A stretch of 61,559 nt of DNA, the filler included, from Sphacelaria rigidula (Eukaryota): NCBI GenBank assembly GCA_964200075.2. It is 8 parts of 8 records of this genome, joined end to end, with 100 filler letters (N's around TTAATTAATTAA, not from the genome) between each part and the next. Parts side by side here need not be neighbours in the genome. Positions count along the whole stretch, not along the records: positions 46,246 to 53,852 come from CAXNAA020014117.1; 7 more parts are not named here. One strand, written 5' to 3'. Below the pieces are notes generated by a model. That model was not told where the DNA came from. It worked only from the letters and a program-made list of their open reading frames with translations, and made no database searches. A program made the position numbers and the translations under genes. Shown one piece after another: positions 1 through 61,559 of the stretch (within the stretch, counting starts at the first letter, position 1; each line of letters opens with the position of its first letter).

Positions 1-77
1 CAAACACCCTCCCTTGGGGCTGTTGTATCTACCAGACCAAATACATATATTACGAAACCAAATTACGACTCAGACTT

Positions 78-560
78 CTACTTCTCATTTCTTAAGACAA
101 GGGTAAAGTCACGGGAAATTTCAAAAAGACCTCTCGGCAGAGCCTTCGTGAGGATGTCCGCATGCTGTTCTTCGCTGGGAACATGCGTGATCTCGATCAC
201 ACCCTCCTCGGTTAAATTCCTGAGAAAGTGGTGCCTCACGTCATTGTGCTTACTCCTGCACGAGCTAAGCGGATTCTCTGCAAGCGCAATTGCACCCTCA
301 TCGTCCTCAAGTACCTCAATCTTTCGAGGCTTCACGCTAGGTGTCAAGAACTGAAGCATTCCGTTCACAAACAGAGCTTCCTTCACATCATCACTCATCG
401 CAAGATACTCTGCTTCAGAAGTCGACTATGAAACGCATTTCTGCGTACCTGGAAACCCACACTACAAGCATGGTATAGCCACAAAAACCAACGCTCTCGA
501 AACTTATCTACGGTCAGTGGCCTTGCTTGCAAAGTCGGCATCTATGTACACCAACGTGCC
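78..560 (-). pseudogene. Copia RNase H remnant
   Basis: YIDADFA..DRR, STSEAEYLAM, EDDEGAIALAENP, SKHNDVRHHFLR, QHADILTKAL. Confidence 0.93.
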
Positions 561-1620
561 TACGTCTACCGTACTGTCCTGCTTGAACTTCAGACTTAGA
601 TGCGCCGTTTCCAGAAGATAATTCAAAATCTTCTGGGCTGCCTTCCAGTGGCTCTTCTTTGGCTCGTGAGAGTGCCTCACCACCGCCCGCACAACATTCG
701 AGATGTCGGGCCCTGTCTGGTTGGCGATCCACATCAGGCTCCCCACCACCTCTCGGAACGGCATATCTCCTGCCCCCTCATCCTCTATCAAGGACCTGTT
801 ATCGTTCGCAAAGGAAGCAGGGATCGAGCCGGTGCGAAAAATATTGAATCTCTCGAGAACACTCCTAATGTAACTCTCTTGAGAAATCTCAATCGTGCCA
901 GCCTCGCGGTCGCGAATAAATATGCAACCAAGAAAGAACTTGACCTGACCCAAATTCTTCGTAGGAAGAGAGTCACATAGCACTTTCACAACCACCTTGG
1001 CAAGACTCTTAGTTCATGCATATAGAATGTCATCCACTTGAATGGCGACCATACCCATCACCTCGTGTCCCAGAATGAAACGCAGGACACAGGGGTCAGA
1101 CAGAGACTGCTCGAAACCAATCCTCTTCAGGCCCGACACTAACCTGTTGTAAAATGTTTTAGATGCCTGCTTCAATCCGTACAAACTCTTGTTCAAACAG
1201 ACAACCTTTCCTGACATCGAACCGCAGCCAGGAGGCAACTTGATGAACACCTCGTGATCTAATTCCGACTGAACAAACGCTTGCTCAATATCCCAGTTGA
1301 GTAATTCCAAGTTGTACTTGCACGCCAACGCCACTAGCAATCGCATCGATGCAACATTTGCAGTAGGCGAGAAAGTTTCAAGATAGTCAACACCATACTT
1401 CTGCTTGAAGCCCTTCGCTACAAGCCTAGCCTTGGCCTCCACTATCTTCCCTGTTTCATCTGTTTTCCATTTGAAAACCCATCTAGCATCAATCACATTA
1501 CAGCCTACTGGAATCTTTACTGCTAACGTGAACGTTCCTGCTCTTATCAAGCCTTCAACTTCTGCAGACATGGCTCCATCCCAAATGTTTGCGTGCTTCG
1601 ATTGCCGAGCTTCTTGATAG
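504..1620 (-). pseudogene. Copia reverse transcriptase (RVT_2) remnant, split by a stop/frameshift near 1000-1015
   Basis: EPGSYQEA, WVFKWK, KARLVAKGFKQKYGVDYLETFSP, DIEQAF, LNKSLYGLKQA, QVDDIL, FLG, ISQESYI, FREVVGSLMW. Confidence 0.95.
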
Positions 1621-1755
1621 CTACCAGGTTCTGACTCAACATCCTGAACGAGTTATTTCGACAATTCCACGGCGTCACCTGCTCTCTGCTCTGCTAAGAA
1701 TGCATACATTATCTCTGATGCAGAGATGGGTCCTAGGGTGGCCACAAGGCCAGAC

Positions 1756-2006
1756 GACACTTTCTACGATAGCCCCCCCCCCCCAAAACCAGCCAAAAAT
1801 GTCACGGAAAAAATGGTCATACAGCGCCTGATGTTCGGGTTCAGGCTTCATGAAGCGCCTCATATTGGCGACATTCGCTAGAACGAACCCAAGCGTGGGA
1901 ATTCCCAGCTTCTCGTTATGCTCGGCTTTTCCCATTTCGAGTTACGTGAAGATTTTGACTTCCAAAACCATGCACTATTTTTTGGGAGGCTATCGTAGAA
2001 AGTGTC
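1756..2006. mobile_element. MITE family A (251 bp, TIR GACACTTTCTACGATAGCC, 4-bp TSD AGAC) inserted into copia pol
   Basis: Matching TIRs, AGAC on both flanks; excision restores the copia reading frame (QQSLS-GLVATLG...EPGSYQEA). Confidence 0.93.
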
Positions 2007-2530
2007 AGACAAGCTCTGCTGCTTTATTGCATGGGTTTGCGCACGAGTTCTACCTTCTCTTACTTCATCCTTCTCACGCGCATCAGTATTAAAATTAGCA
2101 AGCTCAGCGACATGCCACGGACGACGAGCGGCTGAAGGAGGTGCCTCCGCCTCTACTTCCTGCTCTCCCGGCCCAATCGATTCTACATCACCATGCCCTC
2201 CCGGCCCAATCGACTTTACCTCATCATCCCCTCCCGGATCCGCCGTCTCTACTTCCCCTGCCTCCTGCCCTCCCTGCCCCCCCCTGTCTATCTCAAGTGC
2301 TGGAGAAGACACAGAGGGAGCTGCACTACTAGAGGAGTTGTTCACGGGCGAAGACGCCACAGAGGGGGAAGATGGAACAGAGGGAGATTGGCCTACACTG
2401 CCTGCATCAACACTGCCAACCTCATCGATTCCTGCACCATAGGGTAACACTGCATCACAATTCACACGAATAAGAATGTGTTGAATTCCCCCTTCCTGCA
2501 AGCGGCCATACTTCAGCTTCTACATCGTCG

Positions 2531-3610
2531 TCACTTTCCTCCCCCCCCCTCTTCCGCGATCTTAATCGGCAGAGGAGGTTGCGGTGGAGGGAGCTTTGAC
2601 GGCAACGCCTCCCACGTCACATCTCTCGTTTTCTGCATAGTCCCAGTCCTCGTAAGTACTCTATGACAATCACGCGGGTGGTCTCTCGAAGGACCGACAT
2701 AAAAGCAACTCTCACCTTTGAGTTGCAGCTTAGACAGTCGCTGCCACCTGCGGTAAGCCGGCTTCAAAAACGGATACGGTCTAGCAGGACGAGGTTCTTC
2801 ATACCACATCTCATACGGCGACTTAGAGTCAGGGTTAGCAGAGCACGCTGTGTGGTTAAGTGCCTCGCAAGCCCAGTGCATTGCCACAGCCGAAAGTCTG
2901 TCAGTCTTGGGTAACTGCACATGCCCAAACAGAACTTTCGCCTGAATACGAGCCGCCATAGTGGCCTCCTCAATCAATCCCAATCCACGCTCTGTGACAC
3001 CGTTATATTGGGGACTGTAAGCCGGAGTGAACTCTTGTTTGGTCAAAAGCTCATTGCACATGGATGCAAACTCCCCCCCGAAAACCTCCCCTCCATTGTC
3101 AGATCTAGCAATCTCAACTAATGATAGGATTCCATCAGCACGCACATTAGCAAGAAAACTTCGGGAAGCACTCCCAGCGTCTGACTTACTTCTCAGGAAA
3201 TACAGCCATGTACGCCTTGTGAAATCATCCTTCACAATCATGGGGTAGTGTTTACCCCCTATGGGCGCAACGCCCTTCCTCTTTCCCAGGTCAACAAAAA
3301 CTCTGCCCAACTTTCTATCCGATCTACGCTTAGGTTCATGAGCAATTCCTTTCCTAATAGCCTTCGACATCGAACATACCGTACAAGCATGCATGTCACC
3401 GGTCAACTCGGTACCTCGTCGTTTTGTAGTAGTACGAAGTAATCCCTCGTGTGAATGAGCATAAACGTTATGGAACTCGTTCACATCCATCTTCTTTTCA
3501 TGCTTGGGGTTTGAAGGAGTGAGGGCAACCAACACCGAACCAACAGAGTCATCTCCCAGACGATACGCAGTCGCAGTTAGCATGCCATCGAAGTTCTGAA
3601 AAGTTGACAT
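2531..3610 (-). pseudogene. Copia GAG-pre-integrase/integrase (rve) remnant
   Basis: H..YAH...C.VC zinc motif, VFVDL, IVKDDFTRRTW, RSDNGGE, FTPAYSPQYNGVTER. Confidence 0.93.
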
Positions 3611-4391
3611 GTCCGTCGTGAGCAGTCATCACACCATCAGGACCACCAAGACCATTCCATGACTTGCCATCAAACTCTGCGCTAGGGGAAAAGAGGTTAT
3701 ACCCTAAGTTGAGAGAGTCCAACAAGTTCTCCAACTGTACGGAAAATTTGCTGTCAGCAGTCACAAACACCAACTCCAGTGTTTCAGAGAGTGCTACCTC
3801 ACAAGTCACGTCACCAGTCCTTTTTACGTTCTTGTGGCAAGGCTTTGCATCCTTCATACAAGAAGAATACAAAAAAGAGAACCAGTCATGTGGAAAGCAG
3901 TACCCGTGTCTGCATACCAATCTTCGACACACCTATCCTTCCTTACAAGAGAAAATAATTCACGAACAGCATCATCACTGAACAAGCACTCACGCAGCAT
4001 GGCATCTTAAATTGCTACCAGACACGTCAGATCACTCGAGTTGTTCAAGCTGGTTTGAGAGAGAAACACCATGCTAGACCTTTCACCGTTCTCATCCTGG
4101 TCGTCCTCGGAGTTTCTGGTCTGGGTAAGACGAGCGATCACGCGAGCCAGGCTGTCCTTCCTCAAGTGAGCCTTCTCTCTATGAACAATGGGTCATTTCG
4201 ACAGAACACCACAAACGTTTCACGCAAAGTCTTGTACTCGTGCGACAGTCCCTCAAGCATTAGGTTGCACACCTCTCTGTCATCTTTTTTGACTGTGGAT
4301 AATAAGATTTCAATTCTCCGGGTTTCTCATCCCCAATAAAAGATCCATCCCCAATTTGTAAGATCCCGTGTTAGGTGGGTAAACGTTTTGA

Positions 4392-4632
4392 GCCTTCAGA
4401 GGAATTAAACGCCCCCGGAGGTGTGCGCGGCCCTCCAGAGGAGACGTTTTGGTTTCCTCCAGATGGATTAAACGCCTCCGGAGACTTGTTTTGCCTCCGG
4501 AGGGCCGCGCATGCCCCAAATTCCTCCGGAGGAGTGCGCGGCCCTCCAGGTCGGTAGAGGTTTGTTTCCTCAAGAGGAATTACAAGCCTCCGGAGGCTTG
4601 TTTGCCTCAGGAGGGCCACGCATCCTTCCGGG
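4392..4632. repeat. GC-rich tandem repeat (~112-bp period), each unit self-complementary
   Basis: Units ~4419-4512 and ~4531-4623, each TGCGCGGCCCTCC...GGAGGGCC(G/A)CGCA, with recurrent CCTCCGGAGG palindromes. Confidence 0.8.
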
Positions 4633-5556
4633 GGCATTTCGGGGGGAAGCCAAATGGCCGCGTGTGTAAGGTGCCTCATGGACGACATTGGCGGATTTTA
4701 CGACTACTATAGAGATTTTGCAGCTGCTCTGTGCACACACGAGCTTCTTTTCTTCGTTTCGTGTGACAGGTCCACGTGAAATTTTGTTTGGCGTAGATTT
4801 TGTCACAGGGGGCTGTGCAAAACACTTCGTGAAATATTCTACGCTTCAGGGCTTTCGACCGCGGGTACGGAGTATGTACTTCGAACTAGAATAACACAGA
4901 ACGGGAGCAGCCGCCGGTTTTGGACGTGAGCTAACCTTGCCTGCGCTTACTACAGACAGTGCCGCGCAAATGCGTCGTCGCGAAAGCTCCGCCGACCGAA
5001 CGTCCGTAAGGAGTCTGACCAGCGAAATTATATGGAGCTAGATCAATGAACATGAGACGACAACGTTTCCCTGTGACGACGGATCGTGAGCGTCACCCCA
5101 CCTCAATCCACAAAATACAACACATGCACCGTAGGTACGGTACGTACCCCGTACCGCTATTTGGGACATCTCATACCCTACCGTACCATATCGGTCCAAT
5201 CGGCTATTTTAAATTGCCATACCCACGATACCCACGATACCACGGTATTCCGATATTTGAATACTAACGAGTCGATGCATGGACATATCCGTCGATCGAT
5301 GGTTGCGCCGCAGGCAAAAAAAAACGTTACACGACGCAAACGCCTCTCTCATTCCTGGAATAAATCAACTTATCATGATTAAATCAAGTTATTTTGACTT
5401 GATTGATTCAAGTTGATTAGATTATACAGATTAACTAATCAGCGAGGCGTTGACGTGATTGTTGATATAAATCAAATCAACTTTTAAATCAAAATCAACC
5501 GTGATTTGATTGTTGGTATACAACCCTACTGTCATGATAATTTAGATAGAGCCTAT

Positions 5557-5812
5557 CACGGTTCGGACAAATCATTGCCGGTTCGAGTAGCCAAATCCAC
5601 GATTTCTTAGGCCTGATTGCTCGAAATAGAGAAAAAGGTCGACCGCTTGTCAAACAGGTCTCCACGCAACGTTTGCACCATTCCATGTGCCTGGGCTGCG
5701 CGTACCTGGCTTGCACCGCTGAAAACAAAGCCTAAGGATTGATTCGTACGGTACGAATCAATTTCACTGAAATAAAGTGATTTCTAGACGAATCATCAAT
5801 TCGTCCGACCGT
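5557..5812. mobile_element. MITE family B (~255 bp, imperfect TIR CA(C/A)GG..CGGAC)
   Basis: Reverse-orientation homolog of 20756-20984, 57064-57321 and 43831-44085; partial copy ~18180-18320; core TTTTCAGCGTTGCAACCCAGGTAC. Confidence 0.8.
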
Positions 5813-7052
5813 GGGAAGCTACAGACAGTAGACAGTGCAGTGCAGTACAGTACAGACAGTACAGTATCGTTCACTGTTCTCAACGAAGCAGCACCTCCGG
5901 CTTCTCTTCGATGTTCGTAATGGGGACATACACACAGCACAGTGGGAGAGCACACTCAGCATACAATACACACACTTGGCTGTAGGCTTAGAAGAGGGAA
6001 GATAGCAACACGCAGTAGGAAACAGTAACAACAGCAGACCCCAGACGCTTTGCCTTGGGTTGCCGACGTCACATACTGTACAATATGAACCAGAGGGAAG
6101 GCACCCTCGGTACACATTACACGAACTCTTGGCTGTATACTAAGAAGAGGCGAGGTAGAAAAAAAGACAGAGACCAACGCAGACAGCGATGGCCATAGTA
6201 GATGCGAACTCCTGGCGGATTTTGACTACAGCCAGGCTCGCCTTGCCGATTTTGTGGTCGCTCCATCATTGTTGTCCGCGGCAAAAAATCAAAAAGTGAC
6301 GACCCGATTTGAGTTCGCTCGTGGCAGGGTTGGTACGGCATCAACACGTTTTGTATGCTTGTCAAACCCCGTGCGAAGCGCAGCTCTACAAGCACAAATA
6401 GTTCAGCAGTGCAAGGTCGCACCTGTACAGTCTCCATTTGTCACCGTGGAAGCCGAGATACGTCCGCCGCCCGCGGACTTTGCGACCACAAGCGCCCGTA
6501 CTACCACCGTATGTCGACAGTCGACACAGCCATGACGGAGAGTAGTTCGAATCAATCAGATCACGTACTTTAACGCTCCCCTAATATCTCAGCCACGGAC
6601 GGCGTCGGCACGCACAAGCGAAGGAAAAGAAGAAAGAAGCAATGAAGCTGAACCTTCTTGAGGGTGTTTAAAGTGATTCGGAGAGCCGATTGCTGCGTGT
6701 GATGCCTCCAACCTCCAGGAGTACCTCGTTTGAAGTTGCGACAGTCAAGTCTGAGAAGTTCAGTCAAGACTAGCACTAGTCAAAAGGGGTCGAGTTCGTC
6801 TGTTCATGAGATCGCTCACAGACAGAAGCGAAACACAACGCCATGAGCACCATTGACGTTCAAACTTCTTGAGGGCGTCTCGATTGATGGTAGAAGAGCG
6901 ATGGGATGGTTTTTTCGCGCAGAGCGGCTTCGAATCCATTCGGCGAAAAAATGTGCGTGGATCATATCTTCGTTGTGAGACCGGACGGATAGGGCAGGAT
7001 TTTTTTTGAATTTCGATCCAGTAAAACCCTGTTCGGCCTGGAGCCTCAAAGG

Positions 7053-7144
7053 AATAGCTTCTCCTGCTGTCCGAGATGAATTCTTTTTTGCCCGAGTTGA
7101 ATCGGGCAAAAATGAGTTCATCTCGGACAGCAGGAGAAGCTATT
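7053..7144. repeat. Near-perfect ~92-nt hairpin, followed by a second imperfect hairpin (~7187-7291)
   Basis: AATAGCTTCTCCTGCTGTCCGAGATGAA...TTCATCTCGGACAGCAGGAGAAGCTATT. Confidence 0.9.
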
Positions 7145-7608
7145 AAAAACAGATTTGTTTTTGGCCAATTTGGGCAAAAAAGGATATATTTCGAGCAGCA
7201 GAAGTAGGTTTTCGAAATATATTGTTTTTTCGCCCAATATATATGAGCGAAAAAAATATCTATTTCGAAGAGCTTCTTCTGCTGCGCAAATCACTGGCAA
7301 ATTTGGAATTTGAACAGCAGAAAAAGCTCGAAATAAATCTTCACTTTGCCCTTCAATTCATCCGGAAATTGGGCAAAACGAGATTTATTGCGAGCAGCGT
7401 CAGCTGGGCATATCGCGCATACTGCACTGTTATCAGCATATGGGATCCGACAAGTAGAAAAATTGGTGAAAATAATTCATCCTTTTGCCCCCCGATCCAT
7501 GCGCATGGGCTAAAGGATGAATAGCTCTCAACAGCTTGTAACAGTGTTTTCGTGAGATTGAGAGTAGATGATACGATTGAGAGTGGCATTGATCATTCGC
7601 TTTAAGTG

Positions 7609-7708
7609 NNNNNNNNNNNNNNNNNNNNNNNNNNNNNNNNNNNNNNNNNNNNTTAATTAATTAANNNNNNNNNNNNNNNNNNNNNNNNNNNNNNNNNNNN
7701 NNNNNNNN
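7609..7708. other. Artificial contig linker N44-TTAATTAATTAA-N44 (also 15317-15416, 23025-23124, 30732-30831, 38439-38538, 46146-46245, 53853-53952)
   Basis: Identical 100-nt spacer with all-frame stop linker recurring every 7707-7708 nt. Confidence 0.98.
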
Positions 7709-7743
7709 GCGTGTGGGCGGGGCGGGGGTGGGCGTGGGGGGGT

Positions 7744-7797
<54 letters not shown>

Positions 7798-8970
7798 CTG
7801 GGTTGATCTCCCGATACTTTAGACTCGTCCCGAGGCAGGAGAGGGTTCGAAAGTACAGCAAAAGAACAAGAACAGAAACAAGCGCGGAACATTTCGGCGG
7901 AGGCTGACTAGTCGTGTTGGTGAGAGCTAGTTGATCCATGGGTTGTCTCGCCTTTCCCTTTGCTACTCCGCCACAAATTCAGCCGTGGCTGATTGATTAC
8001 AAGATACACAGGCGACGTTCATAACCCCAACGTGAATATTCCACACACAAACAGCACCCGTGGGTAGAAAACGGGAACATAACAACTATGACAGAACTGA
8101 AAATGTTTTGCGTCCGTGTATGCACCAATGGCTTCTTGCCCTCAGGAGGTAATGGGTCTACGCCGAGCTGTGGCGGCGGACACCTTACCGCCGCATGCGA
8201 CCGGAACGGTCGAGCGCCCCGCTTTCGATGACGGAAGGTAAGGGTCTATTCCTGTCGGCCGCGGGCATGCGGGGAGTATTTCGCTCGCCCTTCGTTCCAG
8301 TATCAAGTGGGAATTTCTGCTCACGTCTCTGCATGCCGTGGAAATGCGAGAATTCTCTAATTTGTACTTGATGCTAGCGTAGCGCTTGAATTGCTTCCGA
8401 TATATATATATATATATATCGTCCCAAACTTGTGCTTGTTGTGTTTTCCCCTTAAATTGCAACTGGAGCGATGCTCCCCAGCTGAATAACCGTTCGTGTT
8501 TTTGTTTCATCCCCCATCCTCGTTCTTTCTTTCCTCAGCATCTCATGTGTTTATATCCGTCTCCCGTTCTCTCCATGTTTATTTTTGTTCCTCTCTGTCT
8601 CTTCTTGTTTCTCCTCTTGTATTTTCGTTTCTTGTCTTTGTTGATGTTTTGTGTTCATGCATCTGCCTTGCTTTCTTTTCGTTTTGTTTTGATCAGTTTT
8701 GGGTCTACGCACCTAAAGCACCATCCAAGAGCAGCCTGTCGGGATGTCTTTCATCAGATCCACTACTAGATGCCAACACGGATTCTTCTTGTGTCCCTCT
8801 TTCCTTTCCTTTCCTTTCCTTCCCCTTCCTTTCCTCTCTGTTCGTTTTGGTCTGCATTGTTTGTTCACTCCTTCACTTGTAATTCTGTCTCGCGCCTCGA
8901 GTTTCCTTTAGCGCGTTGATTGATTAATTGATTCACTCACTCATCGATCGATCGATTGATTTTCGTACTT

Positions 8971-9221
8971 GACACTATCTACGATAGCCCCCCCGGAACC
9001 AGCCCGCCGAAAAGTGTCACGAAAAAAATGGACATACAGCGCCTGATGTTTGGGTTCAGGCTGCATAAAGCGCCACATATTGGCGACATTAGCGAGAACG
9101 AACCCAAGCGTGGGAATTGCCAGGTGCTCGTTGTGCTCGGCTTTTCCCATTTCGATATACGCAGAGGTTTTGCCTCTCCGAACCATGCACTTTTGGGGGG
9201 GGGGCTATCGTAGAAAGTTTC
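8971..9221. mobile_element. MITE family A, second full copy
   Basis: Colinear with 1756-2006, same TIRs, flanks ACTT/ACCT (degenerate 4-bp TSD). Isolated termini also at ~15243, ~25101-25125 and ~54160-54188. Confidence 0.9.
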
Positions 9222-10806
9222 ACCTTAACGGGTCCATCACTGACCCGGTCGTTGCCATTGTCCACAACATCGACGTACCCGAGATAAGCAAAGCGGAAGC
9301 ACTCGCAGGAGAAAAGTGAAGAAAACAGAAAAGGTACAAGTGACAAAGAGACCAGACTGAAAGTACGTGGAAAACCACCCACCCACCCACCCACCCAACC
9401 GCACAAACAGACGAATAAACAAAGTGAAACGAAGACAAGAAAACAATCTTCAAATTTCTGGTCTCCATAACGCGGCTTCAGGTGAAAAAGGTCTTGCGCA
9501 AACACACAGTGCACTCATAGCCAATCGATGGAAAACAAACGCCGTGGTAACAAATTACCACGCATCTATGAGTTCTCTTACCCATGAAATCAGGTGAGTC
9601 ACCAAATTGTGGCTTGCATACACCAGGGGGGAAGAAACACACACTCACATAGAGAAGGAGGGAGATACATGGGGAGGGGGAGAGACACAGAACCAAGGAG
9701 GAGACTACCGAAGTGATGAACACCCAAGAACACGGCACCGTAAAGCAGATATAGGCGCACATATCAGGGAATACCGCAAGATCGTCTACCAAGGATATCA
9801 CTAACAGCATATAGGAAAAAATGGGGGGTACACCAGTTTCCGTGCTAACCCACTTGGGGTGTCGGTTTATTCACGCGGGGTACGTCCATCCCGTGAATGA
9901 ACTACGCCTAGATTCATAGCAGATCGCTTAGTCGAGAGATTCGGAAACGCTTTTTGTTTGTTTGTCTGCCTAAACGCCTTGTCAGCGTCCGTGTCTCATG
10001 GAATTAACACGTTCAAACACTTCTGTGTTTTGTTTCAGACAACGCATACATGCGGAACTGGAAGTGACGAGAGAACTATCGGGGATTGTTTGGAAAGTGT
10101 CAAAGTCATGAGAAACACACTGATGGTCAATGCTATGTTGACAGGAAAAAACTCGTTTCCGAAACTCTCTAATGCGCGATACGCAATAGACCAAACGACC
10201 AATTCCGTTCGTCTACTTGTACGCTACGCAGAAGAAGTACTTTTTTTTCCCAGCTGTATTGATTTTCAAGGTTCCGTTGGAATTTCCGGTCAAATATTTT
10301 CCCGTCTATCCGCATTTAATGAAAATGAAAATACTTAGCACACGTGCCTAATAGGTACGCTTTGCTCACTAGCGCGAATTACTTGGGTCTGTCCCGAGGT
10401 TATCTCAGGAACCCTGATCGACTTTAAAGCCTTGCCATGTGCGTGGTCGCGGAGCGTTTTCTATGCCCGATATGCCATTATTGCGCCGCCGCCGCCACCA
10501 GCAAGAACCCTAAACATTTACCCTGTGGAAAAGGACACAAATTTGTTTAGTATTGGTCTGCATGGTACAGCCAGAATTTCTGGCTCTACGGGGGCAAGCA
10601 GACAAGTTGGGAGCCATGTCCATGGTGACGGCATGTCATCCTCAAACGTCCAGTGAGTTTGTTTACAGACACTGTGACGAAGCACCCCACCCTCACCGAC
10701 CAATCATCAAGTAAAACAGTCAACATAGCTAGACAACAATCCTCATACGTACGCGGGCAAGTGCAAGGCCAACATCCGTGTTCTTTATCGAGCAGCAGAC
10801 GTTTAG

Positions 10807-11796
10807 CCTAGCGACGACGAGGACGGCTATTGGTGTCCGTGCATGTTCGCCCACCGCGGGTGGGTTTCCGTAACTTGGGTCTATTTCTCGGTTCTTCTTC
10901 AGCTATCAAGAGTGCTTTAATGTTTGTTTTGTCTCAGGTACGTCTATCATGTGGATTATGACCAAGTAGGGATCCCTCGGGGATCAGTTAAAGTGGGTAA
11001 TGACAATCAATCAAGAGCGAATCCATTCCATCCTTCCACGAACCTATGGGCCCTGAACGAAAGATTCCTGAAGGCCTCCCCGCCGAAGGGTTGCCCTGAG
11101 ATTGTGGTGTTGATAAATTGTGAATACGGTGGATCTCTGTACAATTCTAGACACTTCTGCCGCGCCCCCATGCCGAACCGTAGGGTGCTGCAACCTCCAG
11201 TGGCGAGCCCTGGACATTCCTCGCCACAATTGGGTCGTCGGGGTGGTGGTGGCGGCGGCGGTAGTAGCGGCTTCAGTACGACAGGCTTCAGGCCGTGGAT
11301 TCATAGCGGAAAGCTGGGACAACACGCCCGTCGGTTCACGCACCGACCCCGAACATCATCAGCCGCCATAGCAAGTTCACAACGGCAGCACCTGCACGAG
11401 CATCAGCGTCAACATCAACATCAACATCAACATCAAGGTAAATGCGTCAACAACGACGACTACGACGACGACGACGACGACGACGACGACAATGACAGTA
11501 AGCACCACCGTCAACAACACCATCACGCCAGCCATCACGACACGACTCTAGCTAGTTCAGATGCCGCACGCGGGACGAAGGAGGAAGGACAGGAAGGTGG
11601 AGGAGGAGAAGGGCGAAGACACGGGGAGAAAGATATGAACGGATCAACCACAGTTGCTCCATCGGCGGGGAAATTCGGCGCGGCGGTAGAGGGAAGCTTC
11701 ATCGGCGATCCCGACGCGGAGGATGCGTGGTCTTGCTGCGGGAAAACTCTTGCGACGGGCGGGTGGGGGTGCGAACCGGGGGAGCCCAGCGCAACG
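10807..11796 (+). CDS. Exons of an uncharacterised gene (10807-10859, 10938-11796); His/Gln/Asp low-complexity region and a W-S-C-C...G-C cysteine motif
   Basis: Long ORF with in-frame QH and D trinucleotide runs; ctcag acceptor at 10937 and gtacgt donor at 11797; phase-compatible small upstream exon (DDEDGYWCPCMFAHRG-YVYHVDY). Confidence 0.65.
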
Positions 11797-11935
11797 GTAC
11801 GTGGAGTTTGTTGTACAACAGTAGTAGAATATATGTGCACAGCGCCTAGTGTACGATGTGGAATGTTGTATGATCAGGGGGTATGGCCGCGAACAAAAGG
11901 AGAGATTGTTATGGATGATGTTCTTAGTATGGTTA

Positions 11936-12852
11936 CGAGCTGGGCCGGCAGTCAATCCCATATTCTCTCTCTGCACTACAACTTCTCGAGTTTCCGAAAT
12001 CAGCGCGACTTGAGCATATCGTTGTGAACTGCAGACTAACCTGGTAACACACGGCACCGCCGTTGCTTGATTGGTGCAGTTCTGGCGATGATGTTTTTGT
12101 ACTGCGTTGAGTACCGGGTACCTCTCTTGCCATTGCGTGACAACGTGTCTGGAGACGTTTCGTTTCACAAAATACCCTGGAATCACGATAGACCGTTGCG
12201 CCGCATAGGCACAGGCACACCCGACATGCCCAAGCAAGAGCACGCTGGTCGTGCTGCAAGATGACATCAAGCTCGTCATAAGCTCCATAAGAGGAGAGAA
12301 CTTCCGAGCCAACTGTCGTATATCACCGCACGAGGGAGAAGTACTACTTGAAACTGCGCTACACCCCTCCCCCCAAAAGAAAGACCATCACCAAAACATC
12401 GAGACCCTTTGCAACCCAGAGGCACGAGAGATTTTGCACGATTAGTGTGCACAAAGACACTTTTTGTCGTGTCGGGATTCGAACTCGTGACCTCTATCAT
12501 TTGATGCTGTCGTATCAGTTTGACAACCGGGGTCACATAAAAAGTGCGACGCGGAGCCCAATTTTACGTATTTTTGGCTGAAATGTTATAAGGATGTGGT
12601 TGACGCGAGTGCCCGTATGCGCCGCAGCGTTGTCATCGTTTTTATCAACTTTTGGTGAAGGGATAGCATTTTTCCTGTTTTTGCTGAAACTTCAACTCGC
12701 TCTCACTTCCGTTTTTTTTTCCTCTGCACCCCTGACAGGGTTGCGCGGATTGATGATAAAAATATCGTGTCGAATTTCAGCGCCTAACTCTTCGAAACGC
12801 CAAAAGCATCTCCACTCTTCGTTTAAAAATCACTGATGGCCCGCCCAGCTCG
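11936..12852. mobile_element. TA-flanked non-autonomous DNA transposon family C (TIR CGAGCTGGGC), inverted relative to 49576-50721
   Basis: TA|CGAGCTGGGCC...GCCCAGCTCG|TA; internal blocks ~12000-12065, ~12470-12590 and ~12750-12790 match the 49576-50721 element in reverse. Confidence 0.8.
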
Positions 12853-12913
12853 TACAAAAGCTGATTCGTGTACATGTCGTTTGGTCCTTCGACCACGAAT
12901 ATTTCGATGAAAA

Positions 12914-12963
12914 GTGATGATGGTGATGGTGATGATGGTGATGGTGATGATGATGATGATGAT
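12914..12963. repeat. (GAT/GGT)n microsatellite
   Basis: Direct reading. Confidence 0.95.
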
Positions 12964-13879
12964 ACATGCAGACGCCTTCTTCTTGTCCTTCTCTTTCGCT
13001 GTTTTTGATTACCCTTCTCGAGGACCGATTACCTCCTTTCTCACGTGTTGTGTGTATGGTGGACAATTCGTGGTACGTTTCCGAAAAATACGAGCATTCT
13101 GCAGAACACTTTCATCACGTGCTCGGTAGCTCACTCGCGACCACGTGCTAGTTCGCGAGTTTGTATACAGTAGGAGCATGCGATCACATGCTGCAGTAAG
13201 TTGCTCGTCCCCCCTCATCACTCACGGGAGAAGAGAGTATGATGTTGAGCAATGGTACAATGAATATAACCTCCTTCGTGTACTGTAGGCAAGACCAGCA
13301 AATGGATTGAAGGACCAACTTCTATACACACTACAGTAAGTCTCTCCCCCTGGTACGTTTCTCTATGCATACGAGTACAGTAAACGTAAGCGGTTGGTAT
13401 GCGTTCATTGTAAAATTTTACTGTGGACATAGTTTTGTACGAGGAGTTTATAATAGGCGTGTAAGGGGAAAACGTCCGGTACATGAGCACACATACGCAC
13501 ACAACTATTATTCTTGGTTCCCTTCTCTTCTTCTCCTCGCTGTTTTTTCTGATTTTTTTTTTCTTTTCCGTTTCATGACGTTCGTGCTTATTCTCCGTCC
13601 TCTTCTTCTGCCTCACCCTCCTCCTCCTCCTCCTCCTTCATCGATTGCTTTCCCAAACACTTACCTCAGGTCTTTACATGTTTCTTGCAATCTACCTTCA
13701 CTAGGCCCCTAGTAGCGGATCAGCTGATGTGCGGTCATCTACCAATCAGTGCTTTCACACAAAAAAAATGAAAATACCCAAGTAAACACACACGTAGACA
13801 CACCACTGGTTCATCACTCTCACGTGGCTGTTCGCTCAGCCTGCATACATCGTGGTGTTCGCCCCTCGTCGCTGAAACC

Positions 13880-14178
13880 AACGTTTTCGTGAGATTGAGA
13901 GTAGAGAGCGCTGATCGAAAGTGGCTTCGGCCATTCGCTTGAACTTGGGCATTTTTTTCATGCCGTCTGTGCTCTTCTTTTTCTCTATCACTAGCGCGTG
14001 CTTACAGCTACACGCCGATGTCCTACTCGGGGATATCAAGGGCCTCAGTGACAAGCTACTACAGAAAGCATATCGGGCCTCGTGGAGGGGAATTTTTGGA
14101 ACTTGAACGATTCATTCACCAATTGACCGCTTTTCACTCCCACTCGTACCCTCTACTCTGAATCTCACGAAAACATTT
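13880..14178. mobile_element. Probable MITE with TIR TTTTCGTGAGATTGAGAGTAGA
   Basis: Inverted match 13883-13906 vs 14152-14176; homologous terminus at 7545-7608 cut by the contig end. Confidence 0.65.
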
Positions 14179-17100
14179 TTTGAATAGCTCACAACCGCGG
14201 GGCGATGTCATCGAAGGGGACGATTCGTGCTTGCCGATTCTTCATCATTTTGACGATCGTAAAAGCTTGTTAACACTTTCTCTGTTTCACCCTCGGAGCG
14301 AGAGTTGCCTGAAGCATTTAGCACCCGCGAATACCAGTTCAACAGGTGCACAAACACACTGAACGTGCTATTTCAGGGGGGTCGAGCCCAGATTGTTTTT
14401 TACTGAAATCGTTGGCCTTCTCGAATTTGGGTGAAGCCGCGGGTATGCGCAGCAGGCAGTGACATCAATCTGCGCACTCACTGACGAAGTAAAACGCTGC
14501 GGACCAGTGAGGATAATGTCGGCATCCTCGTGTACGTAACACGTTTCACCACCACGAATCAATTATTTCCAGGTCTGAGTGGTGGGTCGGAGTCTTTTCA
14601 CGCGGGTATGCATTTGCGACATATATATATATATATTTCCTTTTTAGCGAATACTTTGTCACGATTTCATCTTCATGTCTTCCGATAATTCGTTCCCATG
14701 CTTTCATATCTTCCGACAAGTGTTTGGGGAAATAAACAGTCGTTTCTCACCCCTGGATCTGTCTTTTGTAGCCTGGTACTGAGATCGTCGCACCGGACCC
14801 CACTGAACCGATGTCAACCGACGGTGGAAATCATATCATGTTTCGACGAAGGTGAAATTCCGCGTCTGTCATTTACTCGAAATCCCACGATGGGGTCCAC
14901 TGTCAGTTGACATCAGCTGAATGTGTCGCGGGACGAAGTCGATACTACGCTATGCAAGAAAAATTATAGAACTGACAGATGTTTGTATCTTATGGTACAC
15001 ACTGTTCATCGGTGATCCTTCCTTATCAACGTCTCATCATGTTTTTGCTTTTCCATGTGCTGTCATGATTTTGTTTTTATGCCTTTTTCATGAGCGCCAA
15101 GATTACCGTACGAGCAAACCTTTGTTGCTTGATGGCGGAAAGGAGAGCAGCACGCTTGGATACGCGGGGATCGCACGTCTTCCAAAAAATCATCAATCAT
15201 GTGGTCCATATATACATATATATATATATGGGTATGCCTGCTGACACTTCCTACAATAGCCCCCCCCCCCCCCCACCCTCACCTCTAGACTCTTGGGTTG
15301 GCGTCGAGTGGCAACGNNNNNNNNNNNNNNNNNNNNNNNNNNNNNNNNNNNNNNNNNNNNTTAATTAATTAANNNNNNNNNNNNNNNNNNNNNNNNNNNN
15401 NNNNNNNNNNNNNNNNTCTTCGTCATGGAGTATCCCATCTTTGAAATTCGGTCCAGGGGGTGTGCGATGACTCGCACACCTACGGTAGTGGCCAAATGAG
15501 CTAGGTCATGATCCGGGTCAGTACTCTAATTAGAAGGAAAATCCAGGTAGCTAGCTCATGACCTGTCCGACGTGTGAATATTTGAGGAAGGAAATAATCT
15601 AAAGACAGTATCTACCACTCGTCAGTGTGTACTGTGGGAGAGTGTGACGTGCAGTCTGGTTGTCATTGACGGCCTGTGGGGGGCGCTATTATATGGCGTT
15701 GGGTGAAAGCAGGGGGCTTGGTGGTGCATTGGTGTCAGGTGAGACTGATTGTCGTTAAAACCAAGTGCATTTTTTTTTCTTTTCTGGATGGTACTCTCCT
15801 AGATGCCCCCCATGTTTTTGCACTCGAGGTGCACCGCGAACAGAATCATGTGCATTTCAGTACAAAATGTCATAGGCGGAGAGTGATTCGTAGCCACCAC
15901 CCATCCCCCACCTCCGCCACAGTTCGACGGAAATTCGGCGTGGTCCGTCCCGGCTTTGTAGGGATGAGGCGAGAGTCAATGGTGTCATGACTCCGGCATG
16001 CAATTTCATGCAGCACACCCCTCCTCCGTCCTCCCCTCCCCACACAATTTGAGGGGACGGTCTGACATATGGTGGTACGGGTTGAGCTTCATGTTTAGAC
16101 TGTCGCTTACCTGTATAGCGGTGGTATGGCATATAGAGCTCCTTGCCGCAACCCTACTATCGCCTCGTAATCTTTGAATGTTTCACAACGTGGACACTGA
16201 CTTTAGGTGATTGTCGCACTTTAATTAATCCCCCAGGGATCCAGCCGTGGTCACACGATAGACAACATATGATCAAAGGCTGCAATAGAAAAATCGTAAT
16301 GCGTAATAAAGTATAGGCCTATTGCAACTCTATTGTTGAGCATAGAATGCTTTCTCGTTTGGTCTATCCCTCAAAGGCTTCTTCTAAGCGCCATTGAAAA
16401 ACATCTACGTCAATCGTCTCAAGATCCCTCATGTCTGGAAGTTTCATTTTTTTGTGTGGGTCTCACTGGATTCCTGGGGTCTCTGACCCTTTGGCGCACA
16501 TTGTTCTTACTCCATCACCTTCCCTCCAAACCTCTCTCCGATGGAAGAGTTGCAAGATGAAGTATCGTACACGTGTTCCAGGAGGCGACCCGGAGATTAA
16601 CCGTTAGACGGCGACAGTAGGTCATCTGTCGAATCGGCATCAATTTCGCCTGAAGAACATGTGCACGATCCAGATGGACTACCCTCGCGGTGGTTCGTTG
16701 GGGGTCATGACGCGCTGGAGGTACAGGTCCTCTTGAGGTTTTGTACGTTTGCTCAAAGTCGTCAAGCTGGTTGTGAAAGAGCAGTAGATGGAACGTGACG
16801 TACGTGCCGCTGGAAGCAAAACCCTCTCACAATTTCATGTCTGCCTTTTGTTTTTACTCCACTCTAGTTTCGAGGTTCGGGAGGCGTTTTTCCGTACACA
16901 CGTTTCTCGGTGGAAGGTATTGGTCGGGAATTTTCGTCCAACGTATTTCGGTCGTCTTTACCGACTCCTTCGGGTCATGAGCCGTCGGAAGTGCCTAGGG
17001 ACCCGAGATTCCCAGATTCGTTTCTCCCATCTGCTGCATTTGTCACATCGTTCCGAGGGGTAGTATACGAAAGACCAGGGCTGCCATTGCCCCCTCTATC

Positions 17101-17248
17101 CGTCTTGCAGTCGTTGTCACCGGTTTCTCGGGGTCCCTATTTGCCGGATATGGCCGGGGACCCTGAACAAACCGGTGAAGTCGATTGAACCTGCTCAGGA
17201 CAGTCACTGGCGACCTCTGCACAGGTGACCTTTACATGTCCTTTTTAA

Positions 17249-17346
17249 CCCTTGGACCGCGAGGTTAGTCTTCTGTTGAATCGACATCAATTTCAAGTGA
17301 ACAAAAGTATGCATGATTCAGAAAGACTAATCTCGCCGTCTAAGGG
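17249..17346. mobile_element. piggyBac-type mini-MITE (98 bp, TTAA TSD, CCCTT termini)
   Basis: TTAA|CCCTTGGACCGCGAG...CTCGCCGTCTAAGGG|TTAA; inverted copy at 50607-50703; diverged copy ~16602-16691. Confidence 0.9.
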
Positions 17347-18328
17347 TTAACCCCTAAAACCGGCGTCAGACATATGATTGCCGAGTAAATTGCAGGACTT
17401 GTACCAGAACCGTTCTGTGTTGCATCTTCTTCACAAGAAGCCATCTTTGTTGTCTGCACAAAGTTGGGACACTTTTATTTGGAGGTGGTTAGGAGGCCAC
17501 CGTGTGTACCCCCCGGGATTGGGATTGTGAGTCCTCAGTGTATTCGTTGGGTATGCCCGAGTCCACGATACGGAGGGGGTCCCACTACAGTGCGATCGAA
17601 ATCATTTGCCTTCAGAGTCCGGTCCAGTGTCCTAAATAATACCAGCTCACTGCACTACACCAGGTCACGAGCTGGGCCAGTCAAGGTTCCTATTGGTCGT
17701 TGAGCAGCTACGTGGAGCATATGTAGGAATTCCGAATTGAAATGTTGACCAGCGACATCTCTTCGTTGATGGCCCTCATTTCGCGCAGATGGTGCATATG
17801 TGCAAGTTCGCGATGATGATGCTCATTTTCCCGGGTAGCATAGTTCACGTTTGCGATGATCCTTATAATTCTGCGTGTAGCCTTGTTTTCTTCATGGATC
17901 AACGTAAGTTCGCGTCTATCTTGTGACTAATCCCGGCTGGATTCGTTGGGAATCGAGTGGTGTGCGACAATCATTCGATGAATCAATATATCAAACAACC
18001 AATCGATTAATCAATCAATCAATCAAAACAACGAATCAGTCGTTAAAATCCATCACCAAGTCAAATCAGCACTGGGTTCCCACAGGGTTTATCAGTCGAA
18101 CAATCAATTCAGAGCTATAACTTCGCTGAGGGCAGATCTAGTCATTTTGGGACTGCACCTCGTACTTGCTGATTTTAGTGTTTTTGATTCGTACGGCACG
18201 AATCGACCCTTGAGCTTCGTTGTCAGCGCTGCACGTACCCCAGGTTCGCGCACCCCAGGCACGTGGAATGGCGCAAAAAATGCGTCGCGACCTCTTTTTT
18301 CTCTCTTTCGAGCGATCATGCCTCGAAA

Positions 18329-18366
<38 letters not shown>

Positions 18367-18664
18367 TCCTTGATGGAAGGAGGAAACCCAACCCAACTCT
18401 TACCCCGCTGGCGATCGCAACGATCGCGAGCGATATTTTTTGGTGATTTGAACTGGCGATGATGTGTCCAACCCGAAGTATGTATATTTACCCCGAATGT
18501 TTGTCGGCTGAGCAGTATACCTTTCCATACTACCCCTTGACCTAATCCATGTTCAACCATATCCATACCCGCCGTATCCGCTCATTGGGGCATGGCGTTC
18601 TCATCTCATCTCATCTCATCTGGTATTGTCCTCCATCCTCGCGCTCCCCCCCCTCCCCTCTCAG

Positions 18665-21600
18665 AGCTATCTCATCAGGAGTCGATCCATGAGACACAGG
18701 GAGGGGGTTCCTTCACCAACAAAGCTTATTTTGAGTCCCGGGGGTTCCAATACGCTGGTGACTGAAGGTGACGATAACGACATGCGGGCTGCCACTAAGG
18801 AGCTACTCGATCTCAAGACGAGGTAGGTTTTTTTTTTTTTGTTCGAGTGAGGCGGTCGTCGACATAGTCATCGTGGTCGTTACTTTATTTATTTTATTAT
18901 TTGACATGTTTTCCAGGTTTTGTTCGCATCCATATATCTAGAGAGAGAGAGAGAGATAGAGAGGGAGGGGAGAAATGGGTATATGGAGTTGCTGGTGGGT
19001 GAAAAAACGTCAAGTATGTGTGTGTTCGTCCCATTTATTCTGGGCACCAGTCTACACCTTTCGGTATATGTGGGCGCTTCAGCCGGGGTCACACAGGAGG
19101 AATGTCAGCACAGGAGCTTTTTCTGTTGATCATTTGTTTTTAATACCCCACCTTCCTGCTGCGGTGCTTGCCTTTCTTTTTTATCGCGAGAGGGGATCAG
19201 CAGTCCCATTCCCTCGTGGACCGTTACGTCGAATTTTTATGTAAACGAACAAATGATGGATGTGTATGACACCTCTCTTGGAAATTCGATTAGGTACATG
19301 GCGGCTACGCAGCACTGGCTGAAAACGGACATCGTCAACGATGAAGAACTTCGGATGATTCGAGCACAGGTGTTCGAGGCAATCCAGCGTAAGCGGAGCC
19401 AGCTGCATCGGGAAGCAGCGGCTGTGCTGAGGGCAGAACGGTGAGTAGAGTCATGCTACAATAGAGGGGGGAGGGGGAGGGAGGTTCTCTGGGCCGATTT
19501 CTTCCACAAAATTCTACTTGCAATCGTCTTTGATATCAGCAACGGTGGTTCGAACGTGCTTGCTTCTGATTTATAAGGCCCATTCACACTGTTTGACACC
19601 GCGTTTACCCAAACACAAGCGCCCCGCGAGTGTGTTGGGCCGTCTGACGCACCGATAAGCCAATTTTTTCGTGGAATCGAACACCCCTATCGGCGACAGT
19701 TCGGCAATCAATCAATCGATCAATCAAAATTGAACCAGACGTTTAGATGTTTACAGATACCGTACGAGTTAGGAGAGGTGTCTATTCGGTAGGTCGACTT
19801 CGTCTCTCTCGCTGTTTGCGTGGGAGCACTGCGCACTGCGGGGGAGGAATCGGCTGTAACCCCTCGGGTTTGACGGAAGATGTGTTACTGAAGCACTTCC
19901 CCCGATCTATTTTGAGAAGTCAGTCCCCACGCGTGTGTACGGCTGTGTTCGGGGCGTGGAGCACCGCTGATTTTCACATTCTGTAGCGTGATTCAGTTTT
20001 GGGGAAGCTGTGCGGTTGGTATTCGGAGAGCCTTTGGCTCCGAGATAAATGGTGAACTTCTGACGTACCATGCAGATACAACGATGCACACGTGGGACAG
20101 GTCAGGAGCTATCTGGAATGACTAATCGAAGAGAACTTTCAGATCTTTTGTACAAGAATACAAAACACGTGACAGCAGTGTCCGAAAAGCCGAGGCTTTA
20201 CCTTCCCGCTCCACGGTGTGCTCGGCGTACATCGCTGTCGGGAGCTAATACGGAAATAGTGGCCAAATGACCCAGCTCATGATGCGGGTCAGCACTCTCT
20301 CATAAGAGATGGTGTACAGGTAGCTAGCGCATAACCTGTCCGAACTGGGCAATACTGTACGTGAGTTTTGGGGCGTTTTATGTACACGGGTCGCGTGAAA
20401 ATCGTAGTCGGATTTTCGGTGGATTGCCGCGACGATCTCGTACAGCATCCCTGGCAAACCGAACAGGGCCGCAGTCGGATGGAAATCGTTTGACACTGTC
20501 ATCACGCCGAGTATGTCGAAGTAAGCGCATCGCAGCACACGTTCGTTAGTTCGTTAGTTCGCACCCAGAAGGTCTTTTGATGTTCGCCCGACACATGGAC
20601 GCCACCGGTGAATCTTACGGGATCGTGTCAAACGGGATATCATAACTTTATCCAAGGTGATGGACCTTTCACACGGCCCACCCTTGGTTTCCTCGTCGTC
20701 CCCCCTATTACTCCTTCTCGGACGGGATGCGCGGTCAATGGTCAAACGACTATATCAAGGACCGGACAAATCAATGATTCGTCTGGAAATCACTTAGTTT
20801 TAGTGTACTTGATTCGAATCGTAGGAATCGATCAATCCTTAGGCCCTGTTTTCAGCGTTGCAACCCAGGTACACGCAGCCCAGACGCGTGGACCGGCGGT
20901 CAACTATTCTCTCTTTTTTGAGCAATCAGGCCCAAGAAATCGTGGTTTTGGTGATTCGAAACCGTGATAATTCGTCCTAACCGTGAAGTATTAACAAGGC
21001 GAGCAACAAATGAGTACCCCCACCCCGGCTCTGTAGGGATGTGAGGTCAATGGTCATCGGACTGCGGCAAACAAGATCATGAGTACCCCCCCCCGCGCGC
21101 GCGCTCCACCCGCCCGTCCTCCTTCGATTCACTCTTGTAACTTTCAAGGGTGGCAAATGAACATCAGCACAAAGGCCAAGCTGATGGGGAGGCAACGATG
21201 GCCATCAGCACGGGCGTGTCGGATGACGCTTTGCCCACCGCGTTCGCCACCGCCATGACTGCATCTCCCGCTTCATCCAGCCACAACGGTCATGAGTCAT
21301 CGAGCAGCATAGACGAAGAAGAGGCAACAAGGACAATCTCGATGCTCAGCGGGACCGCGGATTTGCTGAAATTCAGTCGCTTGCTATTGCTACTGAGCGA
21401 AGCCATATCTGTGTCGTCGTTTATTGGAGGGGGGGCTGGGGGATCTGCGGGGACGGCGACGGCCGCACTCCCAGGTGTGTGTGTGTGTGTGTGTGTGGCC
21501 ACCTAAAGAAATGTTCGTCAACAATCGTTGATGCTCTGTACATACCGCCAACCCTAGCCCTAACCCTAACCCCGACCAAGGCATACCGAGAACTCTCAGG

Positions 21601-22902
21601 TAAGGGGAGTGCGGAATGTTTCCTAAGCAAAATGTGGCGTTGTCCGAGCTCAAAGCATCGACGCCGCAGTTGCCGATTTTGGACCAAAACACGTTCTGGA
21701 CAAGCTGGGTCTACTTACTGCTTACCTGCGAGCACCTACACAAGAACCGTTTACATATATTATCCCCGTCCTGTTCGCCGTCTGTGGCCACCATCTATAT
21801 CCTAGTATAGCGATGGTTTTTCCGCTACTGTCTAGTGCATGAAGCGATTTCATGCCACCTCCGCTCACGTCCCGCATTTCCCCCTCTAGCACATCCCGGT
21901 CCTCCTTGTGCAGTTCACATTCTCCCACTTCATGAGTTCTGCTCTCTATTGCTTTGCCACAGGGGCAATTCTGTGCATCTCTTTCTTCCTTCTCTCGACT
22001 ACTGGTGAATATCGGAACGGAGGAGGGAGGGGGGGGGAATTCTCGAATATTTATTTTGCCGAACGAAGCATGCCAGCACTACAATGAATCTGGGTGACGC
22101 CCGCAGTTTTCGGATTTGTTGACTTGGTCAGCCGGCCGCTGTGATTGGTGGAGTCGATGATTGGTGTGGGACCCTGAGGGTTCCGGTAATGTAGAATCGG
22201 TTGATTAGTCGATTGGTTCGACTGTTGCATTTTTTTCTTCTTTTTCTGACGTATGTAACCAAGGTACCGGCCGTGGTTGAAACGGAAAACGGAGAACAGT
22301 GGTTGGTTCCTTGGTTGATTCGTTTGTTGTCGGGCGAGAACTGATGCCGAGCCGGGGTCTCACACGATAGACGTGCCCAACTGAGTCAAAAGACGGGAGC
22401 ACCGGCTGGGGGAACTCGAGACAGGCAGGCAGTGAGGGAGAAAAATGGAGGAGAACGGACACAGTAGAATTGATGAGAAGAACATGATCGGCAAGCCCCT
22501 GTCGCATGCTTCGCGGTACGGGGGTTGTACAAACTGATGACATGAATATCCCGGACCGTTTTCGTGGAAGAAGGTTGTTGCGATACACCTACCCTTCCGG
22601 GGACAACACCACTGTCCTGAGCAAACTTGCAGTTAGTAGCGAAGTGAAGCAGGAACAGGATAGCCTGCTCATTTTCGGTACTGTGAACAACAAACACCCT
22701 GGGTCACAGACGTTAGGTGGCCTGCTGAAGCTATCGGCGAACTCGGGCGTGTCGTGTCACCGTGCGCTTTATTGGTTCTCCAGGAACGGCGACGAGAATG
22801 TTACCCGAAACGATCCCGGAAGTGGTGCCCGCGGTGGATATTAGTACAGGTGGAGCTGCGAAGGTTGCTGTCCGTAGTGCCGCTGACGCGAAAAAGAATG
22901 AG
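18665..22902 (+). CDS. Four phase-compatible internal exons of an uncharacterised gene (18665-18822, 19294-19440, 21149-21474, 22784-22902)
   Basis: All bounded by AG/GT; phases 0-2, 2-2, 2-1, 1-0 join without stops (...LLDLKTR-YMAATQHWLK...LRAER-VANEH...ALPG-TATRML...KKNE). No family recognised. Confidence 0.75.
19016..19240 (-). mobile_element. 5'-truncated tRNA-derived SINE copy
   Basis: Matches the body of 52430-52801 (CCTTTCGGTATATGTGGGCGC..CAGCCGGGGTCACACAGGAG). Confidence 0.85.
20756..20984. mobile_element. MITE family B copy
   Basis: Colinear with 57064-57321, with an internal deletion. Confidence 0.8.
21500..21695 (-). mobile_element. Dispersed repeat family D with internal TTAGGG-like hexamers (other copies ~34595-34785 and ~55000-55260)
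   Basis: Shared GAGAATTCTCGGTATGC/GAGTTCTCGGTATGC-like block followed by a (TAGGGT)n-like array. Confidence 0.6.
21760..22008 (-). mobile_element. LINE ORF2 3' fragment (C-terminal CCHC-type motif)
   Basis: TSSREKEERDAQNCPCGKAIESRTHEVGECELHKEDRDVLEGEMR...TIAILGYRWWPQ; homologous fragment at 24030-24156 (+). Confidence 0.7.
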
Positions 22903-22955
22903 GTGCGCCCATCATCCTACCTTCTTAAAGGGTGTACTCAGTTTTTTTCCGGGGG

Positions 22956-23024
22956 GGAGGGGTGTACTCATGATCATGCATGCCATAGTCATGAGACCAT
23001 TGACCTCGCATCCATACAAAGCCG
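22956..23024. repeat. High-copy repeat family E (GGGATGCGAGGTCAATGGTC...CATGATCATGAGTAC + polyC/(CA)n), often at contig ends
   Basis: Copies at ~15928-16020, 21008-21090, 30685-30731, 31045-31142, 38295-38400, 53784-53852, 53953-54125. Confidence 0.85.
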
Positions 23025-24029
23025 NNNNNNNNNNNNNNNNNNNNNNNNNNNNNNNNNNNNNNNNNNNNTTAATTAATTAANNNNNNNNNNNNNNNNNNNN
23101 NNNNNNNNNNNNNNNNNNNNNNNNGTTTCGAGAAGGATCACACGATTACTTGATCCCAGTATCGAGCGGGACATCATTTTGGCTATTAATACTATTGATG
23201 AGATGATGAGATGAGATGATAAAAAATAAAATATTGATAATATTGATATATTGATATTGATAATATTGATGATGGACTCCAGGGTCCAACCAGGCACGTC
23301 GGTATATTAGCATTTGTAGATACGGGAAGCACCGCTTTGACGGGCTGCAGCATCGGGTGGCAAGTTTGCCAAGCCACACCGTACATACAGCCTAGTCTGG
23401 CGGAACCCAGCGAAATCCCGTCACCAAATGTGGAAGGCACAGTGGGTTGTGCGGGCGTTGCATGGCGGGCGTAATCGCAGGCGTCCGCACAGGCGATGTA
23501 CATGCGCACGGGAGGGAGCCAACGGGCATCGCCTACCGTAATCAGGCCAGAAGAAAAACACCACAGTCAGTAAATACAGTAGGTTACAGTATTGACTTGT
23601 GGCAAAACTCCGTGCAAGATAAATATAAGCATGTGAAAAGTCGGCGACGAGAGTAGACGGCACGAGACGATAGCGGTAGCCGGCGTCATGAACCTCATGC
23701 AGCATGAAGTATGTCTGTGCAACGGTCGGGAACGATCAAGCCGCGGTATGGATGTGGTGGGGCAACTGTGCCTTTCGCTACGCCGTTGTGTAATAGTCAA
23801 CCCGCAGTATATGTTGTCGGCACGTGCTTGGCAGAGCGCAGTTCTCTGCATGCCTTGCGTTTTACAGAGATTCTTTCAAAATATAATACAGACATGACAC
23901 GAAGCAGTAAGGCATCACAATCCCCATCGCCTTTCGCAGACGAGGCAGCTCGAACATTTTCGTCTTTCCTCATTTTTACTGTGCACTCGAGTCATCGCTC
24001 GTTGTGGAAAAAAATACTAGGGCGAGCAC

Positions 24030-24156
24030 TCGACCTGCCAGAAAGAAGAAAGAGATATACCAGTAGTCGAAAGCAGGAGGAAGCAGATGTACAGAACTGC
24101 CGCTGTGGCAAAGCAATACAGAGCAGAAGTCATTGTAGTGGGATGTGAACTAACGA
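24030..24156 (+). mobile_element. LINE ORF2 3' fragment, same family as 21760-22008
   Basis: DLPERRKRYTSSRKQEEADVQNCRCGKAIQSRSH. Confidence 0.7.
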
Positions 24157-24418
24157 GTCAGTCGCCACTCCCGAGTAGAGGTGTCGAGGGCATTTGATCG
24201 ACATATGCGGAGTAAACACAGCGGCATATTGAACCGGGAGAACCTCGCAAACGGCAAGACCGATTGTCGAGGCGGTAACTCCAACAGGAATGTGCTCCTA
24301 AGATATGAGAGGCGGGCGACGAAAGATATCGAGCTGTGGTGAGTTGCTCGACTCTGAATTGCCCCGGTACTTTAGGCGCTCGGCGTTGAGGAGTGCAGTA
24401 CTGAGCCTTTGCTTCTTT

Positions 24419-25082
24419 CCCGACGACCGCGGATACCGCCTGGACGACCAAGGCAGACTTGGTAACGGTGGGCGCGATCGTTGTCCCCGCCGTAGCTGAT
24501 GCAGCCATTTCCCTGACTGAATCGTTCCCCGCGACATCGGTGACAAAAGCGTGCTCAACGGCCGCCGATGTAGATTCTCTCTTCGCCGTTGATGATTCAG
24601 CTCCCGCAGCCGCGGTATCGAGGCGCTCCGGTGCCACGGGCGCCGTAGCGCACGACCCTTCCCTTGTGGAGCCAAAGCTTCGTGGCTGTGCGATATCGCC
24701 CGGCGAACGATCGATGACAGTGTCCCGTACACCGGTTGCACATTGGATGGGATCCCCGCTGGCGGAGCAAGCATCCGCGGAGTGCTCGCTGATGGAGGCG
24801 GCAGCAGAAAAAAGCTGCGGGGGATCGTCTACGTTCGGGGCAGCCCCCACTGTCGCCTTCTCGGCAGGCGGCAGATCCTGCTTCTGTTCAGCCGGATCGA
24901 CCGTGCATCCGACCGCGAAGAGAGAATCTACATCGGCGGCCGCTGAGCACGCTTTTGTCACCGATGTCGCGGGGAACGATTCAGTCAGGGAAATGGCTGC
25001 ATCAGCTACAGCGGGGACAGCGATCGCGCCCGTCGTTACCAAGTCTGCCTTGGTCGTCCAGGTGGTATCCGCGGTCGTCGGG
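24419..25082. repeat. Inverted duplication: ~175-bp arms (24419-24594, 24906-25082) with a ~310-bp spacer
   Basis: Arms are reverse complements with few mismatches; ORFs on both strands encode the same peptide blocks (AVADAAISLTESFPATSVTKACS). Confidence 0.92.
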
Positions 25083-28000
25083 TTAGTTCACATTTTTGGA
25101 AAGGGGGGCTATCGTAGAAAGTGTCTGTTATACATAGCGGGCGAAGGGCGAAAGTCGACGTTGACGCTCCGACCGGAACTGACTTGCGGAAGAAAAGACG
25201 CACGAGGCAGAGCAACGGTGTAGCGTGTAAGAGCAAACGCGAAGTAAAAATGAGGAAAGCCAGAAATGTTCGAGCTGCCTCGTTCCCAAAAGGCGAGGGG
25301 ATACGTCCCAAGCTGATATAACACATCACCCCTGGGGCGACGGCACTTGGCAGACTTGACACCACAGTGACGGTGCATAACTGCAGGACACATGGCGTCT
25401 GCGTCGCCTTTACACATTTTTTCAAACGACGGGATGGTGCTGTCAAAACGTGCATGAGCGCGATGTTGTGCATCAGGTGAGTCTGCAGTCGAGATTACCC
25501 CTGACTGCTGTAAACACACCCAGTACTGTACAATGCAGCATCGCAGCACCCCCTGGCGGCACGGGAAGGTGACTGCCTGGGATTGTATCACACAGTTCAT
25601 TAATATGGCGAATGTGCCGTCAGCATTGCCCTTGTTGCTATGACGCTGCAAAGAGTATAAACTGCAGCGGGAGGGGCGTGCAGGTCAGGCGGAAAGCATG
25701 CTCCACAGAGGCTTTCCGCGCACTGTTATGGGTAGGAATGGGGACCGATTTTGGGTACTATATTCATGGACAGTGCAAGCTGAACGCTACATGCGTCAGA
25801 AGTGGTCCGTAATCCAACGAATCATTTCAATGGAAAAAACACGCGTCACCTACGAGTGACGTTTTGGCTCATAAGAAATGGACTATATTTCTAGTACATT
25901 TATTCAAGCCTGGGAGTGGTCGGTGTTGAGATGATTTTGTGCCCCCGGAAAGCTCGCTCCACATCAGTTGATGGACAATCTTGTTGCACTAGCTAGTGTC
26001 CTGCTTCTGTCTGTACCAGTCGGGAAGCACACGCCCGCGAGCTGCCACCCCACGTTTACCGTCATTGCGAAGATAACAAAACAAGAGCACGAACAGCAGC
26101 TGTTGTGGCCGCTACACATCAACGTAACTGCAGTGAAACGCGTGCCCGACATGGTGCTAGAACGAGAATGTACGGAAATTTGGAGATCATGAGCAGCAGC
26201 CCCGCGCATCCGAAAACAACCGAGAACGATGCTGATGGTGTTGATGATCAAGAGGTTCATGCTGTGCGGATTGGCTACGCGCTGCATGTCCTACACACAG
26301 CTATGACTGCGGGATTGGAGAGTGCATTTCTCATGGGCCCCATGGGGTCGGGGTCATGGCATGAGGGGAAGGAATCCCATCTTGTCAGTCGCTTGGGCAC
26401 GATCTGGTTCTCTCTGTCCAGATCAACATCTTCAACGTCATTTTCTCGCTATTTTCAGCATGTACAGGCAGTCACTTGAAACATGGTGGCTCTGCCGACC
26501 TAGGCATACATGGTGCGCAGTCTTAATCGAAATCACTCTTCGCGCCTTGGCTTCTCCGCTGGAACCCTCAGACACAACAGCTGAAGTTCATGTGAGACCC
26601 TGCTCTCTGCAACTCAATACATGAAGGGTACTCGCTGTTGAAAGGCGAAGTTGCCCTTCGTGCACAGCCGTACAGAACAAAGCAGCAGCACCTGGTGGCA
26701 TGCCACAAAATGAAATGCCATCCGTCACACACTGCTCGCCGCGAGAAAAAAACACGCATCCCACAACGAAGCTTGTAGAACATCGCATAGTTTGCATCTC
26801 ATTATGATACTATTAATAGTATAGTATACACAGACAGTTACTAAATACACGACCGCGGTCGTCACCAGCAGATGTAACGCACATACTCGTACTAAAATCG
26901 CTCTCGACGCCTTGGCTTCTGCACTGGAGCCCTGACATGAAGCAGCCGCCAGCTTTGTCTTTCTTATGTCAACTCTCCCCCGAGTTCAACGGGGAGAGAA
27001 AAGAAAAAGAAAAAACAAATAAACAACAAGGATACTCGCCAATAAAAGGCGAATTTTCCCTTTGTGCACAGCCGATAGAACACAGCAGCGCCTGGGGGCA
27101 CGCAACCCAAGTGCATGTTGTCACAACTTGCTTGCGGCAGGAAAAGTAGTATGCGCACCGATTTTTTTTTAATTTGCCATCTTCGATCTCGAAAGACGCT
27201 ATTGATCCTCAACCCAAAATTACCAATCGCGCAACGCTTACACCTCGACACCAAAGCGGGGGATTGGACTGCGGTTTCTTGCGTGAAGGCCTCGGCACAG
27301 GTCCGACCACCTACTGACGTGTTCATTATTCCTCCGGGTTATTCCTTATTTTACATCTTGTGCCGATTTTTGGTCGTTGGGGTCCCCATTCCTACCCATA
27401 ACTGTGGCCGGGGAAGGAGCTCATGAGTGTAGAAAACAACGACGACGGGTCCTGGACCTCGCCGCAGCAAGTAAAGAGGAAATCTTCTCTTGTTACACTT
27501 GTCACTCGCACGGGTCTGAAAAATACGCGTTGTGCCAAGATTGTTGCGTCTAAGCTGTGAACCATCAACCACATCTTGCTCAAAAACCGTCAATTGCAAA
27601 TGATCGATTTTCCATTGTGAGATCCAAAAGGGTTGAGAATCCGTGTAGCGACGCACGAAGCAAGAGAAATCGTCGAACGAGCTGGGCCAGCCTAGAAACC
27701 AAGTTGAGCTCTCGAAGCAATATCTCATCAACACAGACGAGTTGGACCGTGATCCGCATATCGTATTAATCGCCTATTCAAGGGGAAGGTGCCCATCTGC
27801 TCCAACGCCTGGGCCAATATTTTCTCGTTGATTATTCCCCATGTCTGGTAATTCCTATACCGTACGGAGATAGCGTTCATACTGAAATATATATGAAACC
27901 CTAAAGGTTATGTTCAGCGGATTGTGACGGTTTTTGGTGTGTTGACCTCCCCTGGAGCATGGAGAGACGATGGATTCCCTCACCTTCACCTCATTCGTAA

Positions 28001-28581
28001 TCTATCTCGAGATATGGCGCACATAATTTTCTATACTAAAATCAATATATTATGAACAGAGGTACTAGATGCCCTAGATCTGGATATCGCGTCTCAGTGT
28101 TGGAGAGTTGTGCAACGAAATGTCGTGTTGAGAACCGCTAGTGCAAAATAAAATAAAATAAACAGCTTTTTACCTGTTTGTCATTTTTCTCGTGTTTTTA
28201 GGGGAGTTTTGGAGGAGGAATGATGAACATTGCCCGTAGGCCTCATCTCAATTTTTCAGCTCAATTTTCAAAACTGTGATTTGAAACTTGGCATGGAGAA
28301 TCTCAGAGTTATGCTGAATTGAAGAAAAAAAAATGGGCCTTCATTATCTTTATCCGGAGAGGGTCGGGCGTTCGCATATAAAAATGGTCACAACCATACT
28401 AGAATGCCCTGGAACAGTGAGAAGAAGAAATAAAACCAGCGTGGTCATTTTTTCTTGGTTGATAACCTAGCGAGGTCCCGCAGGAAGTTTCAATTCACAA
28501 ATACCAAACGTGGACCAGTAAACGGTCCGCAAAATATTGTTCCGAAATTACACTGGTCCGGGTGGCGAAATACGAAGTCGT

Positions 28582-28843
28582 AATTTTCAATTTTTAACTT
28601 GGAGTTGGACCCTGAAATTTGGTATGGACAATTAATAGGGCATTAAAAAATATATGCATGGCCCCAAAGTTTTTTTTTCCCATGAGTTGAACGGAAATTA
28701 TCAGTTTCCAGCTTTTTGTAAAATGCCGATAACTCACCAAAAAAAAAATCTTTGGGGCGATGCATACATATACTTTTTATTATGCCCTGTTGATTGTCCA
28801 TATCAACTTCCAGTGTCCGACTCTAAGTAAAAAATTGCGAATT
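28582..28843. repeat. AT-rich fold-back (~110-bp imperfect arms)
   Basis: ACTTGGAGTTGGACCCTG..TATGGACAATTAATAGGGCAT..CCCCAAAG vs CTTTGGGG..ATGCCCTGTTGATTGTCCATA..CAGTGTCCGACTCTAAGT. Confidence 0.8.
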
Positions 28844-31137
28844 GGCCTGCAAACTCCAAATTCGGCCCAAGGCTTGCCCCGCTTGTACGCGAATGAAACA
28901 TTTCATGATCGTGTTACCCTTTATGAAGGCAATCTCGAAGCATCACAAGATGAGACGGGAAAATTGTATCCCCAACGGGCTACTCGGGCACACACGAGAG
29001 AGCAACCTGTACTCTGAAACAGCACGCTTTGAAGCGTTCAATACCGGAACTCGCACCTGACAAGATATCGTACCTACCGTGATTTGTGGGGCAGGTTTGG
29101 TGGAACAGCAGCCCGAACGCCGTCTAGAATCCATGTGAAGAGTACTCCAACCACTCAGGACAGCTTGCGCCTGGTCCTGCCGCAGTCCTACACACCACCC
29201 CTTGAGGTGTGATGTACGCCCACTCACCACCACCCGATCAAACGGAATGCAACACACGGCCCCGCACCATAACCAATAAAATCACACAGATGCGGCGCCG
29301 GTAGACAGGAGAAGGCAGCGATAGGCACGAAGAGACACAGTTGTGTGTCAAATGCCATGTAGGCGGCATCAGCCGCCGCCGCTGGTTGCTCCCAACCCAC
29401 CGCCGCTGTTTGAACTACTAGAAAAGTGATACGCTGTGCCTTTGACGACACACCGTCAAAAAAGACAAACTTCAGCTGATTTCATCAGAAATACCTCGAA
29501 GTCCTCTGTATCCTGAGTGGTAACAAGCTCCAAGGTATATCTTTTCTCCTGTCCTTCCTCAACAATCGGGGTCGACGGACATGTCTTTGAGCTCTCTCGC
29601 TCACAGAGAGCTAGCCACCCCTTCGTGGCCGGGATTGAATTATTGTAGCACAAAAAAAAAAGATTGCTTGCAGAAAACCCTACTGTTGCCCTCTGAATTA
29701 CATAGTTTTTGGTGCTGAGACATCACCAAAACACGGTGTAAATATACTAGTATATATACCCAAGCCCACTTCTTTTGGGAACAAGAAAGGTGCTGCCCAA
29801 AAATGCCTCATGCTGGGCCTTCGGCGGCGTTTTTCGCGTGAAAAAACGGCCAGGCGGACAACGTCACTTTTGCGCATGTGCAAGGAAGGTTTGCGCGGTG
29901 TATTGTTTAGGCCCCGAACTGAAACTGCGCGCACCAAAGTGTGCCGGGATCTTCTCAAGCAGTGCGAGTAGAGCAAGTCATTCCGAGGTAATGGCATCCG
30001 CCTGGCCGTCTGCTCACGGGAAAAACGCTGTCGAAGGACGAAAATGGTAGCTTTCGAGCTACAGCAAGGAATCGTTCTCGCAAGAAGTGCTCTCAGCGTA
30101 CCACAAAGAGCACAACCTTGCTCGTGCAGTCCTGTAAAAGCTCAGTTCTGAGTATTGCTCTACTGGCCGGCCATCCAAACGAACCGTTCATGTATTCGTG
30201 CGGGGTTTTGGGAAATGAGCAATTAGTTGGCCGCTGTAACTCGTTGATCACAATGACAAGTGACGTGAAACAATATGGCATGCGGTGTAGCGGGCTCAGG
30301 CATCGTGCCCAGGCTAAACAGGGGGCAGTAGTAGAACGCATAGTGGAGATTCGGTCATGCGACACGCCGTTCAGTCATCCCATTCCAGCAAGGCTGTCGA
30401 GAGTTCATGGGTTGAGATATTGTAAATTAGTAGCTGTTTATGATCGCACATGACCATTCGTCGTCCATTTGAGTCCATCCATGCCTGTGCCAGAATCTTG
30501 TTTGAGTTCTGCCATCACTCGCCTCCCGTTTTCGAGCCGCGGCTTTCGCTGTCAGCCGCCCAAAAAAATCGATTGTGCATGACTTCTGAGCGTTACTCAA
30601 CATGACGCTTTCCCGAAATCTTTATTTGTTGGGCAACTCGTGTCTTGCTTCGTCATACTTTTAACCCCCCCCCCCTCCCCCCTTTAGCCTGGTCCGGCGA
30701 GAACCCGGCGTGCTCCGTCCCGGCTTTGTAGNNNNNNNNNNNNNNNNNNNNNNNNNNNNNNNNNNNNNNNNNNNNTTAATTAATTAANNNNNNNNNNNNN
30801 NNNNNNNNNNNNNNNNNNNNNNNNNNNNNNNCACACACACACACACACACACAATGGTGAGGCACCCATGAGACAGAGTGAAAGCCGTGGCTGTCTTAGG
30901 AAGTGGCGATACCAGAAAATAAAGCAACCCATGGGAGGCTGTCAACCAAAATGCAAGATAATCAGTAGGCTTCGGGTCGAACAATCTTAGCAGGATGCAG
31001 CTCACCCTTCATGAGACTCGCCGAACACACCACGACGCTTCGCGCGTGGTGATTGAGTGCGAGCCTGGTCCGGCGAAAACCCGGCGTTGTAGGGATGCGA
31101 CGTCAATGGTCTTATGGCTATGGCATGCATGATCATG

Positions 31138-31184
<47 letters not shown>

Positions 31185-34100
31185 ACACACACACCATTGC
31201 AGGATAGTCGTTAGTTAACTTAAATGGGTACGAGAGGATTGGAACGAACGTCCAGATGACAGTCTCGTGTGCTGGACGGGTTTGGTGCAATCGTGGTCGA
31301 GTTTGTGCGACGACAATAACTGTGTGTTTGGGAGAGTTTATCCGTCGTGTACTGAAATATCTCCCTTGTCGCGCCTCTCTGTTCCACATGAATATCACCG
31401 CTAAATTATGACGAAAAAAAGTATCAGCCGTAGGTTGTATATGCCGTAACCCACGGTTGTCCGTTCAAGACAACGCGGCTGTTTTGATTGCCTTATCTGT
31501 TTGTATTGATCGAGTGTCGCACTTGAAGTGACCCCTCAGGGATTAGGCCGTGGTCACATGATATAGTTTTGCGTTTTTTGTTTTTTGTTTTTCATTCGCG
31601 AACGATTGTACCCTATGGATTTCCCCCTCACTGTCTTGATTACCAAGCTTTCGGAATCTTCATTGCAGAATAGCATGTGCATTTAAATTCAGATCACGTA
31701 TGCTCGAGGTTTTGGCATTGTGTATGTACATGACACTCAAATGACCACGTTTCTGGCGTTGGATATGCCCGAATGGTCTATGGGATGGTGAGACTTTTCC
31801 CGTATCAAAACATTGGGCAAGACGCTAACTACGCCGTTCCTCGTTCTTTTCTTTTCTTTTCTTTTCTTTTCTGTTCTTGCTGCCGCTTTGAGTGCAACAG
31901 ATTGAGAAGCGGTCCTACTACCCCATCTTCATGATGAGCGGCTTCAATGGATTTGATGGAGACTTTAGCCGTTGAAAATAGCCAGTGTAGTGTGACCACC
32001 GCTGAGGGAGACTGATGGGTGATGACCCCGTGTTTTAACGTTGACTGTCCACCATTATTGCTGGACTCTTGCTGGTATTTCTACGGGAATGGAATATGAC
32101 CACATGTCTACCGGTCGGAGTGTTGGCGATGTAATCTTATTGCATACAGTTAGTCGTAGATCGATACAAAATGTCGCCATGGTTATTGATTATCGAGGAA
32201 AATACCAGATGTCGCTCATCTGCAGAAATAGTTTATTTTTTATTTTTCGTTTCCCTCCTTCCATGTTGTGACGCGTTTGGAGCTGTGTTTCATATGTGTA
32301 GCGGTTGTCATATTTGCGCTGCTGTGGTGGATCGTGTTAGTGGTGGAAGCTGTGTAAGTTGTCCGGGGTTATGCTTACTTGACAAGCTGTGTTGCGCACA
32401 TGGGGGCGGCAAGGATTTCTTACGGTATTTGGCGTATTTTTCACGTCCATGCAGCGCGTTTTGTGCTGGAGAACATTGAAGTGTTGGTTGGCTTGCGGAA
32501 AGGTACTGTTTTATGGGGCATGGGGTGCTTCTTGATGTTTCAGTGGCGCCTTTTGGAGATGTTTTTTTTTCTTCTCCGTGCATTCAGGTATGTTGCCTTT
32601 ATTAGCGTATGAAACAAACAGGGTGGTACCTGTAACGTGCAACAAAGTGAGAGTTGCCCATGTATTACCTCAAACCCCACGTTTTGCAGTAGTGAAAAGA
32701 CGCCGTTTTATAGAGGAGCGGGGGGGAGGGCAGAGAAGCGACTTGCAGCCAACAACCAAGGCTTTCTCCCTTGACAAGTGGGGTTGAGCGCAGGGAGTTT
32801 TGCCTTTCCAATTTGTTTTTGTTGAGAGTTCAAGACGATGTCACTGCAGAAACAGGTTGCATGCTGTCCAATCACGAAATGTCGAACATTTTTTCGAGCT
32901 ACAGTGGCGGGCATGCTCGAAAGATATTGATGAAGAACAATTCCACATCTTATCTTGGAACACTCGACGTCGTTTATATCTGTATCAGAAGCGGCTGGCG
33001 GGACTGGGTACCAGGTACACGGGTACTAGTTCAGAGACAAGCCCAACTAGCTTGGAAAAAACGAAACATTTTTTTGTGTCAAGTGCGGCTTAGCTTGCTA
33101 ACGTATTTCCTATATCTCACCCGTTTTTAATATTTGTGTAACTTTACGATGATAGGGATCGAGAAAGGGTAGTACAACAGTAGCCCACGTTGTTTTGTGT
33201 AGTGGGAGGGGGGGGGAGGGTCGGAGAGGGTGGGTGGGGGGGTAACTGTAGAGCACCGTTTCTTGTGTCCTTCCCACGATCCACTTTGTATGTTCGATGG
33301 GGGTGCTCGCTTCAGTTGGTTGATCACCGTGCGTAATAGTTGTTTCGTTTGTCACGTTAGACGGCACGTAATCAGATCCCGTTGGTCATACTCGAAGTGT
33401 CGGTCGATTGACAGCCGGGCGATAGAGAATGCCGCCTTACTTTGTCATGAGTCATTTCCGATGTACTGCGAGAGAGAGATTGGTATCTGAGTGGCTCATC
33501 AGAAAGTCTCTGCCGCTGCATGTTTCTCTTCACATGTGTGTACTGTTAGTTCATGACTATGTTATAGTTTTTTTCTTGTGTCTGAGAGCATATATATATA
33601 CATATTTTACATAATATATATCGACGTTATCCAATTGTGTTTTGTCGTTGATGAGAACAGAAACGAAAAAAATATATATTTGCTCTTGTTGTTCTGGCAG
33701 TGATATCAGCTCCCTGTGTTTTTTCGTTCTTGTCGAATCATGATTATATTTTCGGACACGAGAGTCGGGGGAAACCGAGCTCTCGGTTTGTACGGAGTGC
33801 TTCCGGGAAAAGACACACACACGATCAACACTGAGGCGTTTTCGGCGCACTCAAGTACCCGAGGGGGTGGAACGAGTAAGAGGGAGCTCTAGACAGGGGA
33901 GGGGTGTTGTAAGCGGGGCGATAATTCCGCAAAGCGCATTGTACGCACCAACTGCTTCTTCTTTAGTTGCACAATGTGGCAGTTACGGCCGCATTTTCGT
34001 GCATATATATCACGGTGTGAGGTCCGGAGCTTTGCCGGTGAGGAGCAAGTGCGAAAGGAATGCCATTCATTCGCTGTTGTCGGAAAGGGCAGGAGAGCGT

Positions 34101-36360
34101 ACACGCAGTACAAGCGTACCTACGTCCTGTACCTGTTGCTTGCACTTCGCTTTATCATGGTGAATTATCCTGGTGGTCTTACCGACGAAATAATATGTTC
34201 TTGGTTGTGTGAAGGATCGTTATGTTTTGGGCCGGGGGGTTCTAAAGGGGGCGGGGGCGGGGGTAATTATCGTTGTGACATACGTGCCCTCGGCACTTTT
34301 TATTTGGAAATAAAAATGGAAAATAACATGAAAACACGATGATACGCCTCACGCAAGGGATGGAGTTCCGAAGTTTTAGTGTATTGCAGCCAGCGCGTCC
34401 GTGCGGCGACGTTTCTTTTTTGTTTTTCTCAGGAGGCCTTCTTTGGACCGGAACTACCCCATGGTGATTTTGTTTGTCGCCACTTTGGTTGGTCGATTAG
34501 TACTGTAGTGGAATACGTTCTTGTTTTTTCGTGGAGACTGTCACATTCGGATTCGGATTTTGGCTGGCAGTCTCAGATGCTCGTCAACGAAAGCGGGACA
34601 CGTCTTGGCTCAAATCGGTACCGTTCGGCGCCGATGTGAGCTCTGCCAACACCTTACCCAGAACAATCATATTCATCCCCCGCGCCCGAGAATTCTCGGT
34701 ATGCGTTGCACTGGCAATAGGGTTAGGGGTAGGCTCAGGGTAGGGCAGAACGGTTATATTCAAGAACAGAAAATTGTCAACCAGTTCCTGTAAACCTACT
34801 TCAATTGAGCTGGGGTAGAGGGGGCACCTGTGAAGTGGAGCCAACAATCGATCAGTTTTGACGTCGCTGCTGGGTTGTCATGTTTTGTTTTTCTGCTGGC
34901 ACCAAAAAGAAGCGAGGAAGAAGAAACTTTTTTTTTTGTGGTATCGAGTCTGAGAAAACTACTGTAGGACAGTAGTATTGAAACGCCGTGTGTGTGCTGT
35001 GCTGTCATTTTCTTTTGGTAATGTTCTCCCACGATGTATATCTTTGTTACATTGTTACTATTGCTTCAAACCATGAACTGGACACACGCATACGTGAGTA
35101 TCGATGGAGAAAGAATAGTGCTAATGCTATGGGAGTGTTTTTTTTCGGAAACGGAAGGCTGACTGTTGCACACACGGACCTCACCTATTTTGAGTGTCGT
35201 GTTGAGCGCGTCACACACCTTTGTTGTTCATGTATTTACATGTATGGTGGAAGCCCCAGCATAGTGTGGTGGGTCGCCAGCCCTGCATGACAGAACTGCT
35301 AGCACTCCGCAGTGTACTGGTACAGTGAATTAACTCGATACTATTAATACAGCGGATCGGACCTGCAATACTCGTAATACATTGATTTCGACCGCACTGT
35401 AGCGATACAACGCACCTTAGAGAACCGTCCTCTGGCGGAAGCCCCATCGTACATGGGTTCCGAGTGCATCTTATTGCCTGCCACCATCACAACTTAGAGT
35501 AAAACTATTATAACAATTGCTTACTTCCAAAGCGAAAACGTACGAGTTATGCTGTGGCAGTAGCAGTACTTTTCATTTTTCGGGGCTCGTCAAGGGAACG
35601 TCGGTGCTTGTTGCCGGGATTATTCGTATGTATTGGTTTTTGGACTGGATTTCATTGTGCTAGCGGCGTCGCTGTAGCGAGAGTGGAGACGTTTTTTTTT
35701 TATTGAGTCGATGTTTTGAGGCCGCATAGGGAGGGCAGAAGTAAAATAGTACTGGGATGAAAGCGGCATTGAAGCGAAAACAATAGCTGAACCGAGAAGT
35801 GGAATATGATGAAAACGACGGAATAGAAGTGCTGATGATGGTCCGAAGTATGAAAGTCACTCGGCCGATTAAAATTACAACCCATCTCGTGAGCTTGTTG
35901 CCGAGTGTCTTTTCCAATTTTCACAAAGTGAAGTTGGTTTCTGCTGCGGGTAAAAATCCGACGAACTGGTTTTTCGCGACTCTATTTCTTCGACCTGATT
36001 CATGCGACCTTATCCTTGCGACTCGATTCTTGCGATAGTTTGCTAGAATATTCCGTTCTAAAATCCCCATCGATTTCGGTTTGCGGGGGATAAATTTCGG
36101 TTTGCGGGGGATAATTTCATCAAACAGACACCAAACGCATCCTGCTCCAAGGGGCACCTGGACACAGCAATTTCCGCTGCCTACCTAGTATCATCCTCCA
36201 CATCGAAATCTTGAGTGAGAACACCCAGCGTTTGGTGCCCATGTACAAGGAAGGATGATCTTCATCGAGTATGCTCCCACACGTACCTGACAAGGAGGCA
36301 ACACCGCCGTACAGACAGTAGCAACGCTAGCGGATCCTACGTCCTGACAGTCTGTGACAG

Positions 36361-38205
36361 TCTGGCAGTCGGCAAGGTGGTTATGGTAGTATCCTTCTGG
36401 TGATTTCAATTTACGGCGCACTGGAGCAGAGTTTCCAGGTGAATTGCCTCACCTGCAGTTCGCCCAGATGTTGCGGATTCTCGGTATCACATACATGTAG
36501 AGGTGGAAATATACCAGACCCTCCGTTACATTTTAAGTCGAGATATACCAGACCCTGCATTATATGTGGAGATGTACCCAACCGTGGACAGAAGATTTCT
36601 ACAGTCAGTACGAACACGTTGTTGAAAGTGTACTGCGTAAAGTCAGTGTGTTGTCCCATCTGTTATGGACACCGGTCTCCACCTTTCGGTATATGTGGGC
36701 GCACTAGCCGCGGCTGTCCATAATAGATACAGGAAGCCATTACAGCGGCGCAGGTAGCCTTCCACTTCTGCGTGCGCCACCTGGGGCAAACACACACTGT
36801 AGCTGCGACAAGGACAGCTTTACAAAATGTGACGTAGCAAAATACCGTGTAGCGAGGCGTGATATCCTGCGTAAACGTTGGCCGCGGTACAAGTGGCTGG
36901 ATTCATAGTGTGGCGATCTGCAGAAGACAACGCGGAATCAGTGCAGGACAGGGATAGGCTGAGGATGTGGCGCCCTGCGGTGTGATTTGTCACCCTGCAC
37001 CCTGCGACTGTGAAGTAAGCAGGTAATACCGCCGAGCGCGTCACACTGCGGTTGGTACGCAGTGTTGGGTCCACACCCATAGGGTAAGTAAACTCTGCAT
37101 TGAACTAAGTAAAACTCACTGAAATAAATTAATCCCGCGGAGCGCGTTATTTTCGAGCAGCAGGCGCGCTACTCGTAGCGTGTGCTTTTTCCGTGTTCCC
37201 GTTAATGTGCCAGCGCGCCTGTTCACCACAGCGTTGTACTCCCCTGTAGCGGCCTTTCATGGTATTACTCCTCATGTTTCATGACGCTTTTCTCGAAACC
37301 ACGCAGAAGAGATGCCAGTGAGTCCATCGTTGTTGCACTTGGAGGTGTGGTGAACCAGTTTTTTCTCGATCTGGTACTACTGCCGATGCTGCGTGCTGTA
37401 CCACATAATATACCGTACCAGTTTGAAAACGGATATGCATGATATAAACGCCACCGACATGCTCTGGTTATCATGAACTGTGTGCGAGGCGCGGGAAGCG
37501 TACTTTTTGTCAAGGAATGCAAGCACGCAACCATACCGCAGTACATACAGTTTTTAGTATTAGCACGAAGAACATGATTCGAACGAGACACAAGACAAAA
37601 CATTTACATGATAATAACTGGGCGTTTTGGTACTGAAACGAGTCCACCAGTCCCTCAACTACCTACTGTAAGGAGATAGATACCACGTGTAAATACAAGA
37701 TACGTTACGGGCAGACGAAGGGTCTGTCGAGAGAAGAGTTTCAGACACGGAGCCCCCCCCCTCCCCCCCCTCTCGGAGGAAATGTTTTTCGAAAAATGTC
37801 ATGATTTTGGACATCTTGTATTGTGATTTGTTTAAATTTTTTGTTGAAGTTGTTGAAGAAGTCGATCAACAAACACTGACAAATAGCGAAAAGTCTGGCG
37901 GGCTTCGCGAGGTTCGCATATTTGCTTCTGCTCCTTGCCCGCTCTGTCCCGATGACCTCGGATGCCGGCAACACTTACACACATCTACGTACAATACACG
38001 AGCGCACGGTAGCGATAGCCTGTAGCCGAAATGCCAACATTATTTCACGCCTCGTCAAATTTGCACGGACTACTACTACTGGTAGGTGGTAAAGGCATAC
38101 GACACGGAAGATGATCCCGTGAGTGTAGTCATGGTGGGTGATGAGCTTGAGGGGGCGGTGATCTCAGCGGTCTCTATGCCAACAATCTCTGTACACGACA
38201 GCTGA
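36361..38205 (+). CDS. Tentative exons of an unknown gene (36361-36438, 36733-36828, terminal 38086-38205); TPR/kinesin-light-chain-like motif
   Basis: AG/GT-bounded phase-0 segments; FQ-EAITAAQVAFHFCVRHLGQTHTVAATRTALQN resembles the LG..H..VA.T...L TPR pattern; weak support. Confidence 0.3.
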
Positions 38206-40209
38206 CCGCATGCACCAACGCCTCGGCAATGAACGAGGGAACAACAGACTGAGTGTCCCCCCATCCCCTTACCCCCGCCCCCCCTCTTACCGGCAAGCAA
38301 CGAATGAGTACGCCCCCCCCCTCTTACCCCCCCCCCTCCCCTCAGAAGCTCCGTCTCGAAAGGGATGCGTGGTCAATGGTCTGTGGCGAAATCACGCCGT
38401 CACGATTGAGTATATAGTGGATCCTGGATGATGACCAGNNNNNNNNNNNNNNNNNNNNNNNNNNNNNNNNNNNNNNNNNNNNTTAATTAATTAANNNNNN
38501 NNNNNNNNNNNNNNNNNNNNNNNNNNNNNNNNNNNNNNCCAGGTGGGCATCGACCGTGAGGGCGAGGGGAGGGGGGGCGGGGCAGCGGTGCTGGCCGGGG
38601 ACATCGTCACTTGTTGCTTGCTTTAGTCGTTCGACTATTGACCTCTCATTCTTTTCGAGACGGAGCAGGCGAAAGAAGGTGTTGCATATGATTGATATTT
38701 GGATTCACCACGGCAAATACTCTTAACTGTTCCAGAGTACAGGTGTATGTGTGTTCACATGGGATCGTCGCGCGCGACACCTAGCATAGCCCGACACCAT
38801 CTCAATCAATCATCAGGATGAACACCGCCTGCCCCGCCACGCAGACCGCAGCGAGGGCGTATCCCACCGCATTCGACGGATCAGGAACTTTCAACGCAGA
38901 CAGGGGGCCTTCTCTCCCCTACGTTCAATACCGATGGGGTACTGGGTATTGCGTCAGAGTTAGCAGACACAAAGCAGCTCAACAACACGAATTTTCGAGG
39001 GGAAAAAATCTCAACCCAAGAGTTCGCTGTTCAGGCATCGACTACTCTCACGATATTCGGGGTATATGGCTCGAAACAACCGACGAAACCTGCTCGAAAT
39101 AAGGCGAGAATTCATGGCAGAGAGACCCGCACGACACCTACGGAGATTACGGGAATGAAATTAGGATAACGCTCCGTCTATTTCCTTCTCCGTTTTTTGC
39201 TACTTCGTTTGAGTTTCCATGAGCAAGTGTTCCTTTTTATCCGTCTTGGGCAGGTTTACCTTGTGACTACGGCCAACAATGTAAGCGAGTGAGTTCATGC
39301 GCGACAATTGATCGATTTACCAATCAACTCCTTTGGCAAACACTAGACGAGCTCATGCACCCTGAACACGAATTCACGATGCTAACATGAGAAATCTTCG
39401 GTCAACCACGTGAGCACCTCTGCGGAAGATCGTGCGGGGCTCTTCCTGGCAAGGAACTACATGAAAAATAGGAGTAGAGTAAGGGTCAAGCCTGGGAGTA
39501 CCGTCGACTGGGCTCACTATATCGCGCGGGAGGCTATCGCGCGTTGACTCCGATGACCTCCGCCGTGATTCACCCTTCAAGGTGCCCTTATGTACTTCGC
39601 GGTTGTTATCGCACCCGGTGCATTACGTTGGAAAACAAGTGATCTGCACACATGAAGACGGAACTGTCAAGCCATTTCAGCACGGAGCTGATGAACAAAC
39701 AGCACATTTTTTGCCGGAAATCTGTCGCACGACTGAAAAAACATCAGATCTAACTCATGTTCAAGTGCTCGGGCACGTGCAGGAATCATGTCGCGACAGG
39801 ACTATGATGGTTATCCACGAGATGGAACGGACGCCCCCTGCAACCATTGTTCGAATGATGAAAACTCGATTCTACTGGCTAGCCGGTAGCTCGTCTCGCA
39901 ATCGTTGTTGCGGGTCGCTGTAGCAGTAAGCCTAAACCTACATTGCGCTGTATACCATTTACGCTGTCAACATCCCTTTATACCTTGATTTGAGTATACA
40001 GAGAAACATTTTCCAGTATTATAGGCGCATGGGGGGCCAGGTCTCACACAGGATGTACTGCTATGAGACATAATTTAATTTTCATTTGAATCAATTTTTG
40101 ACGGAAAAAAATAAACGGCGACAACAGAAACTTAGGGACGACAGCACAGTCACCCTGGGTAAGCAAACATAAAAAAAATAAGAGAGAGAGAAGTACGTTC
40201 AGCACACAC

Positions 40210-40298
40210 CTGAGGTGGTCGCCAGTAAGTGTCTTGACATCCTGCACTTGGAAGGAATCCACGTAAAGATCGTCCAGACGCAGCAAAGCAACAGCATC
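40210..40298 (-). CDS. PNO1: PNO1/DIM2 exon (third seen); downstream C-terminal KH exon(s) not found before the contig end
   Basis: DAVALLRLDDLYVDSFQVQDVKTLTGDHL(S), cag acceptor, gtgtgt donor. Confidence 0.93.
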
Positions 40299-41696
40299 CT
40301 GTGTTTCTCGGCACACGTCCAAAACATGGGCAACCCAAGTAACACAGGAGAAAGAAAAAATAAGAGACAACAGGTGACGATCAAGGAACCAGCACGAGCT
40401 TGAGAGACTCAAAGCTCTCCGTAAGAGCGATGCATCATGCCACACCTCACACAAGATGGGACGTATAAAAGCGTCTCTGGATATTTTCTACTAGATTCGG
40501 CATTTTCTACTCTTACGTTTTTTTCGTTCGTCACGGGGTCAAGAACGGACAATTCCTCACGTCAGTCGGATCAAAATTCAATATTCGAACGACACTTAGA
40601 GTGCAAATCAGTTGGGTGTACCCATGATCTTGCACGTCGTAGTCATATTGATCATTGCCCTCGGATCCCTACAAAGCCGGCATAGAGCACGCCGGGTTTC
40701 CGCCGGGCCAGGCTCGCAGTCATAACCAAGCGCGAAGCGCCGTGATGTGTTGGGACAGTCGCATAAAGGGTGAGCTGCATCCTGCCAAGATTGTTCGACC
40801 AGAAGCCTACTGATTATCTTGCATGTGGATGACAGCGGAGCATGAGTTGCTTCATTTTCTGTTGTCGCCGCTTCCAGAGACAGCCACGGCTTGAACACTG
40901 CCTCATGGGTGTCTCACGAATCAGTGGGGGCGAACATCTTTCATTGATTGATTGGTGGTCGCACTTTAACTGACCCCCCAGGGATCGAATCATGGTCACA
41001 TGATAGAACATGTACCGATGATTCGTGTCGCACCTATAGCAGGTGGGAGTGATTCGTGACCAGGTGAAAAACCTCGGCGTTGGTCCTCTACAGGTGACCC
41101 ACAGTGAGGACGTTTGCCAACATGTGTGCCTTGTTCAACTCGCCAACGGCTCATTGCACGGTCTTGAATTTTCTGTTGACAAAGGCGAAGGCAATGTTCA
41201 ATTTTTTCAACTGCTTTGCTCTCATGTTCTCGTGACAATCGCTGCATAACCGCTGTCTTCGTGCTCCCGAATAAACGCGAACGCAAAGAAATACCCCGCC
41301 ATGAACAGGCTTTTGTTGTTCAGGTTCCTGTTCGAAGTTTTCCATCGTCTTGAAGAGGCTTTTCTGGTTCGGGATCGACACCCGCGAAAAAGAGCCAGCG
41401 TGAGCGACTTTCTATGGCCAGAACACGCGCCACAGGTATCAGGTGACATCCAAACCTAAGAGGTAATATACCGCTGCGCCTTCTTCGTGCACTGCAAAAG
41501 AAAGCGCGTGATAAGACGCCTTGCCGCCAAAGAAAACTCGGCAAGAGTGGTTGAACATGTGGAATGATACATGTACATGTATCAAAGCTATAACAACTCA
41601 TCACCGCGTAGCTGATTCAATGCAAGTATGAAATACCGACGAGCCAAAACGTACGAAGATTACCAACGTCTAGTTCTTTTCCGATTGTCTTGGCAC

Positions 41697-41814
41697 CTGT
41701 ACTTCGAAGCCCAGCATGAAGGCCTGGACGAAATCGGCGGTCTTTTGCAAAGCCGAAGCATCCTCCGTGTGCTCCGATGATTTCAATTCCACACATCGAT
41801 TGTCCCGGTTAAAC
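41697..41814 (-). CDS. PNO1: PNO1/DIM2 exon (second seen)
   Basis: (R)FNRDNRCVELKSSEHTEDASALQKTADFVQAFMLGFEVQ, cag acceptor, gtgcca donor. Confidence 0.95.
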
Positions 41815-42977
41815 CTGCTCAGCAAAAAAAGCATTACACCACAAGTGACGTCAGTGACCAACCACGCCACGGCGACAAAAACACGTCCATGTCGTTCAAT
41901 TCGAAGACCCCTCTTTCAAACGTTGAGAGAAGAGGCAAGGAGAAACATTTTAGGGGAGGAGAGGGATGCTGGGGTTAAAGAGTATCGGTGACCGTTTTCA
42001 GTTATCTACACCCTTGCTTTGTAGCCTCGTTCGTGTTCCTCTGTGCAACCGCCTGCCATCTGCTGCAAAATTGCAAGGGTGTGTTGGCTAGGGTAAATAC
42101 CCGGGCACTAACTCTCACGGAAGTTTGTGATGTGATGGTCCAAAACCAAACTCTCCCCGAAACACTGGGTGGATTTAGGTGAGGTCGCATACTCTACACA
42201 ATCAATACCTGAGGTTTGAAGAGTACGACCTCAATACGCTACCCAAGTCGGGTACTTGGAGCACGATTTCTATGAACGCCCAAATGTAGGAAAGACCCTG
42301 CTTAACACACCCATGCAAGATTGATCGTAGATCTCAGCAAGTTGCCACCCATGTTCAACTCCCGCGAAAACATTACTCAACTGCCAGCGGTTTCCCGCGA
42401 AATGAGACTTCCCAGAAAGCAGTAAAAACCGAGCTGAAATAAACAGCGACCTACGCCATCAAACTCGGGCTTGCCTTCAGAAACATAATGGTGAAATCTG
42501 GTGTCCGAAATCCTCAAAACGGCGTGAGAAATCGAACAAAAGATAAAATGTTACGATAAAGCGGCGTCCCCGTGCACTCCCGGCGGATCGTGACCCCGAA
42601 AAATCGGTGAATCCGGTTGACCCTTTGTAACAACTGAACACCAACGACCTCCGGCGTGCTTGCAGGAATATATGTGGGGGGGAAAATCGTCAAAAAAAAT
42701 GTTGAAAAAATAAGAGATATCAGTAGAAAAAACGAAATGATTCCAAACCCGCGCCAAGGCCGACAGAGCCAGATCCCGATAAACCCTTCAAATACTAGAC
42801 CGGAGCGTAGAGGTTTTTCAAGCGCGATGACCTTCTGGTCATCATTTAAACACCCACGGCGCTGCAGTACTGGATCGTGCGATCTTGGCGGGTATCGGTG
42901 ATTTCATAAACCTCTCGCCGAGGGGTACCTGTCGACAAAGCGTCATGCTGTTGACTACACCCTGTGCTTATCTCGAG

Positions 42978-43301
42978 GTGTGTTGTATGTGTTGTCATAC
43001 TCTCCATTCTGGACGCCAGTCTACACCTTTCGGTATACGTGGACGCATCAGCCGGGATTACACAGGAAGGAGGTCAACACAGGAGCTTCATAATCTTCAT
43101 TTTATTGCGAGGAAGGTTCAGCGCTCCCTGTCCCTAGTCGACCGTGAAGTTGACTTTCGTGTACCCACGACATGGTCGCTCTTCCCTGTTGGGCATGGTG
43201 TAAGTAAAACATCCCCGATCATGTGACGTCATCGAGATTCGAACCCACGTCCCAACAGTCAGCAGATCTCGAGGTTACCACCTGAGCACCGGGGCGACCG
43301 G
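42978..43301 (-). mobile_element. tRNA-derived SINE, near full length, in a PNO1 intron
   Basis: Head CCGGTCGCCCCGGTGCTCAGGTGGTAACC...GGGTTCGAATCTC (A/B boxes) plus the family body. Confidence 0.85.
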
Positions 43302-45676
43302 TTTCGGAGTGCATCCCACCCCTCAACCCTTTGATCTACAGACTCCCCCCTCCCCCCCCCCCCGAGATCGCCCAATATAATTCATGATTAAGTTTGGCTC
43401 CGGACCTGTTGTTCATCAAGTGGCATAGCGCCCTTGTATCCAGACAAATGGGCGTGGAATATATGGAAATTAGTGTGAGAACTCCTGATTGTTTTTTTCA
43501 TCTGGCCAAACCACGCGGGTGCACATAACAACGTGCGTTTTGTCATGCTGATGCTGTCATGCGCAAGTAAGGGGCGATGTACTCGAGCAACATACTCTCC
43601 GCCTCGCTTCAGCGATATTGGTACTTTCAAGGCGTTGCTGACGCACCTCTTGCATGCTCTAGTGTATGTCACGTATGCCACGTCATCTCAATAGCACTTA
43701 CTACACATACATGGCCAATCGGCTCCCGTCCAGCGAAACACTTATTAATACCCACAATAGTATTTAGTCTCTACCCTGCTTTCGTCGCTGTTGCTTACTC
43801 GAGAGTGTTTGCTGTCCTCTGCAATCCTTTCAAGGATCGGACAAATTCATGATTTGTGTGGAAGTTGCTTAATGCCAGTGTACTTGATTGGTGCCGTTAT
43901 GAATCTATCCTAAGCCGTTGTTTTCAGCGTTGCAACCCATGTACACGCAGCCCAGGCACATAGAATGGCGCAAAAGTTGGGTAAAGACATTTTTTACCAG
44001 TAGTAAACTTCTCTTCTCTTCTTCCGGCAATCAGGTCTGAAAAAACGAGGATTTTGCTATTCAGACCGACGATGATCCTTCGAAGGGCTTGATTTCTTCC
44101 AGAGGAATATGTGCCCTCTACCGTAGCGCTTTCACGTATCGCGTACTCTCGAGCAATCTTGACCCTTGAGAGCTTCCACATACATTATGCTCTATAATAA
44201 TCTGGACACTCCAGAGTATATATATACATATATATATATATATCCTTCAGAGTATATAACATATACTCTGCAGTATTTTTCAGGGGAAACCGATTGGCCA
44301 CATGTGTATGGTACCGCGCTACCGCTGTTCTGTATAGACGAAATTTTTCATCGCCGACTATTTTTGTATCATCATTATTTCCGCACATTAGCCCGATCTC
44401 TCGAACGCGTGGTCACGGGCGTGGGCTAGAAACAACAAAAAAAGGGTACAGACACAGTGGTATAGACAGCGCTCTTGCTCTCCACTGCACACAGTACGGT
44501 GCAACCACTGTTTCTATCTCTGATCAGTGTAATACAACAGTAATGCCGAGCTCGTCAAAACACAAGATTGGGTAGGTTCACATGGGAGCATGGCGGCGCG
44601 TGTACTGTGCCAACTTGACAGAGGATTTCAGTGCGAGCATCCCCCACACTCCCTTGAGCAAAGCTTGCGAACGCTCCAGCCGCCTTCCCCACATGACAGC
44701 CGCGAGGCAGTCTAGCCGAACCTTCGGGTAATTGGCACACGAACTCACTTGCGAGGTAAGTGTTGAGTTGGGTTTCCTCCTTCCGTCTAGGAAAAAAAGA
44801 GGGAAGACAGGGTAGGTAAGTGGGTGGCTAAGATGTGAAGACAACGAAAAACACTCCCATTGCTGTGCGCGCCTATAGTCAATGGTCAGATGTTGAACAC
44901 ACAGCTACACCTCCAGGCGGTTGATATTGGGCGATTTGTAGGGGACCTGGGTGGATCATTCCACCAATCAGAACTATCGAAATAGTCGTCCCACCCCTTC
45001 CCCGGTCTGTTACCCGACCTACAAATATTGTGGAAACATGCAGTGGTTGATCTGGAAAGCATTCGCTGATGATGGGGGAACCTGCACACACCCCAGTCGA
45101 GAATATCAATACATCCCGGACTGCCAGCCGATGGATATGTTCCGAAACGATGCTGGCGACCAAAAGGTGAAACCTTTGACCCCCAGGCTGGGTCATCTGT
45201 TCAATCGGCATAATTTTCACTTGAAATATGTATGTCAGACGCGCCAGATGACCCACCGAGGCGGTCGGCGGCGTCAAAAGCGCCTACATGAGTTCGTTCT
45301 TGCAGAAATCGGCATCCATTGCACCTTAAAAAAATGACTTACTCAAGTCAGTTTGTTCATTTGTCCCTTCACTCTGGAAACCCATTTCCTTCGGATGGAC
45401 ACGTGGGCGGGCAATAGCCGCTGTGGATAAGTAGAAAAACAAATGTCTTCATCGAAATATCAAACATGAGACAGGACCCGGGGACCCCAGAGTAAACGGT
45501 ATGAACTACCATTGGGCTCAGGGGGGGCGGGACGTCCAGAGGGGATATGCGCAGCAGCTACAGCGTCGGGGTCACCAACGACGAAGGGCCAGCCCATGAT
45601 GTTGTTCCGAAAAGAGGTCTGACACCCATGACTTCACCAGGTTTGGCTCGAAGCGGGTAAGTGAATCGACACTTGC

Positions 45677-45873
45677 CTGATCTGAAGCTTCATGTGTTCG
45701 ACGGTCGGTGTAACGATATTATCCCAAGATTCCCGCAGAGGCGTATATCGATGCGGGGGGCAGCGAATTCGTCTATAGTCGTCCTGGCCTCCCCCCATTT
45801 CTCTAGCACTGAGGGCCGGAAAATTCGGCCTTGCCACATGCGCCCTCTTCGTGCCTGCGTTGTTCTCTTCCAT
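45677..45873 (-). CDS. PNO1: PNO1/DIM2 (40S ribosome biogenesis KH-domain RNA-binding protein) exon; start at ATG 45873 or an acceptor at ~45912
   Basis: RPNFPALS...YRRIRCPPHRYTPLRESWDNIVTPTVEHMKLQIR matches the PNO1 signature RYTPLK.NW..I.TP.VEH..LQIR. Confidence 0.95.
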
Positions 45874-46318
45874 ACCTACATCATCCTGTGCGGCTGCCGC
45901 CGCAGCCTCAACCTGCTCGGGTTGGGTGCAGTGTATACATGCAGAGGCGCAGTATCGGCGGCGAGAGAAGGGATCAAAGAACGCGAGGAGGCGAATTTCC
46001 CCGACGCGTAACTCGAGGCGGGGGAAGCGAAAATAGTCATGCCCCATTTCACTCGGTGAAACGTTGGTGAACAAGGGGCCCTACAGACTGGAAAACGGTG
46101 TTCACCCCCCCAATTTCCCGAAAACCTCATTTTGGGCGACCGGGGNNNNNNNNNNNNNNNNNNNNNNNNNNNNNNNNNNNNNNNNNNNNTTAATTAATTA
46201 ANNNNNNNNNNNNNNNNNNNNNNNNNNNNNNNNNNNNNNNNNNNNTTGATCACAACGCCAGGTGCAATGTGTGATGCATAGTGTTGTCCAAGCTGGTGAT
46301 GTACGAAGTACACTCCAA

Positions 46319-46609
46319 GCCGGTCGCCCCGGTGGCTCAGTTGGTAACCTTGAAACCCTCTTGACAGTTGGATCGTGGGTCCAATTCTCGGAGCGATCTG
46401 GGATTTCTTCCCACACTAGCCCAACAGTGGAGAGCGACTATGTCGTGGGTACACAAAATTCGACTTAATGGTCGAAGAGAGACAGGGGCTGCTGAACCCC
46501 TCTCGCGATAAAAAAATTAAGGCAAGCACCGCAGAAGGAAGGTGGGGTACTCTAAACAAATAAAATAAAAAAGCTCATGTGTTGACCGTCCTCCTGTGTG
46601 ACCCCGGCC

Positions 46610-46656
<47 letters not shown>
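46319..46656 (+). mobile_element. tRNA-derived SINE with (CA)n tail
   Basis: GCCGGTCGCCCCGGTGGCTCAGTTGGTAACC A-box head, degenerate B box, ends in (CA)n. Confidence 0.88.
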
Positions 46657-46659
<3 letters not shown>

Positions 46660-47371
46660 GCGACCACTTTTCTGTAATACTTCGATCGAATCAGAGCATA
46701 CACCTTGAATCTGCGCACTGCGCACTGTGAACACACTCCTCATTATTCAATAACAAACACGCCAAACCTCGAACCTACGCGATAAATACAAATGCGAGCT
46801 CGCTTTCTCTGTTTTCCAAACTAAACAAGGGAAAACGTCGGCAGCATACGTCCGATTTTTTCAGTGGTGGATGCCCAACAGAGTCTGATCTTCAGACCTC
46901 TATCAGAGGGCTGCTTTTTTACCGACCGAGCGTGTCCAGTTCCCTTACTTGTACACGTGGGCTTGCAGGGATGGGGCGTGGGAAAAGTCTAAAGGATTTG
47001 CAGCCTTCGCGGGTAATTTTGCTTCCCGTTCTCTTCACTCTTGGAGGAGAGCACTGGGGCGGCCACTGGTGATGCAGCAGCCGCTGTACCAGACACAGCA
47101 GCTACAGACTGTTCGGCAGAAACGTCCACCGCAGACTCTGCGGTATGGCCAGCGACAAAGCCGAAAGTCTGAAGGCTCATGTTGCAGACCGGTGTGGTTC
47201 CCAGCAAGCGAATTCGCAGTGCGCAGATGACGATGTGCGTAGTTTGTGGGGTATGGGGTGTGAGGTGTGGGGTGTGTGGTGGGCGATGGGGGTGGTGGGC
47301 GGTAGGCGGAGGCATGCGAAAAAGGGGGGGAAATATGCTGCCTACCACCCACCCCCGGTAAAGAAACAAAA

Positions 47372-47521
47372 TGTCGACAGTATCGATATCCGATATCCGA
47401 TATCGATATTGATACGTATCGACAAATATCGGCTTGGAAACCGGCGATCTCGATACGATTTACCGTATCGACGATAGTCATCGAAATCGTACCGATTTTC
47501 GATATCCGATCTCCAACACTG
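47372..47521. mobile_element. hAT-like MITE terminus (ATCGAT/GATATC-rich subterminal repeats ending CCAACACTG)
   Basis: Dense short palindromic motifs and a CAGTGTTGG-type end. Confidence 0.5.
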
Positions 47522-48089
47522 GTGTGCAGCATAGCTTTACGCTGAGTGCCAATCGCATACTACCAATCGGAGTGGACGTAACTACAGCACGGTCGCAAGC
47601 TTTTGCGTCTCAACCCTCGAGAGATTCCTCCAGTTTCATGACCCATGTTCTCTCGTTCACTATTCCAGACTGTTCACATGGGCAGGGCCAGTAAGTGACC
47701 TTGCCGAAACTGCGGTGTGGCAAATTACTGCGGAGAAACCCAACCCAATCTCGCGAGAGGAATGCAAGTAAACAACAAATAGCACCACTCTTGAATTTGC
47801 GCCGACCACCCGAAGTCTATGATGCGCGAGTGCGGGGAGATACGGTAGATAACACCCATTTATTCGCCGGCGAACATACCCACAACCATCGGGTTATGTA
47901 GACGACAAGCGTTTCGAGCCATATTTCCTCCCAAGTACGCGAAAGCCACATCGCTGAAAAGATTTTCACTGAAAATAAAAGATTTTTCCCTGAGAAAAAG
48001 CAAGGTTGAACAACACAACGACAGGGGGTGCTATACTCCGTTACTCTTGGGTTGCCGTACTGTAGTAGTACCTTTCAGTAAGCATTCAC

Positions 48090-48212
48090 CTGGCCATTTG
48101 CGCGAAGGAACGCGAATATCTCATGAAGTCGAGCCAGCGATCGTTCGTGAAGTGGTCCTGAGTACAGTTCCTCCAGCGCAGCCACGGCCTTCTCCTCTCC
48201 CGGGCCAGACAT
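48090..48212 (-). CDS. Putative first exon of an unknown gene divergent from SDE2
   Basis: ATG-initiated 41 codons MSGPGEEKAVAALEELYSGPLHERSLARLHEIFAFLRANGQ ending in CAG|GTGAAT; an Ala/Ser-rich open segment at ~47040-47170 may be a later exon. Confidence 0.5.
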
Positions 48213-48709
48213 CACAACCACGTTCCAACTATGATGATCATTTGAAAAACACGTTTTTTTTTGCGGTCACTTTCGCCTTCCCGATTCAGACCCGCGACAT
48301 GAACGGCACTTCCCTGACGGCGAGGCCCTGACGCAGGAAGATAGGTGCCGAATATACCCTATTCTATATATTTGATTATATATTTTACGGAAATGCCATA
48401 TCAAAAGCTTCTTGCATTAGAGTGGGAAGGATGAAAAGACGTGTCAACAACACCTAAAGAATGTATCAACGTTCACGTGTGCGTTTTGGAAGAAGACAAC
48501 AGTATACGCGATTTGACGGCATTCACTGCCGAACACCGGGCAGGCAGCACGCCTTGCTCTTTGGCTTGTCCGCTGTTGTTGCATCGCACCGTCGAGGTAA
48601 ATAGTACGTCATAAAGAGGTTCTACAACCTACGACGTATTGGTATTCATAAGGTAAATTCGACAACGGTTTCGCAAATCAATCTAAGGTGGAAGCAAAGA
48701 ACGAGCATC
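48213..48709. promoter_or_regulatory. Probable bidirectional promoter region
   Basis: Short interval without recognised repeats between head-to-head ATGs (inference from position). Confidence 0.4.
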
Positions 48710-49051
48710 ATGGCCCAAGCTTCTATGGGGCATTGGGATACCCACACCGGCAAACAGCAACAGCATCAACCACGCCAACACTTGGTAGAGTTTCAGGGCC
48801 GGACACTATGCATATCCACCGAAAAACAGCCCACAACAAGTGGTGTAGTCTTGCAGTCTTTATATGCAGCACTGCACGTTTCTAAGACCGCCGTAGATGC
48901 GCTGGAAGCACCATGGCGCCTCATGTGCTGCGGGAGGTTTCTGGCACCGGAGGACAGGGTGCCTGCCCTGAGTGTACTGAGGGTGTGGACGGGCGGGCTG
49001 AAGGGCGGCAAAGGAGGGTTTGGAGCTATGCTGAGGGCAATGGCTAAGCAG
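48710..49051 (+). CDS. SDE2: SDE2 exon 1: ubiquitin-like N-terminal domain and GG^KGGFG cleavage motif
   Basis: ...VLRVWTGGLKGGKGGFGAMLRAMAKQ; splices in phase 0 to 52088. Confidence 0.93.
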
Positions 49052-49575
49052 GCAAGCAAGAGATTGGAGTTCGCAAACGCTTTTTCAATTGGTTCTTGTG
49101 TTCAGAGTTGTTGACGCCGATATTTAACTTTGAGGCGAAAGTTTTCCCCTCTATGACGGGGAATAACACCCTCTGGCAAGGATGCTGCAGCGCATGACAG
49201 TATATACTTACCCTCCCGCTTCTGCTTTGCAATACTTCAATTCAGATGATGATACTTTAAGGGGAAGATGGCATCGAAAACGTGGCCGTGGAGAATTTTC
49301 CCTGTGCAGATCGTTCCCTCTCATTAATCGTAGTGGCATCCGCATCTGTCGAAGTCACTGAGCGCAAGATGTTGAATGCTCTCAACTGCTCATCAGTATT
49401 GTACACACCACATGATCTGGAAAGCTCAGAATTTGAACTCAGCTTTTGAATTTTTTCGTTCAGAGCACTGTGAAAAGAGATTGTGTGCATGTGTATGGGG
49501 AGTGGGCATTCTTCCATAAATGCAAACACCGGCAGATAGTACTATCGGATTCTGCTTACCACCTACTTTCATTTA

Positions 49576-50721
49576 CGAGCTGGGCCAGCCAACAATGGGT
49601 AATTTTCTCGTTCAGGCGACGCACTGCGTAAAATTAGGAGTTGGACGCTGAAAAATCGACAGCAGCTTATTACGATCGACATGCAGAACATCACGAGAGC
49701 AGCATAGAACAAAAAAAAAAAACGATCGCGATTTGAAATTTCAGCAAAAACAAGATAACGTCATTGGACCGAGTCTAACGGGAGCCGTTCAAAATTCCTG
49801 TTCCAAACTGCTTTTTTTGGCCCTTCTTCGTCGTTTCAAGCCTGAAAAGAGGGCTAGGCAGATGTTGACGCCTTGGAATGACTGACACTACTAAATGAGA
49901 CCGTTCGAGGACAACTTTGCATTTCCCGCTGGCTGCATTTTTGGCCAAACACGGATTTTGAATGAAAAACGGCCAAGCGATGATTAAACAGCGGGAAATT
50001 TTCATCACCTGATCGATTTTCACTAAAAATCCGTGTTTGTCCTGATTTGGCCAAGAGCAAAGGTGCGGCCAGCGGGAAATGCAAAGTTGCCCTGGAACGG
50101 TCTCAACGAGTAGAGCAAGTCATCCCAAGGCGTGAACATCCGCCTAGCCCTCTTTTCGGGCGTAAATCGACGGAGAAGGGCCCAAAAGGCAGTTTTCGAC
50201 AGGAATTTGAACGGCTCCCATTAGATTTGGCCTTCGTCCAGGAAAAAAATGAGAATCTGCAGCTGCTCGCGCGATGTATCATTTCCTTTGGTACTTAAGG
50301 TCTTCCGTGAAATTTCAGCTCAAGAGTCGTCGAATTGGGCGGGGCCTCGCACTTTTCTTGTGACGCAGCCGGGCCCCCATGATTCAAGAGGAGACTCAAT
50401 CATGGAGGTCATGAGTTCGAATCCCGACAGATTTTTTTTTTTATCCGTCCTCGAGGTAATATATTATGCAGCACATTTTTCTTTCTTTGTTTTTTCATTC
50501 AGCGGCGGTGCCATGTGTTACCAGCTTGGTCTTCACTTCACAGTGATATGCTTACATCGGGGGAGACCGGGAAAGCTTTGGTGTGGACAACCCTTGGCCG
50601 CTTTAATCCTTGGACCGCGAGATTAGTCTTTCTGGTTCATGCATACTTTTTTCACTTGAAATTGATGCCGATTCAACCGAAGACTAACCTCGCGGTCTAA
50701 GGGTTGAGCTGGCCCAGCTCG
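49576..50721. mobile_element. TA-flanked non-autonomous DNA transposon family C in SDE2 intron 1; contains a fold-back, a B-box and a nested TTAA MITE
   Basis: TA|CGAGCTGGGCCAGC...GCTGGCCCAGCTCG|TA (14-bp perfect TIR). Confidence 0.82.
49774..50225. repeat. Long imperfect fold-back (~175-bp arms)
   Basis: TCTAACGGGAGCCGTTCAAAATTCCTG...CAGGAATTTGAACGGCTCCCATTAGA; related sequence at ~29810-30060. Confidence 0.9.
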
Positions 50722-51036
50722 TATGTACATCCATCACAGATCTCAAATGGCGAGGACGTCCAGTCATCGCGGACCCTTGTCATCAACTTCTTCATGGCAA
50801 CTCCTAAGCCGCTAGCTCACATCTGAAGCAAGCGCTTGCATAGGCTTGTCGCTGGAAGCTGTGGACAACGTTTGGCCGCTTTAAGCTGGCCCAGCTCGTA
50901 TGTACATCCATCACAGGTCTCTAATGGCGAGGACATCCAGTCATCGCAGACCCTTGTCATTTACTTCATCATGGCAACTCCTAAGCCGCTAGCTCACATC
51001 TGAAGCAAGCACTCACGTAGGCTTGTCGCTGGAAGC
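50582..51036 (+). repeat. Tandem duplication (~178-bp unit); first unit carries the TTAA MITE 50607-50703
   Basis: Units 50582-50859 and 50860-51036 are colinear apart from the insertion. Confidence 0.92.
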
Positions 51037-52087
51037 TTCATCAGTGACACCATCGCGGCCATTTCTTGAAGTCGCTACTTGATATCTCGGGCGAACACAC
51101 ACAGGAACTTGCCGCCGACAGCTGAAACCGACCATACTCCGCAAACCTTGACCCAGATACATGTAGCAGACACACTTCCATATCGAAATAATCCCTCGAC
51201 TCGGTATCTACAAACGCATGCCGCGACATACCATTTGCTCAACGTCGGATCTCCCATCCCTGCACAATGACACTCTTCAGAAGCGCCGGGCGGGCGGACA
51301 AGACCGATGAAAACCATGGCAGACCATGACTCACCGCTAGAACTGCCTGCACGTGACCAAAAAGCTGCCCGAAAATTGAGACCGCCAATCAGAATGTATT
51401 ATAACCCGTCTACCTACACAGTCCCTAGCGCTTCAGCTGACAATCGCTGTCATCTATGGAGCTACAGGCAACATCGTTCCATGCACGGACGGGCCCGCAT
51501 CTGTTCTGCATATCCATCTCTAACGAATAATCACTTACATGTAAAATGTAATTCATCGGCAATTCCAAATTTTCCCAGCTCGCGAACGTTTCCCCCTTAA
51601 TGAGAAATGAAACACCTCGCTTTATTTCCGTGAGGTGATGTATGACTCTAGGGCTCACGACACGTAGCGGTGAGATTACCTGCTTGAATGTCCCAAGAAA
51701 TTTTGAAAACGAAAAAGTGCAATCCCCCCAAGGTATTTACTACATCAGATCTCAGGTTTTATGCGACATCTTCCGGCGACTGACTGCATTCTTCCACACC
51801 ACAATAACTGCGTTTATATTATCCTCTTGAAACTCGCTCTATTCGGGCCCACAGCTATTCTCGTTTTTGGTCTTTTCATCTCTTGTTTTACCAGCACCTT
51901 TGGCTGTCAAGAGTTTATACGCTTTGGCGCGGGGCATCCGCTCGTGCACCAAAATCAAGCTGCAATGTGTCCGCACCGGCTCAAAAATGGACCCAGAAAT
52001 AAGTTGCCACAATCCGACAAGTCTCAAAGCTTTGTTGTGTCTATTTTTAAGTGAAACCAACTCTTTTTTTCCCGTCGACACGTACAG

Positions 52088-52194
52088 GCGGGAGCAAAGC
52101 CTACGACGGACTTTGGTGCTTGTCGAGACCTCCAAGGGCGGCGACTGAGACACGTCAACGATGAAGTGCGCCTTCAAAAGTGGCAGGAAGCAAG
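52088..52194 (+). CDS. SDE2: SDE2 exon 2
   Basis: AGAKPTTDFGACRDLQGRRLRHVNDEVRLQKWQEA matches the SDE2 motif TT...ACRDL.GRRLR.VN; tacag acceptor, gtacac donor. Confidence 0.95.
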
Positions 52195-52429
52195 GTACAC
52201 TTTCGCAGATCACGGAGACAAAAGTGGGGGCCGGTTGCGAGTGTTCTTCGCGTTTTTTTCGCGTCATGTTTTTGGCGTCGCTTTCGCTCCTCCTACAGCA
52301 TCCGGAAGTGTCGCAGATTCTCTCTGATTCCAGTGTACACTGTTTGTACTGCTCGGTTCTCTGTTCTGTTGAGCTGATTTGGTCACTGGACACCTGAGTG
52401 TTGTTAGTCTATTAATACCCAGGGGAAAA

Positions 52430-52801
52430 ATAGTGTGTGTTGTGTGTTGTGTTGTCGTTCCATTTATTCTGGGCGCTAGTCTGCACCTTTCGGTATATGT
52501 GGGCGCACCAGCCGGGGTCACACAGGAGAAAATTCAACACAGGAGTTCCTTATTTTTTATTTGTTTTTAGGATCCCACCTTCCTTCTGCGGTGATTGCCT
52601 TTATTTTTTATCGCGAGAAGGGTTCAGCAGTCCATTTCCCTCGTCGACCGTTAGGTCGAATTCTGTGCACCCACGACATGGTCGCTCTCCACCGTTGGGC
52701 ATGTTGTGAGAAAAAATCCTAGATCGCTCCAGGAATTGAACCCCACTACTCAACCATCAGAGGGTTTCGAGGTTACCAATTGAGCCACCGGGGCGACCGG
52801 C
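52430..52801 (-). mobile_element. tRNA-derived SINE, full length, in SDE2 intron 2
   Basis: Minus strand: A box TGGCTCAATTGGT, B box GGTTCAATTCC, (CA/CAA)n tail. Confidence 0.9.
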
Positions 52802-52908
52802 TGAAACAGTATTGTATCTAAACTTGTGCATTTTGTACACGTCCTTCGTGCGCAATTTGTTGGTGCCATGTTTGCTGACTCGTGCTTGACGAAAAGTATG
52901 CACCGCTC

Positions 52909-53374
52909 AGACCTACTTTTATGGCTACGGATCTCGATTTGTACAAATATGAGGATTTCAGCCTGTCTACAGGCGATTTTCTCGCGTGGATTGATTTTTT
53001 GGACCCCAGTCCGTTGGGCGATGTATTGCGGCTAGCTGTGAGCAAACCAGATCACTTCTCCGATTCTCTGGACGTTTACTTTTGGTATACCACCTATCTG
53101 CTCAAATCGGGAGACTCCCGCATCTCCCCCGACTTTTTTTTTTTATCGGGGAAAAATCGGGGGAGATGTGGGAGTGTCCCGATTTAAAGGTGATGTATCG
53201 AAAGTCAACGACCAGAAAATCGGAGAATTGATCTGGTTTGCTCACAGCTAGCCGAAAAACATTACCCAACGGACTGGGGTCCGAGAAATCAATCCACGAG
53301 AGAAGACCGCTTATAGACGGGCTGAAATCCCCATATTTGTACAAATCGAGATTCCTTGCCATAAAAGTGGGTCT
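52909..53374. repeat. Long palindrome/fold-back element (~220-bp arms, ~25-nt loop) in SDE2 intron 2
   Basis: AGACCTACTTTTATGGC..CTCGATTTGTACAAATATG... mirrored by ...CATATTTGTACAAATCGAG..GCCATAAAAGTGGGTCT. Confidence 0.93.
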
Positions 53375-53500
53375 CACGCAGATCATTTTCCGTTCAATCT
53401 ACTCCAGCTTTTCATGGTGTGCCTCGCTAGGTCACACATTTTACCTCACCTCTACCTCTCCTTTTTTCCCCCTCTGCCTATCCGACTAACCACACCCCAG

Positions 53501-53741
53501 AGAGGCGGAGCGACGAGGCGAAAAAGTAGAGGAGACGAAGACGCAGTCCGGCATTGAAAACTGGCACTTGGGAGTACCAACGTGGGCAGAGGGGGCGAAA
53601 CCATCGTACATGAAGAACCGCCGCAAGACCGTGTTATGCCAGCAATGGTTGGATGCCCGTAAGGATAGGAAGGCTCCCGATGGCGCACCGCCCTGGTGGG
53701 GTTGTCCCAGGGGCCGCGGATGTGATTTCGCCCACGGCAAA
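53501..53741 (+). CDS. SDE2: SDE2 exon 3, encoding a CCCH-type zinc finger; gene is cut by the contig end
   Basis: CTAAC branch point, cccag acceptor, phase matches exon 2, gtgagt donor; RKTVLC-x21-C-x5-C-x3-HG. Confidence 0.85.
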
Positions 53742-55095
53742 GTGAGTGCTTCAGGTTTAGCGGGTGCTCGCTTTCGCAAGGGAGGGGGTGTACTCATGAT
53801 CATGCATGCCGTAGTCATCAGACCATTGACCTCGCATCCCTACAATGCCGGGNNNNNNNNNNNNNNNNNNNNNNNNNNNNNNNNNNNNNNNNNNNNTTAA
53901 TTAATTAANNNNNNNNNNNNNNNNNNNNNNNNNNNNNNNNNNNNNNNNNNNNGCGAAAACCCGGCGTGCTCCGTCCCGGCTTTGTAGGGATGCGAGGTCA
54001 ATGGTCTGATGACTATGACATGCATGATCATGAGTACACCCCCCCCAAACCCGTGCTCCGTCTCGAAAGGGATGCGTGGTCAATGGTCGAACGACTAAGG
54101 CAGGCAACGAATGAGTACGCCCTCCCCCCCAAAACCATGAGCCACTTTTTGTTTTGGGAGGGGGGGGGGGCTATCCCAGAGAGTGTTCATACCGCCAGTC
54201 AATTATTTTCACCTCTCTTTTGATCGTTTTCTCTCCATTTTCTCGGGTTTCCTCTCTGGCACATTTGTTTATTTTGAAACATCTATCGTGTGGATAATGA
54301 CCACCACTGAATCTCTCGGGGGATCAGTTCATGTGTGACACCTCAATCAATCGATCAATAAATACATCCAAGTGTTGATATAATCCCCGTTTTTTTATCT
54401 CCTCATCTTTCATTTTTTTTTCCAAACTCCCTCCTCCCTCCCTTGGGACGAATCCGTAGGTCTTGACATATCACCAACCTATTTCTACCCGAGTGCGTGC
54501 CTTACTAATAGTACATTTTGGTATCGCGATTTGGACCATGACTATTATAGCGCTCTCGAACCGCGCAGACTTCCGTCACATTTTCTGCGCTACTGAGTCA
54601 TGCTACAATAGGGGACGAGAGCATTCGCTTCCACGAAAAGAAAAGGGCTCATAGGTGTGTTATACGACCTAAACCACTCGCGTTGCGCTTGCATTTTGGT
54701 AAAAATGGTGTCGAGCAGTATAAATGAGCGTCTGTTATCGGTAACAAGTGCGTTCGAACAACCGCTGCTGCTTTCAACGACGATTTGATGTGGAATTTCG
54801 TGGAAGACATGGCCCGAAATACCCCCCCCCCTCCCGACCATAGCACGACTCAGTTTGCCCTAGTTTGGACCCTATTAGGCGATGTTTCAGTGTATGCGTG
54901 CTTTCAGTGTAGACCATCATGTTGAGGTTTTTACAGGGCTCACAGGCCCAAGCGCCGCCCAGGTTACGCGCACCGTGGGCAACATGAGGTTTGGCTCAGG
55001 CACCGATTTGAGCTAAAACAAAGCACACTTTTGCCTGGGGAACAAAAATATATATCCCTCTCGCTCGAGGTATCTTAGGCCGCATTCGGGTGGGG

Positions 55096-55224
55096 TTAGC
55101 CATAGCCTCAGCCTCAGCCTCAGCCTCAGCCTCAGCCTGAGTCTTGGCCCTGGCCTTGGCCTTGGCCTTGGCCTTGGCCTTAGCCCTAGCCTTAGCCTTA
55201 GCGTTAAGCGTCAGCTTCAGCGTT
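55096..55224. repeat. Compound hexamer array (TCAGCC/TTGGCC/TTAGCC)
   Basis: Direct reading; lies within the family D copy. Confidence 0.9.
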
Positions 55225-56045
55225 ACGGTTTCTCGAAATAAAGTGTGTTTCAACCGTTGCTTATTGGCGACTAACTGGGGTAAATGTTGTCTTCTTTGTT
55301 TTATTCTAATTTTTTCATTGCCTGAGAGGAAAACAGAAGAAAAAACAAATAAATGACCAAATCAGCAGGGACAAATACATCGAAGATACAGACATGGAAG
55401 GCGGCTCGTGAGGCGTGAGACAAAGTCTGCTACAACAGGCGGTTAATTTTTTTCGTGTCTGGCCTGTGAGAAATCCACCGTTTTTTGGAGAGTCCATATT
55501 TTGTTTTTTGGAGTAATTTTCCACTCTACGGAAGGCGATATTTTAAGCGCACGTATTAGAGGGGTTCATGGGTGTGTTCCATACACGAGCCCATACCCTT
55601 GTGGTGGGTTTGCATACAACGGGAAACGTTGTCAGGGGCTGTGTAGGCGTGTGTTTATGCTGATACCAGGAGCATTCACGCGTCTTTTTGCTTTGGTTGC
55701 AGCGACACCCGAAAGCGGCTTCGTAGTGCGGAACGTAACTGGGACCCCCCCCCCCCCCCCCCCCCCACACCCCCCCGCACCACCCCTTACCACCCCCACC
55801 ACCCCCCACCCTCCACACCCNNNNNNNNNNTTTTTGCTGTGGTTGCACCGACCCCCAAAAGCGGCCGGGGAGTGCGGCACGGAACGGGGACCCCCCCCAC
55901 TCCCCCCCCCCCCCCCCTCTCTCTCACACGCATTCAACCATACAATCTTTCATCGGCAAAATGCGTCAACATGTCAAACGCCGTCTTGTAATTTGCAAGA
56001 GTTCGTTTGCCGCCGTCACGAAATTCTCCGTCGACTACGCAACAG

Positions 56046-56193
56046 GTACAAAGGTTTGGATGATGACAATTCGGCTTGCGTGTTCGCTTCCGAAACGGCC
56101 GTGGTGCTGCGAAAAGAACGACTCTTTCAAGAGCAGCCGGCATCATTTTCCTTCAGCCTTGTCTTACCGGACAAGCTCACGCCTACGTTTAGG
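56046..56193 (+). CDS. Internal exon, arrestin-fold/Rgp1-like segment; further candidate exons ~56853-56967 and ~57375-57516
   Basis: aacag acceptor, gtgagg donor; CVFASETAVVLRKERL...SFSFSLVLPDKLTPTFR resembles the F.F..LP..LPPSF.G strand of arrestin-N/Rgp1 proteins. Confidence 0.45.
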
Positions 56194-57063
56194 GTGAGGG
56201 CGGCGTTGCTCCTTCCTCCTGCTTCCCTTTCATTTCCTTTCCTTTCACATTCAAAAGTATGACTGTGCTGTAGTATGAACTGTACTGTAACGTAAAGTGT
56301 ACTAGGAACACCTTACATAGTATATATATATAGAATATTTCGAACTCATGAGCGTCGAGCAGACTTGGTAACGAGGCGTCCACGAGATTCAATGCTGATT
56401 TTAGTGTGCAAGTTCCTCCGCACCCGCCCCTGGAGATGGCTGTTCGGGCCAATGCCAATGCTAGGGGTCCGGTCAGCGGATTCTTGCTTTACTTTGTGCG
56501 GGGGTACACATGCGTTTGCGACCGTTCGAACGGACGCGCGATAGCGGTGGTCCTACAATGTTTCTGGCGGGCATGAACGTTTCGAGAGAGGATCTATTCT
56601 CACGAGGGCTTGGCAAGGCAAGAATACCGAGACCCTCGAAAAAGACGGACGGGACCGGGACGTAAATCGTCGAGTATGCGAAGTTTTTATACGATAATTG
56701 CCCGAATATGCGCGAAGCACACGAGAGGAAGGCTGTCTCGGACACCGATTAGTCAGCGGAAACATCACAGGTAAGCCCCATGGCCCTTCATCACCCGATG
56801 GGCGATGAAACAGTCACAGCGGTTTCTTGGAACCATGTGCACGTCTCCTACAGTGACGGGGGTTGTGTATCGTGGAGATGGCACGATATGGTGGTAACGC
56901 CGATACATCGCGACAATGTCGGCTGCTGCTTCGGCGGCAGCCCGAACCAAAACGCCTACCCCGGCTGGTGAGCGCCCCCTTTCTGGAAGCGCAGCCGGAC
57001 CCGGGGGGAAAATTATGCGACTTGGCGTAATGACCATTTCTGCTCAGCAAACGTAGAACACTA

Positions 57064-57321
57064 CAAGGGTCGGACAAATGATGATTCGTCTGGAAATTAC
57101 TTGGTTTTAGTATTATTCGTTCGAATCAATAGTGTTTATCCCTAGGCGTTGTTTTCAGCGTTGCAACCCAGGTACCCGCAGCCCGGACACGTGGAATGGC
57201 GCAAAAGTTGCGTGGATACCTCTTGGACTAGCGGTCAACTTTTTTCTTCTTTTTGGGCAATTAAGGCCGAAGAAATCGTGGAGTTGATGATTCGTAGTCG
57301 TGATGATTCGTCCTAACCGTG
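57064..57321. mobile_element. MITE family B copy
   Basis: CAAGGGTCGGACAAAT...ATTCGTCCTAACCGTG. Confidence 0.8.
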
Positions 57322-58061
57322 CAACAATAGCGAAGCACATCTATGAGGAACATAACGAGCGGCTAGTACATGCAGCAATTGCCCGTTGCGGTGTGGCGAA
57401 TGGGTGCCAGCTGTGCGTGCGGCTGGCAGGACCCTCAGGGTCTAGAAGTGGTTGTGGCTCATGAGACCCGGGCTGTGAGTGAGTGCAATGCGAGTCCGGC
57501 GAAGCTGCAGACGCAGGCGTCGTTACCTACTGCACTATACTATTGGATAGCATTGCACGGTGCCTGCAGGGAGTGCGGAAAGTTGCAGTTTAGATGACAT
57601 TGCCCAGAAGTCATTCCCTGGAGAATGATCTATATATATTGTAGTTGATGCAAAATGATGGCATATAGATGACAAGCGCCGACACAAATACGATATGGTG
57701 TGCACTAGCGTTTGGGCATGATCACCTTCTCTGTATCGGTACACGAAACCCTACTCGTGGGTCAACCAAACGGTTTTTTCAAGCGTTTTTCTTTTCTTTC
57801 CTTCAATTGTGTGTAGTGTCCGCGGAATGTATCTTTCTCACCCCCCCGCGCTTTTTTACAGAAAGTTGTATTTTCTTCAGGCACCGCGCGCCTGATGCGC
57901 TGCACATGATTCAAACGGTCGATCACAGCGGCCGCGCGCACGTGTGTGTTGTCATCCCATCTATTCCGGACACCGGTCTACGCCCTACGGTATATGTGGG
58001 TGGATCAGCCGGAGTCACACGGAAGGAAGGCCAACACAGAAGTGTTTTGTTTTTTTGTTAA

Positions 58062-58179
58062 CCCTTTTGGGTCCCATTTGCGATTTTTTTTATTGTGAAT
58101 CGGCGTCATTTTCATTCATGTTTAAGTCAAAATGATGCCGATTAACAAAAACAAGAATTGTCAGTGGGTTCCCGAAGGG
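58062..58179. mobile_element. piggyBac-type MITE (118 bp, TTAA TSD) nested in a truncated SINE (~57940-58261)
   Basis: TTAA|CCCTT...AAGGG|TTAA, palindromic interior, SINE body resumes on both sides. Confidence 0.85.
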
Positions 58180-60472
58180 TTAAGCAGTATGCCTTACTCC
58201 TGCGGCGCTTGCCTCCCTTTTATCCCGAGAAGGGTCAAGCGGTCCCTGTTCCTCGTCGACCCACCTCCTTTGATACATCTCGCATCTTTTTGCGTGTCAC
58301 GCTTGTTTTTTGCCACGCCTGACGAAAAAAAGAAGGATGAAATGAATCACAAACTATTGTTTTGCCATGTTTGACTTTCAAAACCCATTTGACGCTATCT
58401 TGAATACACCGTATGTTATCATCCATGGAGTTAGTACCATTGATGCAATCATCTGAAATGCTGCCGTAACGGCCAGTAAAACCAGTGCGTCTTCTCTGGA
58501 ATATATAGGGTCGTGGATCATTCATAGATTGATTGATTGACTATCCCACATTAACTGATTCCCTGGGGAACCCCATCTTGGTCATTATCCAGGAGATGAA
58601 CGCCCTCAAGGTGACCAGAAGGGAAAATCTCGCCAAAGACATCTAGGCGTGGATATACGTCATGTATAGTGAACAAGCAAAAGGAAGAGTCTGAGAATCA
58701 AAGACCGAGGCAAACAAAACCAAAGCAAACCTTAGAGGAAAGGGGAAGGCAAACAAAACCAAAAAAAGTAGAAACGAAAAACGCAGCGAAGGCGAGAGAC
58801 ATGTACCCCGTAATTTCATTTCCTCGGCGCATGATGGTTCAAAATGTGAGGATTCGGAGGTACTCTGCAAGATGTTGTGTCAAGGAATCACGTTCATCAC
58901 AAGTCACGTCAGCCTCATCGCTACACCCATTCTGTCCACCCGCTTACTTGAATCCTCATGTTGAAATAATGTGATGTCAGTGCTATTTTGTTCAAGTAAA
59001 CTCACGTTTGGTTTGTCCATCACTACCGTCATCATCCCGAGTTAGTTATCTGGTGTATATCTCCTCTACACCCCTGACATGGGCTAATAAATGTTTGAAA
59101 CCTTCTACGATTCTCTGGAGCTATTCGTGCACCCAAATGCGCGCTTTTTTCCACATACGTCTCCGTCGATTTCCCAAAATGCAATGGATTTTAATCATTC
59201 AGTTCGCCAGGTGCATCCCGTGATGACGCCAATCGTTGGCTCTCGAGAGACTTCAATACGCGTACGCATACATCTTTGGCCAAGGCTGGGGATACCTTGA
59301 CAATCCCCGGATGGCTATGCGAGTTCCCGCCGAAGTGACGGAGACATTTTCTCCAACTATCCCCGTAATCAATTCCATTCAGTGCACGTTCATTGACAGG
59401 TGAAACCCTCTTTTTTCCCTCATGGAGGTTCCGCAGACGTGTGTATCCTACAAGGTTGAGTAAACATGTGGCGCCACACCTTTTTTTTGTGTCCTTCAAA
59501 GCTGTATCGACTTCTATTATAGTAAGCGCTCACGGCGAATTGGCATGCGTGATGAAACTTGCCATTAGCAGGTGCTCCATTCCGACGCGAACGCCAACGG
59601 TAGGCAGCGGACGATGCGTTGCTCTAAAATCCAAAATTTGAAGACCTCTCCCATCGGAATTGCTGCATTACGACCCTCCTCACCCAGCGCTGCTCAATAC
59701 CCCATCCCCAGTTATTGGCATCCGGTGCGATGACTCCACTTCACCGGAACTATTGCATTATACTCCTCACGCAGCTTTGCCAAAAGTACCTCATCCCCAG
59801 TCATGTGATCTTCGTTCTGGTATCTCCCGAACATGAACCCTCTGCCTGTGAAAAAACAAATCATGAAGTCATGTAGCAACGGTATACTTGCGTCGAAATA
59901 CTCGGTAACAGTAGTGCTTAGCCCCCGCGCCGTGAGTCCCGAACAACTCGGAGAACCAGTCTAGACAAATAAGTTACTGCTCGAGTTCACAACACTGTAG
60001 TTATCGGGATCTTTCGAGAGCATCTTTATGTTCCTCTTGGTATCGGTTCCCTGGTTTCCGACTCTACACTTTCGCTTGGGGGGGTTATGGATGTCGAAAC
60101 AACTTGAGGCTGTACTCTCCTTGTAATGTTTTCCAGGCGGAGCATATGGTCCTCGGGTGTAAAAAGAGTACTGTCTGTGATATTGCCGTCAAACGTTTCC
60201 GAAAACAATCAGTTTGTCAGTTTCTCTCGAACGTGATCCGCACAATTGTTTTTTATTATTACACCAACGAGTACTTTCGCCGTCATATCAGCAATCGTGA
60301 ATAGACACCATGCCCCCTCTCTCTCCTTCCGTCCCCTCTCCCCCTCTCTCTCCCCATGTTTAGATATTGTTTCTAGCTTTTTTTTCATGTTGCTATTTTT
60401 TTGTATTCAGCTTATTGTGTTTTAGTTGTCGAGAGTTTCCGAACATTTCCCCGAAGCAAGCAATGAGTTTTG

Positions 60473-60677
60473 CAAGGGTAGGTCGGGTAGGGTACACTCC
60501 ATTGCGAGATATTTTGAAAGTCGTGCTTTTAGTACTTAAATTGGGTTAGGGTTATCAGGAGTCGTACCCAAAAAGTAACTGCAGAGAGACCCCTGACACC
60601 CTACCCCAATATATGTACTCTGAGTACGACTTTAAAAATACCCCGCAATTGAGTATTACCTACTTGACCTGCCCTTG
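60473..60677. repeat. Imperfect fold-back element (~85-bp arms)
   Basis: CAAGGGTAGGTCGGGTAGG..ATTGCG..AAAGTCGT vs ACGACTTT..CGCAAT..CCTACTTGACCTGCCCTTG. Confidence 0.78.
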
Positions 60678-60723
60678 GAGTTGCGCTTCTCTCATCCCGC
60701 CGTCCATTTCACTGGTACAGTGA

Positions 60724-61499
60724 GGGGCCCGATATAGTGCGGGTATGTGCCTCGAGGTAAAACCCGCACTATAGCGGGCATGTGCACTATTTAAAATTGG
60801 GCCTGAATAGTGCGCTTTCCCGTACTAATGACGATATCACTTGTTTAAATTATAGGAAACAGCCAACAGCACGGTGTATGTACGCAAACAAGGTGTTGAA
60901 TCCTGCGTCTGCTCGTGGTGAGAATAGGACAGCATGTCGCAACGACGAATCCGCATCCTGAACCTGAGTAAACATTGTACGAGTAGTTGAGTACCGTACA
61001 GTACTTCGTTCATGGCATGTTCGCACGCTGGGCGTACCAACTGGCTGCGTGTGCAAGGTCCCATGAGTTTTTCAGTCTGCTTTCGCATCCACTTGTTGAC
61101 TACGAAAATAATCACAGGGATTCACCATATAATTCAGGCTACACACGAAACCTAAACCGGCCCAACGGAACGCTGACTTCAACACGACCCAGACACCTTC
61201 GGAAAAAAAAACTCGGCAAGCGAGAAGGATCCATCCCGAAAGTCCCTACTCCTCGCACACTCTACCTCTGTTGCTCCAAGAAAACGGCATCGAGGTCGGC
61301 CTGAATGCACGAAGAAAACTGCGCTAACCCATTTACCACACGCGGAAGTCAGGCACCCGCTAGACCCGGCCAAAAAAAAACCCGACAGCAGTAACTTCTA
61401 TGCGTGCGGCAAAACGCAATTCGCTCTACGCGTAAAAAAACTGTACCTGTACTCTGTATCGGGCACGCGCACGATATAACCCGCACTATATCGCCCCCC
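60724..61499. mobile_element. Possible TIR element (CGATATAGTGCGGGT / ACCCGCACTATATCG)
   Basis: Inverted 15-mer at 60730 and ~61480, with subterminal GCACTAT repeats. Confidence 0.5.
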
Positions 61500-61559
61500 C
61501 CCCCCTCCCCACCAGCACCAAGCATCCTCCACAGGCGTTAAACACAAAGCACCTACTCC

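Follow-up and report, generated by a model that had tools for sequence, protein, structure and literature searches.

A brown-alga SDE2 orthologue with a long-loop CCCH zinc finger of predicted zinc and RNA binding

The question raised by this locus of Sphacelaria rigidula is whether a gene that begins as SDE2 really continues into a zinc finger of the CCCH type and, if it does, how widely the combination occurs and what such a finger may do for a protein that, according to the portions available of two papers, is processed by a deubiquitinase and has its position in the spliceosome (PMC13601561, PMC9399289). The window, i.e., the whole stretch of DNA that was analyzed (61,559 nucleotides), contains the following features, given with the evidence for each:

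48710–49051, plus strand: exon 1, coding part (translation; RNA contigs 48650/72–49048, +3)
49052–52087, plus strand: intron 1, 3036 nt, GC-AG (donor GCAAGC, acceptor ending in ACAG; joint 49048>52085 in 4/4 runs)
52088–52194, plus strand: exon 2, core of the SDE2 domain with the A-C-R-D-L-x-G-R-R-L-R motif (Pfam PF22782, RNA contigs)
52195–53500, plus strand: intron 2, 1306 nt, GT-AG (joint 52192>53499, cut +2, in 4/4 runs)
53501–53741, plus strand: exon 3, in which the SDE2-domain helix ends and the Trp/Pro motif and CCCH finger follow (translation, RNA contigs)
53547–53594, plus strand: Trp/Pro motif S-G-I-x-x-W-x-L-x-x-P-x-W-A-E-G (SGIENWHLGVPTWAEG) (conservation)
53619–53741, plus strand: single CCCH finger C-x21-C-x5-C-x3-H with a basic K-T-x-L-C lead-in (ligand conservation, profile matches, AF2)
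53854–53953, no strand: N-run, six-frame-stop linker (7 linkers spaced 7707–7708 nt)

Translation starts at the ATG at 48710, and exon 1 encodes a predicted divergent ubiquitin-like domain (UBL, residues 1–100), the G-G^K site, and the beginning of the SDE2 domain, while CRDLQGRRLR is encoded in exon 2. Joined, the three exons give a stop-free frame of 690 nt (230 codons), and exon 3 ends in phase 0, followed by a donor, GTGAGT, at 53742. The original prediction had proposed exactly this splicing (48710–49051/52088–52194/53501–53741), and the same joins occur in the contigs of four runs (X1, X2, X3, and X8) from two studies, X1 and X8 possibly being one data set filed twice; the runs, whose label is itself a guess, are taken as RNA because their contigs are intron-less. 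In all four, a single contig of 1894–2077 nt spans 48650/72–49048, 52085–52192, and 53499–53742, so that the junction 52194/53501, the one singled out for checking, is recovered as the second joint (GT..AG) in 4/4 runs, and each of these contigs extends >1.1 kb further, outside the window. The first joint carries a 5-nt ambiguity, inside which the sole option of canonical type places the end of exon 1 at 49051 and yields the GC-AG intron 49052–52087. Runs X2 and X3 share a synonymous T>G variant in exon 2, at 52120, and the introns contain MITE-like inverted repeats (49814–49943/50058–50187 in intron 1 and 52909–53095/53188–53374 in intron 2) as well as a high-copy repeat around 52478–52825, within intron 2.

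The 230-codon frame is collinear with SDE2-like proteins of Ectocarpus, Pylaiella, Tribonema, and Phytophthora, and the alignments run over both junctions with P0009 from Ectocarpus (79.6% over 225 columns), with P0004 (82.6% over 207 columns), and with P0162 from Phytophthora (49.5% over 218 columns). The gene, which is real and expressed and whose first intron is of the GC-AG type, breaks off with the end of a piece. Exons 1–3 all lie inside one contiguous piece, which ends at 53853, after exon 3, and the DNA beyond the linker is not contiguous with it. No later SDE2 exons were found anywhere in the window by tblastn with P0004, P0007, and P0009, and the coiled coil, the SPRY domain, and the SAP-like C-terminus known from orthologues are placed outside it, since 7.6-kb pieces were strung together to make the window.

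As for the identity of the gene, exon 2 alone matches Pfam PF22782 above the cut-off (E 2.8e-10, 41.4 bits, cut-off 26.4, profile 19–50), and the end of exon 1 supplies profile positions 1–13 as residues 99–111. The profile of alignment A1 reaches human SDE2 (8c6j_z) at E 1.4e-41, a match limited to the UBL end plus the SDE2 domain, and to the C-terminus. The processing site G-G-K-G-G-F-G occupies codons 49004–49024, with the two glycines at 49004–49009 and the lysine at 49010–49012; G115, G116, K117, G118, and G119 are invariant in A1, and the motif G-G^K-G-G-F-G is invariant in A1 and A4. No Pfam UBL family was found in exon 1 at E ≤ 1; residues 29–109 of the model of the Ectocarpus orthologue are arranged as strand-strand-helix-strand, in blocks mostly with pLDDT >84, and the processing site is flexible in the orthologue model (pLDDT <50, residues 114–116). 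The gene in the window is the N-terminal part of a brown-alga SDE2 orthologue, and the features first quoted for it (the start, GG^KGGFG, CRDLQGRRLR, SGIENWHLGVPTWAEG, and the Cys and His codons) were all found where they had been placed.

The ligands of the finger are encoded at 53637–53639, 53703–53705, and 53721–53723 (Cys) and at 53733–53735 (His). In a 147-row alignment of relatives they are kept in 144/145, 136/138, 136/138, and 131/135 rows, respectively, with all four present together in 129 of 134. The x5 and x3 spacings are invariant across 134 rows, and the first spacing is x21 in 80, x22 in 29, x23–24 in 13, and still longer in 10 of them; two shorter ones are x9 (P0142) and x14 (P0123, a fragment in which the third and fourth ligands are missing). 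The lead-in is basic (K42 in 135/144 rows, R40 and R41 mostly basic), the residue before the His is aromatic (F in 108/137 rows, Y in 20/137), and several loop residues are conserved (W49 142/143, R53 136/143, P59 134/140, W66 128/136). Since the four ligands and the loop residues are conserved across 147 rows, a chance Cys/His pattern is excluded, and the cluster read as a CCCH finger with a KT-x-L-C lead-in is a genuine CCCH-related module. The accompanying claim of a loop insertion holds in that the loop exceeds the conventional x8 by about 13 residues, but a long loop is the commonest form in the family, itself conserved and predicted to be helical. The x5 loop, P-R-G-x-x, contains no aromatic residue, which counts against RNA binding; in TTP-type fingers an aromatic residue at this place helps stacking on RNA bases. 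The Trp/Pro motif ahead of the finger is likewise kept (W21 127/129, P26 134/136, and W28 129/135 non-gap rows), even in diatom orthologues that have no finger, where W187, P192, and W194 are invariant in alignment A5.

When the finger profile was compared with the PDB, all 8 matches at E ≤ 10 were CCCH fingers, and 4 matches had E < 0.001. Roquin-1 came best (E 2.1e-5 and 5.9e-4), together with ZC3H7A (1.3e-4) and an entry titled C3H1-type domain-containing protein (4.1e-4), followed by a “cytoplasmic zinc-finger protein” (0.032), TIS11d (0.042), TTP (0.24), and Unkempt (0.49). Roquin, ZC3H7A, TIS11d, TTP, and Unkempt bind RNA. With Roquin-1 (PDB 8rhs, 4txa) the block G-C-P-R-G-x-x-C-x-F-A-H-x-x-E-E-L is near-identical and the K-T-x-x-C lead-in aligns weakly, whereas in Roquin the first two cysteines stand much closer together (the aligned stretches in 8rhs are separated by about 5 residues, the loop here being 21) and the context here is SDE2, the Roquin finger being located behind RING and ROQ domains. 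TIS11d and TTP (PDB 1rgo, 1m9o) have in common with it the K-T-x-L-C lead-in, C-x5-C-x3-H, and the tail C-x-F-A-H-G-x-x-E-L. Proteins of the TTP family have two tandem fingers with C-x8 spacing, unlike stramenopile SDE2 with its one finger and C-x21; no second Cys-x5-Cys-x3-His stretch was seen in five full-length orthologues, and a looser C-x4-7-C-x3-H pattern gave a second match in P0044 only, within the SPRY region. Membership in the TIS11/tristetraprolin family was rejected on the single finger and the x21 spacing, although the domain resembles one such finger.

In the Pfam search, PF22782 scored above its cut-off in exon 2, and zf-CCCH (PF00642) scored below its own in exon 3 of the window (10.4 vs 20.5 bits, E 0.67, profile 15–27 only). 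Twelve relatives reach 20.5 bits or more with zf-CCCH; in 11 the match is confined to the C-terminal half, and P0142, with its 9-residue loop, matches the whole profile (positions 2–27, 23.7 vs 20.5 bits). AF2 models the finger with pLDDT 88–91 (residues 41–80), rising to 94–96 in a full-length orthologue. Structural matches are weak: Foldseek with the finger model returned nothing better than E 1.6 (CPSF30 fingers), and among 48161 chains compared by VIA, only 2 reached Z ≥ 2 against the model, both CCCH proteins, namely TIS11d at Z 2.4 and Tma46 (7rr5_T), which aligns over 41 residues with Z 3.1 and rmsd 2.5, the scores being low because the domain is small. The widest published CCCH motif, as given in the portion available of PMC2873481, is C-X4-15-C-X4-6-C-X3-H, into which C-x5-C-x3-H fits, whereas the 21-residue first spacing lies beyond its range.

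With exon 3 as query, phmmer found 140 representative proteins at E ≤ 1e-3. A domain scan covered 128 of 146 hits and placed PF22782 in 100 of the 128, and PF22782, SPRY, and SDE2_2C (PF13297) together in 49, the other scanned hits being mostly shorter or partial sequences. In orthologues the full protein consists of the predicted UBL, the SDE2 domain, the CCCH finger, two long helices, SPRY, and a SAP-like SDE2_2C C-terminus; the SPRY domain and this C-terminus are parts of the protein that the first reading did not contain, and the complete protein extends outside the window. All named carriers of the finger are stramenopiles (brown, yellow-green, and golden algae, oomycetes, a labyrinthulid, and Blastocystis), and the five-part architecture is present in both Bigyra and Gyrista. 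Five orthologues, from the diatoms Nitzschia and Epithemia plus three further proteins, lack the finger and keep all other parts, so that the core role can do without the finger. The architecture had been taken as lineage-specific; it is instead old and stramenopile-wide, with at least two named diatoms without the finger. It is widespread, then, and many orthologues are already flagged in UniRef by the automatic name “C3H1-type domain-containing protein”, while no description of an SDE2 zinc finger was found in the portions available of the literature searched, word searches within SDE2 papers included.

A putative N-terminal UBL, G-G^K-G-G-F-G, the C-R-D-L-x-G-R-R-L-R core, and the SAP-like SDE2_2C C-terminus link the stramenopile proteins to human and fission yeast SDE2 (PDB 8c6j chain z, 7n99), a regulator of splicing and of replication stress that is processed at its UBL. 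In stramenopile SDE2 the CCCH finger, two long helices, and SPRY are inserted after the SDE2 domain and ahead of the C-terminus. Nothing significant was obtained between human SDE2 (8c6j_z) and the profile stretch holding the finger and SPRY (best 1.9 bits), and PMC9399289, in the portion available, describes three conserved domains for the human protein and neither a zinc finger nor SPRY, a point on which the first reading, which named no CCCH finger in characterized Sde2 proteins, is supported. Among solved SPRY domains, that of DDX1 (4xw3_A, 6e-18) belongs to the closer matches. SPRY is a protein-interaction fold, and hnRNP U/SAF-A is a SAP and SPRY protein; the orthologues likewise pair SPRY with a SAP-type helix-loop-helix, although the order of the domains and the other domains differ.

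We give a probability of roughly 60% to the reading that this is an SDE2 orthologue, processed and spliceosomal, whose finger is predicted to bind zinc and RNA. Like SDE2 of yeast, human, and trypanosomatids, its product would be cut by a deubiquitinase after the di-glycine, and SDE2-C would then join the late spliceosome, the N-terminal part close to U2/U6 helix I and the C-terminal helix on SYF1. The finger, directly behind the SDE2 domain, would fold around one zinc ion, with the extra 13 loop residues arranged as a short helix plus a Pro/Trp-rich return, and would contact single-stranded RNA like CCCH fingers of the Roquin, TTP, and U2AF35 types. Its target would most plausibly be intron RNA, from the branch point to the 3′ splice site, and stramenopile SDE2 would have a nucleic-acid contact of its own that is absent in opisthokont SDE2.

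Three other explanations were weighed. The finger may be a structural or protein-binding zinc knuckle that touches no nucleic acid and docks, for example, on a spliceosomal or ubiquitin-system partner jointly with the Trp/Pro motif ahead of it; the Trp-, Pro-, and Ala-rich conserved loop, the x5 loop devoid of aromatics, the neighboring SPRY, and the diatoms that manage without the finger speak for this, but the basic lead-in and the aromatic residue before the His resemble RNA-binding CCCH fingers, and we consider it unlikely. Somewhat less likely still is a role at replication forks rather than in splicing, in which the finger and the C-terminal SAP-like domain would jointly bind ssDNA or a protein of the fork: the fork function of human SDE2 depends on its TIMELESS-binding SDE2 domain and its ssDNA-binding SAP domain (PMC9399289, in the portion available), and the stramenopile proteins keep both domains, but the PDB matches of the finger profile are without exception CCCH fingers, the recognized ones being RNA binders. 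That exon 3 belongs to another gene, or that its Cys/His pattern arose by chance, might be suggested by the silence of Pfam zf-CCCH on the protein of the window and by the artificial concatenation of the window, but this was rejected as scarcely credible in view of the contigs that bridge the three exons in every run, their position within one contiguous piece, the collinearity with full-length orthologues over both junctions, and conservation over >130 rows.

Within the preferred reading of a processed, spliceosomal SDE2 with an RNA-contacting finger, a more specific proposal can be made, which we hold to be doubtful: the finger, its loop a conserved helix and Trp/Pro clasp, might be held on a tether with the catalytic core on one side and SYF1 on the other, read the intron RNA that lies upstream of the 3′ splice site, and thereby determine the choice of that site directly, diatoms having lost it later. 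In opisthokonts, separate proteins are credited with 3′ splice-site choice.

In yeast and human, SDE2 has been studied as an adaptor whose middle part is without a nucleic-acid-binding module, and in stramenopiles, a whole supergroup of eukaryotes that includes brown seaweeds and oomycete crop pathogens, there exists an SDE2 that contains both a CCCH finger and SPRY. Its 21-residue spacing means that surveys of CCCH proteins by the C-x4-15-C motif miss genuine family members. If the finger binds RNA, it would mark the contact between SDE2 and its substrate in the spliceosome and would help to explain the choice of 3′ splice sites that lie far from the branch point, and diatoms, if they did lose the finger later, would provide a natural loss-of-module comparison.

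The features quoted in the original prediction are all present in three open pieces on the plus strand within 48710-53741, which belong to a brown-alga SDE2 orthologue:

48710-49051, plus strand: exon 1 coding sequence, with an ATG at its start and a final block containing G-G-K-G-G-F-G
52088-52194, plus strand: exon 2, containing the C-R-D-L-Q-G-R-R-L-R core
53501-53741, plus strand: exon 3, with S-G-I-E-N-W-H-L-G-V-P-T-W-A-E-G and then the K-T-V-L-C lead-in

In the translation of exon 3, 21 residues follow K-T-V-L-C and lead to C-x5-C-x3-H-G, the putative CCCH finger. Regarding Pfam, the SDE2 domain PF22782 is matched on exon 2 (profile 19-50, E 2.8e-10, 41.4 bits vs a cut-off of 26.4), with profile positions 1-13 matching the end of exon 1, and zf-CCCH stays below threshold on exon 3 (10.4 bits, E 0.67, a half match at profile 15-27). 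Upstream of the gene, inspection by eye of 46246-48700 found no convincing ORF.

A 12-nt linker with stops in six frames, flanked by N, occurs in seven identical copies spaced 7707-7708 nt apart:

7653, 15361, 23069, 30776, 38483, 46190 and 53897: linkers

This spacing means that the window consists of eight pieces of ~7.6 kb and is not one contiguous locus; features are not to be read across the linker points, and the DNA past a linker is not the continuation of the gene. The piece carrying SDE2 ends at 53853. Searches of the window with full-length orthologues (tblastn, up to E 50) recovered exons 1-3 only and none of the SPRY and C-terminal exons, because, as the linker spacing indicates, the piece ends at a linker.

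The joining of the exons was examined in public sequencing runs, eight of which contain the stretch and none of which is on record as RNA; for the four small runs X1-X4 the RNA status is a guess. Those mapped were X1, X2, X3 and X8, from two studies, and their intron-less contigs are used here for exon joints only, not for expression level. In each of the four, X1 and X8 holding identical small contigs and possibly being one data set, a single contig of 1894-2077 nt spans 48650/72-49048, 52085-52192 and 53499-53742, and then runs on for 1164-1326 nt of sequence absent from the window. The second joint is of the GT..AG type with exon ends at 52194 and 53501, so that the junction the earlier reading had singled out for checking is found in contigs of all four runs. 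The first joint contains five ambiguous letters, which allow six possible cuts, only one of them of canonical type (GC at 49052-49053 with AG at 52086-52087); intron 1 (49052-52087) has a GC donor, GCAAGC...ACAG, its joint being present in the transcripts of 4/4 runs. A T>G difference at 52120 in X2 and X3 is synonymous.

The joined exons give 690 nt, i.e., 230 stop-free codons, and this frame aligns collinearly, as a single piece spanning both junctions, with each of five relatives: 82.6% over 207 columns with P0004, 79.7% over 212 with Pylaiella P0007, 79.6% over 225 with Ectocarpus P0009, 57.2% over 201 with Tribonema P0011, and 49.5% over 218 with Phytophthora P0162. The bridging contigs and the collinear open frame therefore confirm the first observation, that exons 1-3 join in frame.

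Each intron also holds one MITE-like inverted repeat, at 49814-50187 (130-nt arms, 85% complementarity) and at 52909-53374 (187-nt arms, 87%). Summed contig depth in the four runs is very high, from thousands to ~110000, at 50564-50737, 52478-52825 and 53696-53850, which points to high-copy repeats. By eye, 52700-52800 is tRNA-like and resembles a stretch near 46300; tRNA (ARAGORN) and Rfam scans of 46246-53853 returned no match. In addition, 53790-53853 and 53954-54040, which flank the linker, appear by eye to be mutual reverse complements, and are probably one repeat family at two piece ends.

Whether the motif is a zinc finger can be judged from its conservation. An alignment of 147 rows shows the four ligands in nearly every non-gap row (144/145, 136/138, 136/138 and 131/135), which bears out the expectation that the Cys and His residues are conserved among orthologues, and the x5 and x3 spacings do not vary at all. 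The first spacing, scored in 134 rows, is 21 residues in 80, 22 in 29, 23-24 in 13 and 26-77 in 10, with 14 in one fragment and 9 in one protein (P0142), and its loop has conserved residues at W49, A52, R53, P59, A62, P63, W66 and G67. A first spacing of 21 lies outside the published CCCH motif, C-X4-15-C-X4-6-C-X3-H (PMC2873481). The relative with the nine-residue loop, P0142, matches the whole zf-CCCH profile above the Pfam cut-off, which ties this family to ordinary CCCH fingers. Moreover, a profile of the finger region retrieved eight PDB sequences at E <= 10, all of them CCCH fingers: Roquin-1 (2.1e-5), followed in order by ZC3H7A, an entry titled C3H1-type domain-containing protein, a second Roquin-1 construct, a "cytoplasmic zinc-finger protein", TIS11d, TTP and Unkempt.

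The AF2 models place a helix immediately behind the first Cys, with pLDDT on the finger of 88-91 for the exon of the window and 94-96 for the full-length Ectocarpus protein. Foldseek with the 80-residue model placed CCCH fingers in its top three rows, weakly (E > 1), and a structural comparison with 48161 chains gave just two matches above Z 2, Tma46 at Z 3.1 and TIS11d at Z 2.4, which are also weak; for the finger region of P0009, the ESM Atlas offered no usable match. These fold comparisons are weak and suggest the same direction, a CCCH finger.

With exon 3 as query, phmmer found 140 matches at E <= 1e-3 among 1.84 billion representative proteins; 91 of them reach E <= 1e-10. The Pfam scan took in 128 of 146 proteins: PF22782 was present in 100 of these, 49 combined it with SPRY (PF00622) and the SAP-like SDE2_2C (PF13297), and the remainder were mostly shorter or partial sequences. 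A profile built from 12 full-length members reached 406 proteins at E <= 1e-5, and among the 120 matches listed PF22782 occurs in every one and SPRY in all but one. The named carriers are:

Brown algae: Ectocarpus, Pylaiella, Scytosiphon, Laminaria
Other ochrophytes: Tribonema, Chrysoparadoxa, Phaeothamnion
Chrysophytes: an Ochromonadaceae strain, Pedospumella, Mallomonas, Chlorochromonas
Labyrinthulids: Mucochytrium
Opalozoa: Blastocystis
Oomycetes: Phytophthora, Pythium, Globisporangium, Saprolegnia, Aphanomyces, Achlya, Albugo, Bremia, Peronospora, Plasmopara, Hyaloperonospora, Lagenidium and others

All carrier lineages checked in the taxonomy are Stramenopiles, and the remaining named carriers belong to stramenopile groups as well; most metagenomic relatives have no taxon name.

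Five SDE2 orthologues are finger-less: P0247 from the diatom Nitzschia, P0248 from Epithemia (diatom lineage confirmed in the taxonomy), and the unnamed proteins P0249, P0250 and P0252. All five have a clean gap of ~37 residues exactly at the finger position. They retain the Trp/Pro motif (S-G-I-x-x-W-x-L-x-x-P-x-W, at 53547-53594 here), nearly invariant across stramenopile orthologues, and the SAP-like C-terminus; four also retain SPRY, the exception being P0252. The finger is found in both Bigyra and Gyrista, and diatoms belong to the ochrophytes; on the accepted phylogeny, it would most simply have been gained early in stramenopiles and later lost in diatoms. The family profile aligns with human SDE2 (8c6j_z, 451 residues) over the UBL end and SDE2 domain and over the C-terminus, with a single insignificant stretch between them (1.9 bits) and no alignment to the finger, SPRY or the Trp/Pro motif. 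In fungi, a wasp and a rotifer, the SDE2 proteins are mostly 244-352 residues long, PF22782 is their sole domain, and the pattern C-x4-7-C-x3-H is absent.

The original prediction had asked whether the architecture was already widespread and described. Widespread it is, among stramenopiles; literature searches judged by title and abstract turned up no account of an SDE2 that carries a CCCH finger or SPRY, and word searches in PMC9508853, PMC13572447, PMC13601561 and PMC9399289 met no mention of such a finger. Many oomycete proteins in UniRef are named "C3H1-type domain-containing protein", while some relatives at JGI are named after their SDE2 and SPRY domains; automatic annotation had therefore already recognised the parts.

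According to PMC13601561 and PMC9399289, cleavage behind the UBL releases a C-terminal product of SDE2 that joins the spliceosome. The C* complexes of trypanosomatids and human show the N-terminal part of SDE2 close to U2/U6 helix I and the C-terminal helix on SYF1, and a role in 3' splice-site choice is suggested (PMC13601561). Stramenopile SDE2 would be processed at G-G^K like SDE2 elsewhere, this site being invariant in the family alignment and located where the model shows a linker of low confidence. Tethered immediately C-terminal to the SDE2 domain, the finger would coordinate a single zinc ion and may contact single-stranded RNA. It is unlikely that the finger is instead a protein-docking knuckle. 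Somewhat less likely still is a service at the replication fork or on ssDNA; human SDE2 has three conserved domains, of which SAP binds ssDNA (PMC9399289). An artefact is scarcely credible, being ruled out by the bridging contigs, the ligand conservation in 147 rows and the collinear alignment across both junctions.

The SDE2 architecture with the finger is real, old and lineage-wide. Its parts are known through automatic labels, and its unusually spaced finger may make the proposed contact with RNA.
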